Positions 1 to 64,000 of a stretch of DNA of 64,000 nt are shown here, one piece after another. Both the position numbers and the translations under genes were made by a program. Source of the DNA: Candidatus Micrarchaeota archaeon (GTDB taxonomy: Archaea; Micrarchaeota; Micrarchaeia; Anstonellales; Bilamarchaeaceae); NCBI GenBank assembly GCA_038046805.1, contig JBBSVO010000006.1, forward strand, positions 164,452 through 228,451, read 5' to 3'. How positions within the stretch are numbered: the first letter of the stretch is position 1; every line of letters starts with the position of its first letter. A model generated the notes under the pieces. That model was given only the letters and a program-made list of their open reading frames with translations. It was not told where the DNA came from and searched no databases.

Positions 1-127
1 TATAATTTGTTCAGCGTCTAATCTTTTATTATTCTTCGCAGGGATAGCAATCCGCTTGAACTGATGTTCAAATCTTGTCATCCCTGCTTTAGGTATTTAT
101 TCGTACCTATCCTAAATTCATACTACT

Positions 128-251
128 GCAGGGATAGCAAAGCCTGGTCAAATGCGCAGGACTTAAGGAGCCTTTTGACTTCTAAGTAGGTCTGTGGTTT
201 CGGAAATCCTGTCGCTTAGTGCGTTCGCAAGTTCAAATCTTGCTCCCTGCA
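128..251 (+). tRNA. tRNA-Leu(TAA) with 38-nt intron at 37/38 (168..205)
   Basis: Acceptor GCAGGGA/TCCCTGC+A, anticodon stem CAGGA/TCCTG around CT-TAA-G|A, long variable arm, GTTCAAAT T-loop. Confidence 0.95.
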
Positions 252-442
252 TTTTGTTTTCATCTGAGTTCTTCGGGTTTTTCGTGAGGAAATACCTCAT
301 GAACTACCTTCCGTCAGTGAAGGTTCTGACGTAAGATCTATTTAAGCCCTGGCCTGAGGCGAGTTAGACGATTGCCTAATTAATAGTAGTCCAACGAGTC
401 ATGGTGCTTATTTTTAAATCCTTTGAACACTAATATACTTCA

Positions 443-2049
443 ATGCACACAACTATGTCTAGATCAAGAGAACATAGAGCCGACCATGCAGGTAACACCA
501 GCCATAAACAATTTGTCAGACCAAATCCAATGTTGTCGTTTTATCAAGACCCAGAAAATCCAAACTGGACTTATTTTGGAACAGGTTCTGCAGGTGCAAA
601 AGCAGACTGGCTTTATGATAAAAGTCCGATTATAAGAGCTAATGGTTTTATCGAAGATCCAAGAACTGTTCTTAGAATGGGTTTGTTCGAAGATCATAGA
701 AACAGAAATGGTTTAGACCGAGCGATTAGAAACCCAGAGATCTTAGGGCACTTAGGAATCTTACACTCAACAGTCCTTTTAACAAAAGGGAAGTTGAAGT
801 TCTAGAGTATATCCTAGATCGTATTCCAGAAAAAACCCCCATGGTCGTGCGTTCATCGGCCCATGGAGACGCTGCGGGAACTGGATTTTACGATAGTGTT
901 TTTTATATGAAAACTGGAAATAAAAAAACAGACTTAGCAAATCTCGAACTAGCAATAAAAACCGTTCTTGCAAGTGAATTTTCACAAAGAGCTTATGCTT
1001 TTAGACAAAAAAGAGAGTTAGATCATGGCGTTGCAGTCATGATCGAACCCGCTTTTGTACGAGATGTGACCCAAGAAGTTGTTGAAACAAATCACCTACG
1101 TGAATTGGATAAGGGTACGTACCTTTCACCTGATATTTCTGGTTTTGCATATACAAGTACAGAAACTGGCCGGGGGTTTGCCGGGGTTGTACTTGGTTTG
1201 CCAACTTCTGCAGTAGCGGGCAAGGGCGCAGTAATAACTATCAGACATTCTGATAACGACAGCTTATTTGGTCGTGTACCTTGGGATACGCTACCACGAT
1301 TTCAAGATTTAGTAGATCAGGCAGTCGTCTTTGATACTAGAAATGGCCAGTTAAGCGCTGCTGGGTTTTATACAGAAACAGCGCATTATGAGTTAGACAA
1401 ATTATTTGGACCATTACTTGGTCTAGAACGAGATATTGGAGAACCGATTTATGCTGAATGGGCTTTGAGACGAATAAAGGGGCAGGTAGAACGAGCGATT
1501 TTGCAAATTTCGGGAGTTTCTAGATCTGATTATTCTGTAGTTTTTCCAGCAGATCCCAAAAATATTTTTGCAAGTGCAGAATTTGTTCTGAGAAGCGGAT
1601 GTGAAGATTGTCAGGGTATATTCTTCTTACCTGATACTGTTTCGGCCAGACAACTTGCAGAATTTAATAAAACCCACAAAGGATATGTACTAGTGGCAGA
1701 TTACAAATTCTTTTCAGATGTACGTGGTCAGCATGATTATCTTGCACCAAGAGTTAATGTTTTGAGGGATTTCCATTTAGACTATGGCCAATTTGATAAT
1801 ACATCTGCAATTCTTGTATGCGGTCCACCTGAAGCAAAAAATTCCGTAAAGGGACACTTCGAAGGTGCCTTAAAAGAAGCACAAGTTGTTGGCGGATTTA
1901 ATATCGGTATGGTTGACTACGTACGTGAACGTCTTGCTTCATTGATGGGTTTGGAAAGAGAAGGACTTGACGGTAAGAATTTTGTTAATGGAAATATTCG
2001 GGCAATTGCAAGTGCGAAAGAACAGAAAATGTTACTTATTTTAGGTTAA
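443..2049 (+). pseudogene. PEP/pyruvate-binding (PPDK/PEP synthase N-terminal-like) protein split by a -1 frameshift near 730-780
   Basis: ORF 443 has a GTGSAGAKA motif; ORF 841 has VRSSAHGD..G.YDS, LASEFS, VAVMIEP and ISGFAY, and its frame is open back to 730. Confidence 0.65.
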
Positions 2050-2100
2050 TTTAACCGTTAAATTTGTTTATCATAAATCTTGCAAATTTTCAACTTTTTC

Positions 2101-2283
2101 TCATTCGATAAGCTTAGTTTTTGCTCGAACTTCTTCGAGAATATATAAAGGGATGGCGAGTTCCATACCCTTGAAGCGTATCTCTTGCGAGTTCAACATC
2201 TGAAAGGCTACATTTTTCTGTTTTTCAAGTATGACAATTCTCCATACTTCAAACGATCCGGGCGTTAATTCGCTTGAGTTCAC
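2101..2283 (-). CDS. small hypothetical protein (element cargo)
   Basis: 60-aa ORF only. Confidence 0.3.
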   Translation of the reverse strand: MNSSELTPGSFEVWRIVILEKQKNVAFQMLNSQEIRFKGMELAIPLYILEEVRAKTKLIE

Positions 2284-2289
2284 TCAGAA

Positions 2290-2710
2290 ACTCGTGCAGA
2301 AGTATATTGATACCAAAGCCGTAAAAGTTCGTGTACATGATTTCGTTAATTCTATTCGTGCACACGGTTTTTTGACCCTTAAAACTTCGTGTGTTTCGCC
2401 TATTTTCAAGTTATAAACAAGCACACGAAAATCACACGAACTTAGGCGATCTGGAATCCACAACACGCAAGAAACGGCGTTCTGGCGCATATATTGGTGT
2501 GTGTGAGTGCTGAGTGAAAGCATGAGCACACGATCAAACACACGACTTCAAATGAATTAAGGCGTAGAACACACGAAGTCGCTAGTTTTTCCGTTCCTTG
2601 ATGGAGAGAGTGAGAAAGAAAGAGAGTTAACACCTATTCTTGCATTATAAGCAAACACACGAAAAACACTCGACTTCGCTCGGATTAAGCGTTAGAACAT
2701 ACGAAATCAA
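2290..2710. repeat. Iteron-like ACACGA/TCGTGT repeat cluster
   Basis: About a dozen (A/C)CACGA-type motifs in both orientations; paired-motif unit recurs at ~2411, ~2522, ~2645. Confidence 0.6.
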
Positions 2711-2746
2711 GCGAATTGGCTACACTGAATAGATAGAGAGATAAAA

Positions 2747-3955
2747 CTAGAAAAACGTTTTATCCAATCCTTTCTCAACTATTTTCTTGAGAAGCAAATT
2801 CTTGACTTCTTCGTCTTCAATAAGGATATTCATTAGTTCATTTGGTTTCTTGTTCGGATCAATTAACAATGTTTTTTCATCAAGAGGGTTTCCGCATTTA
2901 CCGCAGAATGATTGGACTGGCGAGTTTTTCTCTTTACAACGTAAGCAAGTTTTGATATTCAGTTTAACTTCTTTTTCTTCTGTTTTTTCTTTCAATGAAT
3001 AGACCTGCAATAACGCGTTATCAACATCCCGACCTGACAAATGAACATAGGTTGAAGCCATGTCTGAGCCTTGCGTCCAGCCAAAGTGTTCTTTCATCTG
3101 ACTTTCAGTAAGTTTGTTTGCCAACGCAGTGGCTCTTGAATGTCTAAACAAATGAGGATGAACTCTTTTCCGTATCCCTGCCTTTTCAGCAAGTGTTTTG
3201 ACAAGCACGTAGATCGAGGCATAGCGGAGATATCTATTTTTGTCCGAGTAATTAGTTGCAGACTGGGGCCATAAAGCAGCTTCTGGATCTTTTCTTGCAG
3301 GATGGATGTCAATCCAAGATGTCAGGATTGGAGCAGCCATTATTATGCGAACTCGTCTATCGCCTGTTTTGCCAGTTACTCTTAGCACAGCTCCGTATTG
3401 GTCAAAGCTGACATTTTTCATCCGCAAACTTAATATTTCGCCTATTCTGCAACCAGATTCGTATAAAACCGTGATAAATGCGCGATCTCTTTGCGTGGTT
3501 GCCATTTCAGCCATTTTCAAAACTTCGTCTTCAGTTAGCAAATGCTCGGGTAGTTTGTGATTTTCATTCTTTAGCTTTGGAGTAAGCCACCGTATCTCTG
3601 GAGGGAAAATCTCATCATTTCCTTTCAACCATTTATAGAACATTTTGAGAACGATTTTGAAGTCGTATTTGGTATGCTCTGCATAGTCCTTTGTTTCCAG
3701 GCTTCCGATCAAGTTTATGAGGTCGTCCTTTGTGGCTTCCTTAAATGGTTTCTGAAGCCATATCGCCAGGAACCTTAGGCAGTATATGACTTTTGCCACC
3801 CGGCCGTGTCCAGAGCCTTTTGCCAAGCGTATATTAGCAAATGCCTTGATCTCCTCGATGTTTTCTTTTCCAATGCCCTTTTGTTTACTTAACTGCTGCA
3901 GGCTTAATTCTAGCCTGCGCGGATAGTCATACAATTCCAACCTTCCGTTTTTCAT
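2747..3955 (-). CDS. Tyrosine recombinase/integrase with C-terminal zinc ribbon
   Basis: ESGCRIGE, GKTG, HLFRH, HFGW and TYVH catalytic motifs; CLRC..CGKC. Confidence 0.95.
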   Translation of the reverse strand: MKNGRLELYDYPRRLELSLQQLSKQKGIGKENIEEIKAFANIRLAKGSGHGRVAKVIYCLRFLAIWLQKPFKEATKDDLINLIGSLETKDYAEHTKYDFKIVLKMFYKWLKGNDEIFPPEIRWLTPKLKNENHKLPEHLLTEDEVLKMAEMATTQRDRAFITVLYESGCRIGEILSLRMKNVSFDQYGAVLRVTGKTGDRRVRIIMAAPILTSWIDIHPARKDPEAALWPQSATNYSDKNRYLRYASIYVLVKTLAEKAGIRKRVHPHLFRHSRATALANKLTESQMKEHFGWTQGSDMASTYVHLSGRDVDNALLQVYSLKEKTEEKEVKLNIKTCLRCKEKNSPVQSFCGKCGNPLDEKTLLIDPNKKPNELMNILIEDEEVKNLLLKKIVEKGLDKTFF

Positions 3956-4161
3956 GGTATTACCTCTGACGGAAGATCTACTTATAGTTCAGTGTCGATA
4001 TTGACATTATCGTGCTATATTCAAGCCATTCAGAACTCAGAGGTGGTCTGATCATGTTCCCCCTGCATTTCTTTTTGGTCTGAGTTCTTACGCTTTTTTC
4101 ACGTAAAGCTCAGAACACAGAGGCGGTCTGTGCATGTGCTCCCTGCATATATTTTTTGTCA

Positions 4162-4312
4162 TTTGAAAAACGCAGCTTGCGGAAACCCTGCACTTCAGTG
4201 CTGGGAGGAGCGTTTTTCAAAAGCTTTGACGCGCTTCGCGTCAAAATTTGACATCATGGATGTCAAAGCCTTGCTCTTCGGCCCTTGAAACAGCTGCCTT
4301 TAGGCTGCGGTG
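4162..4312. repeat. Palindrome cluster including IS200/IS605-end-like hairpins
   Basis: TTTGAAAAACGC/GCGTTTTTCAAA enclosing GAAACCCTGCACTTCAGTGCTGGGAGG; further hairpins TTTGACGCG..CGCGTCAAA and TTTGACATC..GATGTCAAA. Confidence 0.6.
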
Positions 4313-4434
4313 GCCGAATGAGCAAATCATAGTCCTGGCTTTGCCAGACGGGCAAATGACTATAATCTATATGTTATATCAACTATATGGTCTTTATAGC
4401 AACAATTAAAAACTGTTCGAGGGTATAACTAATC

Positions 4435-5052
4435 ATGGATTTAGACAAAAACTCCATCTTTTCAACCAATTGGCGCATGTTCTACTGCCTCAGGCCATTC
4501 CAGTTCGATCCGCTTGGCGAGAAATACGGACTGGAGATAGAACGTGAAATCAGCGCTACGGGATTCGATATCTCCCACGAGACTGTTTTTGCATATTTGA
4601 ATCATTATTGCAGGTCGGGCATACTCAGGAAAAAAAAGAGGGGCAGACAAACATACTTTTCAGTTGTTCCTGAGAATGCGATGTCTGTCCTCGCCCTTCT
4701 TGAGCAGGAGCGCACACATTTATTCCTCCAGAAATCCAAGCTTGCCATGCTGCTGACAGAAATTTCTTTCGAATGCAGTTTTGCCCTGCTTTTTGGTTCT
4801 GCCGCAAGAAGCCAGGAAAGGGAAAGCAGCGACGTAGACATTCTAGTTGTAGATGGAAAATCAAACGAGGATATAATCTCAAAAAAAGAAGCAGTATTCG
4901 GAATCAAGATAAGCATTCATTCTGTTTCTATGAAGGAACTCAAGAGTCAATGGCACAAGGAGCCAGTCTACAAGGGCATATGGAGAGACAGGACCATACT
5001 TAAGAATTATACTAGATTTTGGGAATTGGCCTTGAAGGAGGGAAAACCATGA
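4435..5052 (+). CDS. wHTH + minimal nucleotidyltransferase (MNT antitoxin-like)
   Basis: LFGSAAR...SDVDILV (GS-x10-DxD); N-terminal HTH-like region. Confidence 0.9.
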   Translation: MDLDKNSIFSTNWRMFYCLRPFQFDPLGEKYGLEIEREISATGFDISHETVFAYLNHYCRSGILRKKKRGRQTYFSVVPENAMSVLALLEQERTHLFLQKSKLAMLLTEISFECSFALLFGSAARSQERESSDVDILVVDGKSNEDIISKKEAVFGIKISIHSVSMKELKSQWHKEPVYKGIWRDRTILKNYTRFWELALKEGKP

Positions 5053-5558
5053 AGCTTGAAAGATGTTTCGAAGGAACGCCAGAAATACCACCAAGACTTA
5101 TTGAGCAGGGTGTGGATATTGACGCTGCAAAAACCCATCTGGAAAAAGCCGAGCATAATCTTCATGCTGCACAAAAAATGGCAGAAAACAAATTCTTCGA
5201 CTGGCAGATAGTGTGCGCTTACTATTCAATGTACCACGCCACGATGGCGGCATTGTTTTTGGTTGGGCTTGAAGCCAGGTCACATGAATGCGCAATCGCT
5301 GCTTTCGAGGCGTTCTACATAAACAAAAAGGTTCCAAAGGAATACACTGCCTACCTGAAGAACGCCAAACAGCTTAGCAAGACATATTCGGATACTTTGG
5401 CTGATGCAAAGACGGAACGGATAAAGGCGTCGTATGGTCTAGGAGAGATAAAATCCGATCAGGCAGGCAAAGTAATGTCCAATGCACGTGCGTTTGTAGG
5501 AGAGATAAAGACTCTCGTTTATGCTGCTTCTGGAAACGAATATGTGAAGATGAAATGA
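5049..5558 (+). CDS. HEPN domain protein
   Basis: A..HL..A, AYYSMYHA, RSH, R..ASY; ATGA overlap with the MNT gene. Confidence 0.9.
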   Translation: MKLERCFEGTPEIPPRLIEQGVDIDAAKTHLEKAEHNLHAAQKMAENKFFDWQIVCAYYSMYHATMAALFLVGLEARSHECAIAAFEAFYINKKVPKEYTAYLKNAKQLSKTYSDTLADAKTERIKASYGLGEIKSDQAGKVMSNARAFVGEIKTLVYAASGNEYVKMK

Positions 5559-5814
5559 TTGGTGAGAACGTGAAGGTTGTCCTTTATAGCGATCCAAGAA
5601 AGTTTTGCGAAACTTTCTTGTCTCACTACATAGCAAACCACGATGTGGGGCAGTAGAAAGATTGTGTCGCACAGTCTCATTACTTTCGTGGTTTGCTATA
5701 GCTGGATGGATCGGCTTCTGCATTTTCTTTCCCTTTGTTCGGTTTTTCTCCATTTCCTAACTTCGGTTCTCATATAAATACTCCTAAACCTCTAAAGAGA
5801 TTTAGGTAATCCTA

Positions 5815-6216
5815 ATGAACGTAGTTAAAATTTTAAGATTTAGTACATCCCAGGATGCTGCAATACCCAGAGTATCAGAGCGGGAAACATCCAATGACAA
5901 TAATCCGCAACCACGCGTGCGGAATTTCTGGCGTTTCAGAAAACCAAAAGAGGAGTACGAAACCGGTAGTGTGCGGCTTAAAAAATCAAGAACGAATCGC
6001 GACGGTGATAAAGAAAAATCCGAAGATGGCGGCTCTGGTGGAGAAGGGGAGCATGATGATCCTCCAGACGAATTGGAACGCGAAATGGAACACGAAACCG
6101 ATGTTGATGTTGACGTGGGCAATGACGGCATCAGCTTCCGTATGCGCGAGACGCGAAGGCCGCACCTGAAAATGGTCCGCCAGAGGCACAAACAGGAAAG
6201 CCATGCGGGAAGCTAA
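5815..6216 (+). CDS. hypothetical low-complexity charged protein
   Basis: 133-aa ORF downstream of a TATA-like sequence. Confidence 0.5.
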   Translation: MNVVKILRFSTSQDAAIPRVSERETSNDNNPQPRVRNFWRFRKPKEEYETGSVRLKKSRTNRDGDKEKSEDGGSGGEGEHDDPPDELEREMEHETDVDVDVGNDGISFRMRETRRPHLKMVRQRHKQESHAGS

Positions 6217-6362
6217 ATCCTATTATAGCCATGGGCAGTGGATCCGTGGGCAGTGAGCTACGAATAAAGATTAACGTTGGCTTAGGGCTCAAAGCTCAAG
6301 GCCCACGGCAACAGTATGTGAATCCAAACCAATTTAAGGTTATCCTAACATTTATGCACTTC

Positions 6363-6815
6363 ATGAATGGCAAGCACGATATTGGCTTTGAAGAATTCAC
6401 GCGAAAGGTGGAGGATTACCTTGAGGCAATCTATGTTGTCGCGGATGAGCAGGGCTATGCAGGCACAACAGACATTGCCAAAGAACTTGGGATAAAGCCG
6501 CCAAGCGTAACCGAAATGCTGGCAAGGCTCAGGGTTCTAGGTCTTGTGCAATATGCGCCATACAAGGGAGCAAAACTCACAGAACGCGGGCTTGAAATTG
6601 CAAAAAGCGTCAAATCCAAGCATGATATATTCCGCCGGCTTTTGCATGAAATCAGCGTTCCTGATAAAATTGCAAAAATAGATGCATGCACGCTTGAGCA
6701 TAATCTCGATCCCAAAACCATTAATTGTTTTGCGGAATTCGTTTCTTTCCTGGAAACCGCGCTTTACCCTAAATGGAAAAAGGATTATGAAAAATTTCGG
6801 GAAAGGAAAAAATAG
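6363..6815 (+). CDS. DtxR/MntR family metal-dependent regulator
   Basis: EDYLEAIY, DIAKELGIKPPSVTEML, LEHNL. Confidence 0.92.
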   Translation: MNGKHDIGFEEFTRKVEDYLEAIYVVADEQGYAGTTDIAKELGIKPPSVTEMLARLRVLGLVQYAPYKGAKLTERGLEIAKSVKSKHDIFRRLLHEISVPDKIAKIDACTLEHNLDPKTINCFAEFVSFLETALYPKWKKDYEKFRERKK

Positions 6816-6823
6816 AACGGATT

Positions 6824-9039
6824 TTATTGTATGCCTCCAGAACCTCCGCTAAATTGTCGTTTATACTCGCCAATATTGGTAGGTGGCGGTTGCTGAACCT
6901 GCGGCGGCCTGAAAGTAGTATCTGGTTTCTGAGCCTGTTGCCCTGGCCTTGCCCTGGTTGCTGTGAATTTTTCGCCTTCGGATCTGATTCGTTCCAGTAC
7001 GCTAGGGTCATTCGAGTGAACGACTATTTCTTTTGCATGCCCTGGCAATTGATCTAACATAATTTGGCGTTTGGTTGCAATATCTGCAACTGCCATAACT
7101 CTGGCAAGACCTTTTGTCCATAAGCAGGATACACGCGCACCGGCAGTGCACATTTCCTCACGTGAGAATCCAGATAGAAAATGCATCGAAAATGCAACTA
7201 GATCATCCCGTGTCGTAGGTCCAGGCAGTTTAATCGTCATGGGATCTGGATGTTTTCTTTCCATTTCCGTTTGCCATGACTCTCTTCGCTGGCCGCTTTG
7301 ACCAGGTTTTTCCTGAACTTTTGGAGGTGTAGATAATAATGTTCGAGCAGCCTCTTTACCGTCTACGGATCTACCAGTTATCGAATCATATCTCAGGAGA
7401 TTAATTACATCAATATGTTCTTGCGAGCCGACTATTGCTACCTCCCCTGTGCCCATATAGAAAATTACTTTAAGAGTTGGAGGGGTCGTTGTATTCTTGG
7501 GTCGGAATTTGACTATTACTACTTCGCCTTTTGTTTCGTCTTGTGCACGGGTTCGTTCTGCCTCTGCAAGATTAGGGAAAAAATGACTAATAAGATTAAC
7601 AACATTTGCAGGATTGATAACTTGTTTTCTAACTTGAATTGTGATGCTTGAAGTTTTTGAAGACCTTACCAGTTCTGCTTCCATCTCACCAATTGTGGGG
7701 CAACGCACGCCTGGCATGCGGGCATGAAATTCTATTATAATCCTGCGTGCAGCTGAATCCAACCTGATGTTTCCCTCGTAATTATAGCTTACGAATTTGT
7801 ATCTGCCATCCGCATCCTGCCGAAGATTAAATCGCTGCTCAAAGAATCTTTTGGCTATCAGATGAACATCTGCATCTGTGGGCACTCTGCCAAGTCTAAC
7901 CTCAAGTTTTTTTGTTTCCACTGATTGCAGTACTGGTTGTGCGGGGGCTGCCATCTGTGCCTGTGCGGCAGCTCGCGGGCCATCAATAGTCTCTATTCCA
8001 TGCCATCTCAACGTAAAACCCAATTTCGCATCTGTAAATCCAGTTTCATCTAATCTTCTTTGCAGGGTTGTGATGGAGAGCCTTCCAGTTTCTGAATTGT
8101 AACTGACAGCAATCGGATATCCACCTGGAACCACATAGTTGAAAGTAAAACACGATTCGTTCTCATCCAATGTAATCCGCCCTCCTGCTTCAGGGAAAGC
8201 GACACGAATTATTACGTTTATTGCATATTCAAGGTCACGTAAATTGATGTGTGCCGCAACAAACGCTGTTACTGTACCAATCCGTGTATCTTCTTGTCTG
8301 GCAGGCGCTGAGCTCGCAGGCATACTAGCTCTTTGGCCTTCAACTGCGATTTCCAATCCATAATGCTCCAACTCACTTGCTAATACTGCTTGACGAAATC
8401 CACTTACTTCAAACAATTCGTTTTCTCCTCTAACGGAAAGTTCACCAGTCGCAGATGTATAAGTTACTTCAATATCGCGTCTTTTGCGTCTTGCCCTAGT
8501 GCGATCAAGGTATCTGCAAGTAAAACCAGTAGGAGTTGATTCCATTCTGCTTTCATCAAATTCCATAAATAAACCGAGTAATGTGATGTGTACTGCATCT
8601 AATACATCCTCATCACCTCTCATGCCAGCGATTCTTACCTTAATCTCAGCCATCTCCGGCGAAGCTGGTTCGGTTGCAGGTTGAGCCTGAGAAACTTCTG
8701 TTGCGGTTAATCCTCGTTCTGTTGAAGAAATCTCCACCGCAGTTAATCCCAGTGTGTTCAATCCATTAATCATTGTCTGGCTATTGAAATTATTCGGGAC
8801 AGTTGGTCCGGAATATGTGACCGTAAGTCTATTGGTCCTTGGATCCAATCTTGATTCTATTCTATCGCTTGATCCAACAGTTTTGTGCGTCCAAACATGC
8901 ACACCTTCCTGTATATCTACACCTTGCCCCCAAAATCCAGGATAGTTTGCGTGGATAATATCTGATACTACATTATAAACTTCAGTTACAGTTCTTTTGG
9001 TTAAGGCTCCATCAAGTTCAATTTCAACCTTTTTTCCAT
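6824..9039 (-). CDS. Large orphan protein with ~6 internal alpha/beta repeats; probable ATG at 9039 out of frame by -1 at an A6 run
   Basis: Main frame open 9055..6824; recurring V.Y...TG.L.V segments; GAGGAGA-N4-ATG GAAAAAAGG. Confidence 0.65.
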
Positions 9040-9119
9040 TGTATCTCCTCAGAATTTAGATTACAATCCTATGTTCAGAAACGAATATAAATTATGACTT
9101 TCAATCCTGTTTGGTACGA

Positions 9120-10253
9120 ATGTCATCAACAAATAGATTGTCCAAATCCAAAATCCAGGAAACTGCCGTTCCAGTCTCTCAGATTTCTCAGAAATCCGAG
9201 ATGCTTGCCAAAAAGAACCCGGATGGAACCATAACCTGTCTTGCCTGCGCAAGATATTGCAAAATCCCGGAAGGTCAGGCCGGATTCTGCGGAGTGCGGG
9301 CAAACGATGACAGGAAGCTCAAACTTTTAGTCTATGGAAAGCCGTGCGCAATCTGGGTTGATCCTGTTGAGAAAAAGCCATTGTTTCATTTTCTTCCGGG
9401 GAGCAAAAGCTATTCCATCGGGACGTTTGGTTGTGATTTCGCATGCGATTTTTGTCAGAATTTTGACATTTCACAAGCCCCTTCCGAAGCGCGAGTCCGC
9501 GATCCAAAAGGCTGGAGAGATTATTTTCAGAGGCTTATCGACAAGCTGGAGTACGTGCCACCGGAAACAATCGTGAGCCGCGCAATTGAAAGCGGATGCA
9601 AATCAATCTCATTCACCTACAACGAACCGACAATATTCACAGAATACGCGCTTGACATAATGAAGCTCGGGAAAAAGGAGGGGTTGCGGTTCATCTATGT
9701 TACAAATGGCTATGAATCGCGCGAATGTTGGGATGCACTCGCACCTTACCTAACGGCTGCAAATATCGACCTAAAGGCATTCAACCAGAATTTCTATGGA
9801 AAATTGTGCAAGGCAAATTTAGAGCCAGTTAAAGAATCAATTCTTTATGTAAAAAAGAAATATCCAAAAATGTGGATTGAAATAACGACCCTTCTTGTTC
9901 CAGGCTGGAATGATACTGAAAACGAACTTCTAGATGAGGCAAAATGGCTCGCTGCGATAGACGCAGGCATGCCTTGGCATGTGACCGCGTTTCATCCGGA
10001 CTATAAGATGCAAGACTCAGAGTCTACAAAACCTGAGACGCTGATGCGTGCAAGGGAAATCGGGCGGAGCGTTGGCTTAAATTATGTCTATTGCGGAAAT
10101 CTTGGTTTCAGCTATTCAAATTATGAAACAACGGTTTGTCCGAAGTGCAAGAAAGAATTAATAATCCGGGCTGGTTTCACTGTAACGAATAATAATGTCA
10201 TTGACGGCAAATGCAGGTTTTGCGGAGAAGGAATTCCGGGTGTTTGGAAATGA
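9120..10253 (+). CDS. amrS: AmmeMemoRadiSam radical SAM enzyme
   Basis: CLACARYC, DPVEKKPLFHF, GCDFACDFCQN, TYNEP, C-terminal CPKC..CRFC. Confidence 0.95.
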   Translation: MSSTNRLSKSKIQETAVPVSQISQKSEMLAKKNPDGTITCLACARYCKIPEGQAGFCGVRANDDRKLKLLVYGKPCAIWVDPVEKKPLFHFLPGSKSYSIGTFGCDFACDFCQNFDISQAPSEARVRDPKGWRDYFQRLIDKLEYVPPETIVSRAIESGCKSISFTYNEPTIFTEYALDIMKLGKKEGLRFIYVTNGYESRECWDALAPYLTAANIDLKAFNQNFYGKLCKANLEPVKESILYVKKKYPKMWIEITTLLVPGWNDTENELLDEAKWLAAIDAGMPWHVTAFHPDYKMQDSESTKPETLMRAREIGRSVGLNYVYCGNLGFSYSNYETTVCPKCKKELIIRAGFTVTNNNVIDGKCRFCGEGIPGVWK

Positions 10254-11095
10254 AAGTGAAGCCATCAGGAGAGGAAGAAACCGAAGTCATTCTGCGTCCT
10301 CCAGCAGTCGCCGGAATGTTTTACCCTGATGATCCGGAAGAGCTTGAAGACATGATAAAAGGATTCGTGGAAAGGGCAAAGGAAGAAACCATTTCCGGCG
10401 CACTTCGCGGTCTTGTTGTTCCGCACGCGGGTTACATATATTCCGGGACCGTTGCAGCCGTAGGATATAAACTTCTTGCGCAGCATGCACAACATGCAAA
10501 AAACATCTTTTTGTTTGGCCCTTCACATCATTCATACTTCAATGGGTTAGCGGAATCAGGAATGAATGCCTGGGAAACACCTCTTGGAAGGATAAGTGCA
10601 AAGCCAGCCGGAGGCAGTCTTAAAAGTGGTGGTCTGATCTCCCTTAATCCCGCAGCGCATGCTCCTGAGCATTGTCTTGAAGTGCAGTTGCCGTTCCTTC
10701 AGACAATCCTTGGGAAAGATCCAGATTCTTTCTCAATTATTCCGCTCTTAACTGGAGATGTTTCTTCTGCGGCAGTTGCAAAGGCAATCGAAGAGAATTT
10801 TGACAAGGGCAGCGATTCGTTTTTCATTGCAAGCTCGGATTTGAGCCATTATAATCCCTATCAGCGGGCAGTGGAGCTGGATGGAATTGCGAACAAGGTA
10901 GTTCCGGCCATTGACATACCAACAATGCAAACACGTGGGGATGCGTGCGGAAAAACATCAATTTTAATTTTAATGTATCTGGCAAAGTTAAAAGGATGGA
11001 AGGGAAAATTTCTGGAGTATAAGAATTCCGGGGACACAGCCGGGGATAAAATGCGCGTAGTTGGTTATGGCTGCTATGCGTTCTATGAAGAATAG
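10250..11095 (+). CDS. amrB: AmmeMemoRadiSam protein B (MEMO1 family)
   Basis: RPPAVAGMFYP, PHAGYIYSG, GPSH, EHCLEVQLPF, SSDLSHY, VVGY. Confidence 0.95.
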   Translation: MKVKPSGEEETEVILRPPAVAGMFYPDDPEELEDMIKGFVERAKEETISGALRGLVVPHAGYIYSGTVAAVGYKLLAQHAQHAKNIFLFGPSHHSYFNGLAESGMNAWETPLGRISAKPAGGSLKSGGLISLNPAAHAPEHCLEVQLPFLQTILGKDPDSFSIIPLLTGDVSSAAVAKAIEENFDKGSDSFFIASSDLSHYNPYQRAVELDGIANKVVPAIDIPTMQTRGDACGKTSILILMYLAKLKGWKGKFLEYKNSGDTAGDKMRVVGYGCYAFYEE

Positions 11096-11116
11096 ATATG
11101 GATCGGAGGGGTAGAT

Positions 11117-11608
11117 ATGGAAATCGCGATATTTTCAACTGGCGGAACAATAGATGATATTGACTTGGATTCCGTGACTGACAAATCGCGCGAAACCTAT
11201 CTTCCATCTGCTTTTGAACAGGCAAAAATCAGCAAAGAGATTAAAGTAACAAGAAAAATTTTAATGAAAAAGGATAGCCGGGAAATAACCGATTCGGACC
11301 GTGAACTGATCGCAAAAGAATGCGAGAAATGCATGGAAAGCCGAATATTGATAACCCACGGGACGTTTACCATGGCCGAGACTGCGGCGTATCTGGGAAA
11401 AAGGATAAGCGACAAAACGATTGTTCTGACTGGTTCAATGATCCCGCTTACAGAGCCAAAAAATGATGCAGAATTCAATTTGGGTGGGGCATTTATCGCG
11501 GTCCAGCTTCTGCCCGTAGGCGTGTACGTAGTGTTCAACGGAATAGTTTTTCATTGGTACAATGTAAAGAAGAATATAGAAGGTGGGTATTTCAAGAAGT
11601 TGTTTTAG
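11117..11608 (+). CDS. Short asparaginase-domain protein
   Basis: TGGTI, DSREI, ITHGTFTM, VLTGSM. Confidence 0.85.
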   Translation: MEIAIFSTGGTIDDIDLDSVTDKSRETYLPSAFEQAKISKEIKVTRKILMKKDSREITDSDRELIAKECEKCMESRILITHGTFTMAETAAYLGKRISDKTIVLTGSMIPLTEPKNDAEFNLGGAFIAVQLLPVGVYVVFNGIVFHWYNVKKNIEGGYFKKLF

Positions 11609-11622
11609 GGCAAGGTGTATTC

Positions 11623-11889
11623 ATGCCAGACATTAGCGTAATTGCGGAAATCCAAAAAATAAAAGAGCGAAACGTTCGCGTTGAATCAGATAAAGCATGG
11701 GAAACCAGCTGGGCAAGGCGCGGCCTGCTCGCGGTAGCAACCTACGTCGTGGTCAGTCTATTCCTCGTATCAATCAATGCCCCGAATCCATGGATAAATG
11801 CACTTATCCCGGCTGGCGCGTATGTTCTTCAGACGCTCACAGTGCCTGTGCTAAAGGATTGGTGGGTTATCAATATGTACAAAAAATAA
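11623..11889 (+). CDS. small conserved membrane protein
   Basis: RNVRVESDKAWETS followed by two hydrophobic helices; GGTG RBS. Confidence 0.75.
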   Translation: MPDISVIAEIQKIKERNVRVESDKAWETSWARRGLLAVATYVVVSLFLVSINAPNPWINALIPAGAYVLQTLTVPVLKDWWVINMYKK

Positions 11890-11901
11890 TGGTTGAATTT
11901 C

Positions 11902-13476
11902 ATGTTTGACCCGCTCTTAAGTAAAGCCTGGAAAGATGCTTGTCGAGTCCTTTTTGGACAGGAGATAGGTGAACTCCAAGATTATAGCGATTGGCTTGCA
12001 GAAATGGTTGATGCTCCAATAGTAAAAAAATCTAGTATTTCTGGAAAAGAAGTCATTCATTCAAGGGCGGACTATTCAGATTCTGCACGGTCGATAAGCC
12101 TTGAAGAAATAGACATCGGAAAAAAGTTCAACCCACTCAGTATAAACGAAATAAAGGATATTGATAGCATAATCGAGGCAATTCAAGATAGGATTTTTTA
12201 TACTGGAAATATCATACTTGGCAATTCAAAGGAAGTGCAAAAAAGCTCGAATATAAATGACAGTTTTTACATCTATAATACAACTCTTTCCGGGAATTCA
12301 AAATACATGGCTTTTTGCACCCTTGCGAGGTTGGACTCATATGGTTTTGGAGGAAATGCTTTCAGTCAATGCGATTTCTGCATCAAATGTCATGAACTTA
12401 CGCGCGTGAAAAGATCATTTGAACTGTGGATGAGCCAGGATTGCTCTGATTGCTATTACTCGCATGGATTGAAAAACAGTTCAAATTGCTTTTTTTGCTT
12501 TAACCTGGACAATGCGCGATACACTATAGGAAATTTGCAATTGCCACCAGATAAGTATGCAGAACTGAAAACCAAACTGATTTCTGAAATAGTGGATGAG
12601 TTAAAACGTGAAAAGAGAATACCTTCTCTTACTGAGATAGTACGGGATTGCGATGGTGAGATACGTTTACCTTCCAGTAATTCAAAAGTTGCAGTTAAGC
12701 AACCAGTCGACCAGAAAAAAATAGATGGGGAATTTGTCAAGACCTTTGAAATACTATTCAAAAAAAGACCATCAAAAAACATTGACGAATATGCATCTTG
12801 GTTATCCAGACACGTGAGAGGATTTGAAAGATGCAAATCCGCGGCAAGCGGAAGCGACGTATTTCTTGCAAGATATGGAAATTATTGCGACTTACCCAAG
12901 AATCGTCTTTTAACTTTGGATGAAGCAAAGGGAATAGGCCAAACTTTAAAACTAACTGCCGAGGATGTAAACTGCATTAGTTTCAAAAACATCGGTAAAA
13001 ACCTGGGAAAGATCGCATTTTTCAATACAGACATCCAGGATGGGCAAAATGCGAATAATTTTGAGTGCACCATAACGATAGATGCGTTTAACTGCCATAG
13101 GTCAGTATGCAGCGTATACTCTAAATTTTGCGCTTATTCTTTTTGGCCAAGAAGTTCACAACACATATTTGGCGGGGATACTGTCTTTGATTCAGCCTTT
13201 TGTATCAATAGTTATAACTCAGTAAATCTTCAGAGATGTATGGAAATGGATGGCTGCAACAGCTGTTCTGATTCTTATTTCTGCCATAACTGCGAAAATC
13301 TCCAGAATTCGATGTTCTGCTTCAATACAAAAAACAAAAGATACGCGATCGGCAATGCCGAATTGGAACGGGAGAGCTATGCAAAAATAAAAGAGGGCAT
13401 TCTGGAACAGATATACCAGGAACTCGAAAAGAGTGGAAAAAGCAAATATGATATTTTTAGCCTTGGAGAAACGTAA
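11902..13476 (+). CDS. Cys-rich repeat protein, two tandem domains
   Basis: Two copies of C..C..C..S.FCFN..N..Y.IGN..L....Y; paralogous to 38150/38921. Confidence 0.8.
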   Translation: MFDPLLSKAWKDACRVLFGQEIGELQDYSDWLAEMVDAPIVKKSSISGKEVIHSRADYSDSARSISLEEIDIGKKFNPLSINEIKDIDSIIEAIQDRIFYTGNIILGNSKEVQKSSNINDSFYIYNTTLSGNSKYMAFCTLARLDSYGFGGNAFSQCDFCIKCHELTRVKRSFELWMSQDCSDCYYSHGLKNSSNCFFCFNLDNARYTIGNLQLPPDKYAELKTKLISEIVDELKREKRIPSLTEIVRDCDGEIRLPSSNSKVAVKQPVDQKKIDGEFVKTFEILFKKRPSKNIDEYASWLSRHVRGFERCKSAASGSDVFLARYGNYCDLPKNRLLTLDEAKGIGQTLKLTAEDVNCISFKNIGKNLGKIAFFNTDIQDGQNANNFECTITIDAFNCHRSVCSVYSKFCAYSFWPRSSQHIFGGDTVFDSAFCINSYNSVNLQRCMEMDGCNSCSDSYFCHNCENLQNSMFCFNTKNKRYAIGNAELERESYAKIKEGILEQIYQELEKSGKSKYDIFSLGET

Positions 13477-13506
13477 GGATTAAAGTCATCACTAACGTTT
13501 TGTTCC

Positions 13507-14100
13507 ATGATCCCCATGTCCGATTCGGCTTTCACAAAACCAGAACGCGAATTCCTGCTCAAGTTGGCAAGGCGCGCAATAGAGCATTATCTTAAATCCG
13601 GCACGCGTTTGGATATAAAGCCGAGCGAAGTTCCGAGCGAGCGGCTCATAAAAGACGGTGCGGTTTTTGTTACTCTTTACGCGCGCAAGGACAACTCGCT
13701 CCGCGGATGCATCGGTTCTCTTGAGGCAAAACGCCCGCTTGTTTTTGATGTTGTTGAAAACGCGCTTCATTCAGCATTTGGTGATCCGCGTTTTCCTCCC
13801 CTCAAACGCGAGGAGCTGTCGAACGTGCGGATAGAAATCTCTATCCTCACAGAACCAAAACCCCTTAAAGTATCAGACAAGGACGACCTTCTTAGTAAAC
13901 TTATTCCGAACAAGCACGGGTTAATTATCCAAAAAGGTTTTGCAAGGGCAACCTTTCTGCCAGTCGTATGGGAAGAATTGAAGAAAAAAGAGGATTTTCT
14001 CACGCATCTATGCCAAAAGGCAGGGCTTTATCCTGATGAATGGAAAGATACAAGGGAAATGAAATTCTTTGTTTATGAGGCGGAGAAGATTGAGGAATGA
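13507..14100 (+). CDS. amrA: AmmeMemoRadiSam protein A (AMMECR1 family)
   Basis: FVTL, LRGCIG, AFGDPRF, EISIL, ATFLP.V, LCQKAG. Confidence 0.95.
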   Translation: MIPMSDSAFTKPEREFLLKLARRAIEHYLKSGTRLDIKPSEVPSERLIKDGAVFVTLYARKDNSLRGCIGSLEAKRPLVFDVVENALHSAFGDPRFPPLKREELSNVRIEISILTEPKPLKVSDKDDLLSKLIPNKHGLIIQKGFARATFLPVVWEELKKKEDFLTHLCQKAGLYPDEWKDTREMKFFVYEAEKIEE

Positions 14101-14142
14101 AACATCTAAGGTTTTTTAAATAGTTGCCAATAATATAATTTC

Positions 14143-15120
14143 ATGAATTGTAAGTTTAGGAATACTGCCCATCCAGTATCTGCAAAGTCAGTGCGGATCG
14201 CTGGAGTGCCCGGGATAGAACTTTTCATAACCCTTAGAACAAGAACGTGCAGTTGGAAAAAAGAAACTGGCGGATGCACATTCTGTGGAGTAGGGGGTCT
14301 TGATGGCGATATGCCACCTCTGTCTTTCAGCGAGGCAAATCTCCAGGTTGAAGGTTCGATCAGGGACTTCAAAAGCCAGGGTGGGGATGTTAGTGCAGTC
14401 ACAAAAGTCTCATTTATTTCAATGAGTGACAGCCTTCTCAATCCAATGACAATTGAGGAAAGGGCCCTGAGAATTGCGATGGAAACAGCAGTCAGAGCAT
14501 TTCCAAACGTGTCTTGTTTATCTGTAGAATCCCGCGCGGATATGCTGCATTCTGATTATCTGAACCGATTATGGGATTTCATGCAAAACGAGTTTGGAAA
14601 CGGAGTTAGTGGAGAGGTTGCAGTTGGAGTGGAAACTGCCTCCGAGTACAACAGAAATCTTTTAGGAAAGGGAATTTCAGATGCGGTGCTTGTATCTGCA
14701 TCACGAGTATTGTCCGACACAATGTGGAGTATGCGCGGAAGTTTAATCTATGCACTTTTTGAACATGAACCTCTAGCAAGAGTCCTGGCATTAAAGAACG
14801 GAATAGACTTAATGGCTGGACTTGGCGAGAGAATGCGCACGTACACTTCAATACTTTTGCTGCGTGGGTATGTCCCTGAGGATATGGCTAGTTCAAATTT
14901 GTTCCGCGATTTTGTTGAAGTTCCTGACGAGGTGGTGTTGCGAGAGTTGCGGGAAGCAGCACTACATGCAAAAAGACGCAAGCTTCATTTTGAAATTGAC
15001 TCAACAACCGCAGATCAGGAAGCTGTCAGAGCAACTTTGGGTATCATGAGTCCAGAATACCGTGCTGCGCTTGATAGATATAATCAGAGTCTTGACCCGC
15101 GCGAATTGGTGCTCAAATAA
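14143..15120 (+). CDS. Divergent radical SAM protein resembling the archaeosine RaSEA (TIGR01210) family
   Basis: LRTRTCSW...GGCTFCG (Cx8Cx2C), VESRAD, EVAVGVETA. Confidence 0.7.
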   Translation: MNCKFRNTAHPVSAKSVRIAGVPGIELFITLRTRTCSWKKETGGCTFCGVGGLDGDMPPLSFSEANLQVEGSIRDFKSQGGDVSAVTKVSFISMSDSLLNPMTIEERALRIAMETAVRAFPNVSCLSVESRADMLHSDYLNRLWDFMQNEFGNGVSGEVAVGVETASEYNRNLLGKGISDAVLVSASRVLSDTMWSMRGSLIYALFEHEPLARVLALKNGIDLMAGLGERMRTYTSILLLRGYVPEDMASSNLFRDFVEVPDEVVLRELREAALHAKRRKLHFEIDSTTADQEAVRATLGIMSPEYRAALDRYNQSLDPRELVLK

Positions 15121-15135
15121 AAAAAGAGATAATTC

Positions 15136-15671
15136 TTACATCGTCCCTACCAGTCTTCTTGCAGCGCGTCTTGTGTCAGTAAATTCCGTTTCATCACGAA
15201 TATATTCCAATTGGTGGCGTTGGTTATGTTCTCCGAGCGTCTTCACGGCCATTTTTCTTGCACTATCATTATCTGAGTAGGTCGCTATCATACTAAGCTC
15301 AGTTGTTATTCGTTTAATCTCCTGTCATCCTCTCTTGCGTTCAAATGCGAAAGTGCATCTATAGACTGTAGGCGTGCGCTTTGTCTATTCTTTGTTTCCA
15401 GATATTCCCTAGCTAACATTCTTACCACTCCGACCATCTCCGCGGAATGATTTCTAATTGCTTTTTTGGACCAGTCAAAACCTTCCCGGCTGTGAACTGC
15501 ACCCACAACTGCATTACGTGCGTCCAGTGTTCTTGTTTCAATTGTTTCCCGAGGATTTCTTTCAACCTCGCGGCTCACTTTGTTTTGAAGCAGAGTTGCC
15601 AACCCCCTCACGTTTATTCCATTAGGAACTCTTCTTCCGCTTATTATATCCGCTACTTCACGTTGAGCCAT
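15136..15671 (-). pseudogene. Helical-repeat orphan, apparently -1 frameshifted near 15309-15324
   Basis: 121-aa ORF with GGTG RBS; -1 frame continues EIKRITTELSMIATYSDNDSARKMAVKTLG... to TAA at 15136. Confidence 0.5.
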
Positions 15672-15772
15672 CTAATCACCAGTCCAGTTCTTTGGCCACA
15701 TGATTTTATACCCTTATCTCTGAATCGGTGAATTGCATATATTTTTATACTTTATTCTACCAAAGTATACTC

Positions 15773-15991
15773 ATGTATACTACCATAAAAATTGCAGAAG
15801 AGCTTAAGGAAAAACTAAGCAATATGCGGACATATGAAAGCGAGACATATGCTGAGATCATAGAAGACCTTATTGAAGACCGTCTTTCTCTCAACCCATC
15901 CTTCGTAAAAGAAATCGAAGAACGAAGAAGAGAGTACAAATCCGGAAAAACCATTTCTTTCGAAGATCTGAAAAAAGAGATGAAACGATAA
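15773..15991 (+). CDS. Antitoxin (RHH-like)
   Basis: TTIKI..ELK..L...ETY.EII..LI, ISFEDLK; overlaps RelE start. Confidence 0.85.
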   Translation: MYTTIKIAEELKEKLSNMRTYESETYAEIIEDLIEDRLSLNPSFVKEIEERRREYKSGKTISFEDLKKEMKR

Positions 15992-16242
15992 TGTATTCTA
16001 TAGATTTTACCGAATCCGCGCGAAAGGAGTTTCTACGTATGCCCACGCAGGAACAAGAGCGCATTGATAGCGTGCTTGATCGCATTAGATTAAAGCCCTA
16101 CTTTTTTGCTATGCGTCTGAGCGGTTCAAAAGCATATCGTATCCGCGTTGGAAAATTGCGAATTATCCTGGATATCCTGGAAGAGAATCAGCAAATAATT
16201 GTTCTCAAGCTAGGAAATCGGGAAACCGTATACTTACCGTGA
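15991..16242 (+). CDS. RelE/ParE family toxin
   Basis: YSIDFTESARKEF, YRIRVGKLRII, LGNRETVY. Confidence 0.92.
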   Translation: MYSIDFTESARKEFLRMPTQEQERIDSVLDRIRLKPYFFAMRLSGSKAYRIRVGKLRIILDILEENQQIIVLKLGNRETVYLP

Positions 16243-16950
16243 TTTCGCAATCCCCAGACACTCCTCCTTAGTCAATGTGCGGACGCGCCGTTTTGCAAAC
16301 TCTTCCGGTGCGACAATTCCTGCGTGTGCATGCGCCAGAGCATTGCGCACGGACTGGTTTTTATGCTGGAAAAGAATTCGGATTATTTCCTCATCGTGTT
16401 TTGTGATTTTTGTTCCGCTCGGAACTAAAGTAATCATTTCCGAATCCACTTTCGGTGCAGGAGAAAACAAATGCCTCGGAACTTTCTGGACAAGTTCAAC
16501 ATCAAACGCGAGTTGTGCGGTTACCGACAGGCGGCCATAATTCGAATCGTTCGGCTTTGCAACCATTTTCTCAGCGAATTCCTTCTGGATAATAAGAACC
16601 GCGCGTTCGAAATCATAATCCTTCAAACGAAATATTATCGCGGATGAAATGTAATAAGGAATATTACCCATAATTATGTCTGCGTGGATTGGTTCAATCT
16701 CCAGAAAATCATCAGTGATAACGTCCACGTGCGGATTCCCATTAAATTTATCTTTCAATCCGCTTGCGAGTTCCTTGTCCTTCTCAATCGCGAGCACTTT
16801 AAGCGCACCGCCTTCTATTATCTTCTCGGTAAGCCGCCCGTCCCCTGCGCCAATCTCAAGCACAGTCTTGCCAACAACATCCGCAACCAAAACCTCCTTG
16901 CGTAAAATGTTCGCATCGCAGAGGAAGTTCTGACCCATTCGTGCCTTCAC
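16234..16950 (-). CDS. ksgA: 16S rRNA adenine dimethyltransferase
   Basis: GQNFL, LEIGAG.G, NIPYYIS, YGRLSV, PAPKVDS. Confidence 0.95.
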   Translation of the reverse strand: MKARMGQNFLCDANILRKEVLVADVVGKTVLEIGAGDGRLTEKIIEGGALKVLAIEKDKELASGLKDKFNGNPHVDVITDDFLEIEPIHADIIMGNIPYYISSAIIFRLKDYDFERAVLIIQKEFAEKMVAKPNDSNYGRLSVTAQLAFDVELVQKVPRHLFSPAPKVDSEMITLVPSGTKITKHDEEIIRILFQHKNQSVRNALAHAHAGIVAPEEFAKRRVRTLTKEECLGIAKSR

Positions 16951-17189
16951 TTATTCCCCTCCATAATCAGTATTCCGTCAATTATTCCATAGGCATAATT
17001 CGCTGCCCCGAACGCGGTAAAATAATCCTTTTTCTCAAAATAGTGCTTAGCGTCCTTGTAGTAATTCTCAGCCCACTCATGGACCGAAGGGTATTTCTCT
17101 GCCAGTCCGAGCTTCTTGAATTCTGAAAGTATCTCTTTTAGTTTCTCAATATCTTTGTGCGTTCTTTCACGTTCGTCCATCAAAGCCAT
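16947..17189 (-). CDS. DUF357 protein
   Basis: AENYYKDAKHY...AFGAANYAYGIID. Confidence 0.85.
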   Translation of the reverse strand: MALMDERERTHKDIEKLKEILSEFKKLGLAEKYPSVHEWAENYYKDAKHYFEKKDYFTAFGAANYAYGIIDGILIMEGNK

Positions 17190-17252
17190 ACATTTAATAA
17201 CCTTACAAGAGAATATAAACTTACTTTTTGTTTGATTACAACAGTGATACTA

Positions 17253-17873
17253 ATGGACAAAACTAACGATTCAAAGCCAGGAACTCAAGACCAGAAAACG
17301 CTAAACCCAAAACACGAAGCGAGCAAACTGGTCGAGCCAGGCACATATCTGGCAGGAGCAGAAGAAGTACTTCCAGGACGAGGTACCTTTAGCGAAAATG
17401 ACGAGATTTTTGCCGCAACTTTCGGTCATGTCGCATCAACCGAGCGTAACGCAATTGTTGATTCAAAGAAGCGTATTCTTGAGATAACTGTCGGAACAGA
17501 GGTTTACGGAATCGTAACCAATGTTATGGATAGTAAGGCACTTCTTCAGATTATTCCATTAAGCGATGACAAGAATGCGAGATTCCCTCCATCCGAAACT
17601 GCAGTGCTAAAAGTATCATCTATTTCCCCTTCATTCATTCGTGATATTCGTGATGGCATACGTATAGGTGACATTGTCCGTGCAAAGGTTTTCTCCACTC
17701 GTGACGGAATGGAAATAAGCATGCGCGAATCAACCGAATATGGCGTCATAAAAGCCTTCTGTTCAAGGTGCAGGCATGATATGATTCTTAAATCTGGTGG
17801 TCGTCTTATGTGCAGTTCATGTGGCTGGATGGAAAGCCGCAAGGTTTCAAAATTTTATTCTCTTAAGGAATGA
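17253..17873 (+). CDS. csl4: Exosome RNA-binding protein Csl4
   Basis: EEVLPGRGT, S1 domain GDIVRAKV, GVIKAFCSRC..CSSC..ESRK. Confidence 0.92.
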   Translation: MDKTNDSKPGTQDQKTLNPKHEASKLVEPGTYLAGAEEVLPGRGTFSENDEIFAATFGHVASTERNAIVDSKKRILEITVGTEVYGIVTNVMDSKALLQIIPLSDDKNARFPPSETAVLKVSSISPSFIRDIRDGIRIGDIVRAKVFSTRDGMEISMRESTEYGVIKAFCSRCRHDMILKSGGRLMCSSCGWMESRKVSKFYSLKE

Positions 17874-17892
17874 TGTTTTGTGAGGTGTCTTT

Positions 17893-18168
17893 ATGGAAGT
17901 TTTGATTTTGATAAATGAAAAAGGAACGCTCGAATTTGAAATGAAAGACAGTGATTCATCGCTTGGAAATCTTCTTGTTTCGAAACTTAATGATGAAAAA
18001 GGAGTGGAATTCGCTGGTTTTAAGGTAGAGCACCCATCTGAAAACAGGTGCAGCGTCATAGTTAAAACAAAGAAAGGTGACCCAGTCAAACTTGTAAATG
18101 AAAAACTTTCAGAAATTGAAGAAGAGCTCGAGTCATTCAAAAAGGATTTTAAGGCAGCAGTGAAATAA
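17893..18168 (+). CDS. rpoL: RNA polymerase subunit Rpo11 (L)
   Basis: LGNLL..L...GVEFAGFKVEHP; follows csl4. Confidence 0.92.
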   Translation: MEVLILINEKGTLEFEMKDSDSSLGNLLVSKLNDEKGVEFAGFKVEHPSENRCSVIVKTKKGDPVKLVNEKLSEIEEELESFKKDFKAAVK

Positions 18169-18204
18169 ATTAACCGTGAATATTATTCTCACTGTCGTGT
18201 TCCT

Positions 18205-19218
18205 ATGAAACTTAGCGATGCACTTCGTTCTCCAAAATATCAAGCGATAATACTGGTAGTCCTGCTCGCATTTTATCTTCTTTCTCCAAACGATTTTTTC
18301 AGGGTTATTTTCGGTATCTTAACTGCCCTTACATTTCTGGCAATGGTTGCACTTGAAATGAAATCTGGTGTTGATCAGCAGGGATGGAAAAACGAGATTA
18401 AGGATACTGCCGTGTTAATTATTGTGGTTTTGATCTTCTGGTTTGCAATCCAATTCCTATTGAATACGTCCTCTCCAATCTCTGCGGTTGTTACCTGTAG
18501 TATGCTTCCAAATCTCCAACGCGGAGATTTTGCAATCGTGCAGGGTGCGATTCCAAACGCGCATGAAATAGAATTAACGAAAGCGGAATTACAGCAATTG
18601 TTCGGAAAGAGCACACTCATTTTCAATGGTACAAATACGGAAGTTTTCGGTTCTGCATATTCGTATTGCCTTGGCGTTGGTTCCGGGACTCAGTTATGCG
18701 CCGCGTTTGTAAGCAGTCCGGAATCCATCACTGAGGTCCGCGGACCATTGGAATTCAAATATTCAAAATGCAATCTTGACAAGAAGACCGCAAGTGGCGG
18801 AAACAACGGAAACAGCGGCAGCGCGATAATCCGATATGAAGAGCCGTGCGTGAGCGAAGTCATCCTTTCAGCGAGCGGCAAATCTTTCAAACCAAATTAC
18901 AATAACGACGTCATAGTCTATCAGCCAGCGAAATACGAATATTATTCACTTAGCGGAGATATAATCCACCGAGCCTATTTCAAAATCAGGGTGCAGGAAA
19001 CAGGAGAATTTTATTTCCTTTCAAAAGGAGACAATAATCCCGTGCTGGATATCCAGGTTTTTGATTATTATATCGGAATGGGCAATGAGCCTATCTCAAA
19101 ACAGAAGCTAAAAGGAAAATTAATTGCCAAGGTTCCGCTTCTCGGTTACTACAAGCTTCTTCTCTCAGGTTTTTTCACAGAACCGCCACAATGCGCAACG
19201 TTGTTGGAACAGAAGTAG
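18205..19218 (+). CDS. Signal peptidase I-like (S26/Sec11) with large insertion
   Basis: VVTCSMLP.LQRGD, IIHR, KGDNNP; N-terminal TM helices. Confidence 0.8.
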   Translation: MKLSDALRSPKYQAIILVVLLAFYLLSPNDFFRVIFGILTALTFLAMVALEMKSGVDQQGWKNEIKDTAVLIIVVLIFWFAIQFLLNTSSPISAVVTCSMLPNLQRGDFAIVQGAIPNAHEIELTKAELQQLFGKSTLIFNGTNTEVFGSAYSYCLGVGSGTQLCAAFVSSPESITEVRGPLEFKYSKCNLDKKTASGGNNGNSGSAIIRYEEPCVSEVILSASGKSFKPNYNNDVIVYQPAKYEYYSLSGDIIHRAYFKIRVQETGEFYFLSKGDNNPVLDIQVFDYYIGMGNEPISKQKLKGKLIAKVPLLGYYKLLLSGFFTEPPQCATLLEQK

Positions 19219-19236
19219 TGATTCAACTGCCTTGGG

Positions 19237-20046
19237 CTATGGGCCTTGAGCAATGAGCCCTGTGCTCTGGGCCACCTCATTTAGAATCAGCAACGTACCC
19301 ACTATCGCGAGCAATGCCGCCATCATTGTCCTTTGTTTTTTTTCGTCTATCCTGGCAGAGTGTCCGGCGCCAATCCATGCCCCGGTCATTGCACCAACCA
19401 GCACTACCCCCGCCACGCTGAGATTTACATTCCCAAGCGCGTAATGCGTCATTGAGCTGGGTATTGCGTATATCGCAATCATCATCAGGGATGTGGGAAC
19501 CGCTTTTTTGATTGAAATCCCCCGCATTTTCGTCAGAAGCGGGACAAGAAGTGCACCCCCGCCTATCCCGAAGAATCCAGATGCGAATCCTGCAGATGCA
19601 CCGATCGCAGTTGTATTGATTATTTTTTTATTCAATTCTCCTTCTGCACTTTCTGTATCTCCCATCGTCTCGGTGTTTTTTTCTCTTTCCAAAAATGTCA
19701 TTGCCGCAAGCACAAGGATAAGGATTCCCAGAAGTGCCATAAGCCAGCTTCCGGCGATATACTGCGTGAGCATTGCGCCGATGATTGAGAACACAATGCC
19801 GGCAATCCCGCCAATCAGAGCGGTTTTGTATTTTATCAGCCCCTGTTTGGAAAACTGAAGCGCTCCGGCAATAGCGGTTGGTATCGTCAGTGTAATTGCA
19901 GTACCAACTGCCTCGGTTCCAGAGAACCCAAGGAGAATCCGGAAAACAGGTATTGCTACAATTGCCCCGCCTATTCCGAACAGCGATGCAAGAACGCCTA
20001 TGAGAATTCCTGCAACGAATAGTAATGCTATCAGCATGATTTCCAT
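19237..20046 (-). CDS. TauE/SafE (TSUP) family membrane protein
   Basis: Duplicated FGIGGG motif, A..TSL, ~8 TM helices. Confidence 0.9.
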   Translation of the reverse strand: MEIMLIALLFVAGILIGVLASLFGIGGAIVAIPVFRILLGFSGTEAVGTAITLTIPTAIAGALQFSKQGLIKYKTALIGGIAGIVFSIIGAMLTQYIAGSWLMALLGILILVLAAMTFLEREKNTETMGDTESAEGELNKKIINTTAIGASAGFASGFFGIGGGALLVPLLTKMRGISIKKAVPTSLMMIAIYAIPSSMTHYALGNVNLSVAGVVLVGAMTGAWIGAGHSARIDEKKQRTMMAALLAIVGTLLILNEVAQSTGLIAQGP

Positions 20047-20060
20047 ATCAATGCGCCGGG

Positions 20061-20888
20061 TTATCCGTAATGGCTGTCTCCGAATTCAAGGGTTAAAATC
20101 TGTCTTAACCTATCTGTTAATTCGTCTTTCTCCTTTTTGGACAGTTTAAGCCCTTCCATTTTCTGGTCCCATTTGGCAAGTGCGGAAGCAATCCGTTGCA
20201 GTGTCTGCTCTCTTTCTGTGCAGGTTGCGTATTCAAGAAGTGATTTCAGCGCATAGGGCGAATTGCTTTCTCCAAGCGTATCTATTACGGCATTCTTCAG
20301 CATGTGCATAGATTCCGCTTCTATAGAAGAGAAAAACGTGAAGTGGTATGTCAACAATTTTGCCGCGTCATCCCCCTCAAGTCTTCCAAGTAACTTTACT
20401 AACGCAATAAGTCCCTCTAGCGAGAAATTATAATTAAACATCGCTCTATATACGTTTATTCTGATCTGAGAAGGATCTGCAGTTGGTAATTTTCTTTTGA
20501 AATGTTCAAAATTGTGCATTGTTTTCATATCTGCAGCCTGCGAAAGGTTTTCATGAATCATGTAAAGTATCATCTGCTTTACTGTGTCGTCTTCCTTTGC
20601 ATATGCTTCAATGATTCGGTTCTCTGCCTGAATCCTGGAATCCTCCCTTGTAGCAACAGGATAAAATCTGAATGCAAAAAATGCCTGTTCTATTTCCTTA
20701 ACCAGTGCCGCCATGCGTTCATCTTTCTTCCGTTCCTCTTCGTTCTTTTCAGGTTGTGGGGGGGCTGGAGGCTGGGCCCGAGTTTGGACTGGTTGCTGCA
20801 CAGGATTAAGATTCTCGTTTTTCTTTGCTTCCTTTATTCCGCTTGTTTCTTTTTTCTCATCAGGCATGGAAATCCCTTTAAACAGCAT
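20061..20888 (-). CDS. hypothetical helical protein
   Basis: 275-aa ORF; start may be the second Met. Confidence 0.7.
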   Translation of the reverse strand: MLFKGISMPDEKKETSGIKEAKKNENLNPVQQPVQTRAQPPAPPQPEKNEEERKKDERMAALVKEIEQAFFAFRFYPVATREDSRIQAENRIIEAYAKEDDTVKQMILYMIHENLSQAADMKTMHNFEHFKRKLPTADPSQIRINVYRAMFNYNFSLEGLIALVKLLGRLEGDDAAKLLTYHFTFFSSIEAESMHMLKNAVIDTLGESNSPYALKSLLEYATCTEREQTLQRIASALAKWDQKMEGLKLSKKEKDELTDRLRQILTLEFGDSHYG

Positions 20889-20930
20889 ATTTGTTAATCA
20901 ATTTGTTATGTATTATCTGCAGGTGGTTTT

Positions 20931-21500
20931 TTGAACATACTACATGAGTTATATTTCGCCACGAGCAATGAACATAAATTCAGCGAGGCAAAACCTATTC
21001 TCGCCGCATCAGACATAACTATAATCCATTTTCCTTTTACTCATAATGAAATCCGCTCGGATAGCCTTGAAGATATCGCATCGGAGGCAGCCATTACGGC
21101 CCATTCCAAACTAAAAAAACCTGTTTTTGTTGAAGATACTGGTCTTTTCATCAATGCGTTGAATGGTTTTCCTGGAACCTACTCTGCCTGGGTCCAGAAG
21201 AAAATAGGAAACGAGGGTATTCTCAGGCTTCTCTCAGATATGCCAGCACCAGAGCGTTCCGCATCATTTAAGACTGCCATTGCGTACGTGGATAAAAGCG
21301 GAAAAACAAAAACATTCATAGGCGAGTGCGCAGGGTCTATTTCGCTAAAAACACGCGGAAAAGGTGGCTTTGGGTATGATTCCATCTTTATTCCGAATGA
21401 TTATACTGTTACATTTGCCGAAAACGTAAGTTTAAAAAACAACCTCTCTCATAGATATAAATCCTTACGGCTTTTTGCTGATTATTTGACATCCATGTGA
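20931..21500 (+). CDS. rdgB: Non-canonical purine NTP pyrophosphatase (RdgB/HAM1)
   Basis: ATSNEHK, VEDTGL, GFPGTYS, GFGYD, KNNLSHR. Confidence 0.95.
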   Translation: MNILHELYFATSNEHKFSEAKPILAASDITIIHFPFTHNEIRSDSLEDIASEAAITAHSKLKKPVFVEDTGLFINALNGFPGTYSAWVQKKIGNEGILRLLSDMPAPERSASFKTAIAYVDKSGKTKTFIGECAGSISLKTRGKGGFGYDSIFIPNDYTVTFAENVSLKNNLSHRYKSLRLFADYLTSM

Positions 21501-21612
21501 ATAGCTGTATCAATTGTTAGATTAACAAAATTTATTTAGGTGAATTAATACATTGAACGGCGTTCCGTTCAAAAATAAAAATTTCGATAAAGGTTCTTAA
21601 GGTGAAATTTTT

Positions 21613-22068
21613 ATGGCACGATTACATTCAAAGAAGAAAGGAAAGGCAGGTACGAAGATGCCTAAGCAGAAGTCTGCACCAGAATGGGTATCTGTTTCTA
21701 AAGCAGATTTAACTACGATGGTTGTAAAGATGGCTAAGGAAGGAGTTCCTGCGTCGAAGATAGGTCTTGCATTGCGCGACCTGAAAGGCGTACCGAGCAT
21801 TCGGGCGGTTACAGGAAAGCGCATGTGCGAATTGCTTAAAGACGAGGGTGCTTCCCCCGAATATCCAGAAGATCTTATTGCTCTTATTAAAAAGGCAGTG
21901 AAAATACGCACACATCTAAAGGATTCAACCGCTGATACGCACAACGCGGTCAAGCTTTCTCACATTGAGTCCAAGATAAACCGTCTTGTAAAATATTATG
22001 CTCGCACAGGCAGAATTCCGAAGAACTGGAGATACTCTCCGGAAAAAGCGGCTTTGCTGGTTAAATAA
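21613..22068 (+). CDS. rps15: 30S ribosomal protein S15 (S13e type)
   Basis: MARLHSKKKG, IGLALRD, PEDL, ESKINRLVKYY. Confidence 0.97.
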   Translation: MARLHSKKKGKAGTKMPKQKSAPEWVSVSKADLTTMVVKMAKEGVPASKIGLALRDLKGVPSIRAVTGKRMCELLKDEGASPEYPEDLIALIKKAVKIRTHLKDSTADTHNAVKLSHIESKINRLVKYYARTGRIPKNWRYSPEKAALLVK

Positions 22069-22092
22069 TACTTCTAAATGCAGGTAGATTTG

Positions 22093-22683
22093 ATGGCTGA
22101 TAAAAAATCCAAAGTAGTTGATAAATGGAAGACAAAGGTATGGTACTCTGTCCTTGCTCCAGAAATGTTTGAAGGAAAAGAGATAGCAGAGGTTGTAGCA
22201 TCTGATGAAAAGCTTCTTCAGAACAGGATTGTAAAATGCAGTCTTATGGAAATGATCGGTTCGGGCAGCCAAAATGCGATGTTTACCTCTTTGAGTTTCA
22301 GAGTTTGTGATGTAAAGGGAAAGAATGCACACACAAAATTAATTGGCCATGAGATATCTCCTTCATATATCCGCACACTTGCAAGAAGGGGAAAAACACT
22401 TATCCACCTTGCTCTTCCTGTCAAGACAAAGGATGACGGTGCTATTAATATTAAACTGGTTGCAGTCACAGGCGCACGTGTGAGTGCAAATACGAAAAAG
22501 AACCTGCTCAATACGATGACGGAAGAAGTGCAAAAAGCCGCAGAGGAATTAAGCTATGACCAGCTTATGCAGGATGTTCTTTACGGAAGACTCGCATCCA
22601 AGATTTTCAACAAACTGAAGCAAATCACATTCATGAAACGCGTTGAAGTGCGCAAGAGCGAGAAGAAAGAAGAATTTAAGTAA
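22093..22683 (+). CDS. rps3ae: 30S ribosomal protein S3ae (eS1)
   Basis: DKWK.KVWY.V.APEMF, VEVRKSE. Confidence 0.95.
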   Translation: MADKKSKVVDKWKTKVWYSVLAPEMFEGKEIAEVVASDEKLLQNRIVKCSLMEMIGSGSQNAMFTSLSFRVCDVKGKNAHTKLIGHEISPSYIRTLARRGKTLIHLALPVKTKDDGAINIKLVAVTGARVSANTKKNLLNTMTEEVQKAAEELSYDQLMQDVLYGRLASKIFNKLKQITFMKRVEVRKSEKKEEFK

Positions 22684-22698
22684 TTCTCGGCTGATTTT

Positions 22699-23025
22699 AT
22701 GCTTCCAAACATGGATCCAAAGCAGATGGAGCGCATGATGAAGCAGATGGGGATAAATTCAAGACAGATCCCTGCATCCCGCGTTGTTATTGAAACTGAT
22801 TCTGAGAATCTTATTATTGAAAATCCACAAATTACGGAAATTTCAATGCAAGGCCAGAAATCTTATCAAATCGCCGGAACAATCCGTTCGGAATCCCTCA
22901 TCAGCGAGGAAGACATCAGGATGGTTATGGATCAGGCGGGTGTAGACAAGGAAAAGGCCGTGGAATCCCTGAAAAAGCACAAGGGAGACATCGCTGCGGC
23001 GATAATGGAATTGAAATCAGAATAA
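22699..23025 (+). CDS. nac: Nascent polypeptide-associated complex protein
   Basis: PKQM.RMMKQMGI, EEDIRMV..Q, GDIAAAI. Confidence 0.95.
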   Translation: MLPNMDPKQMERMMKQMGINSRQIPASRVVIETDSENLIIENPQITEISMQGQKSYQIAGTIRSESLISEEDIRMVMDQAGVDKEKAVESLKKHKGDIAAAIMELKSE

Positions 23026-23093
23026 CCAAGTTAACTAAAGTAGTTTAGTATAATTTAATTTATTCTCAGGATTAACTATCAGGATGTGTTCTT

Positions 23094-23516
23094 ATGTTGG
23101 CTATGGCTATTGCTCGAAAACCTTTTTTTGATAGTTTAAATCCTTTCAAACGCGGTCCGAGCCGATCGACCGTTAAAGACTGGTTGCTAAGCGGAGATCA
23201 TACTGCTCTTTGTGAAAACACTGTTTTGTATCGCGGTGCTGTTCTTTCTGCCGCAACCAATCTCGTTTCAACATTAGGTGGTGAACCAATGCGCGTCAGG
23301 GATAGAGCTGCGAAATTCCTTTTAACAACAGCAAGAAGCGGCGAGGATCTTTCAGAAGTTGCCGATATTCTAGCTCCAATTGTCCGGAGAGAACTTGATG
23401 CTGACATTCGTTCAACCATCATCTTAGCGTTAAGAACGAGTTTTAATGCCGATCCAGTTTCAAGGGAGAAAATTCTACGAGCAGTGCCTGACCTAAGAAC
23501 GCTTCAACTGGACTAA
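23094..23516 (+). CDS. orphan HEAT-like protein
   Basis: 140-aa helical ORF. Confidence 0.55.
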   Translation: MLAMAIARKPFFDSLNPFKRGPSRSTVKDWLLSGDHTALCENTVLYRGAVLSAATNLVSTLGGEPMRVRDRAAKFLLTTARSGEDLSEVADILAPIVRRELDADIRSTIILALRTSFNADPVSREKILRAVPDLRTLQLD

Positions 23517-23566
23517 ATCCTCTTAAATGCCAATCAATAAAAATCTTAACCGCCAATATCTGACAT

Positions 23567-24181
23567 ATGAAAAAAGAGCTCATTCTCATTGCATTTCTTA
23601 TAATCATTGCGGTTTTCCTTGTGAGTGTGAGCAATTTTTACAAAAAGAACATTGAAATTGCAGATGCAAAGAAATTCGTGATGGATGACCTGGCATCGAA
23701 GTATCCTGGTGCATCCATGTCGATCCTCAGCGTGACTAATAGAACAAATACAGCTGGGGACAAATATTTCGAGATAAAGGCAAAAGCGACCCAGGGCGAT
23801 TCCACACCCTGTCCTGAACGTGTGCACATCTACTATAATTATCCAGCGCAGAATTTCGTAACCCAGCCACCAGATTATGTTACATTGAACTGCAAGGTTT
23901 GTTCAGGAGTAGAGAACAAGAAATGCGTTATTGCATTCTCTGAAGAAGCCATAATTGCGTCTCATACAATGTCTGGTACGGCTGAGGTGGAAGCGTATAT
24001 AAAGAGTTATAAAGATGTTCTTCCACTAACCTCAGAGGATGATAGCGGGTGGCTAGTCGTATGGGATTCTCCGTTCGCTTCATATTCTTATACAGTATCG
24101 GTTTCAAGAAGTGGTTCCATCTTAGGAATTGCAAAAAAAGAGAAAAGCAATAATCTTGAAAAAAACACAACTGGTGATTAA
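23567..24181 (+). CDS. membrane-anchored/secreted hypothetical protein
   Basis: N-terminal hydrophobic helix, four Cys. Confidence 0.75.
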   Translation: MKKELILIAFLIIIAVFLVSVSNFYKKNIEIADAKKFVMDDLASKYPGASMSILSVTNRTNTAGDKYFEIKAKATQGDSTPCPERVHIYYNYPAQNFVTQPPDYVTLNCKVCSGVENKKCVIAFSEEAIIASHTMSGTAEVEAYIKSYKDVLPLTSEDDSGWLVVWDSPFASYSYTVSVSRSGSILGIAKKEKSNNLEKNTTGD

Positions 24182-24183
24182 CA

Positions 24184-24354
24184 ATGAGCTGGAAACAATC
24201 AAAAGTCTCTATGCCTATGGCATCCGCAGGTATTCTTGGAGTTTCTTCTGATGAGAGGATGGCAGGAATAGAGGTTGATCCCAAAACCGTGGTAATCGGA
24301 AGCCTGCTTATAGTAGGGATTATAAAGTTAGTCTCATTCCTGTTCAAAGCTTAA
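24184..24354 (+). CDS. secG: Preprotein translocase Sec61beta (not in ORF track)
   Basis: MSWKQSKVSMPMASAGILG...GIEVDPKTVV + TM helix, translated by hand. Confidence 0.88.
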   Translation: MSWKQSKVSMPMASAGILGVSSDERMAGIEVDPKTVVIGSLLIVGIIKLVSFLFKA

Positions 24355-24377
24355 CATGACCGCATAGATGCGGGCTG

Positions 24378-24917
24378 GTGATTTCATTGTCTGTTGAAAC
24401 CGTTCTTGGTAGCATTGCTTTGGCTTTTTTCAAATTATTGATAGGCCTTGTTCTGGCAATAGGATCAATTTATCTTGGAACAAATCTTCTTGATCGTCTA
24501 ACCAGGGATGTTGATGAGTGGAAGGAGATAAAGCGTGGGAACTTTGCCATAGGTATTCTTTTCGGCGGGGTTATTCTTTCAATTGCTATCATAATAGAAA
24601 ATGGGGTTTCTGCCGCTCTTTCCGCGATTGTGCCTGGAATGAGTTTTCCAAGTTTAATCGTCTCATTGTTTGTGTCAGTACTCAAACTTCTCGTAGGAGT
24701 TCTTGCAGCGGTTTTCTCAGTTTACATGGCGCTTCGCGTGATCGATTCCATAACCCATGATATCGATGAATTAAGCGAACTGAAAAAGGGAAATGTAGCA
24801 ATGGCTATTGTAATGGCCGCAGTGATGATTGCAGTATCCTTTGTCATAAAGAGTTCAGTGGATATTGTCATGGCTGCAACTGATTTTAGTATTATCTCGG
24901 ATTTTTTCGGAGTGTGA
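24378..24917 (+). CDS. DUF350 membrane protein (two repeats)
   Basis: LT.D.DE..E.K.GN.A twice. Confidence 0.85.
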   Translation: MISLSVETVLGSIALAFFKLLIGLVLAIGSIYLGTNLLDRLTRDVDEWKEIKRGNFAIGILFGGVILSIAIIIENGVSAALSAIVPGMSFPSLIVSLFVSVLKLLVGVLAAVFSVYMALRVIDSITHDIDELSELKKGNVAMAIVMAAVMIAVSFVIKSSVDIVMAATDFSIISDFFGV

Positions 24918-24949
24918 CTTTTTAAATTCAATTTTGTATAATTATAGTT

Positions 24950-25615
24950 ATGCATGTTTCCGCATGGTATGATAAGGCTGCAGTAAAATACGCGACTTTC
25001 AGGAGACCTCAAAAGGAATTTGAGGCAATCGATCATTTTCTTTCACCCAGCCAAAGGCGCATTCTAGATGCCGGGTGCGGTCATGGAGACGTATCTCGTT
25101 ATATGGCATCCAAAGGAAAAGCAGTCACTGCAATTGATGTGTCTACAGAGTTAATCCGTATCGCAGGTTCAATGCGGGCTAAAGGCTGTTCGTTTCAGGT
25201 TGCGGACATGCAACAGTTTCAACCCGATGCCGGCACCCTGTTTGATGGCGCGGTTTTTCTCTATTCCCTTATCCACAATACAAAAGATGAAACAGTCTCC
25301 ATTTTGCGGCGCACTTCGCAATTTCTCAATCCCACCTATTCATCTCTTTTTGTAGTCCTTCATAACATTAATCTTTATTCGGGTTGCGTAACCAGGGTGG
25401 TTGTACCATCCCAATTTTCCGACGATCAGGTTGAACTTTACCTGTGGCCAATGAAAGAGATTTACCAGGTGTTTTTTGATTTGGGTATGCGCAGCATCGA
25501 AATATCTGTTCGTCAGCCGGAGAGTAACGAGCTTCCGTTTCCACGTATTTATGTCGTAGGACATAACATCCAAGGGGTTCCATTGAATTATTTCGTAACT
25601 ATAAAACCATTGTAA
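24950..25615 (+). CDS. Class I SAM methyltransferase
   Basis: ILDAGCGHG, IDVS, YSLIH. Confidence 0.88.
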   Translation: MHVSAWYDKAAVKYATFRRPQKEFEAIDHFLSPSQRRILDAGCGHGDVSRYMASKGKAVTAIDVSTELIRIAGSMRAKGCSFQVADMQQFQPDAGTLFDGAVFLYSLIHNTKDETVSILRRTSQFLNPTYSSLFVVLHNINLYSGCVTRVVVPSQFSDDQVELYLWPMKEIYQVFFDLGMRSIEISVRQPESNELPFPRIYVVGHNIQGVPLNYFVTIKPL

Positions 25616-25754
25616 ACTATTCATCGTCTCGCAAACTACGAAGTTGTTTTTTTTGACTTCGGATATTATGGATGGTCACCTCATATTAGTGGTTTGCTAT
25701 AATGTGGCCTCTCTTTTTATTCTTTGTTTTTCATTATATCCCCAGTTGATTAGC

Positions 25755-27224
25755 ATGCAAATTGACAAACACTCCAAGTTCTCAGAATGGTATAATACGA
25801 TTACAAAGGATGCCGAGCTGTGCGACCTCAGATATAATCTTAAGGGCTTTATTGTTTTCATGCCATGGGCGGTCATGAGCATGAAGCGTATGTATTCCAT
25901 TTACGAGCGCGAACTCGAAGCACACGGGCACGTTCCTGCATTGTTTCCAGCACTTATCCCCGAGAGCAATTTTAAGGGGGAAAAGGAGCATGTTGAAGGA
26001 TTTATTCCGGAAGTGTTTTGGGTTACCGAAGCAGGCAGGGAAAAACTTGAGGAAAGATATGCGATGAGGCCGACAAGTGAAACTGCCATGTACCCGATGT
26101 ATTCTCTCTGGATTCAGGGTTTGAAAGATTTGCCTCTCAAAATCTATCAGAGCTGTCAGGTGTGGAGACACGAAACCAAAGCCACAAGACCATTCATTCG
26201 TTCGCGTGAGTTCTGGTGGATCGAAGCACATGATGTTTTTGCTACTGAACAAGAAGCATTTGCACAGGTTAAAGAAGATATGGAAACTGCAGAGAAGATC
26301 ATTCACGGTGTGTTCGGAGTCCCATTTCTATTCTTCAAACGGCCGCAATGGGATAAGTTCGCAGGAGCAGATGATACTTATGCAGCAGACTGCATAATGC
26401 CGGATGGCCGTGCCCTTCAGTTGCCTTCAACACATATGCTTGGTCAGCATTTTTCAAAGGCTTTTGGCGTAAAATATATGGATGCTGAGGGGAAGGAACA
26501 GTATGGATGGCAGACGTGTTACGGTCCATGCATTTCAAGAATTTATGCTGCAGTAATCTCAGTTCACGGGGATGATAAAGGTCTTATTCTTCCGTTTGAA
26601 CTTGCCCCAGTCCAGGTCGTAATCGTTCCGATTTACAAGGGTGAAAACAAAAAAATCGTTGATTCCGAGTGCGGAAAAATTGAAAAAATATTGCGGGAAA
26701 GCGGAATAAAAGTGAAGTTCGACAATTCCGAGAACACGCCTGGCTTCAAGTTCAATCATTGGGAAATGAAAGGGGTTCCGCTTCGTGTTGATATAGGTGA
26801 GCGGGACATTTCAAACAAAAGCGTAGTTGTAGTGCGTCGCGATAACCGTGAAAAATCATTCGTGAAAGTTGCGGAACTTATTGAAAAAATAAACAAATCT
26901 GCAAAAGATGTTTCAAATTCCATCAGGGAAAAAGCCGATCAATGGTTCAAAGGCAAGGTCAATTCTGCAACAACTATGAAAGAGCTATCAAATATCCTCG
27001 AAACAACTGGTGGATTTGTACGTGTTCCGTTCTGCACTGATGAAATGGAAGGAGAAAAATGTGCGGATAAGATAAAGGAGGAAACCCATGCGAACATGCG
27101 CGGTTCTCTTTTTGAAGGAAGAGAAATCGGAAAAGAAGGAAAAGAAAAGCCAAAAGAATCCGAGAAATGCATCGCGTGCGGGAAAAAGGCGAAAATCTAT
27201 TTGTATGCGGCGAGACAATACTAA
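25755..27224 (+). CDS. proS: Proline--tRNA ligase (archaeal/eukaryal type)
   Basis: RPTSET, R.REFWW.EAH, HGDDKGL, C-terminal Zn Cys motifs, ARQY. Confidence 0.97.
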   Translation: MQIDKHSKFSEWYNTITKDAELCDLRYNLKGFIVFMPWAVMSMKRMYSIYERELEAHGHVPALFPALIPESNFKGEKEHVEGFIPEVFWVTEAGREKLEERYAMRPTSETAMYPMYSLWIQGLKDLPLKIYQSCQVWRHETKATRPFIRSREFWWIEAHDVFATEQEAFAQVKEDMETAEKIIHGVFGVPFLFFKRPQWDKFAGADDTYAADCIMPDGRALQLPSTHMLGQHFSKAFGVKYMDAEGKEQYGWQTCYGPCISRIYAAVISVHGDDKGLILPFELAPVQVVIVPIYKGENKKIVDSECGKIEKILRESGIKVKFDNSENTPGFKFNHWEMKGVPLRVDIGERDISNKSVVVVRRDNREKSFVKVAELIEKINKSAKDVSNSIREKADQWFKGKVNSATTMKELSNILETTGGFVRVPFCTDEMEGEKCADKIKEETHANMRGSLFEGREIGKEGKEKPKESEKCIACGKKAKIYLYAARQY

Positions 27225-27261
27225 TTTTTATTTTGTTGTGCCGCAATAACCTCTTTACATT

Positions 27262-27394
27262 AGCCCCGTCGTCTAGAGTGTCCCGTGTCTTGAGTCCAGC
27301 GTCCAGAATACGGAACGTTAAACGGGAGACAGACTTTGGTCAAGGATAGTGGACTTTGGATCCATTGACACCGGTTCGAATCCGGCCGGGGCTA
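27262..27394 (+). tRNA. tRNA-Gln(TTG) with 60-nt intron at 15/16 (27277..27336)
   Basis: AGCCCCG/CGGGGCT, CT-TTG-GA loop, GTTCGAAT; BHB helix GTCT/AGAC with bulges AGA and TTT. Confidence 0.92.
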
Positions 27395-27446
27395 TATAAT
27401 TTTTTTCAGTTTCCGGTCTCGGGTCTCGAGTTCCGGTTATATTTTT

Positions 27447-27539
27447 GGGCCCGTGGTCGATACGTTTGCAAAAACGCGACAGCGGTAAGACGCTACTCTC
27501 ACACAGTAGAGACACGGGGTTCAATTCCTCGCGGGCCCA
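27447..27539 (+). tRNA. tRNA-Val(CAC) with 21-nt intron at 15/16 (27462..27482)
   Basis: GGGCCCG/CGGGCCC, CTACT-CTCACAC-AGTAG; BHB helix GTCG/CGAC with bulges ATA and AGC. Confidence 0.92.
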
Positions 27540-27650
27540 ATTTTTCCTTTGTATTGCGTTTAGTGTCTTTGGTTTTAACTCTTGAAAAATTGGGAAGAAG
27601 TAAAATTTCAGCAGAAATTTTATAACAGCTCATTTTTCTATTTATCTGCT

Positions 27651-29795
27651 TTAAGCAGCCAGGGCAGTTATTCTATCAGCTATTCTTTCGGCATTTGTAT
27701 TCCTACATATGACAAATGGAATTCCCCTGCTTCTGCATATCGATGTTGCGCTTCCGGATGCGTTGTGGCCGATATGAGTTACTACTATCACAACTGTGTC
27801 GTTCTCCCCAATCGCAGCGGCAATCGCGCTGGGTTTTACATAACTTCCGTCTATAACTCTTACTTCCTTTCCAGTTCTTTCAGCCAATGTGTCTTGGATA
27901 TTTGTCATGATGTTGCCACCACAAATCACGATAATTCTTCCAACGCTTGTTTGCACAGCAACACCTTTTTCATCAATATAATTTTGCATTATTTCTATAA
28001 TAGTTCTTTCTCGGGTTTCTGCGTTGTGTTCCCGAGATCCTGCTACTGCATTAATCCAATCCAGAATCTCTTTTTCATCGGCTGCAATCAACCTGACGAG
28101 TTCTGCAAACGTCCTGCGTGCATTGTCTGATGCAAAGATTGTTTTAAGTGAAAAATCACTAAGTCCTGCAGTTATTCCTGCAATTCTTGCAAGAGCATCT
28201 ACACCATGCTCCCTGAGACTGCTGAATCTGGTTGGCCTGACGCCATTTCGTTCAAGTCGTACGTATACTCCTCTGAATAATCTTACTTGGTCATCTTCTA
28301 TATCTGGAAATGCCCTTTTTACCAGGGCTTCAATCCCAAGTTCTTCCTCACGTTTTTTCCCTTCCTTTCGCCTATCTATTATTTCTATAGCATTTTCTAA
28401 TTCCCCATATTCCATTGCTTGCAATGTTGCTTTTGCAATTTCCCTATCTTCCGCATTTCCAGTAAGGAACAGAGCAAGATCTTTCCATCTTTCGGATATG
28501 AAAATTATCGAGGCAGCCCTTATGATTTGGGCAAGCTCTGTAATATGTACGCTTGGTTCTATCTGTTTTAGTAGACTATGGAATGTTGCGTTTCCTGAGT
28601 TATTTACTGTCTCTTCAGCAATCTCCAGGATATATGCGAGAAAATCAGAACGACTTACCATTCTTTTTGGCTCAGTAAGTCTCTTATATAACTCCAGGTA
28701 CTCCGGGGTTGTTTCAATTTTTTTCAATATTTTTATCGCGGTTTGCACAGTTAACCCTCCAACCAATTCAAAGGCGCAAGATTCCTTTTTTACCGCAAAC
28801 ACATCAAGTAATCCCGTGAGTTCCTTTAGTTCTTCAAATCTCCTGGGGGTTATCCATCTTTGATTTTCCATAACTGCTCTTGCAGTTCTATCAGTTTTTA
28901 TTCCTCTTACAATTTCAGCAGCTTCGTCCAGCACTTGCGTGTCAAAGAAAAGGAGATATGGGCAAAGTCCTGCTTCGCTTGCAAGCATGCTCTTTCCCAA
29001 CACCGTGTCCATTCTTTGCTCGTACATTGCGTGTACATTTGCGCTTTTTTTCGCGTGGGTATAACAGATTGCCTTGAAACATGCAGTCTTTGTCCATTCT
29101 TTTTCAGAAATGAATTCCTTTGCAATTCCTAAAAATCTATCAATAAATGTCCGGATGTGGGTGCGGACTTCTTCATCCATGTAGCATCTTATTCCACTCA
29201 TATATTCTCTTAGTGCACATTTTCCAACATTAAGCATGTGTTCCATATTTCCTGGATCAAGGATTGCACGTATGTCATCTCTCAAACTGGGGCTTATTGC
29301 TACGCCTAAATTGCAGCTGGTTCCTTCCAAACCATCTATCGCTCTCAATGTTTCTATGATTCTGCTATATCTTTCACTTGCGCCTTTGTCTAAATCGTCA
29401 TATCCTAGTGTTACGGTTTCCTCCAGTCTTTGTGTAATGCGTTCAGTTGCAGGCCCTGCGATTTCATCAAGTGCTCTATCTAGTTTTGCAAAACTTTCCT
29501 CCAATTTAGCAATAACCCGTTTTTGGTTTCCTTCAGAATTCGCCATCAAATCTATAATCCCCAAATATGTAGTATCCATTTCATGTATCCTTGTATCAAA
29601 AAGTTCTTGTCCTTTTACCAGATCCTCTGCTTCTAACCCCAAGCTATTCAGTACGTCTCGCTTATTTTGGAGAAATAATTGTCTTAGCTCTTCTCCAAGT
29701 TGTCTTAGTCTTTCACGTTCCGGGGTGTGGAAATTAGGTCCACCCACACTTCGTATTCTTGCAGCTGGCGGAATCCTGAGCATTAGCTTTGGCAT
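27651..29795 (-). CDS. Large helical protein with C-terminal DUF2325-like domain
   Basis: C-terminal IVICGG...DTVVIVVTHIGH...C...GIPF. Confidence 0.7.
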   Translation of the reverse strand: MPKLMLRIPPAARIRSVGGPNFHTPERERLRQLGEELRQLFLQNKRDVLNSLGLEAEDLVKGQELFDTRIHEMDTTYLGIIDLMANSEGNQKRVIAKLEESFAKLDRALDEIAGPATERITQRLEETVTLGYDDLDKGASERYSRIIETLRAIDGLEGTSCNLGVAISPSLRDDIRAILDPGNMEHMLNVGKCALREYMSGIRCYMDEEVRTHIRTFIDRFLGIAKEFISEKEWTKTACFKAICYTHAKKSANVHAMYEQRMDTVLGKSMLASEAGLCPYLLFFDTQVLDEAAEIVRGIKTDRTARAVMENQRWITPRRFEELKELTGLLDVFAVKKESCAFELVGGLTVQTAIKILKKIETTPEYLELYKRLTEPKRMVSRSDFLAYILEIAEETVNNSGNATFHSLLKQIEPSVHITELAQIIRAASIIFISERWKDLALFLTGNAEDREIAKATLQAMEYGELENAIEIIDRRKEGKKREEELGIEALVKRAFPDIEDDQVRLFRGVYVRLERNGVRPTRFSSLREHGVDALARIAGITAGLSDFSLKTIFASDNARRTFAELVRLIAADEKEILDWINAVAGSREHNAETRERTIIEIMQNYIDEKGVAVQTSVGRIIVICGGNIMTNIQDTLAERTGKEVRVIDGSYVKPSAIAAAIGENDTVVIVVTHIGHNASGSATSICRSRGIPFVICRNTNAERIADRITALAA

Positions 29796-29860
29796 AATTT
29801 TTATTTGGACAGAAGAGTATATAAATTGTAACTTAGATGATTTCTTAAGGCCATATTTCT

Positions 29861-30403
29861 ATGTCTGCCATTATGAAGCTGAGAGGAAATCTTCCAAGAG
29901 TTGCGCTTACGGCGGGTTCAATTGTTGCAGCGATAGCATTATCTAAATGTGAACCCGATACGACTATTATCCGATACCAACCGGATTCAGGAGCAGCGGC
30001 AGAAGAAACTGTCTCAAGAGTGGCGAGAGTAAATTCTGTTTTTGAAGGAAAACCTTGTAGTACCATATCGGATATGGCCCTCACTAAAGACGCCCCCCAA
30101 AAGTTATCATCGGAAATTTCAATTAATTTAAATGATGCAATACTTGAGGGTGGGAAGCCAGTTGCGTTTCTAACTATATCTGGTCAAGGCCAGAATACAC
30201 TTGACACGGAAAATGATTCGCGTGGCGTATACACTATACATTGGAGTTCTATGGTTAATTTGAAAATGAGTAAAGGTAGTTTTGAGCAAATTACTATGGG
30301 GCAGAAGGGGGAATTGTTAATTTCTCTTAGCGTAGGTGCGATTTCTGTTGGTGGGCAATCTTCCTCGCTATTGTTGGATGCTTCGATTTGCAGGAATTAT
30401 TGA
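29861..30403 (+). CDS. orphan, possibly membrane-anchored
   Basis: Basic N-terminus plus hydrophobic helix ending near Cys. Confidence 0.55.
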   Translation: MSAIMKLRGNLPRVALTAGSIVAAIALSKCEPDTTIIRYQPDSGAAAEETVSRVARVNSVFEGKPCSTISDMALTKDAPQKLSSEISINLNDAILEGGKPVAFLTISGQGQNTLDTENDSRGVYTIHWSSMVNLKMSKGSFEQITMGQKGELLISLSVGAISVGGQSSSLLLDASICRNY

Positions 30404-30503
30404 ATATAATTTGCATGCGACAGGGAACGGGGATTCGCATGGTGGAGAATACGGGATTTTGAATTGAGATCGTTCTAAAACTTCTCCTTCATAATCATAT
30501 TTT

Positions 30504-31097
30504 ATGGATCGCAGGATAATCTCGCTCTACAAAAAACTCCTCTCTCAATTCGGCCCCAAGAAATGGTGGCCCGCTAATTCAGATTACGAAGTAGTCATAG
30601 GTGCAATCCTCACCCAGAACACGAATTGGAAGAATGTTGAGAAAGCAATCTCGAATTTACGTGCGGCAAAAAAACTTAACGAGAAATCGATACTCAAGAT
30701 GCAAGACGCGGAACTCGAAACACTAATCCGTCCAAGCGGATTTTACAAACAAAAAGCTGAGCGGCTCAAACTTGCGACAAGGAAATGGATGGAGTTGAAG
30801 GATAGCCGAGACTTGACTTTGGAAGAACTCCGCACTGAACTTCTATCAGTAAAAGGAATCGGAAAAGAAACTGCGGACAGCATTATCCTATATGCATTCC
30901 ACAGGCCAATCTTTGTAATTGACGCATACACGCGGCGGTTCTGCAAGGAATTTTTCGATGTTGAATTCCGAGACCGGGACTACGACGAATACCGCAAATT
31001 CTTTGAATCCGCATTGCCGAACGATGTCGCGTTGTTCAAGGAATACCATGCGCTGATTGTGGAATGGGGGAAGCAAAATAACAAGCTTCACCTCTAG
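30504..31097 (+). CDS. Endonuclease III-related HhH-GPD glycosylase (no Fe-S tail)
   Basis: WWP, GAILTQNT, IRPSGFY, KGIGKETAD, VIDAY, EYHALIV. Confidence 0.92.
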   Translation: MDRRIISLYKKLLSQFGPKKWWPANSDYEVVIGAILTQNTNWKNVEKAISNLRAAKKLNEKSILKMQDAELETLIRPSGFYKQKAERLKLATRKWMELKDSRDLTLEELRTELLSVKGIGKETADSIILYAFHRPIFVIDAYTRRFCKEFFDVEFRDRDYDEYRKFFESALPNDVALFKEYHALIVEWGKQNNKLHL

Positions 31098-31144
31098 CGT
31101 AAACATTTATAAATCCTTATTACACATAGTTATATGTGAATACC

Positions 31145-31372
31145 ATGGTAAATGTAACAATTGCAGTCCCAGAGGAATTGAAGAAGCTGTTAGATGCCCA
31201 TGCCGAAATAAATTGGAGCGAAGTTGCCAGGCAGGCATGGTGGAAGAAGGCAAGAGAGCTGGAACTTCTGAACAAATTAACCAGGGAAACCAATGCCAGC
31301 GATAAAGACGTGCTCGCACTTGCAAAATTGATAAAAAAAGGAATCGCAGACTGGCATGGTGCACAGATGTAA
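31145..31372 (+). CDS. RHH-type antitoxin
   Basis: NVTIAVPEELK...EINWSEVARQA; precedes PIN gene. Confidence 0.85.
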   Translation: MVNVTIAVPEELKKLLDAHAEINWSEVARQAWWKKARELELLNKLTRETNASDKDVLALAKLIKKGIADWHGAQM

Positions 31373-31386
31373 TCTCAGGTATTTTC

Positions 31387-31800
31387 ATGGAACTTGTTGT
31401 CGACACCAGCGTAGTCGTTGCAGCCATACTTAAGAGCGGGACAACACGCAATCTTCTTTTCAACTCTTTTGTGAAACTTTATTCTCCAGAACGGCTTGAG
31501 GCAGAACTTTTTAAGAACAAGGAAAAGTTTAAGGAGTATGCGAATCTTACAGATGACGAATTCAATAATGCAGTTGAACTTGTGCTGAAACAGATTGAGA
31601 TAATTCCGTTTGAGGAATATCGTGAAAAAGAACCAGAAGCAAAATCGGCATGCAGAAGAGACGAAAGCGATTGGACGTTTGTTGCGCTTGCATTAAGGCT
31701 GAATATTGCGATATGGTCTAACGACCCGGATTTACTGGAGGGTCAGAATAAAGTAAAGGTGTTATCTACTTCTGATTTGTTAAGGATTCTCACTGGATAA
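31387..31800 (+). CDS. PIN-domain (VapC-like) toxin
   Basis: LVVDTSV, D..DWTFVALA, WSND.DL. Confidence 0.92.
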   Translation: MELVVDTSVVVAAILKSGTTRNLLFNSFVKLYSPERLEAELFKNKEKFKEYANLTDDEFNNAVELVLKQIEIIPFEEYREKEPEAKSACRRDESDWTFVALALRLNIAIWSNDPDLLEGQNKVKVLSTSDLLRILTG

Positions 31801-31848
31801 TTTTACGAATATCACGCGCTGATTGTGGAATGGGGGGAGAGCCAGATG

Positions 31849-32484
31849 CTACATCTCGCGTAGCTCTTCAATTTTTTTCCTTTTCCATTTCTTGAACTCC
31901 TGGAAATCCATGCCAAGATATTTTATGTCATTGTCACTGAAGTTTGCAATAACCGCCACGAGCTCTTTTTTGTAATCTTCATTTTCATCAAGTTTGTATT
32001 CTTTTAGAAGTGCAATATATTTTTTCAAATCCACCGGAGCGTAAATCAATAAAGTCAAAATATCTATGGAATCTTTTATTCCCTTTACTGAATTCCGCCT
32101 TGCTATTTCCGCTCCTTGTTTGAGAATCAGCAGAGCCTCTGGCTTTATGGTTTTGATGTTCTGAACTTTGGTAGTATGGTCCTTCATTATATCGTTCACT
32201 GGTAGTGTCAATTCAGAAAAGAACGGAACATATATGTCAATATCGAATTTTTCAAGCTTTATCTCGTATTTGTGGAGCCGTTCGTTCTTTTCCAGTCGGT
32301 AGTTTTGCTGCAATTTCGCCAGAGTTTCATAATCAACAATAATGTCGATATCCTTTGACTTGTGTTTGCCAGTCCACAAATAAGCTGCCCATCCGCCAAT
32401 AAGCACGAAATCAATCTCCTTTGACAGCTCCTGCAGCCTTTCCCAGCTCGCTTGCGTGACAAGTTCATTCCAAAATTCATTCAT
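31849..32484 (-). CDS. Nucleotidyltransferase (AbiEii/type IV TA toxin-like)
   Basis: VLIGGWA, SKDIDI, LK, KG.KD.ID. Confidence 0.8.
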   Translation of the reverse strand: MNEFWNELVTQASWERLQELSKEIDFVLIGGWAAYLWTGKHKSKDIDIIVDYETLAKLQQNYRLEKNERLHKYEIKLEKFDIDIYVPFFSELTLPVNDIMKDHTTKVQNIKTIKPEALLILKQGAEIARRNSVKGIKDSIDILTLLIYAPVDLKKYIALLKEYKLDENEDYKKELVAVIANFSDNDIKYLGMDFQEFKKWKRKKIEELREM

Positions 32485-33083
32485 GCCAAAACCCCATCAA
32501 TTTTTTTCTCAAGCGCCTGCAAAAATTCCTTTGCGTACCAAGAGTTGATGTTCCATAAGTCAACGAACATATTCGCAATTGAGCAGATGCTTTTTTCCGT
32601 AGTTTCATTCAGGTGCGAATCCACTTCGAGCATAATCAGATTTGGAGGGCCGTCCTTTTTCGGAAACTGTCTCTTGAATTCCTTTAGCACCTCATCATCC
32701 GCGTAAACATAAATCTCGCTGTAGTCTGCTGGTACATCGTCGAATTTGAATTTATAGGCGCTGTACGCGGTGTAAACAACTCCTTGCGGCATGTTCTTTT
32801 CTATTTCCTTTATCGTTGTATCCACTCGCGTTTGATAAATAATATTCTTTGATAAATTCCTTTTGCTTGCCCAGAACAAGAGCAGTTTTTTCGGGTCAAT
32901 CAGCCTGAATCCCATAGGGGTTTTCCTTATTGCGCCCATTTCTTCAGTAGGCCTGAGCGCGTAATTCACAGTGCTTAGCGAAATTCCAAGCTTTTTGGCT
33001 ATCGCTAATTGCGTGAACTGAAATTGGCCTTTCTCAATGCGCTGGTAAAGCAGCTCTCGGTATATCCACTCGCTCCTCTGCAT
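32481..33083 (-). CDS. wHTH protein (AbiEi-like antitoxin)
   Basis: TQLAIAKKLGISLSTV, TAYSA, FVDLWN; ATGA-coupled to the NTase. Confidence 0.8.
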   Translation of the reverse strand: MQRSEWIYRELLYQRIEKGQFQFTQLAIAKKLGISLSTVNYALRPTEEMGAIRKTPMGFRLIDPKKLLLFWASKRNLSKNIIYQTRVDTTIKEIEKNMPQGVVYTAYSAYKFKFDDVPADYSEIYVYADDEVLKEFKRQFPKKDGPPNLIMLEVDSHLNETTEKSICSIANMFVDLWNINSWYAKEFLQALEKKIDGVLA

Positions 33084-33140
33084 GTTTCTATTTTTAACAT
33101 TTGTTCTTTATAAAGGTTTCGAAGATTATCGAAAACTACG

Positions 33141-33839
33141 TTATTCATTCAACGGCGGAACATATTTCCGTAATATGACTCTCTCACGTTCAACTCCAAG
33201 ACTTTCCGCAAATTCAATGTACTCTTCTGCTGTTCTTGTTTTCACTTCTCCATCATCAAATCCTATAACAAAACTTGCAAATGTGGCTATTCCACTTTTA
33301 ATACAATTCCGGACGAATTCAATCAATCTTCCGAACGCATCCTCGTCTTTCCATCTTGGTCTGGATATGGCCGCGTATTCATCGCGGTTTATCGCATTAA
33401 CCGAAATTCTTATTTCATCAAGTCCAGCTTCTCTTAATTCTTGTGCCGGATTTCCATCCCTCCAGCATTTTACTAATCCATTCGTGTCTATTCGCATTCT
33501 TCCTGTAAACCCACCCGATTTTGTTCCAGTTATTACTTTACATGCAAGCTCAAATTGCAAAAGCGGTTCTCCAAGTCCAACAAATGCAACCTCACTCGTG
33601 TCCGAGCCAATGTTTGCCCTCAGTTCACGCAATACCTCTTCTGTCAATGGTGCCTTTGCTAGCCACAACTTTGCGCCAGCCTTTTTCTCGTATATATTTG
33701 CTTTGCCTTCTATTGCTGCGCCTCTGCTGCAAAACCTGCATGAATTCGAACAAGAATAACTCGGCACTATATTCACATATAAAATATCCGCTTTTGGGTC
33801 ATACGGGGTTGCAAACTGGTATACTATCCTGTTCTTCAT
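33141..33839 (-). CDS. Radical SAM protein (TatD-associated-like family)
   Basis: LYVNI..CSNSCRFC, FVGLGEP, RIDTNG, ISVNA. Confidence 0.85.
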   Translation of the reverse strand: MKNRIVYQFATPYDPKADILYVNIVPSYSCSNSCRFCSRGAAIEGKANIYEKKAGAKLWLAKAPLTEEVLRELRANIGSDTSEVAFVGLGEPLLQFELACKVITGTKSGGFTGRMRIDTNGLVKCWRDGNPAQELREAGLDEIRISVNAINRDEYAAISRPRWKDEDAFGRLIEFVRNCIKSGIATFASFVIGFDDGEVKTRTAEEYIEFAESLGVERERVILRKYVPPLNE

Positions 33840-34804
33840 TCCATCACCTCCCGTATTTTACCAGGAAATTTTTCAAAATCTGCCCCGTAGTTCGTAAGTA
33901 AGGCAAACATCATTCGTTCCAGCCCGATTCCAGTGCAACCACTCCACAATGCTGTGCAGTTCTGACCAGTAATACTAAATCTTGAAGTCAGGATGGTTGA
34001 GAGAACCGCGCTGCCAGCGACTTCCAAAAATGAGCTTCCGTTTCTGTATCCCGGGCAATATATTTCCAAGTCTTTAACCGGTATTTCATCTAATGTTTGC
34101 GGAGGCCCTAGCTCCCCGGGTTTTATCTCGTAGCATCCACTACCAACAACTATCCGGTATTCTAATCCTAAATCAACGCATAATCTTTCCAATCGGGCAA
34201 GGCATTCCTCTCTAATTTGTATGGTCTGAGCTTTAGTTCCCAAATATATAAATTCTGCCCTATGGAACTCCCTTTGTTTCACAAGAGGAACTATCTTATC
34301 AGAATCCTCGTTTCTATATGTTGGGCCAGAGCAATCAAACCATTTTACGGGCAGGGAACTTGGCTCTATCACGTTTCCTTCAAATATCTGATAAAATGTT
34401 GTACATTGCAAGGGATCCATAAGATATTCTTCCCTGACGCCTTTCGTACTTGAAAATGGTCTGACTACAATTAAATAGTCATCCCAATTACCGGTAATTC
34501 CTGCTTTTCTAAACGTTTTCACTGGGGCAATTTTTGGCAGGACTACTTCCTCAAAGACAAGCGGTTTTTGCATATCCTCCGTAAGCAACGTGCAAACCGC
34601 ATTCAGAAGTCTCGTTCCTTTTGGCAATAGCACATACTGCCCTGAGCCTCTTACGAATTCCTTACAGATATCATTTTCAGCGCGAGCATCAAAGCCCCCC
34701 GGGGTCCCTCTAAATCCTTTCTTCCCTCTTTTGATTAATGCGCCCTCGGTTGTCGGAATTTGTTTGGTTGCAGTTGTCAAAATTGGCATGATATGTTCGC
34801 TCAA
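33836..34804 (-). CDS. Methanogen-type SerRS catalytic-core homolog lacking the tRNA-binding domain
   Basis: PLQCTTFY, LPVK.FD.SGPTYRNE, EFHRAE, WSGCTGIGLER; only 322 aa. Confidence 0.8.
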   Translation of the reverse strand: MSEHIMPILTTATKQIPTTEGALIKRGKKGFRGTPGGFDARAENDICKEFVRGSGQYVLLPKGTRLLNAVCTLLTEDMQKPLVFEEVVLPKIAPVKTFRKAGITGNWDDYLIVVRPFSSTKGVREEYLMDPLQCTTFYQIFEGNVIEPSSLPVKWFDCSGPTYRNEDSDKIVPLVKQREFHRAEFIYLGTKAQTIQIREECLARLERLCVDLGLEYRIVVGSGCYEIKPGELGPPQTLDEIPVKDLEIYCPGYRNGSSFLEVAGSAVLSTILTSRFSITGQNCTALWSGCTGIGLERMMFALLTNYGADFEKFPGKIREVME

Positions 34805-34845
34805 ACCCCTTATTTATATATTTATCCTCCCAAAAGAGACTACAC

Positions 34846-35577
34846 ATGAAAGAAGACATTCTGGAGGATTTGGGGCTGTCAAAAGCCGAGATAAAAGTGT
34901 ATATTTCGCTTCTTGAACTGGGCAGCTCCAGCGCGGGCGCAATCCTTCAAAAATGCGGGCTTCAGAATTCCGTAACCCATCGTGCACTTAACAGTCTCAT
35001 AGAAAAAGGATTAATCAGTTACATCACTGAAGGAAAAAGGAAAACCTACCAGGCAACCAGCCCGGATTTCTTTTATGATTTTATCGAAGATAAGAAAACA
35101 AGGTTTGAGTTGCTGCTTCCGGAATTAAAGAAAAAACAGGAGGGGGCCGAGGCCAGGAGCGAGGCAATGGTTTACAAGGGCAAAAAAGGAATAAACGAAA
35201 TCTACAATCGCTTGTTGAATTCCGGAGAAAAGGAATACCTTACTTTTGGTGGCGGCAAGCGCGTCACTTACGAAGTTATGGGCGAAGACTGGTGGAAGCT
35301 TTTACATTCAAAGCGAATTGCAAGAGGGATTCGTGCAAGGCAGGTCTTTGACGAAACAATAAGAAAATTCGGAGATGAACTCAACAAACGTCCGTTGTCG
35401 CGCGTTCGTTTTCTTTCCCAGGAATTCGAACAATTGACTGAAACCGTAATCGTTGGCGAATGTGTGGCTATTGTTATGTTCACAGAAAATCCATACGGCA
35501 TCCTGATAAGAGACAAGTCTGTTGCCGACAGTTACAGGAAAAATTTTGAAATTCTATGGGAAAAGGCGAGGAAGTAG
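34846..35577 (+). CDS. TrmB-family transcriptional regulator
   Basis: LGLS..EIKVY..LL.LG, L..KGLI, Y.GKKGI, FE.LW. Confidence 0.9.
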   Translation: MKEDILEDLGLSKAEIKVYISLLELGSSSAGAILQKCGLQNSVTHRALNSLIEKGLISYITEGKRKTYQATSPDFFYDFIEDKKTRFELLLPELKKKQEGAEARSEAMVYKGKKGINEIYNRLLNSGEKEYLTFGGGKRVTYEVMGEDWWKLLHSKRIARGIRARQVFDETIRKFGDELNKRPLSRVRFLSQEFEQLTETVIVGECVAIVMFTENPYGILIRDKSVADSYRKNFEILWEKARK

Positions 35578-35586
35578 CCGCAAAAC

Positions 35587-37008
35587 TCAGTACCTGTCCA
35601 ATGCGCCATACTGAAATTTCGGGAAGTAAACGCTCCCACCTATAAATTCCCGCATTATTGAATCTGGAGGTATTTGTGCGATCTGCCCCGCTGTTGCAGT
35701 CTCCAATTTATCAAACAGTGCACATACTCTTTTCGCACGCAAAAGAGCATCTCCTAGTTGCTTATCAGATTGCCGTTCAAAAATTCCAAGGTACTTTCTG
35801 AAAAATCTTTCGGCATGCATCTTGAAAATAGGCAGTTCGTAAGCAAGCCCGCCGTTGATTCTAACATCTGCGGTATTGATCAACGGGAACATGGACCCCT
35901 CTCCTTTTCGTACAAGATACCAGTGCACCAACGTAAGCAGCGTATCCTGCCCTCTTGTGGCAACATCCCTGAGCATCCTTCTTATAAGGCGTACATCTGT
36001 CCATCTGGTATATCTCTCTCCGTCGTGTATTGTGTTCATTGCCTCTATATAGAGCTTGAATTTTTGTTCGTTCGGGACTGCCGAGGTCAGGTCTGGATAA
36101 AGTCCGTGCAGGCAGTCAAATACCAGCACTTCGTTTGGCCCGAGCGCTTGAAATTCCGTATGGTTCGGAATGATCTGCCCGGTTCCGAAATCATATTTCG
36201 GAATCCAAACAACTTCCCCGCGTATTATCCGTTCAAGCACTTCATTAAGTGCCTCAAGGCCGTATGCAAACGGTGTTTCATAATCCCAGTCGCTTACCTC
36301 TTTTCCATCAATTACATAAGCATGCCTCTGGTTTGAGGTTTTTGGCTGGAAGAACATATCCACCTCAAGAGGCCTGAAGGTTGTCTTGCCACGGGTAATA
36401 TCATTTATTGTCCCGCAAATCCTGTTCGCAGTAGTTGTTTTCCCAGAAGATGATGGCCCGCATACTATAAGCATGCGCAATCCTGTCCGCCCAAGGAATT
36501 CCTGTGCCGCATTTTCAAGCTCAACGTGTTTTTGCGCTTCTGCTGCACGGATAAGCTCGCGAGCATCTCTTTCCCTTCCACCGAACCAGGCATTTAATCC
36601 TTCAATGGTATGACAATCATGCTCTTCGTTCCATTTATATACTCTTGAAACTTCCGTGCGCGGAACTCCATCAACAGTAAATTGATCAGCACGGATCAGC
36701 CCCCTTTCCACAAGCTCGACTCCTGCGCCATAAAGCAAATATTCTTCTGCGAGTTCGTATGCACCAATGTTCCACATCGCCTGTTTTACCGCATTTTGGA
36801 CCTCGCCCCTAGTCGCGGTTTCCCTTTTTGTTCCGACAAGCGTCTCCACCGCCGAATCGGTTAAATCCCTTGCCCTTTTCATCGCTGGCCCAAAAGGACA
36901 ATGCTCGGTTCGCATTATCGCATCGGCTATTGCCTGTCTTATCGGAGCCCTGTTAAAATCAGTTTTTGCTCCTTTAATCGGCTGGAAATATTTTAGTGCT
37001 ACTGCCAT
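35587..37008 (-). CDS. ATP-cone + uridine kinase-like P-loop protein
   Basis: FN...I..AI...EVQNAV..A....AEEY.LY; GPSSSGKTT; PKYDF.TG; RLIRR.LRD..RG. Confidence 0.85.
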   Translation of the reverse strand: MAVALKYFQPIKGAKTDFNRAPIRQAIADAIMRTEHCPFGPAMKRARDLTDSAVETLVGTKRETATRGEVQNAVKQAMWNIGAYELAEEYLLYGAGVELVERGLIRADQFTVDGVPRTEVSRVYKWNEEHDCHTIEGLNAWFGGRERDARELIRAAEAQKHVELENAAQEFLGRTGLRMLIVCGPSSSGKTTTANRICGTINDITRGKTTFRPLEVDMFFQPKTSNQRHAYVIDGKEVSDWDYETPFAYGLEALNEVLERIIRGEVVWIPKYDFGTGQIIPNHTEFQALGPNEVLVFDCLHGLYPDLTSAVPNEQKFKLYIEAMNTIHDGERYTRWTDVRLIRRMLRDVATRGQDTLLTLVHWYLVRKGEGSMFPLINTADVRINGGLAYELPIFKMHAERFFRKYLGIFERQSDKQLGDALLRAKRVCALFDKLETATAGQIAQIPPDSIMREFIGGSVYFPKFQYGALDRY

Positions 37009-37069
37009 AAAATTTATGTTGTGGAAACAATATTTAAACCTTGTTTTTACCACAAAATTTGCATCACAC

Positions 37070-37861
37070 TTACTGCAAAATCCGTTCTTCTTCTTTATAG
37101 TCGTGGTGATGAATCGGCCTTAGCCTGAGCATTGACGGGTCAATACCATATGTGGCTTCAATTCTATCCCTAATGTTTCTATCCACTCTCGCGAGCAGGA
37201 ATTGTCTTGCATTCTCGGGCCCGGAATGCCCGCATAGGCGCATTGCGTCGAAAAGCACCTGTTTTCCAGTTTCGGCTCCAAATTTGTCAAGCACTGCTAG
37301 GCATTCAAGATAAAGCATGAAATTTTCCACACAGCTGAAGGCAACTGCAGTGGCATCACCGATAATCATTCCTGCGGTTCTGTTCAAAACCCAGATTGCA
37401 TTGGCACGCATTTTATCCAGTCCTGAGTTATCCGTCCCGACCAGAAATCTTACAGAGTATTTTGCAAGAAGGGAATTTACTAATAATCTCTTTAGAATCT
37501 CTGTTTCATTGTATCTTCTGGATAGCACGTTATCTTCGTACGCATATGCTGCGGATTCTTCCAATGGGTTAGTCCATGCGCCAACAGATGGTATTTTCAA
37601 TCCTGCAACCATTGCATGAAATTCCTCATGAACCTTTGTTCCGAAATCACCAGAGCGCCGCACATCCGAATAAACGATTTTTCCATCATAATACACCCCA
37701 GCATTTTCGCGCAGGCATGCGAATCCGCCATTGCCATTACCCCTTGCCTTTTCCAATTCCCCGATTGCCGTTTTTTTGGCATCTAGTCTGGGCAACCCAT
37801 TTCCGAATACTGTAACTGAAGCAGTAATGACGTGCCTGTCGCATACCGTAATATCTGCCAT
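37070..37861 (-). CDS. orphan with HExxH metallopeptidase-like motif
   Basis: VHEEFHA followed by LEESAAY. Confidence 0.55.
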   Translation of the reverse strand: MADITVCDRHVITASVTVFGNGLPRLDAKKTAIGELEKARGNGNGGFACLRENAGVYYDGKIVYSDVRRSGDFGTKVHEEFHAMVAGLKIPSVGAWTNPLEESAAYAYEDNVLSRRYNETEILKRLLVNSLLAKYSVRFLVGTDNSGLDKMRANAIWVLNRTAGMIIGDATAVAFSCVENFMLYLECLAVLDKFGAETGKQVLFDAMRLCGHSGPENARQFLLARVDRNIRDRIEATYGIDPSMLRLRPIHHHDYKEEERILQ

Positions 37862-38149
37862 GAACTGTCTTTTCTTTAAAGCGGGCATGCAGTTTATTGT
37901 CTGTAGTATGTTATAAAAAATAATCGTACGATGCTGTCGCAGATGTATCGGTATCCTTTTTATTATTTCTCTTTCAAACACCTTCAGGTGATAATATGCC
38001 AAGCTGTTTAAAATGTCAGGATTCGATGCCAGATACAATGTTTTTCCCGTGTTATCTTGAGCAACAAGGGGGAACCGTATATTATTGTTGGAACTGTTAT
38101 GGAACAATGCTCAGCACTCACAAGGCTTTGAAAAAGTGAGTATCAGTAC

Positions 38150-38911
38150 TCATTCAAGCGCATTGTAACTATCCGTCTCAAACGTACAGTTCTTTTCGAG
38201 CGCGCCCGCGATTTCCCAGCAAATCTTTTCCTTTATCTTCATGTAGCTCTCGCGCCCGACCTCAACATTCCCGATTGCGTAATTCTTATTTTTCACATTA
38301 AAACAGAACATTGAATTATGCACATTCTCAACATTATGGCAGAACATTGAATTGGAACAATTCCGTGCTAAATCCATCTCCATGCATGCGGAAAGGTTTG
38401 AGGTATTGTAGCATTTCATGCAGAATTTTGAAGACGCTACACGATAGCAACCAAATAAGGATTCCGAATCTATTGTTGAGAATGAATATGCGGCATTCCT
38501 AGTTTTGAAAATGTCAAACGATTTGTACACGTTGATGCAGTCCAGGTACTCCGTAGTCTCGGATACGTTTATGTTCGTTCCTTCCACGAAATCCGGGACG
38601 AATAATGCGTTCTGTTTGAGTTTTTCCGTTATTGTCGAGAGCGTTTCGTTCGCTCCAATTTCAATTTTTTTGTTTTCCGCTTGCTGCAAATTGTTCCATG
38701 AAACCACTTTCCCGCGCGGGATTTTTCCAAAGAATGCGTAGTTTGGGAGGTATGTGCTTCCAGTCCCGATAACCGAGCGGATGGTTTCGCCATTCGAAAT
38801 CCGTGCGGAAAACCAATCCTCGAATTTGTCAAGTGGCGAGAGTGCGGTTCCGATTATTAATCTTGTAGTAGTTCCGAACGATTTTTCCAGTTCAGGATTT
38901 GTGTTTGCCAT
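38150..38911 (-). CDS. Cys-rich repeat protein (matches C-half of 11902 ORF)
   Basis: CMEMD...C.NSMFCHN.EN..NSMFCFN.KNK.YAIGN. Confidence 0.8.
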   Translation of the reverse strand: MANTNPELEKSFGTTTRLIIGTALSPLDKFEDWFSARISNGETIRSVIGTGSTYLPNYAFFGKIPRGKVVSWNNLQQAENKKIEIGANETLSTITEKLKQNALFVPDFVEGTNINVSETTEYLDCINVYKSFDIFKTRNAAYSFSTIDSESLFGCYRVASSKFCMKCYNTSNLSACMEMDLARNCSNSMFCHNVENVHNSMFCFNVKNKNYAIGNVEVGRESYMKIKEKICWEIAGALEKNCTFETDSYNALE

Positions 38912-38920
38912 GATAATGCC

Positions 38921-39694
38921 TCACGTATCCGGCCCAGCAATCTCGAACAAGGACGGAAATTTCTTATTCCGTGCGAGTTCATCCGCAATTTCCGCAATAA
39001 GTTTAGCTTTCAGTACAAGATACTTCTCTTTCGGCAATTCATTATTTCCGATTATGTTCCGCTTTGAAGTCTGATTAAATGAAAACAAAGCATCGTGACA
39101 GCTTCGGCAATTGAAAGAAAAGAAAAGGTCAGACGAATTTATGGAAAGATACGCTTCAAGGCATCGCACGGATTTGAATGTCACCTGCGTTCTTATTGCA
39201 AACCTTACTTCGCCAACAAGCATGCATCCATAAACGTTTTCGCATTCCCTTGCTCCGTAGGTATATGCGACGTTTTTCGAACGTATGACCTGGTGCGAAG
39301 CCAGTGTAAACGCAGCATCATTGCACGCATCGCTTTGCTCAACTTCAACACAATTGCCAATATTACTATTCCCGCAATAGTAAAGCCGCTCGCTTATAGC
39401 GGAACGGATTGAATCAATATCCTTTATGTCGTTCACATTGATGGCAGGAGTCGCCTGCTTATCAATCTCGTCAAGCGAGACAAATCCCGCCTCGCGCGAG
39501 TAATATTTTCGTGATAAATACACGTCCTTTCCCGATATCGCAGACCGCATCAGAAGCGGCTTCTCAACCATTTCTGAAAGATATTCTTGACATTCCGAAA
39601 GCTGTCCGATTTCCTTTCCGAGGAGGATTTTTGCGGTAGAAAAAAATTGCGAATCGAAATCCATCTGGTGCCCCCAACAAACTACACTACTCAA
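38921..39694 (-). CDS. Cys-rich repeat protein (matches N-half of 11902 ORF)
   Basis: G.EIG.L....L.EMV..P...S.ISGK.V, IN.IKDIDSI. Confidence 0.8.
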   Translation of the reverse strand: MSSVVCWGHQMDFDSQFFSTAKILLGKEIGQLSECQEYLSEMVEKPLLMRSAISGKDVYLSRKYYSREAGFVSLDEIDKQATPAINVNDIKDIDSIRSAISERLYYCGNSNIGNCVEVEQSDACNDAAFTLASHQVIRSKNVAYTYGARECENVYGCMLVGEVRFAIRTQVTFKSVRCLEAYLSINSSDLFFSFNCRSCHDALFSFNQTSKRNIIGNNELPKEKYLVLKAKLIAEIADELARNKKFPSLFEIAGPDT

Positions 39695-40035
39695 AATATT
39701 TTTGTTCCTACAACTGCTTCTTTTTCAGGCATCAGCAAGGCAGTTCCGTGTTTTTCAGTCCTGGCTCCTAAAACAAGCACTTCTGAAATTGCATTTGCGA
39801 TCTGTTTTGGAGGAAAATTAATAACACAGATAACCCGTCGTCCCATTAATTCCTCTTTTGAGTAATTCGTTGCCTGTGCACATGATTTTTTTATTCCAAT
39901 CTCAGATCCAAAATCTATCTTTAGTCTATAGCTTGGTTTTTTTGCTTCTTGAAAATCTTCTATTTCGATTATTTTTCCAACCCTGATTTCTACTTTTTCA
40001 AAATCGTTCCAGGTTATCTGTTCTATCTTTTCCAT
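39691..40035 (-). CDS. csaA: Stand-alone tRNA-binding OB protein (CsaA/Trbp111)
   Basis: DFEKVEIRVGKI, IDFG, NFPPKQIA..SEVL.LG. Confidence 0.9.
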   Translation of the reverse strand: MEKIEQITWNDFEKVEIRVGKIIEIEDFQEAKKPSYRLKIDFGSEIGIKKSCAQATNYSKEELMGRRVICVINFPPKQIANAISEVLVLGARTEKHGTALLMPEKEAVVGTKIF

Positions 40036-40130
40036 ACTCTATCACGTCCATTTTACTTATTTTAACTTTTCATAAAAAAAATCCTACAAAATTAGAAAGA
40101 TTTATATACTTTATAGTATTATGTTGAAAT

Positions 40131-40190
40131 GGAAAGGCAAGGAGCCGAGGTCCTCCCAAAGGAAATTCATCTCCCCCTCGGCGACCTTCC
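40131..40190 (+). ncRNA. candidate small structured RNA
   Basis: GC-rich GGAAAGG..GCCGAGG/CCTCGGC..CCTTCC hairpin ~30 nt after a TTTATATA box. Confidence 0.35.
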
Positions 40191-40307
40191 TCCCCAAGTT
40201 GCGTTTCCAGTTTTGAGTTTCGCGTCTCGCGTAACGATGCGGGATACAAAACGCTAAACGCAAGACCCAAGACGCTGGGTCCAAGACAATAGTGCGTGGC
40301 GACCAAG

Positions 40308-41306
40308 ATGCAGAAAGAAGGCGAAGATGGACCAGTAAAGTTGGATAGGTTGGACTACCAAATCCTCTATGAGTTGGACTGCGACGGGTTCCAATCATTG
40401 TCAAAAATCGGAAAGAAGCTGCGCGCAGGCAGGGACGTGATGCATTACCGCGTAAAACGTCTTGAAGAACTCGGAATAATAAAAAAATACGTTCCGATTA
40501 TTGATTACGGAAAGATGGGTTACACAGCCGGTGCAGTGTATATCAAATTCCATCACGACACTCCCGAGCTTCGGGCGGAAATCATAGAATACTACAAAAA
40601 CAATAACGATGTCTGGTGGCTTTTCGACATGACGCCGAACTTTGATATTGCGTTCGGATGGTTTGGCAAGAGTCTCGCGGAACTCACCGACAAACGAATC
40701 GAGCTGCTCCGCAAATACAGAAAATATTTCCGGGAATTTAAATTCCGCATTTACAACTGCCATCATCATTTCAAAAGGGATTATCTGATGCAGCCGCAAG
40801 GCAGGCGGGACGCCCGCACTTTGCCATCGGTTGTCGTTTCCGCAGGAACCGAAAAAATCACGGACGAAACTGATGATAAAATCCTGAAAATCCTTTCCGA
40901 AAACGCGCGGCTCCCATACACGGAAATCGCAAATAAGCTAGAACTCTCCGCAGCACAAGTTCATTATCGCATCCAGAATCTAAAATCAAAAAAAATCCTG
41001 CTGGGTGCAAAACCAATGCTTGATTTGCAAAAACTGGGGCACGGGCTTTTCAAACTGGACATTTACCTGGATGATTATTCAATCTACGAAGACCTGAGAA
41101 AATTCGTTTTCTCGCTTCCAAATGCCGTCTATGCTTATGACGTAATAGGAGGCGCAGATATAGAGCTTGATTTTGAAGTCAAAAATTTCCCAGAACTTTC
41201 GCAGATTCAGGACATCATCAAATCAAAATTCGGAAAGTCAATCAGCCATATGGAATATTATCATTTCCCGAAAGAGTATAAGCTGGGCTATTTCCCGGGG
41301 ATATAA
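40308..41306 (+). CDS. Tandem Lrp/AsnC regulator
   Basis: Two LD..D..IL..L....R/S..I.K.L....V.YR...L HTH+RAM units. Confidence 0.92.
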   Translation: MQKEGEDGPVKLDRLDYQILYELDCDGFQSLSKIGKKLRAGRDVMHYRVKRLEELGIIKKYVPIIDYGKMGYTAGAVYIKFHHDTPELRAEIIEYYKNNNDVWWLFDMTPNFDIAFGWFGKSLAELTDKRIELLRKYRKYFREFKFRIYNCHHHFKRDYLMQPQGRRDARTLPSVVVSAGTEKITDETDDKILKILSENARLPYTEIANKLELSAAQVHYRIQNLKSKKILLGAKPMLDLQKLGHGLFKLDIYLDDYSIYEDLRKFVFSLPNAVYAYDVIGGADIELDFEVKNFPELSQIQDIIKSKFGKSISHMEYYHFPKEYKLGYFPGI

Positions 41307-41333
41307 CTAAATTTTATCCCTACAATCTGTGTA

Positions 41334-43100
41334 TCACGCCGGCATTCTCGCACCGTTTCTCCTATCTAGGCCAGAACCTCTTCCGGAATCCATATGTTTT
41401 CTTCCCATCGAAGCAGTTTTTGTATTACTAATATTGTGCACGATTGTTGCTATCCTTCGAATAGTTGCATTCTCACCGGAAATAAATCCACGCATTTTTT
41501 TCCTTACTTCTTCATCCCCGCGTGCCAACTTTATCATGTGTTCAGTAATAAGACCTTCCAATTCTGGTTTTGCCCCAACATATTCTGCAATCCCATCCAT
41601 CACATCTCTTTTGCACGGGCCGAGAAATCCGAATAGTTCCATTGCTATGGAGTGCATTGCCGTATCTGCAATGTTCCCGCCGCCTTCCAGCATCTTGTCA
41701 AACAGTTCGCGTACCCCCGGCCTTCTTTTGAACGAAATTGCGACTGCCATCCTCGTTATCACTAATTCTGCTGTTTTATTCGTAATTTGTTGATTCACAA
41801 ATTGTGGGTTTGAGACTGAGGCCTCACTGCTTGCTAGGCATGTTGTTTGGTTACGTTGTTCAAGTGTTCGTATCACTTTTTCGGCAAATGCAACAGCTCT
41901 CCATCTTTTTTCCGGGTCGTTTTTTCCAAGGCGGTATTCTATCCCAGATGTTGCTGCCCTCCAGTGCGGTCCTTCCAATACCTGTGCAGTAATACTGATT
42001 AGTGCATCATTAGCTGGCGTATCCTTGTCTGGTTCAAATCTCTTTGCACATTCCCTTGCTGCGTGAAAAGTTTCTCTAGACCCCATTGTAATCTCTTTTA
42101 TTGCGTCCTTACATCTCTGGTTATACCCTCTTTTCTGGGCAAGTTCCATTAGGTTGGCCAGGCATTCAACGCCGAAAGTGCTGTTGAATGTAATTTCTAT
42201 GTACATCTCCTGGCCACGTCGGGAAATACACTCATCAACAGCCCATATTAATTCGCCAATGTTTTCGGACGCCTTTTTCATGAATTCGGCATCTTCCTTT
42301 CTGTTCCTTCCTTTTACAATCCCTGCCAGAACCGTTTTGACGTGGGGATATGAACGGTCGTCTGCAATCGCATGCTTAATGAATTTCCATATGGGCCAGA
42401 ATTCCGGAATTCTGGTACCGAGCATAACAAGCAGTTCTGCACCGCGTTTCTGTTCCTCTCCATTGGCCAATGAGCGGACCAGAGATTTTATAAAAACAGC
42501 GCGCTCGTCAGGTGGAATAGAGCACACAATATTAATTGCGGTTTTTGTGAATTGTTCTGTGCATGTTGGTCTGAAAAGCACTGCATTCAGACTGCCACAG
42601 ATACCGATCGCCATTTTTTTATCTGCATTTGCAAGTGAAACAAGCGCCCTTTCTGCATCCAACAATGTTTTTCCTTCCACTCTTGCTGCAACCTCAACTG
42701 CGTTCACAGCAACTTTTTTAGGATAATCTCTAACAAGTCGCACAATGAAACTCTCGCAGAACAATCTTAGCCTGGTCCGTCCGGTTTCATTTGCTCCCCC
42801 CTCTTGTAAATGTTCAATGGATTTTTCAAATATCACTTCGGTCAATGTATCCGGGTCTAATACTCCACTCTTTCTTATCTGCTCTTCCAGTTCAATAAGC
42901 TCTCTGAGAAATCCGTCCAAACAGGTTGCAAATACTTCGGTTTTATCGACTTCAAAATAAACAGGTTTGAGCCATTCGGTCACAGTAGTCGTTATAAGTT
43001 TTTTTCCAGAACGTATTTCTGTGAATAATCTATATGTAAGTCCGTCAGTAAATATTCTCGCACATATGCGTGCCTGTTCCAGTTCTGCTTCGGTATACAT
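41334..43100 (-). CDS. large helical orphan
   Basis: 588-aa ORF, GTGATG upstream. Confidence 0.7.
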   Translation of the reverse strand: MYTEAELEQARICARIFTDGLTYRLFTEIRSGKKLITTTVTEWLKPVYFEVDKTEVFATCLDGFLRELIELEEQIRKSGVLDPDTLTEVIFEKSIEHLQEGGANETGRTRLRLFCESFIVRLVRDYPKKVAVNAVEVAARVEGKTLLDAERALVSLANADKKMAIGICGSLNAVLFRPTCTEQFTKTAINIVCSIPPDERAVFIKSLVRSLANGEEQKRGAELLVMLGTRIPEFWPIWKFIKHAIADDRSYPHVKTVLAGIVKGRNRKEDAEFMKKASENIGELIWAVDECISRRGQEMYIEITFNSTFGVECLANLMELAQKRGYNQRCKDAIKEITMGSRETFHAARECAKRFEPDKDTPANDALISITAQVLEGPHWRAATSGIEYRLGKNDPEKRWRAVAFAEKVIRTLEQRNQTTCLASSEASVSNPQFVNQQITNKTAELVITRMAVAISFKRRPGVRELFDKMLEGGGNIADTAMHSIAMELFGFLGPCKRDVMDGIAEYVGAKPELEGLITEHMIKLARGDEEVRKKMRGFISGENATIRRIATIVHNISNTKTASMGRKHMDSGRGSGLDRRNGARMPA

Positions 43101-43362
43101 ACATCACATTATCTGGTCGGTTGTATTTTTATAAGTTTGGTGGGCCGTTTCTTTTGTCAATTTCCTCGTTTCGGAGGGTTTTTAAATTGTTTCTACGAAT
43201 GTATATTTGTGGCATCTATTATAGGATGAATTAGCAATATCCCGAGACAAGAATGTTTTCTCGTCTCGATCTATACTGAACCAACGATATAAAACCAAAA
43301 ATCGTAAATCGGAATTACATACTTGGTTCAGTATATAAGATGAATTAACAAGGTTGATACAC

Positions 43363-44163
43363 ATGACACTTCAGGCTGGATGTAATGTCCGTAAGTTAGA
43401 AGACTGCTCGGTGTTGATTACTATGGGCAATGTCCCTGGTGGTTCAGTGCTTGCCGTTACGCTTGAAAAACAGAATCTGAAAGCATTTCTGCATTTTGTT
43501 TCCTGCAAACAAATCCGTGCAGCTGCGAATCTTTTGGCTTCGGTGTATTCCATTTCACCTGGGAACTCTCTGGTTTTTGTAGATATATTTGTGAATTCTG
43601 CTGTTGGAAAACAAATGATTTCTGAATTTAATTCTTCAAGTGCCTTGCCTGCGTCTCAACAAATGCTCGAATCACCGCGCAAACCACATTTGCAATCAGT
43701 ATCCCTTACCCATGACGGCGGAATCCAAATAACTACAAAAAATGGCGGTTTGGATATGAAGCAGGATTTGTTGAATCGCATTTTATCTGCGTATGTACAT
43801 AACGGGGAGCAAGCTATGACAGATGAGCTTGTAAACGGGATGCGAGGGCTAAACAGGGATTTTGCAACAAAATGTGTTCGTGCGTTTCTTGAGTCTGAAG
43901 TTGGCAGGGGTCTGGTCCGCAATCACAATCCCAAGGACACGCAGACAGGTGGCCAGAAGCCCAGAACAGGAAGGCACTTGGACTTTACCACGTGGACCGT
44001 CATATTATTCGCAGCCGCATCTATGGGTGTAGGTTCACTAAGCCATTTATCCGAACGCGATGATCGGATTGTAAGAACAAGAGAAATGGTGGCAAGATTT
44101 TGCGGAAAAGCAGAACAAGGCGCAACTCGCCCGGCGGTCAACACCCGTCGGCTATTTTACTGA
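43363..44163 (+). CDS. orphan with internal duplication and C-terminal TM helix
   Basis: FVNSAVGK / FLESEVGR repeat. Confidence 0.6.
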   Translation: MTLQAGCNVRKLEDCSVLITMGNVPGGSVLAVTLEKQNLKAFLHFVSCKQIRAAANLLASVYSISPGNSLVFVDIFVNSAVGKQMISEFNSSSALPASQQMLESPRKPHLQSVSLTHDGGIQITTKNGGLDMKQDLLNRILSAYVHNGEQAMTDELVNGMRGLNRDFATKCVRAFLESEVGRGLVRNHNPKDTQTGGQKPRTGRHLDFTTWTVILFAAASMGVGSLSHLSERDDRIVRTREMVARFCGKAEQGATRPAVNTRRLFY

Positions 44164-44223
44164 TTTTTTTGGCAAATTCCTCGTTTCAGCAGGTTTTTAA
44201 ATTGTTGTGGTCAGTATATATAC

Positions 44224-44736
44224 ATGGCTTTTGTTCTTAGGGTCTTTGATAGGGGTCATTCTATTACAGTATTTACTAAAAGCCCAGATCTAAGTAGTTT
44301 TAAGGATTTGGATCCTTCAAAAAGAAAAATTTTGGAAGATCATACTTTAATGCATTTAAATAGGGATTATGAGATCCCACACAGCAACTTTTCTATTGGC
44401 AGGAGTAGTTACAGGCATTCATTGGGAAAAGGATGCATCCTGCCCAATATTGCACTTGATGATGATGCCGTATCTCGATGGCACGGAACTTTTCATATTA
44501 GAGACGGTTCTGTTTTCTACGAGGATCACAGCAGCAATGGTACTCTAGTCGATGGGAAGTGGATCGATCATCGCATTGCGCAACTCAAAGTTGGCGCAGT
44601 CCTAGAGTTGGGAAGTAGCCTTGGGAGTAATCCAAGATTTATGCTCATACTTCTCGAATTAAAGCAGGCCTCAGGTTATCTTGATCTTGGTCCGGTAGAT
44701 CCCCGCTTTATTACTAATCCCGGAATGACGGTATAA
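44224..44736 (+). CDS. FHA domain protein
   Basis: IGRS, VSRWHG, DHSSNGTLVDG. Confidence 0.88.
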   Translation: MAFVLRVFDRGHSITVFTKSPDLSSFKDLDPSKRKILEDHTLMHLNRDYEIPHSNFSIGRSSYRHSLGKGCILPNIALDDDAVSRWHGTFHIRDGSVFYEDHSSNGTLVDGKWIDHRIAQLKVGAVLELGSSLGSNPRFMLILLELKQASGYLDLGPVDPRFITNPGMTV

Positions 44737-44848
44737 TCTGGTTTAGTATATCCGCAATCCGAAACGCGGAACAACAAACGCAAAGTCCAAGCCCCTAGAC
44801 TCTAAATCCCTTTTAAATTCTACGTCTTCTAATTCATCACTGATATTT

Positions 44849-45772
44849 ATGATGCAAATAACCTTTATCGGAACAGGCGGTTCTGCTCCAACTCCATCAC
44901 GTGGTTTACCCGCAATAGCGATCCATGCAAAGGAACTCATGCTTTTTGACTGCGGCGAGGGAACCCAGCGTCAGATGATGCGATATAAAGTCGGCTATGG
45001 TTCAGTGCGTGCAATTTTCATCTCTCATATGCACCTTGACCATTATCTCGGAATTTTCGGGCTTCTTGAAACACTGAGAATGAATTCTCCCTCACCAAAG
45101 CCACTTCACATTTTCGCTCCAGCGGCATTCTATGAAAAATTTTTGGCAATCAGCGGTTACAAAGCGGCAAACTACAAATTTGTTGAAATACATTCAATTC
45201 GCGTCGACGGTTCGAATTCGGAAAGTAAAATTTACGAAAATGATGAATTCGAAGTCAGTGCGTTTCCGGTAGAGCACGGAATGCGGGATGCGTTTGGTTT
45301 CATAATAAAAGAAAAGGACAAGATAAAATTCCACGAAGAAAAAGCACACGGACTCGGATTAAAAGGAAAATTATTCCGCACGATTCAGGACAAGGGTGAG
45401 GTCACGGTTGGCGGAAAGAAAATCAGACTCAAGGAGGTTAGTTGGGTAAAAGAAGGCGCAAGGATAGTTTACACTGGAGACACAACCTCCTCAAAATCCG
45501 TAGCCTCTGCGGCAAAGGGAGCTGCCCTTCTTATCCACGACGCTACTTTTTCATCCGAATCCAATGCCTCCGAAACTGAAAAGCGGGAGCATTCCTCTGC
45601 AAAGGATGCTGCAGAAATCGCAAAAAAAGCTGGAGTAACTCAGCTTGTCCTCACGCATATAAGTGCGAGATATTCTGAAAAAGAAGACAAAACCAGGCTT
45701 TTGGAAGAAGCAAAAGCGGTTTTTTCATCAACAATCCTTGCGGAAGACGGTTTGGTAGTTGATGTAAAATAA
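44849..45772 (+). CDS. rnz: Ribonuclease Z
   Basis: GTGG..PT..R, DCGEGTQRQ, HMHLDH, TGDT, HDAT, HSS, THISARY. Confidence 0.96.
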   Translation: MMQITFIGTGGSAPTPSRGLPAIAIHAKELMLFDCGEGTQRQMMRYKVGYGSVRAIFISHMHLDHYLGIFGLLETLRMNSPSPKPLHIFAPAAFYEKFLAISGYKAANYKFVEIHSIRVDGSNSESKIYENDEFEVSAFPVEHGMRDAFGFIIKEKDKIKFHEEKAHGLGLKGKLFRTIQDKGEVTVGGKKIRLKEVSWVKEGARIVYTGDTTSSKSVASAAKGAALLIHDATFSSESNASETEKREHSSAKDAAEIAKKAGVTQLVLTHISARYSEKEDKTRLLEEAKAVFSSTILAEDGLVVDVK

Positions 45773-46066
45773 AGAGATTTTATGACGTTATCTTCGTCCA
45801 TTCACGAAGTCTATCTCCGTTTAGTGTCGAATCCCATTGGTCTTTTTATAAACCACTGTTTATAATACCACAGAACCTTTTTAAATGTTGTGTTGAACAC
45901 TCTCTCTAATCCCGTTAGAAGTTATTCTCTAGCGGAACCGAGAGGGATCTTTCCTTTCGGGTATGGGGCCTGTGGCGGGAAAAAACCTAGGATCCCGTCG
46001 CGAAAAACCGCCGTTAAAAATTTTAATTCGGCTCCACAAAGGCGGTTAAAAAATTGAGGTGAAAGA

Positions 46067-48817
46067 ATGAAAGTGAACCTGAAGAAAATCGGGGCCATAG
46101 TCGCAGGCGCGACAATATTGGCCAGTTCCGTAGCCTTTGCAGGGCTATGGTTTGGAAACACCCAATTGGTAAACGATAACGGCGCACCAGCTGTTAAAGT
46201 TGTAGTGGGTGAAGGAGCGGCTGCCTCAGACGGTGTTGCTGCAGCAAACATTGCGGCAAAAATCGCGAGCTCGGCTTTCAAGAGCCAGGAGCTAAAGGCA
46301 GAGCTGAAGGGTGAGCCAACCTGTTCCGCAGGAAGCGGAGAGGGAAAGTGTGCTATTAGCAATGAAAAAGTAACTCTGGAAATTACAGTTCCGGGTACGA
46401 TTGCTGAAGGTACATATCAATTGCAGACCCTTATCGGCGACAACGTAGACAGACTGTTGGTTGACAGAGGTGCAAACAGCCTCAGTACCAGTGGTTATGC
46501 GTTTGGATCTGATGCAACGGACACATCAAACCCGTTCACAGACAGTTCGACTTATTTGTCTGGTGGTCCATCCGATACGTCAATCTTTAAGGTTGATGGT
46601 GGAATGTTCACACCGTTTGCAAAATACACTGTAGAGGACCCATATGCGGGAAAGACCTATACAGAAGAGCAGACAATGTGGGTTAAGGGTAAAACAAGAT
46701 ACTCTGAGTCAAAGGATGCAATCGTTGCAGATCTTGACACTCTTGCATATGTATTGAAATTCAAGGGTGCAACAGATGATCTGGGTATCCAGAAGTGTAC
46801 AACGCCAACAAATACGACATTGTACGCCTCATGTACCTCAACAAGCAACTCAGACTACCTGACAAGCACACACAAGACACAAGTTAGTTTCTTGGGTGAA
46901 CCATGGGTAATCAGCGAAATGGATCCGCCAACAACGGCCCTGACAACAGAAACAGGCCTTGTATCTGGTGGTTACGTTAAGCTGGCAAAGGAATCAGTAA
47001 CAGGCGTTCTTAACCAGGGAGATTCATTCGACTTGGGTGACGTGAAGATTGTACTGGATGACCTGGAAGCCCACGGTGAAACAGTCGCAGCTATAGTATC
47101 TATAGTTGACAAAGCCACTGAAAAAGTCTTGAAAAAAGACAAGGCATCAGTAGGAACAACAAAGGAGATAAGTGCAGGTGGAAAAATCTATAGAGTTCAC
47201 CTCTACAAAGTTGCTCCAGGTTATACCTACGGTGCAAAGTGGGCCGACATGGCAGTTTACTCGAAAGAGTTAAAACTCCAGAGCGGTTCCAGGCTTGACC
47301 CGGACTACGACAACAACAAAGAATGGAGAGTTGTCCTTGGTTGGAAAAACAAGGGTGGCGCATCAACAGACGATGATCCAGACTCATTGAGAATGGTAGG
47401 CGTTTGGACAAGCGATGCATACAACCTGATAAACAACAACCTCGTAAAAGGAGACTATGCTCCGTTGGTTCAGGACCCAGTCAAGTGGAAATTGAGCTTT
47501 GCCGGACTCACTACGGTTGAGTACGACTCACTCAAATTCACCATGACAAGGGACAGCGCAAAGAACAACATGCAGTACATTCGTGTAACTGGTACGGCTG
47601 ATGCACAGATCTGCAACTTATCTGCCCCGTATGTATATGTATCATCCTCTAAAGATGGTGCAGTATTTACGATTAGCGGTGCTGCAGGTGGATCAGGTTC
47701 TGGTGCGTCCAACAAGTTCTATGTAGCTGTTGGAGGAATTGACTGCAACACAACTGACACGGCAAACATGCCATCTGGTTCGGTTCTTATGCCTGAATCA
47801 TCCACAAGCGATGATTACTGGGTATTGAGAAACTACTCTGGTCCAACCGGTACGCTGAACGTCACTTACTCATTGGCTGGAGATTCCCAGACCTATGCGT
47901 CAGGTGGTGTGATTTCAGTCCAAAACTGGAGTGCTGCGAACACAACTGCAAACGGCTCGATGAGCGAGTTGAGGATGAACTTTTCCGGAAGCCAGTTAAC
48001 TAACTGGGTATTCGGTGTATCCGAAAAGGCGGGTACAGGGGAATCCTATACCTACTCAGACCACTTTATCTTTGGTCTTGATGTAGCGACCCAGGCATCT
48101 TCGTCAACATTTAATTATGACGAAACAACCTACCCGGTCGGCGACACATCTGGTACGGCGCAGTATTTGTTCAAGAAGGACTATGTAAGGTATGTCTTTG
48201 CTGGCCCAACTGATACGGGCAACACAACCAAAGAAGAGGGATTCATTTCAGAAAGAGGATCCCAATTCGTGGCTGTAGACGATGAGTCTGTGCAATTCAA
48301 GATTGCAAAAGACCTGGCATATGCCAAATTCGTCTTGGCTGCTGCAGAAGGTTCATCTAGCACCGAGGCAACCACAAAGATTCTTGGAGAGGGTGATGAG
48401 ACATCAGTTAGCGGTGTCAAAATAAAAGTAAAAGACATCAGCGAAACTGTTGGCGCATGCAGTGTTGGAACTGGTGCGGCTCCGGCATGCACGGTTGACA
48501 CAGCGGGTCAATCTGCAGTTATAATGCCTGAGGACAAAGCATCAGTGATGGCAGCATTGCCATACTCTGGCTCTCTCGCAGGATTGGTAGTTCTTGACAA
48601 GGATGCATCAGACACGGACGTACTCGTTACGGTCGGTGGTCCTGCAGTCAACACTGTCACTGCGGCTGCACTCGAAGGTTCTGCGGTTGACTTTACTGCA
48701 ACACCAGTTGTAGTAAAGGAAGTAGTTGCTGGCAAGAAGATTGTCGTAGCAGGTTTGACTGCTGATGACACACTTTCTGCTGCGGCTGACTTCGTATCCC
48801 AGCTTAAGAGCCAGTAA
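46067..48817 (+). CDS. S-layer protein (MJ0822-like N/C domains)
   Basis: KKIGAIVAGA signal, VVGE.AAASDGVAAA.IA, VGGPAVN, VVAG.TA.DT..AA. Confidence 0.92.
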   Translation: MKVNLKKIGAIVAGATILASSVAFAGLWFGNTQLVNDNGAPAVKVVVGEGAAASDGVAAANIAAKIASSAFKSQELKAELKGEPTCSAGSGEGKCAISNEKVTLEITVPGTIAEGTYQLQTLIGDNVDRLLVDRGANSLSTSGYAFGSDATDTSNPFTDSSTYLSGGPSDTSIFKVDGGMFTPFAKYTVEDPYAGKTYTEEQTMWVKGKTRYSESKDAIVADLDTLAYVLKFKGATDDLGIQKCTTPTNTTLYASCTSTSNSDYLTSTHKTQVSFLGEPWVISEMDPPTTALTTETGLVSGGYVKLAKESVTGVLNQGDSFDLGDVKIVLDDLEAHGETVAAIVSIVDKATEKVLKKDKASVGTTKEISAGGKIYRVHLYKVAPGYTYGAKWADMAVYSKELKLQSGSRLDPDYDNNKEWRVVLGWKNKGGASTDDDPDSLRMVGVWTSDAYNLINNNLVKGDYAPLVQDPVKWKLSFAGLTTVEYDSLKFTMTRDSAKNNMQYIRVTGTADAQICNLSAPYVYVSSSKDGAVFTISGAAGGSGSGASNKFYVAVGGIDCNTTDTANMPSGSVLMPESSTSDDYWVLRNYSGPTGTLNVTYSLAGDSQTYASGGVISVQNWSAANTTANGSMSELRMNFSGSQLTNWVFGVSEKAGTGESYTYSDHFIFGLDVATQASSSTFNYDETTYPVGDTSGTAQYLFKKDYVRYVFAGPTDTGNTTKEEGFISERGSQFVAVDDESVQFKIAKDLAYAKFVLAAAEGSSSTEATTKILGEGDETSVSGVKIKVKDISETVGACSVGTGAAPACTVDTAGQSAVIMPEDKASVMAALPYSGSLAGLVVLDKDASDTDVLVTVGGPAVNTVTAAALEGSAVDFTATPVVVKEVVAGKKIVVAGLTADDTLSAAADFVSQLKSQ

Positions 48818-48830
48818 AGTGCTGAACTAA

Positions 48831-48895
48831 GGAACGGATAAAACCGTTCCTCTTTCTTTCTTTTTCTATTTTTTATTTTTCTTTTCTAATTTTTA
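48831..48895 (+). terminator. hairpin + T-tract terminator
   Basis: GGAACGG-ATAAAA-CCGTTCC followed by long T runs after the S-layer gene. Confidence 0.7.
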
Positions 48896-49070
48896 TTTAA
48901 TTTTCAAGGGTGACGCGTAAGTAAGCCGGGGAATACAGAACCATCTAAGTGAGATATCGTTTTTGGATATCGAAACCAGAAACTGCGTTGAATCAAGGCT
49001 CATTGCCCACAGCTCAAGGCTCACGGCAATCCAACCACTTATATAAACCTCACGTGCCTAGTTCTTCCTT

Positions 49071-49862
49071 ATGTTGTGTTCCCGTTGTGGTCAGGAAGGA
49101 CATACGGAATATGGTCCTGATGGCCAGTCTTATTGCTCTTCATGCTCATTTTATGGGATGAACAAGCCTTGTTGGAAGTGTAGGATGTATCTTCCCAGTT
49201 CAGAGCTTCAACAGTGGAGGGGTCAGTGGACTTGTCCGTATTGTAGGATGGACCTACAGGATGAAGAGCAACGCATTGAAAAAAAACACGAGAGACACGA
49301 AACCCCAACGACTGTGCATGGGCATGAAGGTGGCGAATACGTTCCTGCAAAACCAATGGGATTTGGTACTGGTGGAATGGCCGAAGCGCATGCCGAGGGC
49401 GAACGTCGCCTTGATTTTGGTGCAGAACAGGAAACCTGCGACAGGTGCAGGCGAAAGCTTACTATGGTGTATATCATCAATGGAAAAAAGTTCTGCGAGG
49501 TCTGCATGGAAGCCGAGAAAAAAAATTGGGAAAGGGCGGATGCAAGGCCAATGATCGTTCGATTCAGAGCAAAAGGCAATGAAGGCCTGCTTGTAAGCCT
49601 TCTTCGCAAAATGGGCGTTGCCCTTGGGGATTACATAAGAAAAAAACGGGAAGAAAAGGTGGAAAAGGAAAAAACTCTGCTATGGAAAAAAGAACTTCAC
49701 GAGAACAAAGGGAAACTGGAAAAACCAACTGTGGAAAAACCGGAAAAACAAGGAGACCCTGAAATCTCCCCAACACAAAAGAAAAAGCACCCGAAGCCAG
49801 AGTTTGAAAAACATACGAATGACTCCGAGACGGAACTCGCGGAAAAAAAGAAAAAAGATTAA
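49071..49862 (+). CDS. multi-CxxC zinc-finger protein
   Basis: Six CxxC pairs, charged tail. Confidence 0.75.
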   Translation: MLCSRCGQEGHTEYGPDGQSYCSSCSFYGMNKPCWKCRMYLPSSELQQWRGQWTCPYCRMDLQDEEQRIEKKHERHETPTTVHGHEGGEYVPAKPMGFGTGGMAEAHAEGERRLDFGAEQETCDRCRRKLTMVYIINGKKFCEVCMEAEKKNWERADARPMIVRFRAKGNEGLLVSLLRKMGVALGDYIRKKREEKVEKEKTLLWKKELHENKGKLEKPTVEKPEKQGDPEISPTQKKKHPKPEFEKHTNDSETELAEKKKKD

Positions 49863-49958
49863 ACGCTAGACGCAAGACTCAGGACTCAAGACCCAAGACT
49901 CCAGACACATACCCCGAGACCCCCTCTATTTTTATTTTTTGCCGCATTTATCCCGCGT

Positions 49959-51296
49959 ATGTGTGCCCGGTTTGTCCAGAAAATGAGCTATAAGTACGAA
50001 TTTTCAGAGGGCGAACTGAAGCCACTTGTTGATATTCAGACAATGCTTGAGGATGACGATCCGTTGCAGCAGTTCTCTAAATTCATGGAAAAAGTAGAAC
50101 CGCCAGCCAAAGAAGCGAAGAAAGACATTTCGGTTGCTATCGCAGAAGTACAGGATGATGTTGCATCACACTCTGATTCGTCATTAACAAGCATGCAGGG
50201 AGCGACCGAAAGAGAGGACGTTCAATCCTCCCACTACGTCATCACGTTCTTCAATCCAGAAACAGGAAAGGCAGAGGTTCTCGGTGTTTCCTCGGAAATC
50301 CGGGTTAAGGATTATGCAAAGAAAGTGATAGAAGAATCTCTAGGCCAGCAATCAACATTGCCATTATATACGTTTATAGCAACTCCCATCATTCGCAAGG
50401 AAGTCAATCCATATCTTCTTGAAGACCTCATTAACAATATGGAATATGGTACCCCGCCCCCATTTGGCGGTTCGGTAAAAATTTCAACCGAAAAATCTGC
50501 CGCAATATTGCGTGAAAAAGCAGCTTCGGTAAAACAGAGCGAAATCGTGGCGGTATCCAGGCTGGAACAAAGACAAAAAAATAAACGCGCAGATGAAATT
50601 CAAGAGCCCGTCATTGTGGCGACATCCGAAGTCAAGAAAGAAAAACCCTCCAATTTGAGTGCGGAACACTATAACAAAGCGCTTCGCGCGGATCAACACG
50701 ACAAAGCGCTTCGCGCGAAACACAACGAACCAGAACAATTCGGGACAAAGCAGTTAATCGAACCTGTTCCGATAGATATCGAGCATGTTCCAATAAACGC
50801 AGGTCGTTCTATCAAATCATCTGCTCATAGTTCTGAAATAGTTTCAGCTACTCAAAATACAAAACTAGTCAAAGCATCCGAGCAATTACCGCATTCTGTT
50901 TCCGTTTCTCAGAAAAAGGAAAAAACATATGTGCCTGCCATTAAGTCCGAAGTCGTGCTTGAACCTTCTGTTAAACATGCAATAGAAGAAAGCATTGTCA
51001 GGAAAGAACGTGCAGAGACGGATATTGGTCAAGAAATTGTTTCAATCGAGCGGGTTGTGGTGTCAATTCGCGATAGGCATATCCCGCTGGAAAAGGCAAT
51101 CCTTGCCCTCCCCCCAATAACCAGGGCACGCTTCAGTGCAGTTGTAAAAAAGAAGCACCTTCCTGCATCAATGATTCTCTCTCTTTTGGAAAAGGACATC
51201 TCTTTCCTAAAATCAGTCAAAAAGAAGCTTGCAACGCTTTCGTTTGATGACCTGCTTTCCGTGGTTCGCGCAGTTAAATCTCTTTCTGCGAAATAG
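49959..51296 (+). CDS. hypothetical protein
   Basis: 445-aa ORF with disordered middle. Confidence 0.7.
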   Translation: MCARFVQKMSYKYEFSEGELKPLVDIQTMLEDDDPLQQFSKFMEKVEPPAKEAKKDISVAIAEVQDDVASHSDSSLTSMQGATEREDVQSSHYVITFFNPETGKAEVLGVSSEIRVKDYAKKVIEESLGQQSTLPLYTFIATPIIRKEVNPYLLEDLINNMEYGTPPPFGGSVKISTEKSAAILREKAASVKQSEIVAVSRLEQRQKNKRADEIQEPVIVATSEVKKEKPSNLSAEHYNKALRADQHDKALRAKHNEPEQFGTKQLIEPVPIDIEHVPINAGRSIKSSAHSSEIVSATQNTKLVKASEQLPHSVSVSQKKEKTYVPAIKSEVVLEPSVKHAIEESIVRKERAETDIGQEIVSIERVVVSIRDRHIPLEKAILALPPITRARFSAVVKKKHLPASMILSLLEKDISFLKSVKKKLATLSFDDLLSVVRAVKSLSAK

Positions 51297-51349
51297 CCAT
51301 GAGCCTTGGGCCATGAGCCTCGGATGTATTTTGAATAAAAATAAAAAAA

Positions 51350-51580
51350 AGCCTCAAGAGAGATTTGAACTCCCGACCTCCTCCTTTCTACACCCAATCT
51401 CCCCGTAAGAGGGGGTTTGGGCGGCATGAAAGGCACTAAGGGGGACGCTTCCCCCTTTGGGCCTTCTACAAGAGAGGCGCTCTACATCCAGAAGTCTTGC
51501 GTTTCGTATTCCGTGTTTTGAGCCGGATAAGACTCAGGACAATAGGACAAAACCCAAAACTTTCACTGAGCTATTGAGGC
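51350..51580 (-). tRNA. tRNA-Thr(TGT) with two introns (D-loop 51486..51563; 37/38 51386..51466)
   Basis: GCCTCAA/TTGAGGC, GCTC..GAGC D-stem after splicing, CCTCT-CTTGTA|A-GGAGG, GTTCAAAT; BHB helix TCAG/CTGG. Confidence 0.9.
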
Positions 51581-51665
51581 TATGTATGATTTTTTGTGCC
51601 ACGTATGTATTTAAAGGATTTCCATATATAGTTTTTTCACTAACTTGTTGTTTAGGTGAATCTTT

Positions 51666-51818
51666 ATGGGTAAATTTCCAGAAGCTGATGCTGAAATATC
51701 AAAAATAATGATCTGTAGAAAATGTAAGTCAAGGAATCCAAAAGGGCTTAAAAAATGCAGAAAATGCGGCTCCCAATACCTTAGACCAAAGAAGAAGGAA
51801 ATAAGGGCAAAGAAGTAA
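51666..51818 (+). CDS. rpl40e: 50S ribosomal protein L40e (not in ORF track)
   Basis: MGKFPEA...ICRKCKSRNP....CRKCG...LRPKKKE. Confidence 0.95.
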   Translation: MGKFPEADAEISKIMICRKCKSRNPKGLKKCRKCGSQYLRPKKKEIRAKK

Positions 51819-51847
51819 CGGTCATGTGCCGTTAATCTGGTGAAAAT

Positions 51848-52132
51848 ATGAACATTGGAGATCTTAAGGCAGGTTCAAAGGAAGTTTCGATAGACGCAGA
51901 AGTTGTTAGCATAGATTCTGTACGGGAAATCAACAAATACGGAAGAACCCTTCGTGTTGCGAATGCAAAAATCGAAGACAAGAGCGGTTCAATAACGTTG
52001 GTTTTGTGGAATGACGACATAGACAAGGTCAAGGAAGGTTCGAAGATAAAAATCGAAAATGGCTATGTTAACGAATGGCAGAACAACCTGCAGCTAACAA
52101 GGGGAAAATTCGGAACGCTTACTGTTTCATAA
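51848..52132 (+). CDS. Single-OB ssDNA-binding protein
   Basis: VANA.I.DKSG.I.LVLW, IENGY, G.FG. Confidence 0.88.
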   Translation: MNIGDLKAGSKEVSIDAEVVSIDSVREINKYGRTLRVANAKIEDKSGSITLVLWNDDIDKVKEGSKIKIENGYVNEWQNNLQLTRGKFGTLTVS

Positions 52133-52145
52133 TCCCTCGAGTTCA

Positions 52146-52526
52146 TTAGCCTATCTTTATTTTTCCGCCATAGTTTTCTATTTTTATTTTTTTGTTTCCG
52201 CTTCCCTCAATCCTGCACGTAGTGTTTTTATGAATCGTTTTCGTTTCACTACCAGGATTAGAAACCATAAATCCGCTTTCGGTTCCGCTTACTGAATTTT
52301 CTCCGGAGATTTCAATTCCACGCGAGTTTCCACTCCCAAGTGCGCAAACCGCTTCTATTTCTATGAATAACTTTTCCGCGTTTGACTCCAGCTCTATCTG
52401 TTTTTTCTGTTCTTCCGCGTAATTCCTAATCCCGCTTAATGCAGCTATGGAAAAGGTTAGTGCTGCCAACATAATAAGCGCCAAAAATAGATACTCAATC
52501 GAAACTTGGCCACGGGACATAATCAT
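52146..52526 (-). CDS. Class III signal peptide (pilin-like) protein
   Basis: RGQVSIEYL + hydrophobic helix. Confidence 0.85.
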   Translation of the reverse strand: MIMSRGQVSIEYLFLALIMLAALTFSIAALSGIRNYAEEQKKQIELESNAEKLFIEIEAVCALGSGNSRGIEISGENSVSGTESGFMVSNPGSETKTIHKNTTCRIEGSGNKKIKIENYGGKIKIG

Positions 52527-52585
52527 ACCTTGTCTCTAGCTTTTGGGTAGTGGCTAGGGGTTAGTACCTGAAAGCCAGTAGCCAA

Positions 52586-52849
52586 TCATGTGCATGATTT
52601 TTCCTGGGTATTGCAGTTATTGGACTGGCAATCTATGTCATCCACGCAAAAATCTCCACTTTTTCCTTTTACTGCCTGTTCTGTCTTTTCTAAAATAGAT
52701 GCACTCTGAACCCCTATTTTTTCGCTGGTTTTTTGCGCAGTGCCTATTAGCTGGGTTGCCACAATTGCTACTATTGCCAGTATGACTGCAATCAGAATCA
52801 GCATTTCTGCGGATAATTGCCCCTTTACAACATTTGTGGTGTTATCCAT
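52586..52849 (-). CDS. Class III signal peptide (pilin-like) protein with Cys-rich tail
   Basis: KGQLSAEML + helix; C....DC.S..C. Confidence 0.85.
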   Translation of the reverse strand: MDNTTNVVKGQLSAEMLILIAVILAIVAIVATQLIGTAQKTSEKIGVQSASILEKTEQAVKGKSGDFCVDDIDCQSNNCNTQEKSCT

Positions 52850-53287
52850 CTACACAACCCTTAAGATTAGTCTTTTCTTCACGTAATTGAGTACCTTTTC
52901 GTAATTGATATAATGCGAATATGCGGTTAATTCCATAGGGTAATTCCCATCTCTTGTCTGGTTGCTTCCCCAGATAGGGATAACCAATTCTACGGAAACC
53001 CCTGCCTTTATTTCTCCAAGTCTTTTTTCCATATGCTTGTTTATGCAGGTTGGTTCAAATCCAATCATTTCCTTTTTTGGAAGTAGGATATCTACAGATA
53101 CCAGTTGCAGTTCATTCGTAGTATTCGTCAATTTGACGATCATCCTCACCATGTTATCCTTTCTTGCAGACAATCTTACTGGAACAAAAGAAGTAACTAC
53201 GTTGAATGGGGCATTGGATTGTTGTACCTCTGTCCGAACTTCTTTGCGTTCACTAGAACTTCCCATCAATGAATCTAAAAATCCCAT
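52850..53287 (-). CDS. Ig-like beta-sandwich hypothetical protein
   Basis: GGTGA RBS before MGFLDS; alternating beta pattern, G.Y. Confidence 0.7.
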   Translation of the reverse strand: MGFLDSLMGSSSERKEVRTEVQQSNAPFNVVTSFVPVRLSARKDNMVRMIVKLTNTTNELQLVSVDILLPKKEMIGFEPTCINKHMEKRLGEIKAGVSVELVIPIWGSNQTRDGNYPMELTAYSHYINYEKVLNYVKKRLILRVV

Positions 53288-53478
53288 TTTGTCACCTTTT
53301 ACATCTATTATAATTCGTTGCCTTTTCTGACGTATATGCAAATGGACAGAAACCTTTAAATATAGTTAGTAATAAAGGAAATTTGCTAATAAGAAAGACA
53401 TTCATTTCACGCTCTTTCTTTGTATGGGAGGATAACTGGTCGCCTTGCCAGCGCATAATTGCGCTGGCCTCTTTCTAT

Positions 53479-53735
53479 TTGAAGCTTTTTGGATAAGGAG
53501 TTATAAGGGCAAAAACCTTCAGGAAAAACCATGGAGGTTTACGGAATCCTCCCATGCAGGGATTTTAAAAAACAATTGAGCCTTTTTGGCTTAGGGGTTA
53601 TCAGGGCAAAAACACGTCCGGTTGAACGGCGATCCGTTCAATGGACCATTGAAACCACCTTGTTTCAATAGGTCGCGAAAAACCATGGAGAAGCCAATAG
53701 TTTCGGCGCAATACTCCCATGCAAAGGATGTTAAA
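53479..53735. repeat. Two tandem copies of a ~100-bp structured unit
   Basis: CTTTTTGG..AGG.GTTAT.AGGGCAAAAAC-[var]-GAAAAACCATGGAG-[var]-CTCCCATGCA..GGAT.TTAAA at 53479 and 53576. Confidence 0.8.
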
Positions 53736-53787
53736 CTTCTTCTTGCAGTCCACATGTTTTTAACAATAGCGGAACAAATTTTCAATT

Positions 53788-54900
53788 ATGTCCGAAGCAC
53801 CATTAGTTGAAATAGACGCGTCAAAGGGAGAAGGCGGTTTGTTTGAACGACGAATCGTCCAAAGCCCGCCTTCCCAAAAAGGCAATTGCATGGTTGAAAT
53901 AGACGCGTCAAAGGGAGAAGGCGGCGGTCAGATTATCCGAACTGCCCTTTCACTCTCAGCAATTACCAAAATTCCGGTTCGTATTTTCAATATTCGTGCT
54001 AAAAGACCTAATCCTGGCCTTCAGGCACAGCATCTTATGGCTTGCAAATCCGTTCGCAATATTTGTCGCGGAACTCTTGAACATGCGGAATTAAATAGCA
54101 GCGAACTTGTTTTTCATCCAGGGGAAATCGTCGGGGGCAATTATGAATTTGATATAGGGACTGCGGGTTCTGTTGTTCTTGTTGCCCAGACTTTGATTCC
54201 TATTCTTCTATTTGCAAACAAGAAAAGCACCGTTCGGATAAAGGGCGGTACTCATGTCATGAAATCTCCAAGTTATGATTATTTCGCAGAGGTCTTTGTT
54301 CCTGCTCTTCGGAAATTTGGAATCGCTATTAAAACCCGTGTCTTGAAAATCGGTTTTTATCCTGTTGGCGGAGGAGAAATAGAATTTGAAATAGAACCGA
54401 ACCTTCCGCATGGTGTGGTGAATTGGGCAACTCCTGATAATTCTGAAGGAAAAAGAGTATTGATCCGCACTTCCTCGTCTTTGCCCGAACTCATCTCTAT
54501 TCGCGAAAAGAAAATTTTTGTCCAGAATAATCTCGAAAATGTGCGGGTATTCTCCGACCAAACTGCTTCACAAGGAAACGCCATCTTGTTCTGGGAAGGT
54601 TTCTGCGGAGCATATTCTCTTGGAGAAAGGGGAAAACGTGCAGAAGTGGTTGCTCAGGAAGCTCTTGATGAATTCAGAAAAGAAGAATCTGCGCAAGCCG
54701 ACGTAGATAAGCATCTTGCAGACCAGCTTCTTCTCTACGCGGCCCTTGCTGACGCTTCTGGCGAAAAGGCGGAGACGCGGTTCAAAACATCTGAAATAAC
54801 GGAACATCTGCGTACGAATGCAGAAATAATAAAAAAATTCAATAATAAAAAAATAGAAATAAATGAAGAGAAAAAAGAGGTTTTTGTTGGATCACTATAG
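53788..54900 (+). CDS. rtcA: RNA 3'-terminal phosphate cyclase (duplicated N-terminus)
   Basis: GEGGGQIIR, RPNPGL..QH, GGTH, GFYP.GGG, D.HLADQL, TEHL.TN. Confidence 0.96.
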   Translation: MSEAPLVEIDASKGEGGLFERRIVQSPPSQKGNCMVEIDASKGEGGGQIIRTALSLSAITKIPVRIFNIRAKRPNPGLQAQHLMACKSVRNICRGTLEHAELNSSELVFHPGEIVGGNYEFDIGTAGSVVLVAQTLIPILLFANKKSTVRIKGGTHVMKSPSYDYFAEVFVPALRKFGIAIKTRVLKIGFYPVGGGEIEFEIEPNLPHGVVNWATPDNSEGKRVLIRTSSSLPELISIREKKIFVQNNLENVRVFSDQTASQGNAILFWEGFCGAYSLGERGKRAEVVAQEALDEFRKEESAQADVDKHLADQLLLYAALADASGEKAETRFKTSEITEHLRTNAEIIKKFNNKKIEINEEKKEVFVGSL

Positions 54901-56151
54901 TTATTTGGTCGTCTCTGCTTTATTTAGTATTTCCTCCATATTTTTCTTGTCATCCTCGCTTATGTTCTGCCCGGTGGTGTTCTCCTTTGTAGGATTTTCG
55001 AACGGTTCATCACTTTGTTTTATCGTAGTCTTGTTTGTGGTGGCAAACTCCTCGCACATCGCAACCTTGGTGGAGTTCATTATACTGCTGCATATACTGG
55101 CGTTTTTCATTGTTCCGCCAAGTTCAATGTAACAATCGTCTTTTATGCCAGATTCGGTTACGAGTTTGCATATTCCAGTGTCTTTAGCCATTATTGCTAA
55201 ATTGAGAATGCAGATATTCTTTCTTCCACCGGCAAATTCGCACAGTTCAAGGTTTTCTTTGTCCAATGCCATAGAATAAACGCATTTATCATGTTCTATT
55301 CCCTCTTTTTCAAGGCATGCTATAAACGCATTCTGGTCATCGCTTGCAGCCTGAAGCAGGGTGACGGCCTTTCCGGCAGTCAGGTTCTCCGGAACTATTA
55401 TCTCCTTATCATATTTCCAATCGGATGAAACAAGATTCCATTTACTCGTGCGATCCTTTCCAAGATAATTATATGCGAATTCCTTAGAGATAATTTCGTT
55501 CTTTTCTTCGTTATAACATAGTTTACTTTCGTATCTCTTTGGATCTCCCTGTCTTACATTAAGGCTCATCGCCTCGCTTAAAGTAAGGTTTGAATAGTCT
55601 ATAACAAAGTTTACTTCCGAGCATTTTTCTCCTTTTTCCGTGGTTTCAATAACCTCCTCAAACGTAATGGTGTTTTTTCCCTTCAGGAATTCAAATGTTT
55701 CCTTTGCAGAATCTATCTTTTCGTTGCTGAAAAATTGCCCTCCAATCACCTTTAAGTATTTCGAGAGGGCTGCACTGGTGTTTTTTACAGAACTGCAGGC
55801 ATATTCATCTTCATATTCTACACACATTACCGTGTCGTTTTCCGCAAAATAAATATTTCTTTCAGATATTGGAGTTTCTATAGTTACCTGGCGCACTGCT
55901 CCGTTCTTGCGAAGTGTTGTCCTCATGACATATTCATCAAGCGTTTCGTCATAGGCATATTCGTAATCTGTTGCGCCCTGGCCAACAAGAAGGCTTTTTT
56001 CATATATTTCAAGCGCATTGCCTGTGCTATCTTCTCCTTCACCACCGTGTTTTTGAAGGTTCGGAAGTGCATACATATAAACCGCATAACCTGCGGCAAG
56101 GAAAACGATAATCCCTAAAACCACCAGCAAAATATTTTTTACATCTGTCAT
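54901..56151 (-). CDS. Membrane-anchored protein with C-terminal Cys-helical repeats
   Basis: N-terminal TM; repeated D.C...LA......C units. Confidence 0.75.
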   Translation of the reverse strand: MTDVKNILLVVLGIIVFLAAGYAVYMYALPNLQKHGGEGEDSTGNALEIYEKSLLVGQGATDYEYAYDETLDEYVMRTTLRKNGAVRQVTIETPISERNIYFAENDTVMCVEYEDEYACSSVKNTSAALSKYLKVIGGQFFSNEKIDSAKETFEFLKGKNTITFEEVIETTEKGEKCSEVNFVIDYSNLTLSEAMSLNVRQGDPKRYESKLCYNEEKNEIISKEFAYNYLGKDRTSKWNLVSSDWKYDKEIIVPENLTAGKAVTLLQAASDDQNAFIACLEKEGIEHDKCVYSMALDKENLELCEFAGGRKNICILNLAIMAKDTGICKLVTESGIKDDCYIELGGTMKNASICSSIMNSTKVAMCEEFATTNKTTIKQSDEPFENPTKENTTGQNISEDDKKNMEEILNKAETTK

Positions 56152-56207
56152 AAGATAACCTCTGAACATTGGCTTTTTATATTTCTCATCTGTGCTTAAA
56201 AAGTTAT

Positions 56208-56609
56208 TGCAGGGGACAGGATTTTCAATTACCACGGGAGTATCACGCCTACGTTTTTCTTTTGGCGTGTCAGGAACGACCGACAAAACGACGCTTCGTT
56301 TTGTGGTCCATAAAACGTTACGACGTTTTATCGGACGCATCGTTCCTGAGCATGTTCAAGAACGAAATGTCGTTCTTGACATGAAACCCTCAGACCTTTT
56401 CTTTTTTAAAAGAAAAGGGGTATGGGTTTGAACCTGTGAAGACGCTAGGTCATCAGATTTCCTATCCCGCATTCGGGAAAAGAACAAACGAGATCTTGAG
56501 TCTGACGCGTTTGACCGTTGCGAAACCAGTTTCCAGTTGCCTGTTTCCAGTTCCCAAAACGCGAAACTGAAAACCCTAGACAGAAAACTGACTTCTCCGC
56601 CACCCCTGC
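56208..56609 (-). tRNA. tRNA-Leu(CAA) with three introns (15/16 56518..56594; 37/38 56459..56494; 59/60 56222..56426)
   Basis: Joined exons give GCAGGGGTGGCGGAG-CGGTCAAACGCGTCAGACTCAAG-ATCTGATGACCTAGCGTCTTCACAGGTTCAAA-TCCTGTCCCCTGCA with fully paired acceptor, anticodon and T stems. Confidence 0.85.
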
Positions 56610-56669
56610 GCATTATATTTGCTTTTTGCCGCACCACATTTTAAAACCTTGTTAGTCTATCATCTACTC

Positions 56670-57863
56670 ATGGCAGAGCCACTATGGTTCATTGAATACC
56701 CAGTATCATTCATCTCAATTTTCGTAGCCGTATTTTTCACACTGATTTATCTGAAGAATTTCAATAGGATGGAACACAAGTCAAAGCAGGCGCATGGCTG
56801 GGAACCAAAAATAACAATTCTCATTCCTGCTTACAATGAGGAGAATTCTATAGCTGCATGTTTAGATTCAGTTCTGGCATCAGATTATCCTCGGGAAAAG
56901 ATGGAAATACTTGTTCTGGATGACGGTTCTACTGATAAGACTGCAGAGATTGCCAAGCGTTATTCAACACATGGGGTAATCGTCTGCTCAAAAGAAAACA
57001 CTGGAAAAGCAGACTCTCTTAATTTCGGAATAAAAAAATCAACAGGAGAAATAATTGCAACGCTTGATGCGGATTCGTTTATAAGTCCATATTCCATACG
57101 CAGAATGCTTCCATTGTTTGAAGATGAGACTGTTGGAGCGGTTGCTTCTGCAGTTAAAGTGAAAAAAGCAAAAAACCTATTGGAGGAGATCCAGCGCATA
57201 GAATATCTTTTTGCATTATTTTCCCGCAAGGTTGTCAGCTTTATCGAATCCGTGCAGGTAACCCCCGGACCGTTTTCCATGTTCCGCAGATGGATTTTTG
57301 ACAAGGTCGGCGATTTTGATACAAAGAGCCTTGTTGAAGATCAGGAAATAGCACTGAGAATCCAATCTCATCATTACAAAATACGCTGCTCTCTCGATGC
57401 CGACGTTTTCACCGAAATCCCACGCACGTTCCTTGACTTGATGAAACAGCGCACCAGATGGCAACGCGGAGGGTTCTGGAACTCATTAAAATATCTTAAA
57501 ATGATTAATCCAAAATACGGGGATCTGGGAATGATTATTCTTCCGTTCGGTGTGTTTGGATATCTGATGCTTGTCATCTTCCTTGTGCTTGCGGTGTACT
57601 ATATGTTTTATGGTTCTCCCTATCAGGAAGCGCTTAGCTATGATTCCTATCTGCTGGCATTCCGCGAGCTTCATGTTTTCGGAATTCTTATGATAGGCCT
57701 TGCGTTCCTGTGGCTGTTCTATGGGATGGGGAGGCTTTTCCGCGAGCAGGAGCTGCATCCAGTGTCAATCTTTTTATATATCATACTATATCCTATGTTG
57801 ATAACGTTATTTTGGTTCTCCGCAGCGTATAAAGAGCTGCGCGGAGAGGGTTTCTCGTGGTAG
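56670..57863 (+). CDS. GT2 processive glycosyltransferase (CESA-like)
   Basis: PAYNEE, DDGS.D, GKA, LDAD, ED, QRTRW. Confidence 0.93.
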   Translation: MAEPLWFIEYPVSFISIFVAVFFTLIYLKNFNRMEHKSKQAHGWEPKITILIPAYNEENSIAACLDSVLASDYPREKMEILVLDDGSTDKTAEIAKRYSTHGVIVCSKENTGKADSLNFGIKKSTGEIIATLDADSFISPYSIRRMLPLFEDETVGAVASAVKVKKAKNLLEEIQRIEYLFALFSRKVVSFIESVQVTPGPFSMFRRWIFDKVGDFDTKSLVEDQEIALRIQSHHYKIRCSLDADVFTEIPRTFLDLMKQRTRWQRGGFWNSLKYLKMINPKYGDLGMIILPFGVFGYLMLVIFLVLAVYYMFYGSPYQEALSYDSYLLAFRELHVFGILMIGLAFLWLFYGMGRLFREQELHPVSIFLYIILYPMLITLFWFSAAYKELRGEGFSW

Positions 57864-57888
57864 GTGTTGAAGTCGTAAAGGTGAATCC

Positions 57889-58953
57889 ATGGAAGACGAT
57901 GCAAAACTGGAAAGAAAATCTCCGAATATTTCTCTCTATGTAATAGCGTTGGCTATTACGATCCTGATCTTCTTCACTGGAATCTATCTTGGTAGGGTTG
58001 TTGATAATTCGGTTCAACAGGGTATTGGCACCGATGTCGCATCACTTATTGAGCGAACAAATTCAATGGAGCTTTTGTTCCTTTTGGATAATTCTTCTGA
58101 TTTTTGCCCGGTATTCAAAGATGAATTATTGAAGATAGATTCGGATACAGAAAAACTCGGATACAAACTTGCGTATATCGAAGATATAAAAGGTGCTGGT
58201 GCGTCTGACCCAGACCTAAAGAAAAAATATTTCGTTCTTGAAACCGAGGCCTACCTTCTTTCCAAGAGAATCGCGGAAAGTTGCGGGTCGAGTTACGCTA
58301 ATTTCGACCTTGCGCTTTATTTCTATTCTAACAAAAAGGGCGCCTGTTTTGATTGTGATGCACAGGGAAAGGCCATTCTTGATGCGAAAAAAGAGCTTAA
58401 CCGACCATTTAAGGTTTATTCTTTTGACGGGGATCTCGGAAGCACGGTTGCGGATGCGCTGAAAACAAGACATGGTGTGACGGTCTATCCTTCACTTGTA
58501 GTCAACGGGGTTCTTTATGAGGGTTTTGTTTCAAAGGAGGAATTGCTCGGACTTCTTTCCAAAAATGCAAAAGGTGATGAAGAAATGAAACTTACAGGGG
58601 AAAAACTTTTTGCACCGTTTGGCGGGCAAACCTGCGTTTATTGGGAGAATTATGTCATAGAAGAAGGTCGCGTTTCTCAAAGTAAAAATCCATTCTATGC
58701 GGTAATTGACGGAAAGAAAATCGAGCTCGGTCTTCCACCCGCGCGCATTTTTATGAAACCGACATCTGAAAACGAAACTGTAAAAGAGTGGTGCCTCAGT
58801 CCGGATGCGGTTTATCTTGTGGAAAAGGTAACTGAAACTGCGTCTCTTCCGGATTGGGACGAAGAAAAGACTGCGTATTACATTTCTGACGCAAAATACT
58901 CTTCAGAAGAAAGGAAAAAATATTCGACGCCTGCGAGCAAATGGACATACTAA
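57889..58953 (+). CDS. Membrane-anchored protein with thioredoxin-like domain
   Basis: TM helix, CFDC, YPSLVVNG. Confidence 0.7.
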   Translation: MEDDAKLERKSPNISLYVIALAITILIFFTGIYLGRVVDNSVQQGIGTDVASLIERTNSMELLFLLDNSSDFCPVFKDELLKIDSDTEKLGYKLAYIEDIKGAGASDPDLKKKYFVLETEAYLLSKRIAESCGSSYANFDLALYFYSNKKGACFDCDAQGKAILDAKKELNRPFKVYSFDGDLGSTVADALKTRHGVTVYPSLVVNGVLYEGFVSKEELLGLLSKNAKGDEEMKLTGEKLFAPFGGQTCVYWENYVIEEGRVSQSKNPFYAVIDGKKIELGLPPARIFMKPTSENETVKEWCLSPDAVYLVEKVTETASLPDWDEEKTAYYISDAKYSSEERKKYSTPASKWTY

Positions 58954-59028
58954 TATTTTGTCAGAATCGAAGCTTGTCAATGGAAATGTTTAAATATCCG
59001 CTATTCGTTATGTCCTTGGTGATATCGA

Positions 59029-59586
59029 ATGGTATTAGAGCTTGTCCTGATTGTGATCGTAGTCGTATTAGTCCTTATCTTATTGTGGGCAATGGGCACT
59101 TTCAATCGTTTCATCGTCCTGCGCAACAGAATTGACAATGCCTTTTCACAAATTGACGTTCAATTGAAGCGAAGATACGACCTTATTCCAAACCTTGTTG
59201 AGTGTGTTAAGGGTTATGCAAAACACGAGAAAGAGACGCTTAATGATGTTATCAAGGCCAGAAGCGGGCTTGTGCAGGGAACCCCTGATGAAAGAATTGC
59301 AGCCAACAACATGCTTACTGGGGCATTGGGAAGATTAATGGTTGTCATGGAACAATATCCCAAGCTTATGGCAAACGAGAATTTCCTGAAATTGCAGGAT
59401 GAGCTTGCCGGAACCGAGAACAAGATTGCATATGTGAGAACAGCTTATAACGACTCTGTGCTTGAGCTTAACAATGCGATTATGGTGTTTCCCGGAAGTG
59501 TAATTGCAGGAATGTTCGGATTTGTCCAAAAGGCATTCCTCGAAACTCCGGGAGAGCAGCGCGAGAACGTGAAAGTCAAGTTCTAG
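59029..59586 (+). CDS. lemA: LemA family protein
   Basis: IDVQLKRRYDLIPNLVE.VKGYA.HE, E.YP.L.AN, FP. Confidence 0.96.
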   Translation: MVLELVLIVIVVVLVLILLWAMGTFNRFIVLRNRIDNAFSQIDVQLKRRYDLIPNLVECVKGYAKHEKETLNDVIKARSGLVQGTPDERIAANNMLTGALGRLMVVMEQYPKLMANENFLKLQDELAGTENKIAYVRTAYNDSVLELNNAIMVFPGSVIAGMFGFVQKAFLETPGEQRENVKVKF

Positions 59587-59672
59587 GCGCGCACTGGAGC
59601 CGTCCGGTTCCATTTCGTTATTTTTTCTCTTTTATTCTTATTCCGCTTTGTTTTTCGCACGGGGTTGCCATT

Positions 59673-60575
59673 ATGGAACAAAAAATCAGTTTCTTTGACG
59701 CGATTGAAACGAACAAGCGCAACTCCCTTATTCTTCTTGTGTTTTCATTTGCCCTGTTGATGGCTGTGGGATGGGCATTCTCAGAAATATTAGGCCTTGG
59801 CGGGCTGGGCTTTGTAATCTCGCTGGTTGCAGTGCTCATCTATATGGGAGTTGCCTATTTTCACGGAGCAAATTTCGTTTTGTCCATGAGTGGTGCAAGG
59901 CCACTTGAGCGCAACGAGTATCCTTTTGTTTATCATACTGTGGATGGACTTGCTGCTGCGGCAGGTATTCCTGCGCCGAAAGTTTATATCATCGATGATC
60001 AGGCAATGAATGCATTTGCAACCGGTAAAGACCCGAAAAATTCCTATGTCGTGGTTACAACAGGTCTTGTCAAGAACCTTAAACGGGAAGAGCTTGAAGG
60101 CGTAATCGCGCATGAAATCTCTCACATTGCAAACTATGACATCAGATTCATGCTGTATGCGGTTGTTATGGTCGGAGCAATTGCGCTTCTTTCCCAGGTA
60201 GCGAGCAGGGCGCTTTGGTTTGGGGGTGGGCGCGGCGGTTCTGGCAAGCGTGGCGGGGGAAATGCAGTAGGGTTAATCATTGCACTGGTTCTAATCATTC
60301 TCGCACCAATCTTCGCCGAGTTAATCCGATTTGCGATTTCAAGACAGCGGGAGCATCTTGCCGATGCCAATGCAGCAAAACTCACGCGTTATCCTGCAGG
60401 GCTGATAGGTGCTCTAAAAAGAATAAGCGGAACTCCTGAAGCTGCAAAGGTAGCGACTGCAAATGATGCAACTGCGCCTCTTTACATCGTTTCTCCGTTT
60501 TCTGGAAAAATAGGGCATTTATTCTCCACACATCCACCAGTTGAGGAAAGGATAAAACGACTTGCTGCAATGTAG
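59673..60575 (+). CDS. htpX: Zinc metalloprotease HtpX (M48)
   Basis: NAFATG, AHEISH, SRQRE.LAD, STHPP.EERI. Confidence 0.95.
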   Translation: MEQKISFFDAIETNKRNSLILLVFSFALLMAVGWAFSEILGLGGLGFVISLVAVLIYMGVAYFHGANFVLSMSGARPLERNEYPFVYHTVDGLAAAAGIPAPKVYIIDDQAMNAFATGKDPKNSYVVVTTGLVKNLKREELEGVIAHEISHIANYDIRFMLYAVVMVGAIALLSQVASRALWFGGGRGGSGKRGGGNAVGLIIALVLIILAPIFAELIRFAISRQREHLADANAAKLTRYPAGLIGALKRISGTPEAAKVATANDATAPLYIVSPFSGKIGHLFSTHPPVEERIKRLAAM

Positions 60576-60679
60576 AACTGTCAAGGTTGGTTCTTTATCA
60601 ACGTCTAACTGCCAAATGCCAACCTTTAAATATGTGTTCTGCAAACATCTGTTTGTTTCTAATTTAGAGGTGAAACTAT

Positions 60680-61387
60680 ATGTACGGAGTATCCCCACAG
60701 GCTTATGATAGGGCAATTACTGTTTTCAGTCCAGATGGAAGGCTGTTTCAGGTTGAATATGCAAAAGAGGCAGTGAAACGCGGTGCAACTGCAATTGGCA
60801 TTGTTGCAAAGGACGGAGTTGTTCTTGTTGCGTATAAAGCAACTCACTCCAAACTCGCGCTTGCGGATTCCCTTCGCAAGGTGTTTGATATCGATTCTCA
60901 TATTTCAGTTACTGCAAGCGGACTTATTGCAGATGCAAGAAGGCTTGTTGATATGGCGCGCGTTGATGCGCAGAGGCACCGGATTACCTACAATGAACCT
61001 GCGAATGTAGAATCAATCTCCAAAAGCATCTGCGATCTTATGCAGGTTTATACCCAATATGGCGGTATCAGACCGTTTGGCGTTTCTCTTCTTATTGCCG
61101 GTGTTGATAGCAAACCGCGTCTTTTCGAGGCAGAGCCAAGTGGTGCAATGACTGGCTATCTTGCAGATTCCGTCGGAAGCGGAAAAAAAGAAGTTGACGA
61201 ATATCTGGAGAAAAACTACAAGGAAAGCATCACAGTTGAAGATGCAATCGAGTTGGGAATAAGCGCATTGAAGAAAGCAGTTGATGCGAAGCTATCACCG
61301 GAAAACGTGGATATTTCCTATATTGAAGTCAAGACAAAGAAATCCGTTGCTGTTTCGGACAAGGATGTGGCGAAGTATTTGAAATAG
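60680..61387 (+). CDS. psmA: Proteasome alpha subunit
   Basis: YDRAITVFSPDGRLFQVEYA, RPFGVSLL. Confidence 0.97.
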   Translation: MYGVSPQAYDRAITVFSPDGRLFQVEYAKEAVKRGATAIGIVAKDGVVLVAYKATHSKLALADSLRKVFDIDSHISVTASGLIADARRLVDMARVDAQRHRITYNEPANVESISKSICDLMQVYTQYGGIRPFGVSLLIAGVDSKPRLFEAEPSGAMTGYLADSVGSGKKEVDEYLEKNYKESITVEDAIELGISALKKAVDAKLSPENVDISYIEVKTKKSVAVSDKDVAKYLK

Positions 61388-61440
61388 ACTGGGTTATACT
61401 CCCTACCACTTTATAAATCCTTGCAAAGAAAATTCTATTT

Positions 61441-62313
61441 ATGAACTTGGCCAGTGCTTATGCTGTAAATAATCATCAGGACGCAGTTAGGTTTAGATCC
61501 AGCGTTCATTCTTACAATCCAAAGAGTCGAATGTCCAGGGAACTGCGAAGAGCATTGGGGTTCGAGTCATGCCATCATTTGCAGGAACCTTTACGTATTT
61601 TGGATGCAATGTGCGGCCCGGGTAAAGTCGGTCAGCTAATAACTTCGGAAGCGCTGCTTCATGAGGTCCCCACAAATCTCTTTTTCAATGATGCCAGAGC
61701 CGCTGCGCTTGAATTGGCCACCCCTGATTCGGAAAAAAGAATCCCTGGGAACGTGTGCTCGGTCAGAGATTTATATGCTGGTTTTTTTGATCTGTCGGTG
61801 GTTCGGTTCGGCCTTAAAGATATTCCAGACCTGGCCAAATTGCAGGCAGTGGAGTCATTGCATGCATCTTTGGTTCCGGGAGGGCGCCTGGTTGTTGCTG
61901 ATTTGTATGCCCCAGCTTCTATTCGATCTGATGTTAATACTATCCACAGAACCAAGCAGCGTTTTAGCGGGAGAAATGAGTCTATAGAAGGAGAATTATT
62001 TATACCGACCAGGGGGCAATGGACCCAATTGTTGTTGCGCGCAGGTTTTGCTCGGGTTTCAACAGAATATTTTGGCCGTACGGTGGTAAAAATCTCTGAT
62101 TGGATAGACCAATTCGGCACCGATCCGGTTGTGGCATTATCCAAAGTCCGGTTGATTGAGCAGATGATTATTGCTATGTCGGCATTAGACAAGAAATTCA
62201 ATTCAGTAATGCGGATAAAAACATCCGAACCACTCAATCCGGATGATGGAATATTGAGTTTTGAATCACCCATCGTAATTCTAGTGGCACACAAATCTCC
62301 AGGTGTCATTTAA
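61441..62313 (+). CDS. Class I SAM methyltransferase-like
   Basis: ILDAMCGPG, LVPGGRLVV. Confidence 0.8.
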   Translation: MNLASAYAVNNHQDAVRFRSSVHSYNPKSRMSRELRRALGFESCHHLQEPLRILDAMCGPGKVGQLITSEALLHEVPTNLFFNDARAAALELATPDSEKRIPGNVCSVRDLYAGFFDLSVVRFGLKDIPDLAKLQAVESLHASLVPGGRLVVADLYAPASIRSDVNTIHRTKQRFSGRNESIEGELFIPTRGQWTQLLLRAGFARVSTEYFGRTVVKISDWIDQFGTDPVVALSKVRLIEQMIIAMSALDKKFNSVMRIKTSEPLNPDDGILSFESPIVILVAHKSPGVI

Positions 62314-63016
62314 CTATAGTCCCATTTATTCTTTTTCCTTCAATCGCATTTTTTATTTCTTTGAGACCTTCCGTTCCCTGCCCACCAACGAAAAACAGCT
62401 CTATTTTTGACCTTGCCGCAAGCTTGCATGCCAGCATGTCAAATACAAAATTCGTTCCGGCGGTTCTTTTATCCGAACTGTTTGCAAGCGCAATAAGCTC
62501 GTCGTACGTCATACCGTCAAACTTCATTGCATTTGGATTAGTTTTCGGATTTGAATCATAAATAGCATCCACGTTGCTTATGTTTACAAGTCGTTTTGCT
62601 CCGAGTTTTTCCGCAAGAAGAACGGAATCTGTATCTGTTGTTATTCCGGGAATCGTCCCGCCCATTACTACAACGGCATACTTCTGTGCAGCCTTTCCGG
62701 CTTCAGTAAAATCCTTCGCGACTTTCGGATAAACTTTAATTTTTTTTCGTTTTTCCGCGCGAAGCGCACCAACCAGTAGTTTTGCGTTCTTCCATGTTTC
62801 CTTTATCGCTTCCTCGTCTGCCTCAAACTCGCTTCCTCCGCGAGTGCGTACGGCATTTGCCTTCTGCCTTGCGGTCCACCCCCCACCAGTAACAATTCCA
62901 AACTTCCCGCCATTATCCCCAAGAATACTGGAAATTCTCTTCAAAAACCCATCATCAATTCCGTTTTCCTTATTTATGAGACTTCCGCCAACAGAAAGAA
63001 CTGTAATCACAACCAT
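62306..63016 (-). CDS. pyrH: Uridylate kinase
   Basis: SVGGS, VTGGG..AR, GGT.PG.TTD, NVD.IY..P. Confidence 0.95.
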   Translation of the reverse strand: MVVITVLSVGGSLINKENGIDDGFLKRISSILGDNGGKFGIVTGGGWTARQKANAVRTRGGSEFEADEEAIKETWKNAKLLVGALRAEKRKKIKVYPKVAKDFTEAGKAAQKYAVVVMGGTIPGITTDTDSVLLAEKLGAKRLVNISNVDAIYDSNPKTNPNAMKFDGMTYDELIALANSSDKRTAGTNFVFDMLACKLAARSKIELFFVGGQGTEGLKEIKNAIEGKRINGTIVK

Positions 63017-63068
63017 GCACCTCGTTCCGATACAATTAAAACCTCAAAACTTAAAAACTAAAGTATAG

Positions 63069-63629
63069 GTGATTTGTTTGAGTTTGGATTTGGGTATTTC
63101 GGAAATAGAATCCTCATTAATGAAAAAAGAGGAAAAACTGGATAAGGTCATGATTAAAAGCAGGGAAATAGTTCGGCTCTGTTCAAATGCAATCAAGGCA
63201 ATACATTCAAAGGAATTTGACGCGGCAAAAAAACTTCTAAAAGAAGCCGATTCCGAGGTTTCTGCAATAAAAAAATTCGAAGACGAGTTCCCTGGTCATG
63301 TTAATCATATAATGCAGGAATATGTCGAGGCAAGGATTGTATTTTCCGCAGTAGAAGATGGGAAAATCCCCTCATTCAAGGACCTTGATGCGCCAATGGA
63401 GGCATATCTCACCGGGCTTCTTGATGCAACCGGAGAACTAAAGCGCGAGATGTACGAATCACTAAGACGAAAGGACAGAAAAGGCGCGGAATCCTATTTT
63501 AAGATGATGGAGGACATTTACGACGCGCTTCTTCCACTCCGCTTCTCAAATGCGGTCCTGCCTGAATTCAGGAGAAAGCAGGATGTGGCGAGGATACAGT
63601 TGGAACAGGCTAGGGGAGAATTATTGTAG
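63069..63629 (+). CDS. Translin/TRAX (C3PO) family protein
   Basis: SREIVR, QEYVEA, YL.GL.D..GEL.R, RRK.D. Confidence 0.88.
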   Translation: MICLSLDLGISEIESSLMKKEEKLDKVMIKSREIVRLCSNAIKAIHSKEFDAAKKLLKEADSEVSAIKKFEDEFPGHVNHIMQEYVEARIVFSAVEDGKIPSFKDLDAPMEAYLTGLLDATGELKREMYESLRRKDRKGAESYFKMMEDIYDALLPLRFSNAVLPEFRRKQDVARIQLEQARGELL

Positions 63630-63650
63630 ATTAATCCAAGCCAAGAAGGG

Positions 63651-63950
63651 CTATTCGTTCCTCATTCCGCCACCGGTAGTTATTCGCGGCAGTTCCTTTT
63701 GTTTTGCCATCTGTTCTTCCTTATATTCTTTCATTTCCGCATGTGCGAGATTCTTTCCATGAGAAAGCGCAAGATTTGCGAAAATCTTTGCAGTAGAATC
63801 AGTGAACGTTTCCCGATGGAGTTTTGGAAGGTCAAGTTCGTCAAGTCCCTTTTTTATTTTTCCAGCTCCCAATCCAGTTATTTCCAGCCTATGTTCGTCT
63901 ATCATTTCTTTTACTCTTGCTATAAAATTCACTTTTGAGTCTGCGCTCAT
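63651..63950 (-). CDS. small hypothetical protein
   Basis: ORF from MSADSK; start uncertain. Confidence 0.5.
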   Translation of the reverse strand: MSADSKVNFIARVKEMIDEHRLEITGLGAGKIKKGLDELDLPKLHRETFTDSTAKIFANLALSHGKNLAHAEMKEYKEEQMAKQKELPRITTGGGMRNE

Positions 63951-64000
63951 TCCCTCCCCCATGCGTTCGTTACGCAAGGCTTCTGATCCAAATGTCTTAA

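What the first reader, a model, noticed from the sequence alone, without database searches (positions are those of the whole stretch)
56208..56609. Hidden triple-intron tRNA-Leu(CAA) with a 205-nt T-loop intron packed with palindromes
Seen: four exons rebuild a well-paired tRNA. Introns lie at 15/16 (77 nt, clean BHB, heptamers), 37/38 (36 nt) and 59/60 (205 nt; TTCA/TGAA helix, relaxed motif). Intron 3 holds a multibranch set of long hairpins and begins with CCCATACCCCT, a degenerate mimic of the 3' exon, with a possible nested ACCC/GGGT BHB. Knowledge: three-intron tRNAs are rare, described mainly in Thermoproteales. Inference: the intron interrupts the 3' region that integrases target (the island core CCCTGCA is shared), so it may shield the gene or be a domesticated insertion; the excised RNA may be functional.
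Basis: partly seen in the sequence, partly recalled or inferred. Interest (0 to 1): 0.85.

Follow-up and report, generated by a model that had tools for sequence, protein, structure and literature searches.

The report
tRNA intron built from jumping hairpins
This leucine tRNA gene of a tiny groundwater archaeon really is split by three introns, and the longest is three small mobile DNA repeats nested inside one another, which offers a testable lead on where archaeal tRNA introns come from.

Summary
Four exons rebuild tRNA-Leu(CAA), with introns of 77, 36 and 205 nt at 15/16, 37/38 and 59/60. It is the only Leu(CAA) found, and its exons match the sister genome at 83 of 84 bases. The genome encodes an ARMAN-type epsilon2 endonuclease and RtcB.

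Three introns are not rare here: 40 of 41 located tRNA genes are interrupted, 6 of them three times.

The 205-nt intron is a nest of dispersed repeats: a 61-nt element A, split by a 58-nt module B1, split by a 55-nt module B2. A also starts the T-loop introns of Cys, Tyr and Asp. It also sits between genes inside 18-36-bp direct repeats, and two such sites are empty in the sister genome, whose Leu(CAA) lacks this intron. One metatranscriptome contig leaves the genome exactly at the predicted 3' splice site, a hint of excision.

The exon mimicry, nested BHB and integrase shield are not supported. The mobilising enzyme is unknown. Searches of the held library found no paper on this link, but this scan has noted similar elements on other DNA. 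Verdict: new variant of a known kind.

The parts
56595..56609 (-). Exon 1 (tRNA positions 1-15)
   Evidence: identical in G001
56518..56594 (-). Intron 1, 15/16, 77 nt, HBh' motif, long stem of genome-wide heptamer repeats
   Evidence: G001 has a 48-nt intron at the same site, 39 of 77 aligned columns identical
56495..56517 (-). Exon 2 (D-loop to position 37, anticodon CAA)
56459..56494 (-). Intron 2, canonical 37/38, 36 nt; old and apparently vertically inherited
   Evidence: an anticodon-arm intron in 40 of 40 Leu(CAA) orthologues (that sample was partly chosen by a pattern that needs it); 27 of 36 identical to G001
56427..56458 (-). Exon 3 (position 38 to 59, long variable arm)
56222..56426 (-). 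Intron 3, 59/60, 205 nt, hBH motif; longest of 73 introns located in the genome
   Evidence: absent in G001; RNA contig ends its match at 56222
56382..56426 (-). Element A, 5' part (pyrimidine/purine hairpin)
   Evidence: A core 0.98 identical to the uninterrupted copy in the tRNA-Cys intron
56335..56381 (-). Module B1, 5' part (58-nt double hairpin with TGTC..GACA ends, inserted without visible duplication)
56280..56334 (-). Module B2 (55-nt double hairpin, CC..GG ends, flanked by a 1-bp T duplication at 56335 and 56279), inserted in the tip of B1's second hairpin
56268..56278 (-). Module B1, 3' part
56252..56267 (-). Element A, 3' part (purine-rich end)
56222..56251 (-). Locus-specific 30-nt tail that supplies the TGAA half of the central helix and the 3' bulge
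56208..56221 (-). Exon 4 (position 60 to discriminator; CCA not encoded)
56639..56646 (-). TATA-like box about 30-37 nt upstream of the tRNA (read by eye; no tool tests archaeal promoters)
   Evidence: conserved in G001

Best explanation
A working tRNA-Leu(CAA) gene of a Micrarchaeota-type archaeon, whose three introns are cut out by the broad-specificity epsilon2 endonuclease and sealed by RtcB (enzymes shown present; splicing inferred). The T-loop intron is a safe harbour for selfish repeats. Step 1 (copying shown, direction inferred): element A, a gene-less 61-nt hairpin unit with a fixed 5' end and a variable 3' tail, came to sit at 59/60 as a near-copy of the unit in the tRNA-Cys T-loop intron. 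Gain after the split from G001 is about 60% likely, precise loss in G001 about 40%. Step 2 (shown by empty copies): B1 inserted into A, and B2 into the tip of a B1 hairpin. Because each insert folds on itself away from the splice helix, the intron grew from about 90 to 205 nt and stayed spliceable. Step 3 (inferred): A most likely spreads through an RNA copy, about 50%. In that route an excised intron is re-ligated to cut RNA ends or primed at a DNA nick and then reverse-transcribed. DNA template switching or gene conversion is about 35%, a transposase about 15%. B1 and B2 look like DNA-level small mobile repeats with an unknown mobiliser. The excised RNA is most likely a stable by-product.
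For: Function: no second Leu(CAA), best other alignment 0.36, at noise level; exons 83 of 84 identical to G001 against 51% and 75% for introns 1-2 and 84% and 68% for the flanks. EndA matches ARMAN-2 4FZ2 over its full length, E 1.2e-137, with Y160, K161, Y236, H251 and K282 kept. RtcB is present. The ARMAN-2 enzyme cuts a 59/60 hBH intron in vitro. RNA contig X15-1 matches 56417-56222 with 0 differences and then has 5 unaligned letters. Mobility of A: 10 clear copies in the genome: 4 at the start of T-loop introns, 2 directly 3' of tRNA-Val genes, and 4 intergenic at 3 sites inside exact direct repeats of 22, 36 and 18 bp. At 2 of the 3 sites G001 has no element and one copy of the repeat. 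The A model hits 29 of 61 genomes. By eye, 24 of 55 hits in fetched loci begin a tRNA intron, 16 in the T-loop and 8 in the anticodon loop. Leu(CAA) copies in G000, G024 and G003 are each closest to a copy in another tRNA of the same genome (0.98, 0.96, 0.92). B1 gave 18 hits and B2 26. B2 is flanked by the same base on both sides in 15 of 15 chosen full-length copies, two of which share flanks. 28 of 73 introns have a homologue in another tRNA (0 in 10 shuffles) and 14 of 73 have one outside tRNA genes.
Against: No spliced tRNA or exon junction was seen. The RNA hint is one contig of depth 3.1 whose 5 extra letters were not shown, and random-primed read ends can be clipped by chance. In the predicted fold the 5' bulge of intron 3 is paired with element A. 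TTG could also be read by tRNA-Leu(TAA) (recalled wobble rule), so the gene need not be essential. Polarity is unsettled: 15 of 40 orthologues have a T-loop intron, several A-based. Leu groups with the G000 Cys copy at two sites, but at one site both Cys copies share a C that Leu lacks. Long duplications are rare outside G000: apart from the tandem arrays of G025, only one of 55 hits had an exact repeat of 10 bp or more (14 bp, G044). None of the 6 tRNA-linked G000 copies has one. The third intergenic site could not be checked, because G001 matched one flank only. The genome's only RT is split over two frames, and G025, with 37 hits, showed no RT. A co-occurs with RT (14 of 17 against 15 of 44) but also with Y1 transposase (14 of 19 against 15 of 42); kin are not independent.
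Confidence: 0.78

Rival explanations
1. The A-bearing intron at 59/60 is old in this clade. G001 lost it precisely, and gene conversion between tRNA genes keeps the copies in one genome alike. Only B1 and B2 are new arrivals.
For: 15 of 40 orthologues have a T-loop intron, A-based in G003, G024 and G035 and A-like in G005. One site groups both Cys copies against Leu. The Cys copy predates the G000/G001 split.
Against: The other T-loop introns differ wholly in sequence and length (24-156 nt), and 25 of 40 orthologues have none. A inserted at two intergenic sites after the split, so it was mobile in this lineage.
Confidence: 0.35
2. The intron is kept because it blocks integrases that target the tRNA 3' half.
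For: It does interrupt the T-arm. Three tyrosine recombinases are present. The two tRNAs nearest to an integrase have no T-loop intron. The idea is in print for split tRNAs (PMC4033280, passages).
Against: The shared heptamer is trivial. An att-like copy exists for Leu(CAG), which has a T-loop intron. The same element also sits in anticodon loops and between genes. 55 of 73 introns are not in the T-loop. The numbers are too small for a test.
Confidence: 0.1
3. The excised 205-nt RNA has been domesticated as a functional RNA.
For: It folds very stably, an RNA contig covers it, and A's hairpin shows compensatory changes in 2 of 16 pairs.
Against: No Rfam family at cut-off and no C box. It is absent in the sister genome, and its inner modules are recent inserts also scattered between genes. 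Structure conservation is equally expected of a mobile hairpin.
Confidence: 0.08
4. An insertion-disrupted pseudogene that is not spliced at 59/60.
For: Relaxed motif with the 5' bulge paired in the predicted fold. No junction read. The genome is 86% complete, so a second copy could be missing.
Against: Exons and cloverleaf intact. The tail carries the exact complement needed for the central helix. 18 genes have T-loop introns. The RNA contig is clipped at the splice site.
Confidence: 0.05

Closest known systems
ARMAN-2 (Ca. Micrarchaeum acidiphilum) pre-tRNA-Cys(GCA) 59/60 hBH intron and epsilon2 EndA (PMC3239211, section 13 and passages; PMC12397907, abstract and passages)
   Same: Same position, same relaxed hBH motif, same enzyme type with all five key residues.
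   Different: Here the intron is 205 nt (a review says such introns are usually under 100 nt, PMC4033280 passage) and is built from nested dispersed repeats; 40 of 41 located genes are interrupted.
Intron transposition in Thermoproteales (Fujishima et al. 2010; not read, seen as summarised in PMC4090602, PMC4033280 and bioRxiv 10.64898/2026.10.13.758758)
   Same: Related intron sequences recur in different tRNA isotypes and positions within one genome.
   Different: The donor family also has free copies outside tRNA genes, with long flanking direct repeats and empty sites in a sister genome. The passages seen call the mechanism unknown and mention no such copies.
Heavily interrupted Asgard tRNA genes (PMC11291895, passages; bioRxiv 10.64898/2026.10.13.758758, abstract, sections 3 and 9)
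   Same: Nearly all tRNA genes interrupted (92-95% there, 40 of 41 here), with most introns invisible to standard tools.
   Different: That preprint found little copying between tRNAs (1.5%) and no general mobile-element route. Here 28 of 73 introns have cross-isotype homologues (a looser, local criterion, so not directly comparable).
Haloquadratum small mobile repeats SMR-A/B and PATEs (PMC3119063, passages)
   Same: B1 and B2 are short and gene-less, have terminal inverted repeats, show no or minimal target duplication, and insert into the palindromes of other elements and beside an IS200-type gene; the mobiliser is unknown.
   Different: Shorter (55-58 nt against 80-110), double-hairpin body, a 1-bp duplication for B2; sequence likeness was not tested. 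Element A has no inverted ends and has long, variable duplications.
tRNA-Thr disruption by a recombinase-coding element in Caldiarchaeum subterraneum (PMC3293823, abstract)
   Same: Mobile DNA linked to recent intron gain in a tRNA gene.
   Different: There a 1.8-kb coding element lies beside the gene; here the non-coding element is the intron body itself.

Membership tests
Archaeal BHB-spliced multi-intron tRNA | Exons rebuild a canonical cloverleaf | tested here: met
   ARAGORN on the spliced product
Archaeal BHB-spliced multi-intron tRNA | Strict or relaxed BHB at each junction | tested here: met
   HBh', hBHBh' with one mismatch, hBH
Archaeal BHB-spliced multi-intron tRNA | Broad-specificity EndA and a ligase in the genome | tested here: met
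   epsilon2-type EndA, RtcB
Archaeal BHB-spliced multi-intron tRNA | Splicing shown in RNA | tested here: inconclusive
   one RNA contig clipped at the 3' splice site of intron 3; no junction seen
Transposed tRNA-intron family (Thermoproteales type) | Closely related introns in different isotypes and positions of one genome | tested here: met
   A in Leu, Cys, Tyr and Asp; 28 of 73 introns, 0 in shuffles
MITE (element A) | Terminal inverted repeats | tested here: not met
   none in alignment A1
MITE (element A) | Fixed-length target duplication | tested here: not met
   18, 22 and 36 bp between genes, none in tRNA-linked copies
SINE-like retroelement (element A) | Variable-length target duplication with an empty orthologous site | tested here: met
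   2 of 3 sites checked in G001
SINE-like retroelement (element A) | Partner reverse transcriptase that copies it | tested here: inconclusive
   one split RT in the genome; co-occurrence no more telling than that of Y1 transposase
SINE-like retroelement (element A) | RNA intermediate shown | not testable with these tools
   needs a retrotransposition or cDNA assay
SMR-type small mobile repeat (B1, B2) | Short, gene-less, terminal inverted repeats, many copies | tested here: met
SMR-type small mobile repeat (B1, B2) | No target duplication | tested here: inconclusive
   B1 fits none; B2 shows 1 bp in 15 of 15 chosen copies
SMR-type small mobile repeat (B1, B2) | Sequence kinship with the Haloquadratum families | not tested
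   those sequences were not fetched
PATE / IS200-IS605 derivative | Ends shared with an IS200/IS605 element, no inverted ends | tested here: not met
   B1 and B2 have inverted ends. A B1 copy lies just upstream of the TnpA gene, but A was not found there
Intron-encoded C/D box guide RNA (tRNA-Trp type) | C and D boxes, Rfam match | tested here: not met
   no C box, no match at cut-off
Casposon or CRISPR-type insertion | Cas1-family integrase present | tested here: not met
   no PF01867 match in an 86%-complete genome

The most novel reading that the evidence does not exclude
Element A is a non-autonomous, retro-mobile BHB intron. It is released by EndA, re-joined to cut RNA ends or primed at DNA nicks, and written back by a resident reverse transcriptase. 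It would be an archaeal counterpart of introners or SINEs that seeds new tRNA introns, also lands at promoters and small-RNA genes, and then collects smaller hairpin parasites. That would supply the missing mechanism for bursts of archaeal tRNA intron gain.
Probability: 0.3. Interest if true: 0.88.

Novelty: new variant of a known kind. Interest (0 to 1): 0.66.

Why it matters
How DNA gets into a tRNA gene and becomes an intron is stated to be open in a 2014 review and a 2026 preprint. Here one small unit is seen both as the body of tRNA introns and as a free insertion with a duplicated target and an empty site in a sister genome. The growth of one intron can be read step by step from empty and filled copies. 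That names substrates (A, B1, B2), candidate enzymes (EndA, RtcB, a split RT, a Y1 transposase) and a pair of genomes for a direct test. In practice, standard tools find few tRNA genes in such genomes (Rfam 4 over cut-off, ARAGORN 14 calls, against 41 located), so their tRNA sets are under-annotated.

Tried and rejected
ARAGORN with relaxed settings gave 237 mostly spurious calls and was replaced by spliced alignment. The first two genome-wide passes jumped across segments, so only the local trace-back was counted. Of its 46 rows, 5 scoring 0.40-0.42 with 6-7 long 'introns' were dropped as noise, 8 genes were re-cut by hand, and the run timed out at candidates below 0.36. Asn(GTT), His(GTG), Glu(CTC), Arg(CCG) and Ser(GGA) were not found; the genome is 86% complete. 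In one search, 9 of 49 loci were not Leu(CAA) and were dropped. An island bounded by the two Leu genes: rejected. Nested BHB and exon mimicry: at chance level. Cas1: none. The sigma-70 and terminator scan found nothing and does not cover archaeal promoters. A duplication search around 55 hits in relatives was mostly at background; the mismatched-pair null reached 30 bp because G025 arrays share sequence. RT and Y1 co-occurrence does not pick a mobiliser. Run X17 and the parts of the stretch without RNA cover say nothing. A search of earlier findings by the intron's sequence returned nothing. No open frame over 56 codons lies on the sense strand of the intron read as a circle.

Full report
Observation. 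The gene lies on the minus strand at 56609-56208. Joining 56609-56595, 56517-56495, 56458-56427 and 56221-56208 gives an 84-nt tRNA that ARAGORN calls Leu(caa); the introns are 77, 36 and 205 nt. Neither ARAGORN nor Rfam finds the unspliced gene. The junctions form an HBh' motif at 15/16, an hBHBh' motif with one central mismatch at 37/38, and an hBH motif (TTCA/TGAA on the T-stem) at 59/60. Intron 3 with its T-stem folds at z = -8.9. DNA contigs of run X7, from another study, cover the whole gene without a difference; run X8 covers it apart from 56388-56464 among the pieces shown.

Host and machinery. The genome has 1.2 Mb and is 86% complete; matching runs that carry a label are from groundwater, aquifer or drinking water. 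Its EndA is a 393-aa protein that matches the ARMAN-2 epsilon2 enzyme 4FZ2 end to end (E 1.2e-137). It keeps the residues that PMC12397907 names as catalytic (Y236, H251, K282) and as the specificity loop (Y160, K161). RtcB is present. 'Micrarchaeota' is inferred from this enzyme and from earlier scan notes. PMC3239211 (section 13 and passages) describes a 59/60 hBH intron in ARMAN-2 tRNA-Cys that this enzyme cuts.

Is the gene alive? No second Leu(CAA) was found; the best other alignment scored 0.36. Against the sister genome G001 the exons differ at 1 of 84 bases. Intron 1 is 51% identical, intron 2 75%, and the flanks 84% and 68%. In the one RNA run, 1 of 3 contigs lies on the gene. It is 201 nt long and matches 56417 down to 56222 without a difference over its first 196 letters; its last 5 letters do not align (strand convention read from X7 records 5 and 12). 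56222 is the predicted last base of intron 3. DNA contigs of X7 and X8 run through that point. My rough chance estimate (6 contig ends, 6 splice sites, 2801 bases) is about 1%. It fits an excised, possibly circular intron that still holds the 'nested' segment. It remains one shallow contig whose extra letters were not shown, and no exon junction was seen.

Not a rarity here. Spliced alignment to the tRNAs of an intron-poor relative (G031) located 41 genes with 73 introns: 1 gene with none, 13 with one, 21 with two and 6 with three; median 53 nt, longest 205. Five rows were dropped as noise, eight genes were cut by hand, and five anticodons were not found. Multi-intron tRNAs are in print for ARMAN-1/2 (PMC4033280, passages) and Asgard archaea (PMC11291895, passages).

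What intron 3 is made of. It splits into element A (56426-56382 plus 56267-56252), module B1 (56381-56335 plus 56278-56268), module B2 (56334-56280) and a 30-nt tail. A has 10 clear copies in the genome and 2 weak ones. Four start the T-loop introns of Leu(CAA), Cys, Tyr and Asp, two follow tRNA-Val genes directly, and four lie between genes at three sites. Those four sit inside exact direct repeats of 22, 36 and 18 bp that contain TATA-like boxes (by eye). At two sites G001 has no element and one copy of the repeat; the third could not be checked. This is the signature of insertion with target duplication, after the two genomes split. B1 (18 hits) and B2 (26 hits) are double hairpins with short inverted ends. 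They occur between genes, inside each other, inside other tRNA introns and upstream of the only Y1 transposase gene. B2 is flanked by the same base on both sides in 15 of 15 full-length copies that I picked; B1 adds 58 nt with no clear duplication. The uninterrupted A in the Cys intron and uninterrupted B1 copies fix the order: A, then B1, then B2.

Relatives. G001's Leu(CAA) has introns 1 and 2 but no 59/60 intron. Of 40 orthologues in 49 loci examined, 15 have a T-loop intron of 24-205 nt and 25 have none (the sample leans towards likeness to this gene). A covariance model of A hits 29 of 61 genomes across the order. Among 55 hits in fetched loci I read by eye 16 at the start of T-loop introns, 8 at the start of anticodon-loop introns, 3 directly 3' of a tRNA, and 4 directly after a D-box-like word. 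Among 27 A cores, the Leu(CAA) copies of G000, G024 and G003 are each nearest to a copy in a different tRNA of the same genome. Exceptions exist: the G000 Tyr copy and one intergenic copy are nearest to other genomes. Copying between tRNA genes is therefore shown. Whether G000 gained the intron or G001 lost it is not settled, because the diagnostic sites conflict; I put gain at about 60%.

How it most likely works. EndA needs only the local helix and bulges, so anything that folds on itself between them is carried out with the intron. The intron is then a neutral landing site, and it grows by nesting. For A, the fixed 5' end at splice sites and RNA ends, the variable tail, the lack of inverted ends and the variable long duplications point to an RNA-templated route (about 50%). 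DNA template switching or conversion is next (35%), then a transposase (15%). Against the RNA route: long duplications are rare outside G000, the tRNA-linked copies have none, the only RT is split over two frames, and G025 has 37 hits and no RT match. A co-occurs with both RT and Y1 transposase, which singles out neither. No Cas1 was found.

The shared heptamer occurs 185 times and no repeat of the Leu(TAA) end lies in the window. T-loop introns are in 18 of 41 genes, and an att-like copy exists for one that has such an intron. The shield is thus unsupported, though not excluded. Mimicry and the nested BHB are at chance level. No known RNA family matches.

Against what is known. The gene belongs to the BHB multi-intron tRNAs, and the spread of A matches intron transposition in Thermoproteales, whose mechanism PMC4090602 (passages) calls unknown; the 2010 primary paper was not read. 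The Asgard preprint 10.64898/2026.10.13.758758 (abstract, sections 3 and 9) found no general route of arrival. B1 and B2 work like the Haloquadratum small mobile repeats (PMC3119063, passages); kinship was not tested. PMC3293823 (abstract) links a coding mobile element to intron gain. Seven searches of the held library showed no paper on gene-less mobile repeats forming archaeal tRNA introns; most subscription papers are not in that library. Earlier AI notes of this scan report similar modules in this genome and similar intron elements in other genomes. They are not independent support, and my reading was noted before I opened them.

Verdict. A real feature: a new variant of a known kind, interest 0.66. 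The three introns are ordinary for this lineage. The nested mobile make-up, the empty sites and the RNA hint are what make it useful.

Noticed in passing
G000:C4:76284-76030 (- strand): tRNA-Ala(GGC) appears permuted: the 3' piece (position 60 to the end) lies just upstream of the 5' part, with a TGCG/CGCA helix at 59/60, plus two ordinary introns (read by eye).
   Followed up: partly
L125:460-1718 (G000:C11, beside tRNA-Gly(CCC)): The only RT is split over two overlapping frames at a G-rich run and is preceded by an Asn-rich frame like a diversity-generating template (label recalled). Several relatives show the Pfam match starting at the same profile position in 220-247-aa frames, so the split may be conserved.
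   Followed up: partly
window 53470-53730: Two cassettes like the commonest tRNA-intron family of this genome, one holding a B2 module, lie outside any located tRNA, each followed by the same 10-nt word, just upstream of an RNA 3'-phosphate cyclase gene.
   Followed up: no
window 38-90 and 128-251: An internally deleted stub of tRNA-Leu(TAA) sits just upstream of the full gene. The full gene has a 38-nt anticodon intron, and ARAGORN miscalls it Ser.
   Followed up: no
window 2747-3955: Tyrosine recombinase 2.5 kb from tRNA-Leu(TAA); no repeat of the tRNA 3' end was found in the window.
   Followed up: partly
L165-L178 (G025): Tandem arrays of element A with another GC-rich hairpin unit make T-loop introns of several hundred nt; 37 model hits in this genome.
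   Followed up: partly
L146, L147, L151, L155, L157, L159: Element A lies directly after, or inside, C/D-box-like small RNA motifs in several genomes, in two cases with a short duplication (motifs read by eye).
   Followed up: no
genome-wide, e.g. window 56552-56529: A 7-nt periodic AAC repeat word forms long hairpins at 34 sites, 5 of them in tRNA introns.
   Followed up: partly
G000:C6:279126 (- strand): Exact 16-nt copy of the tRNA-Leu(CAG) 3' end near the contig end, att-like.
   Followed up: no
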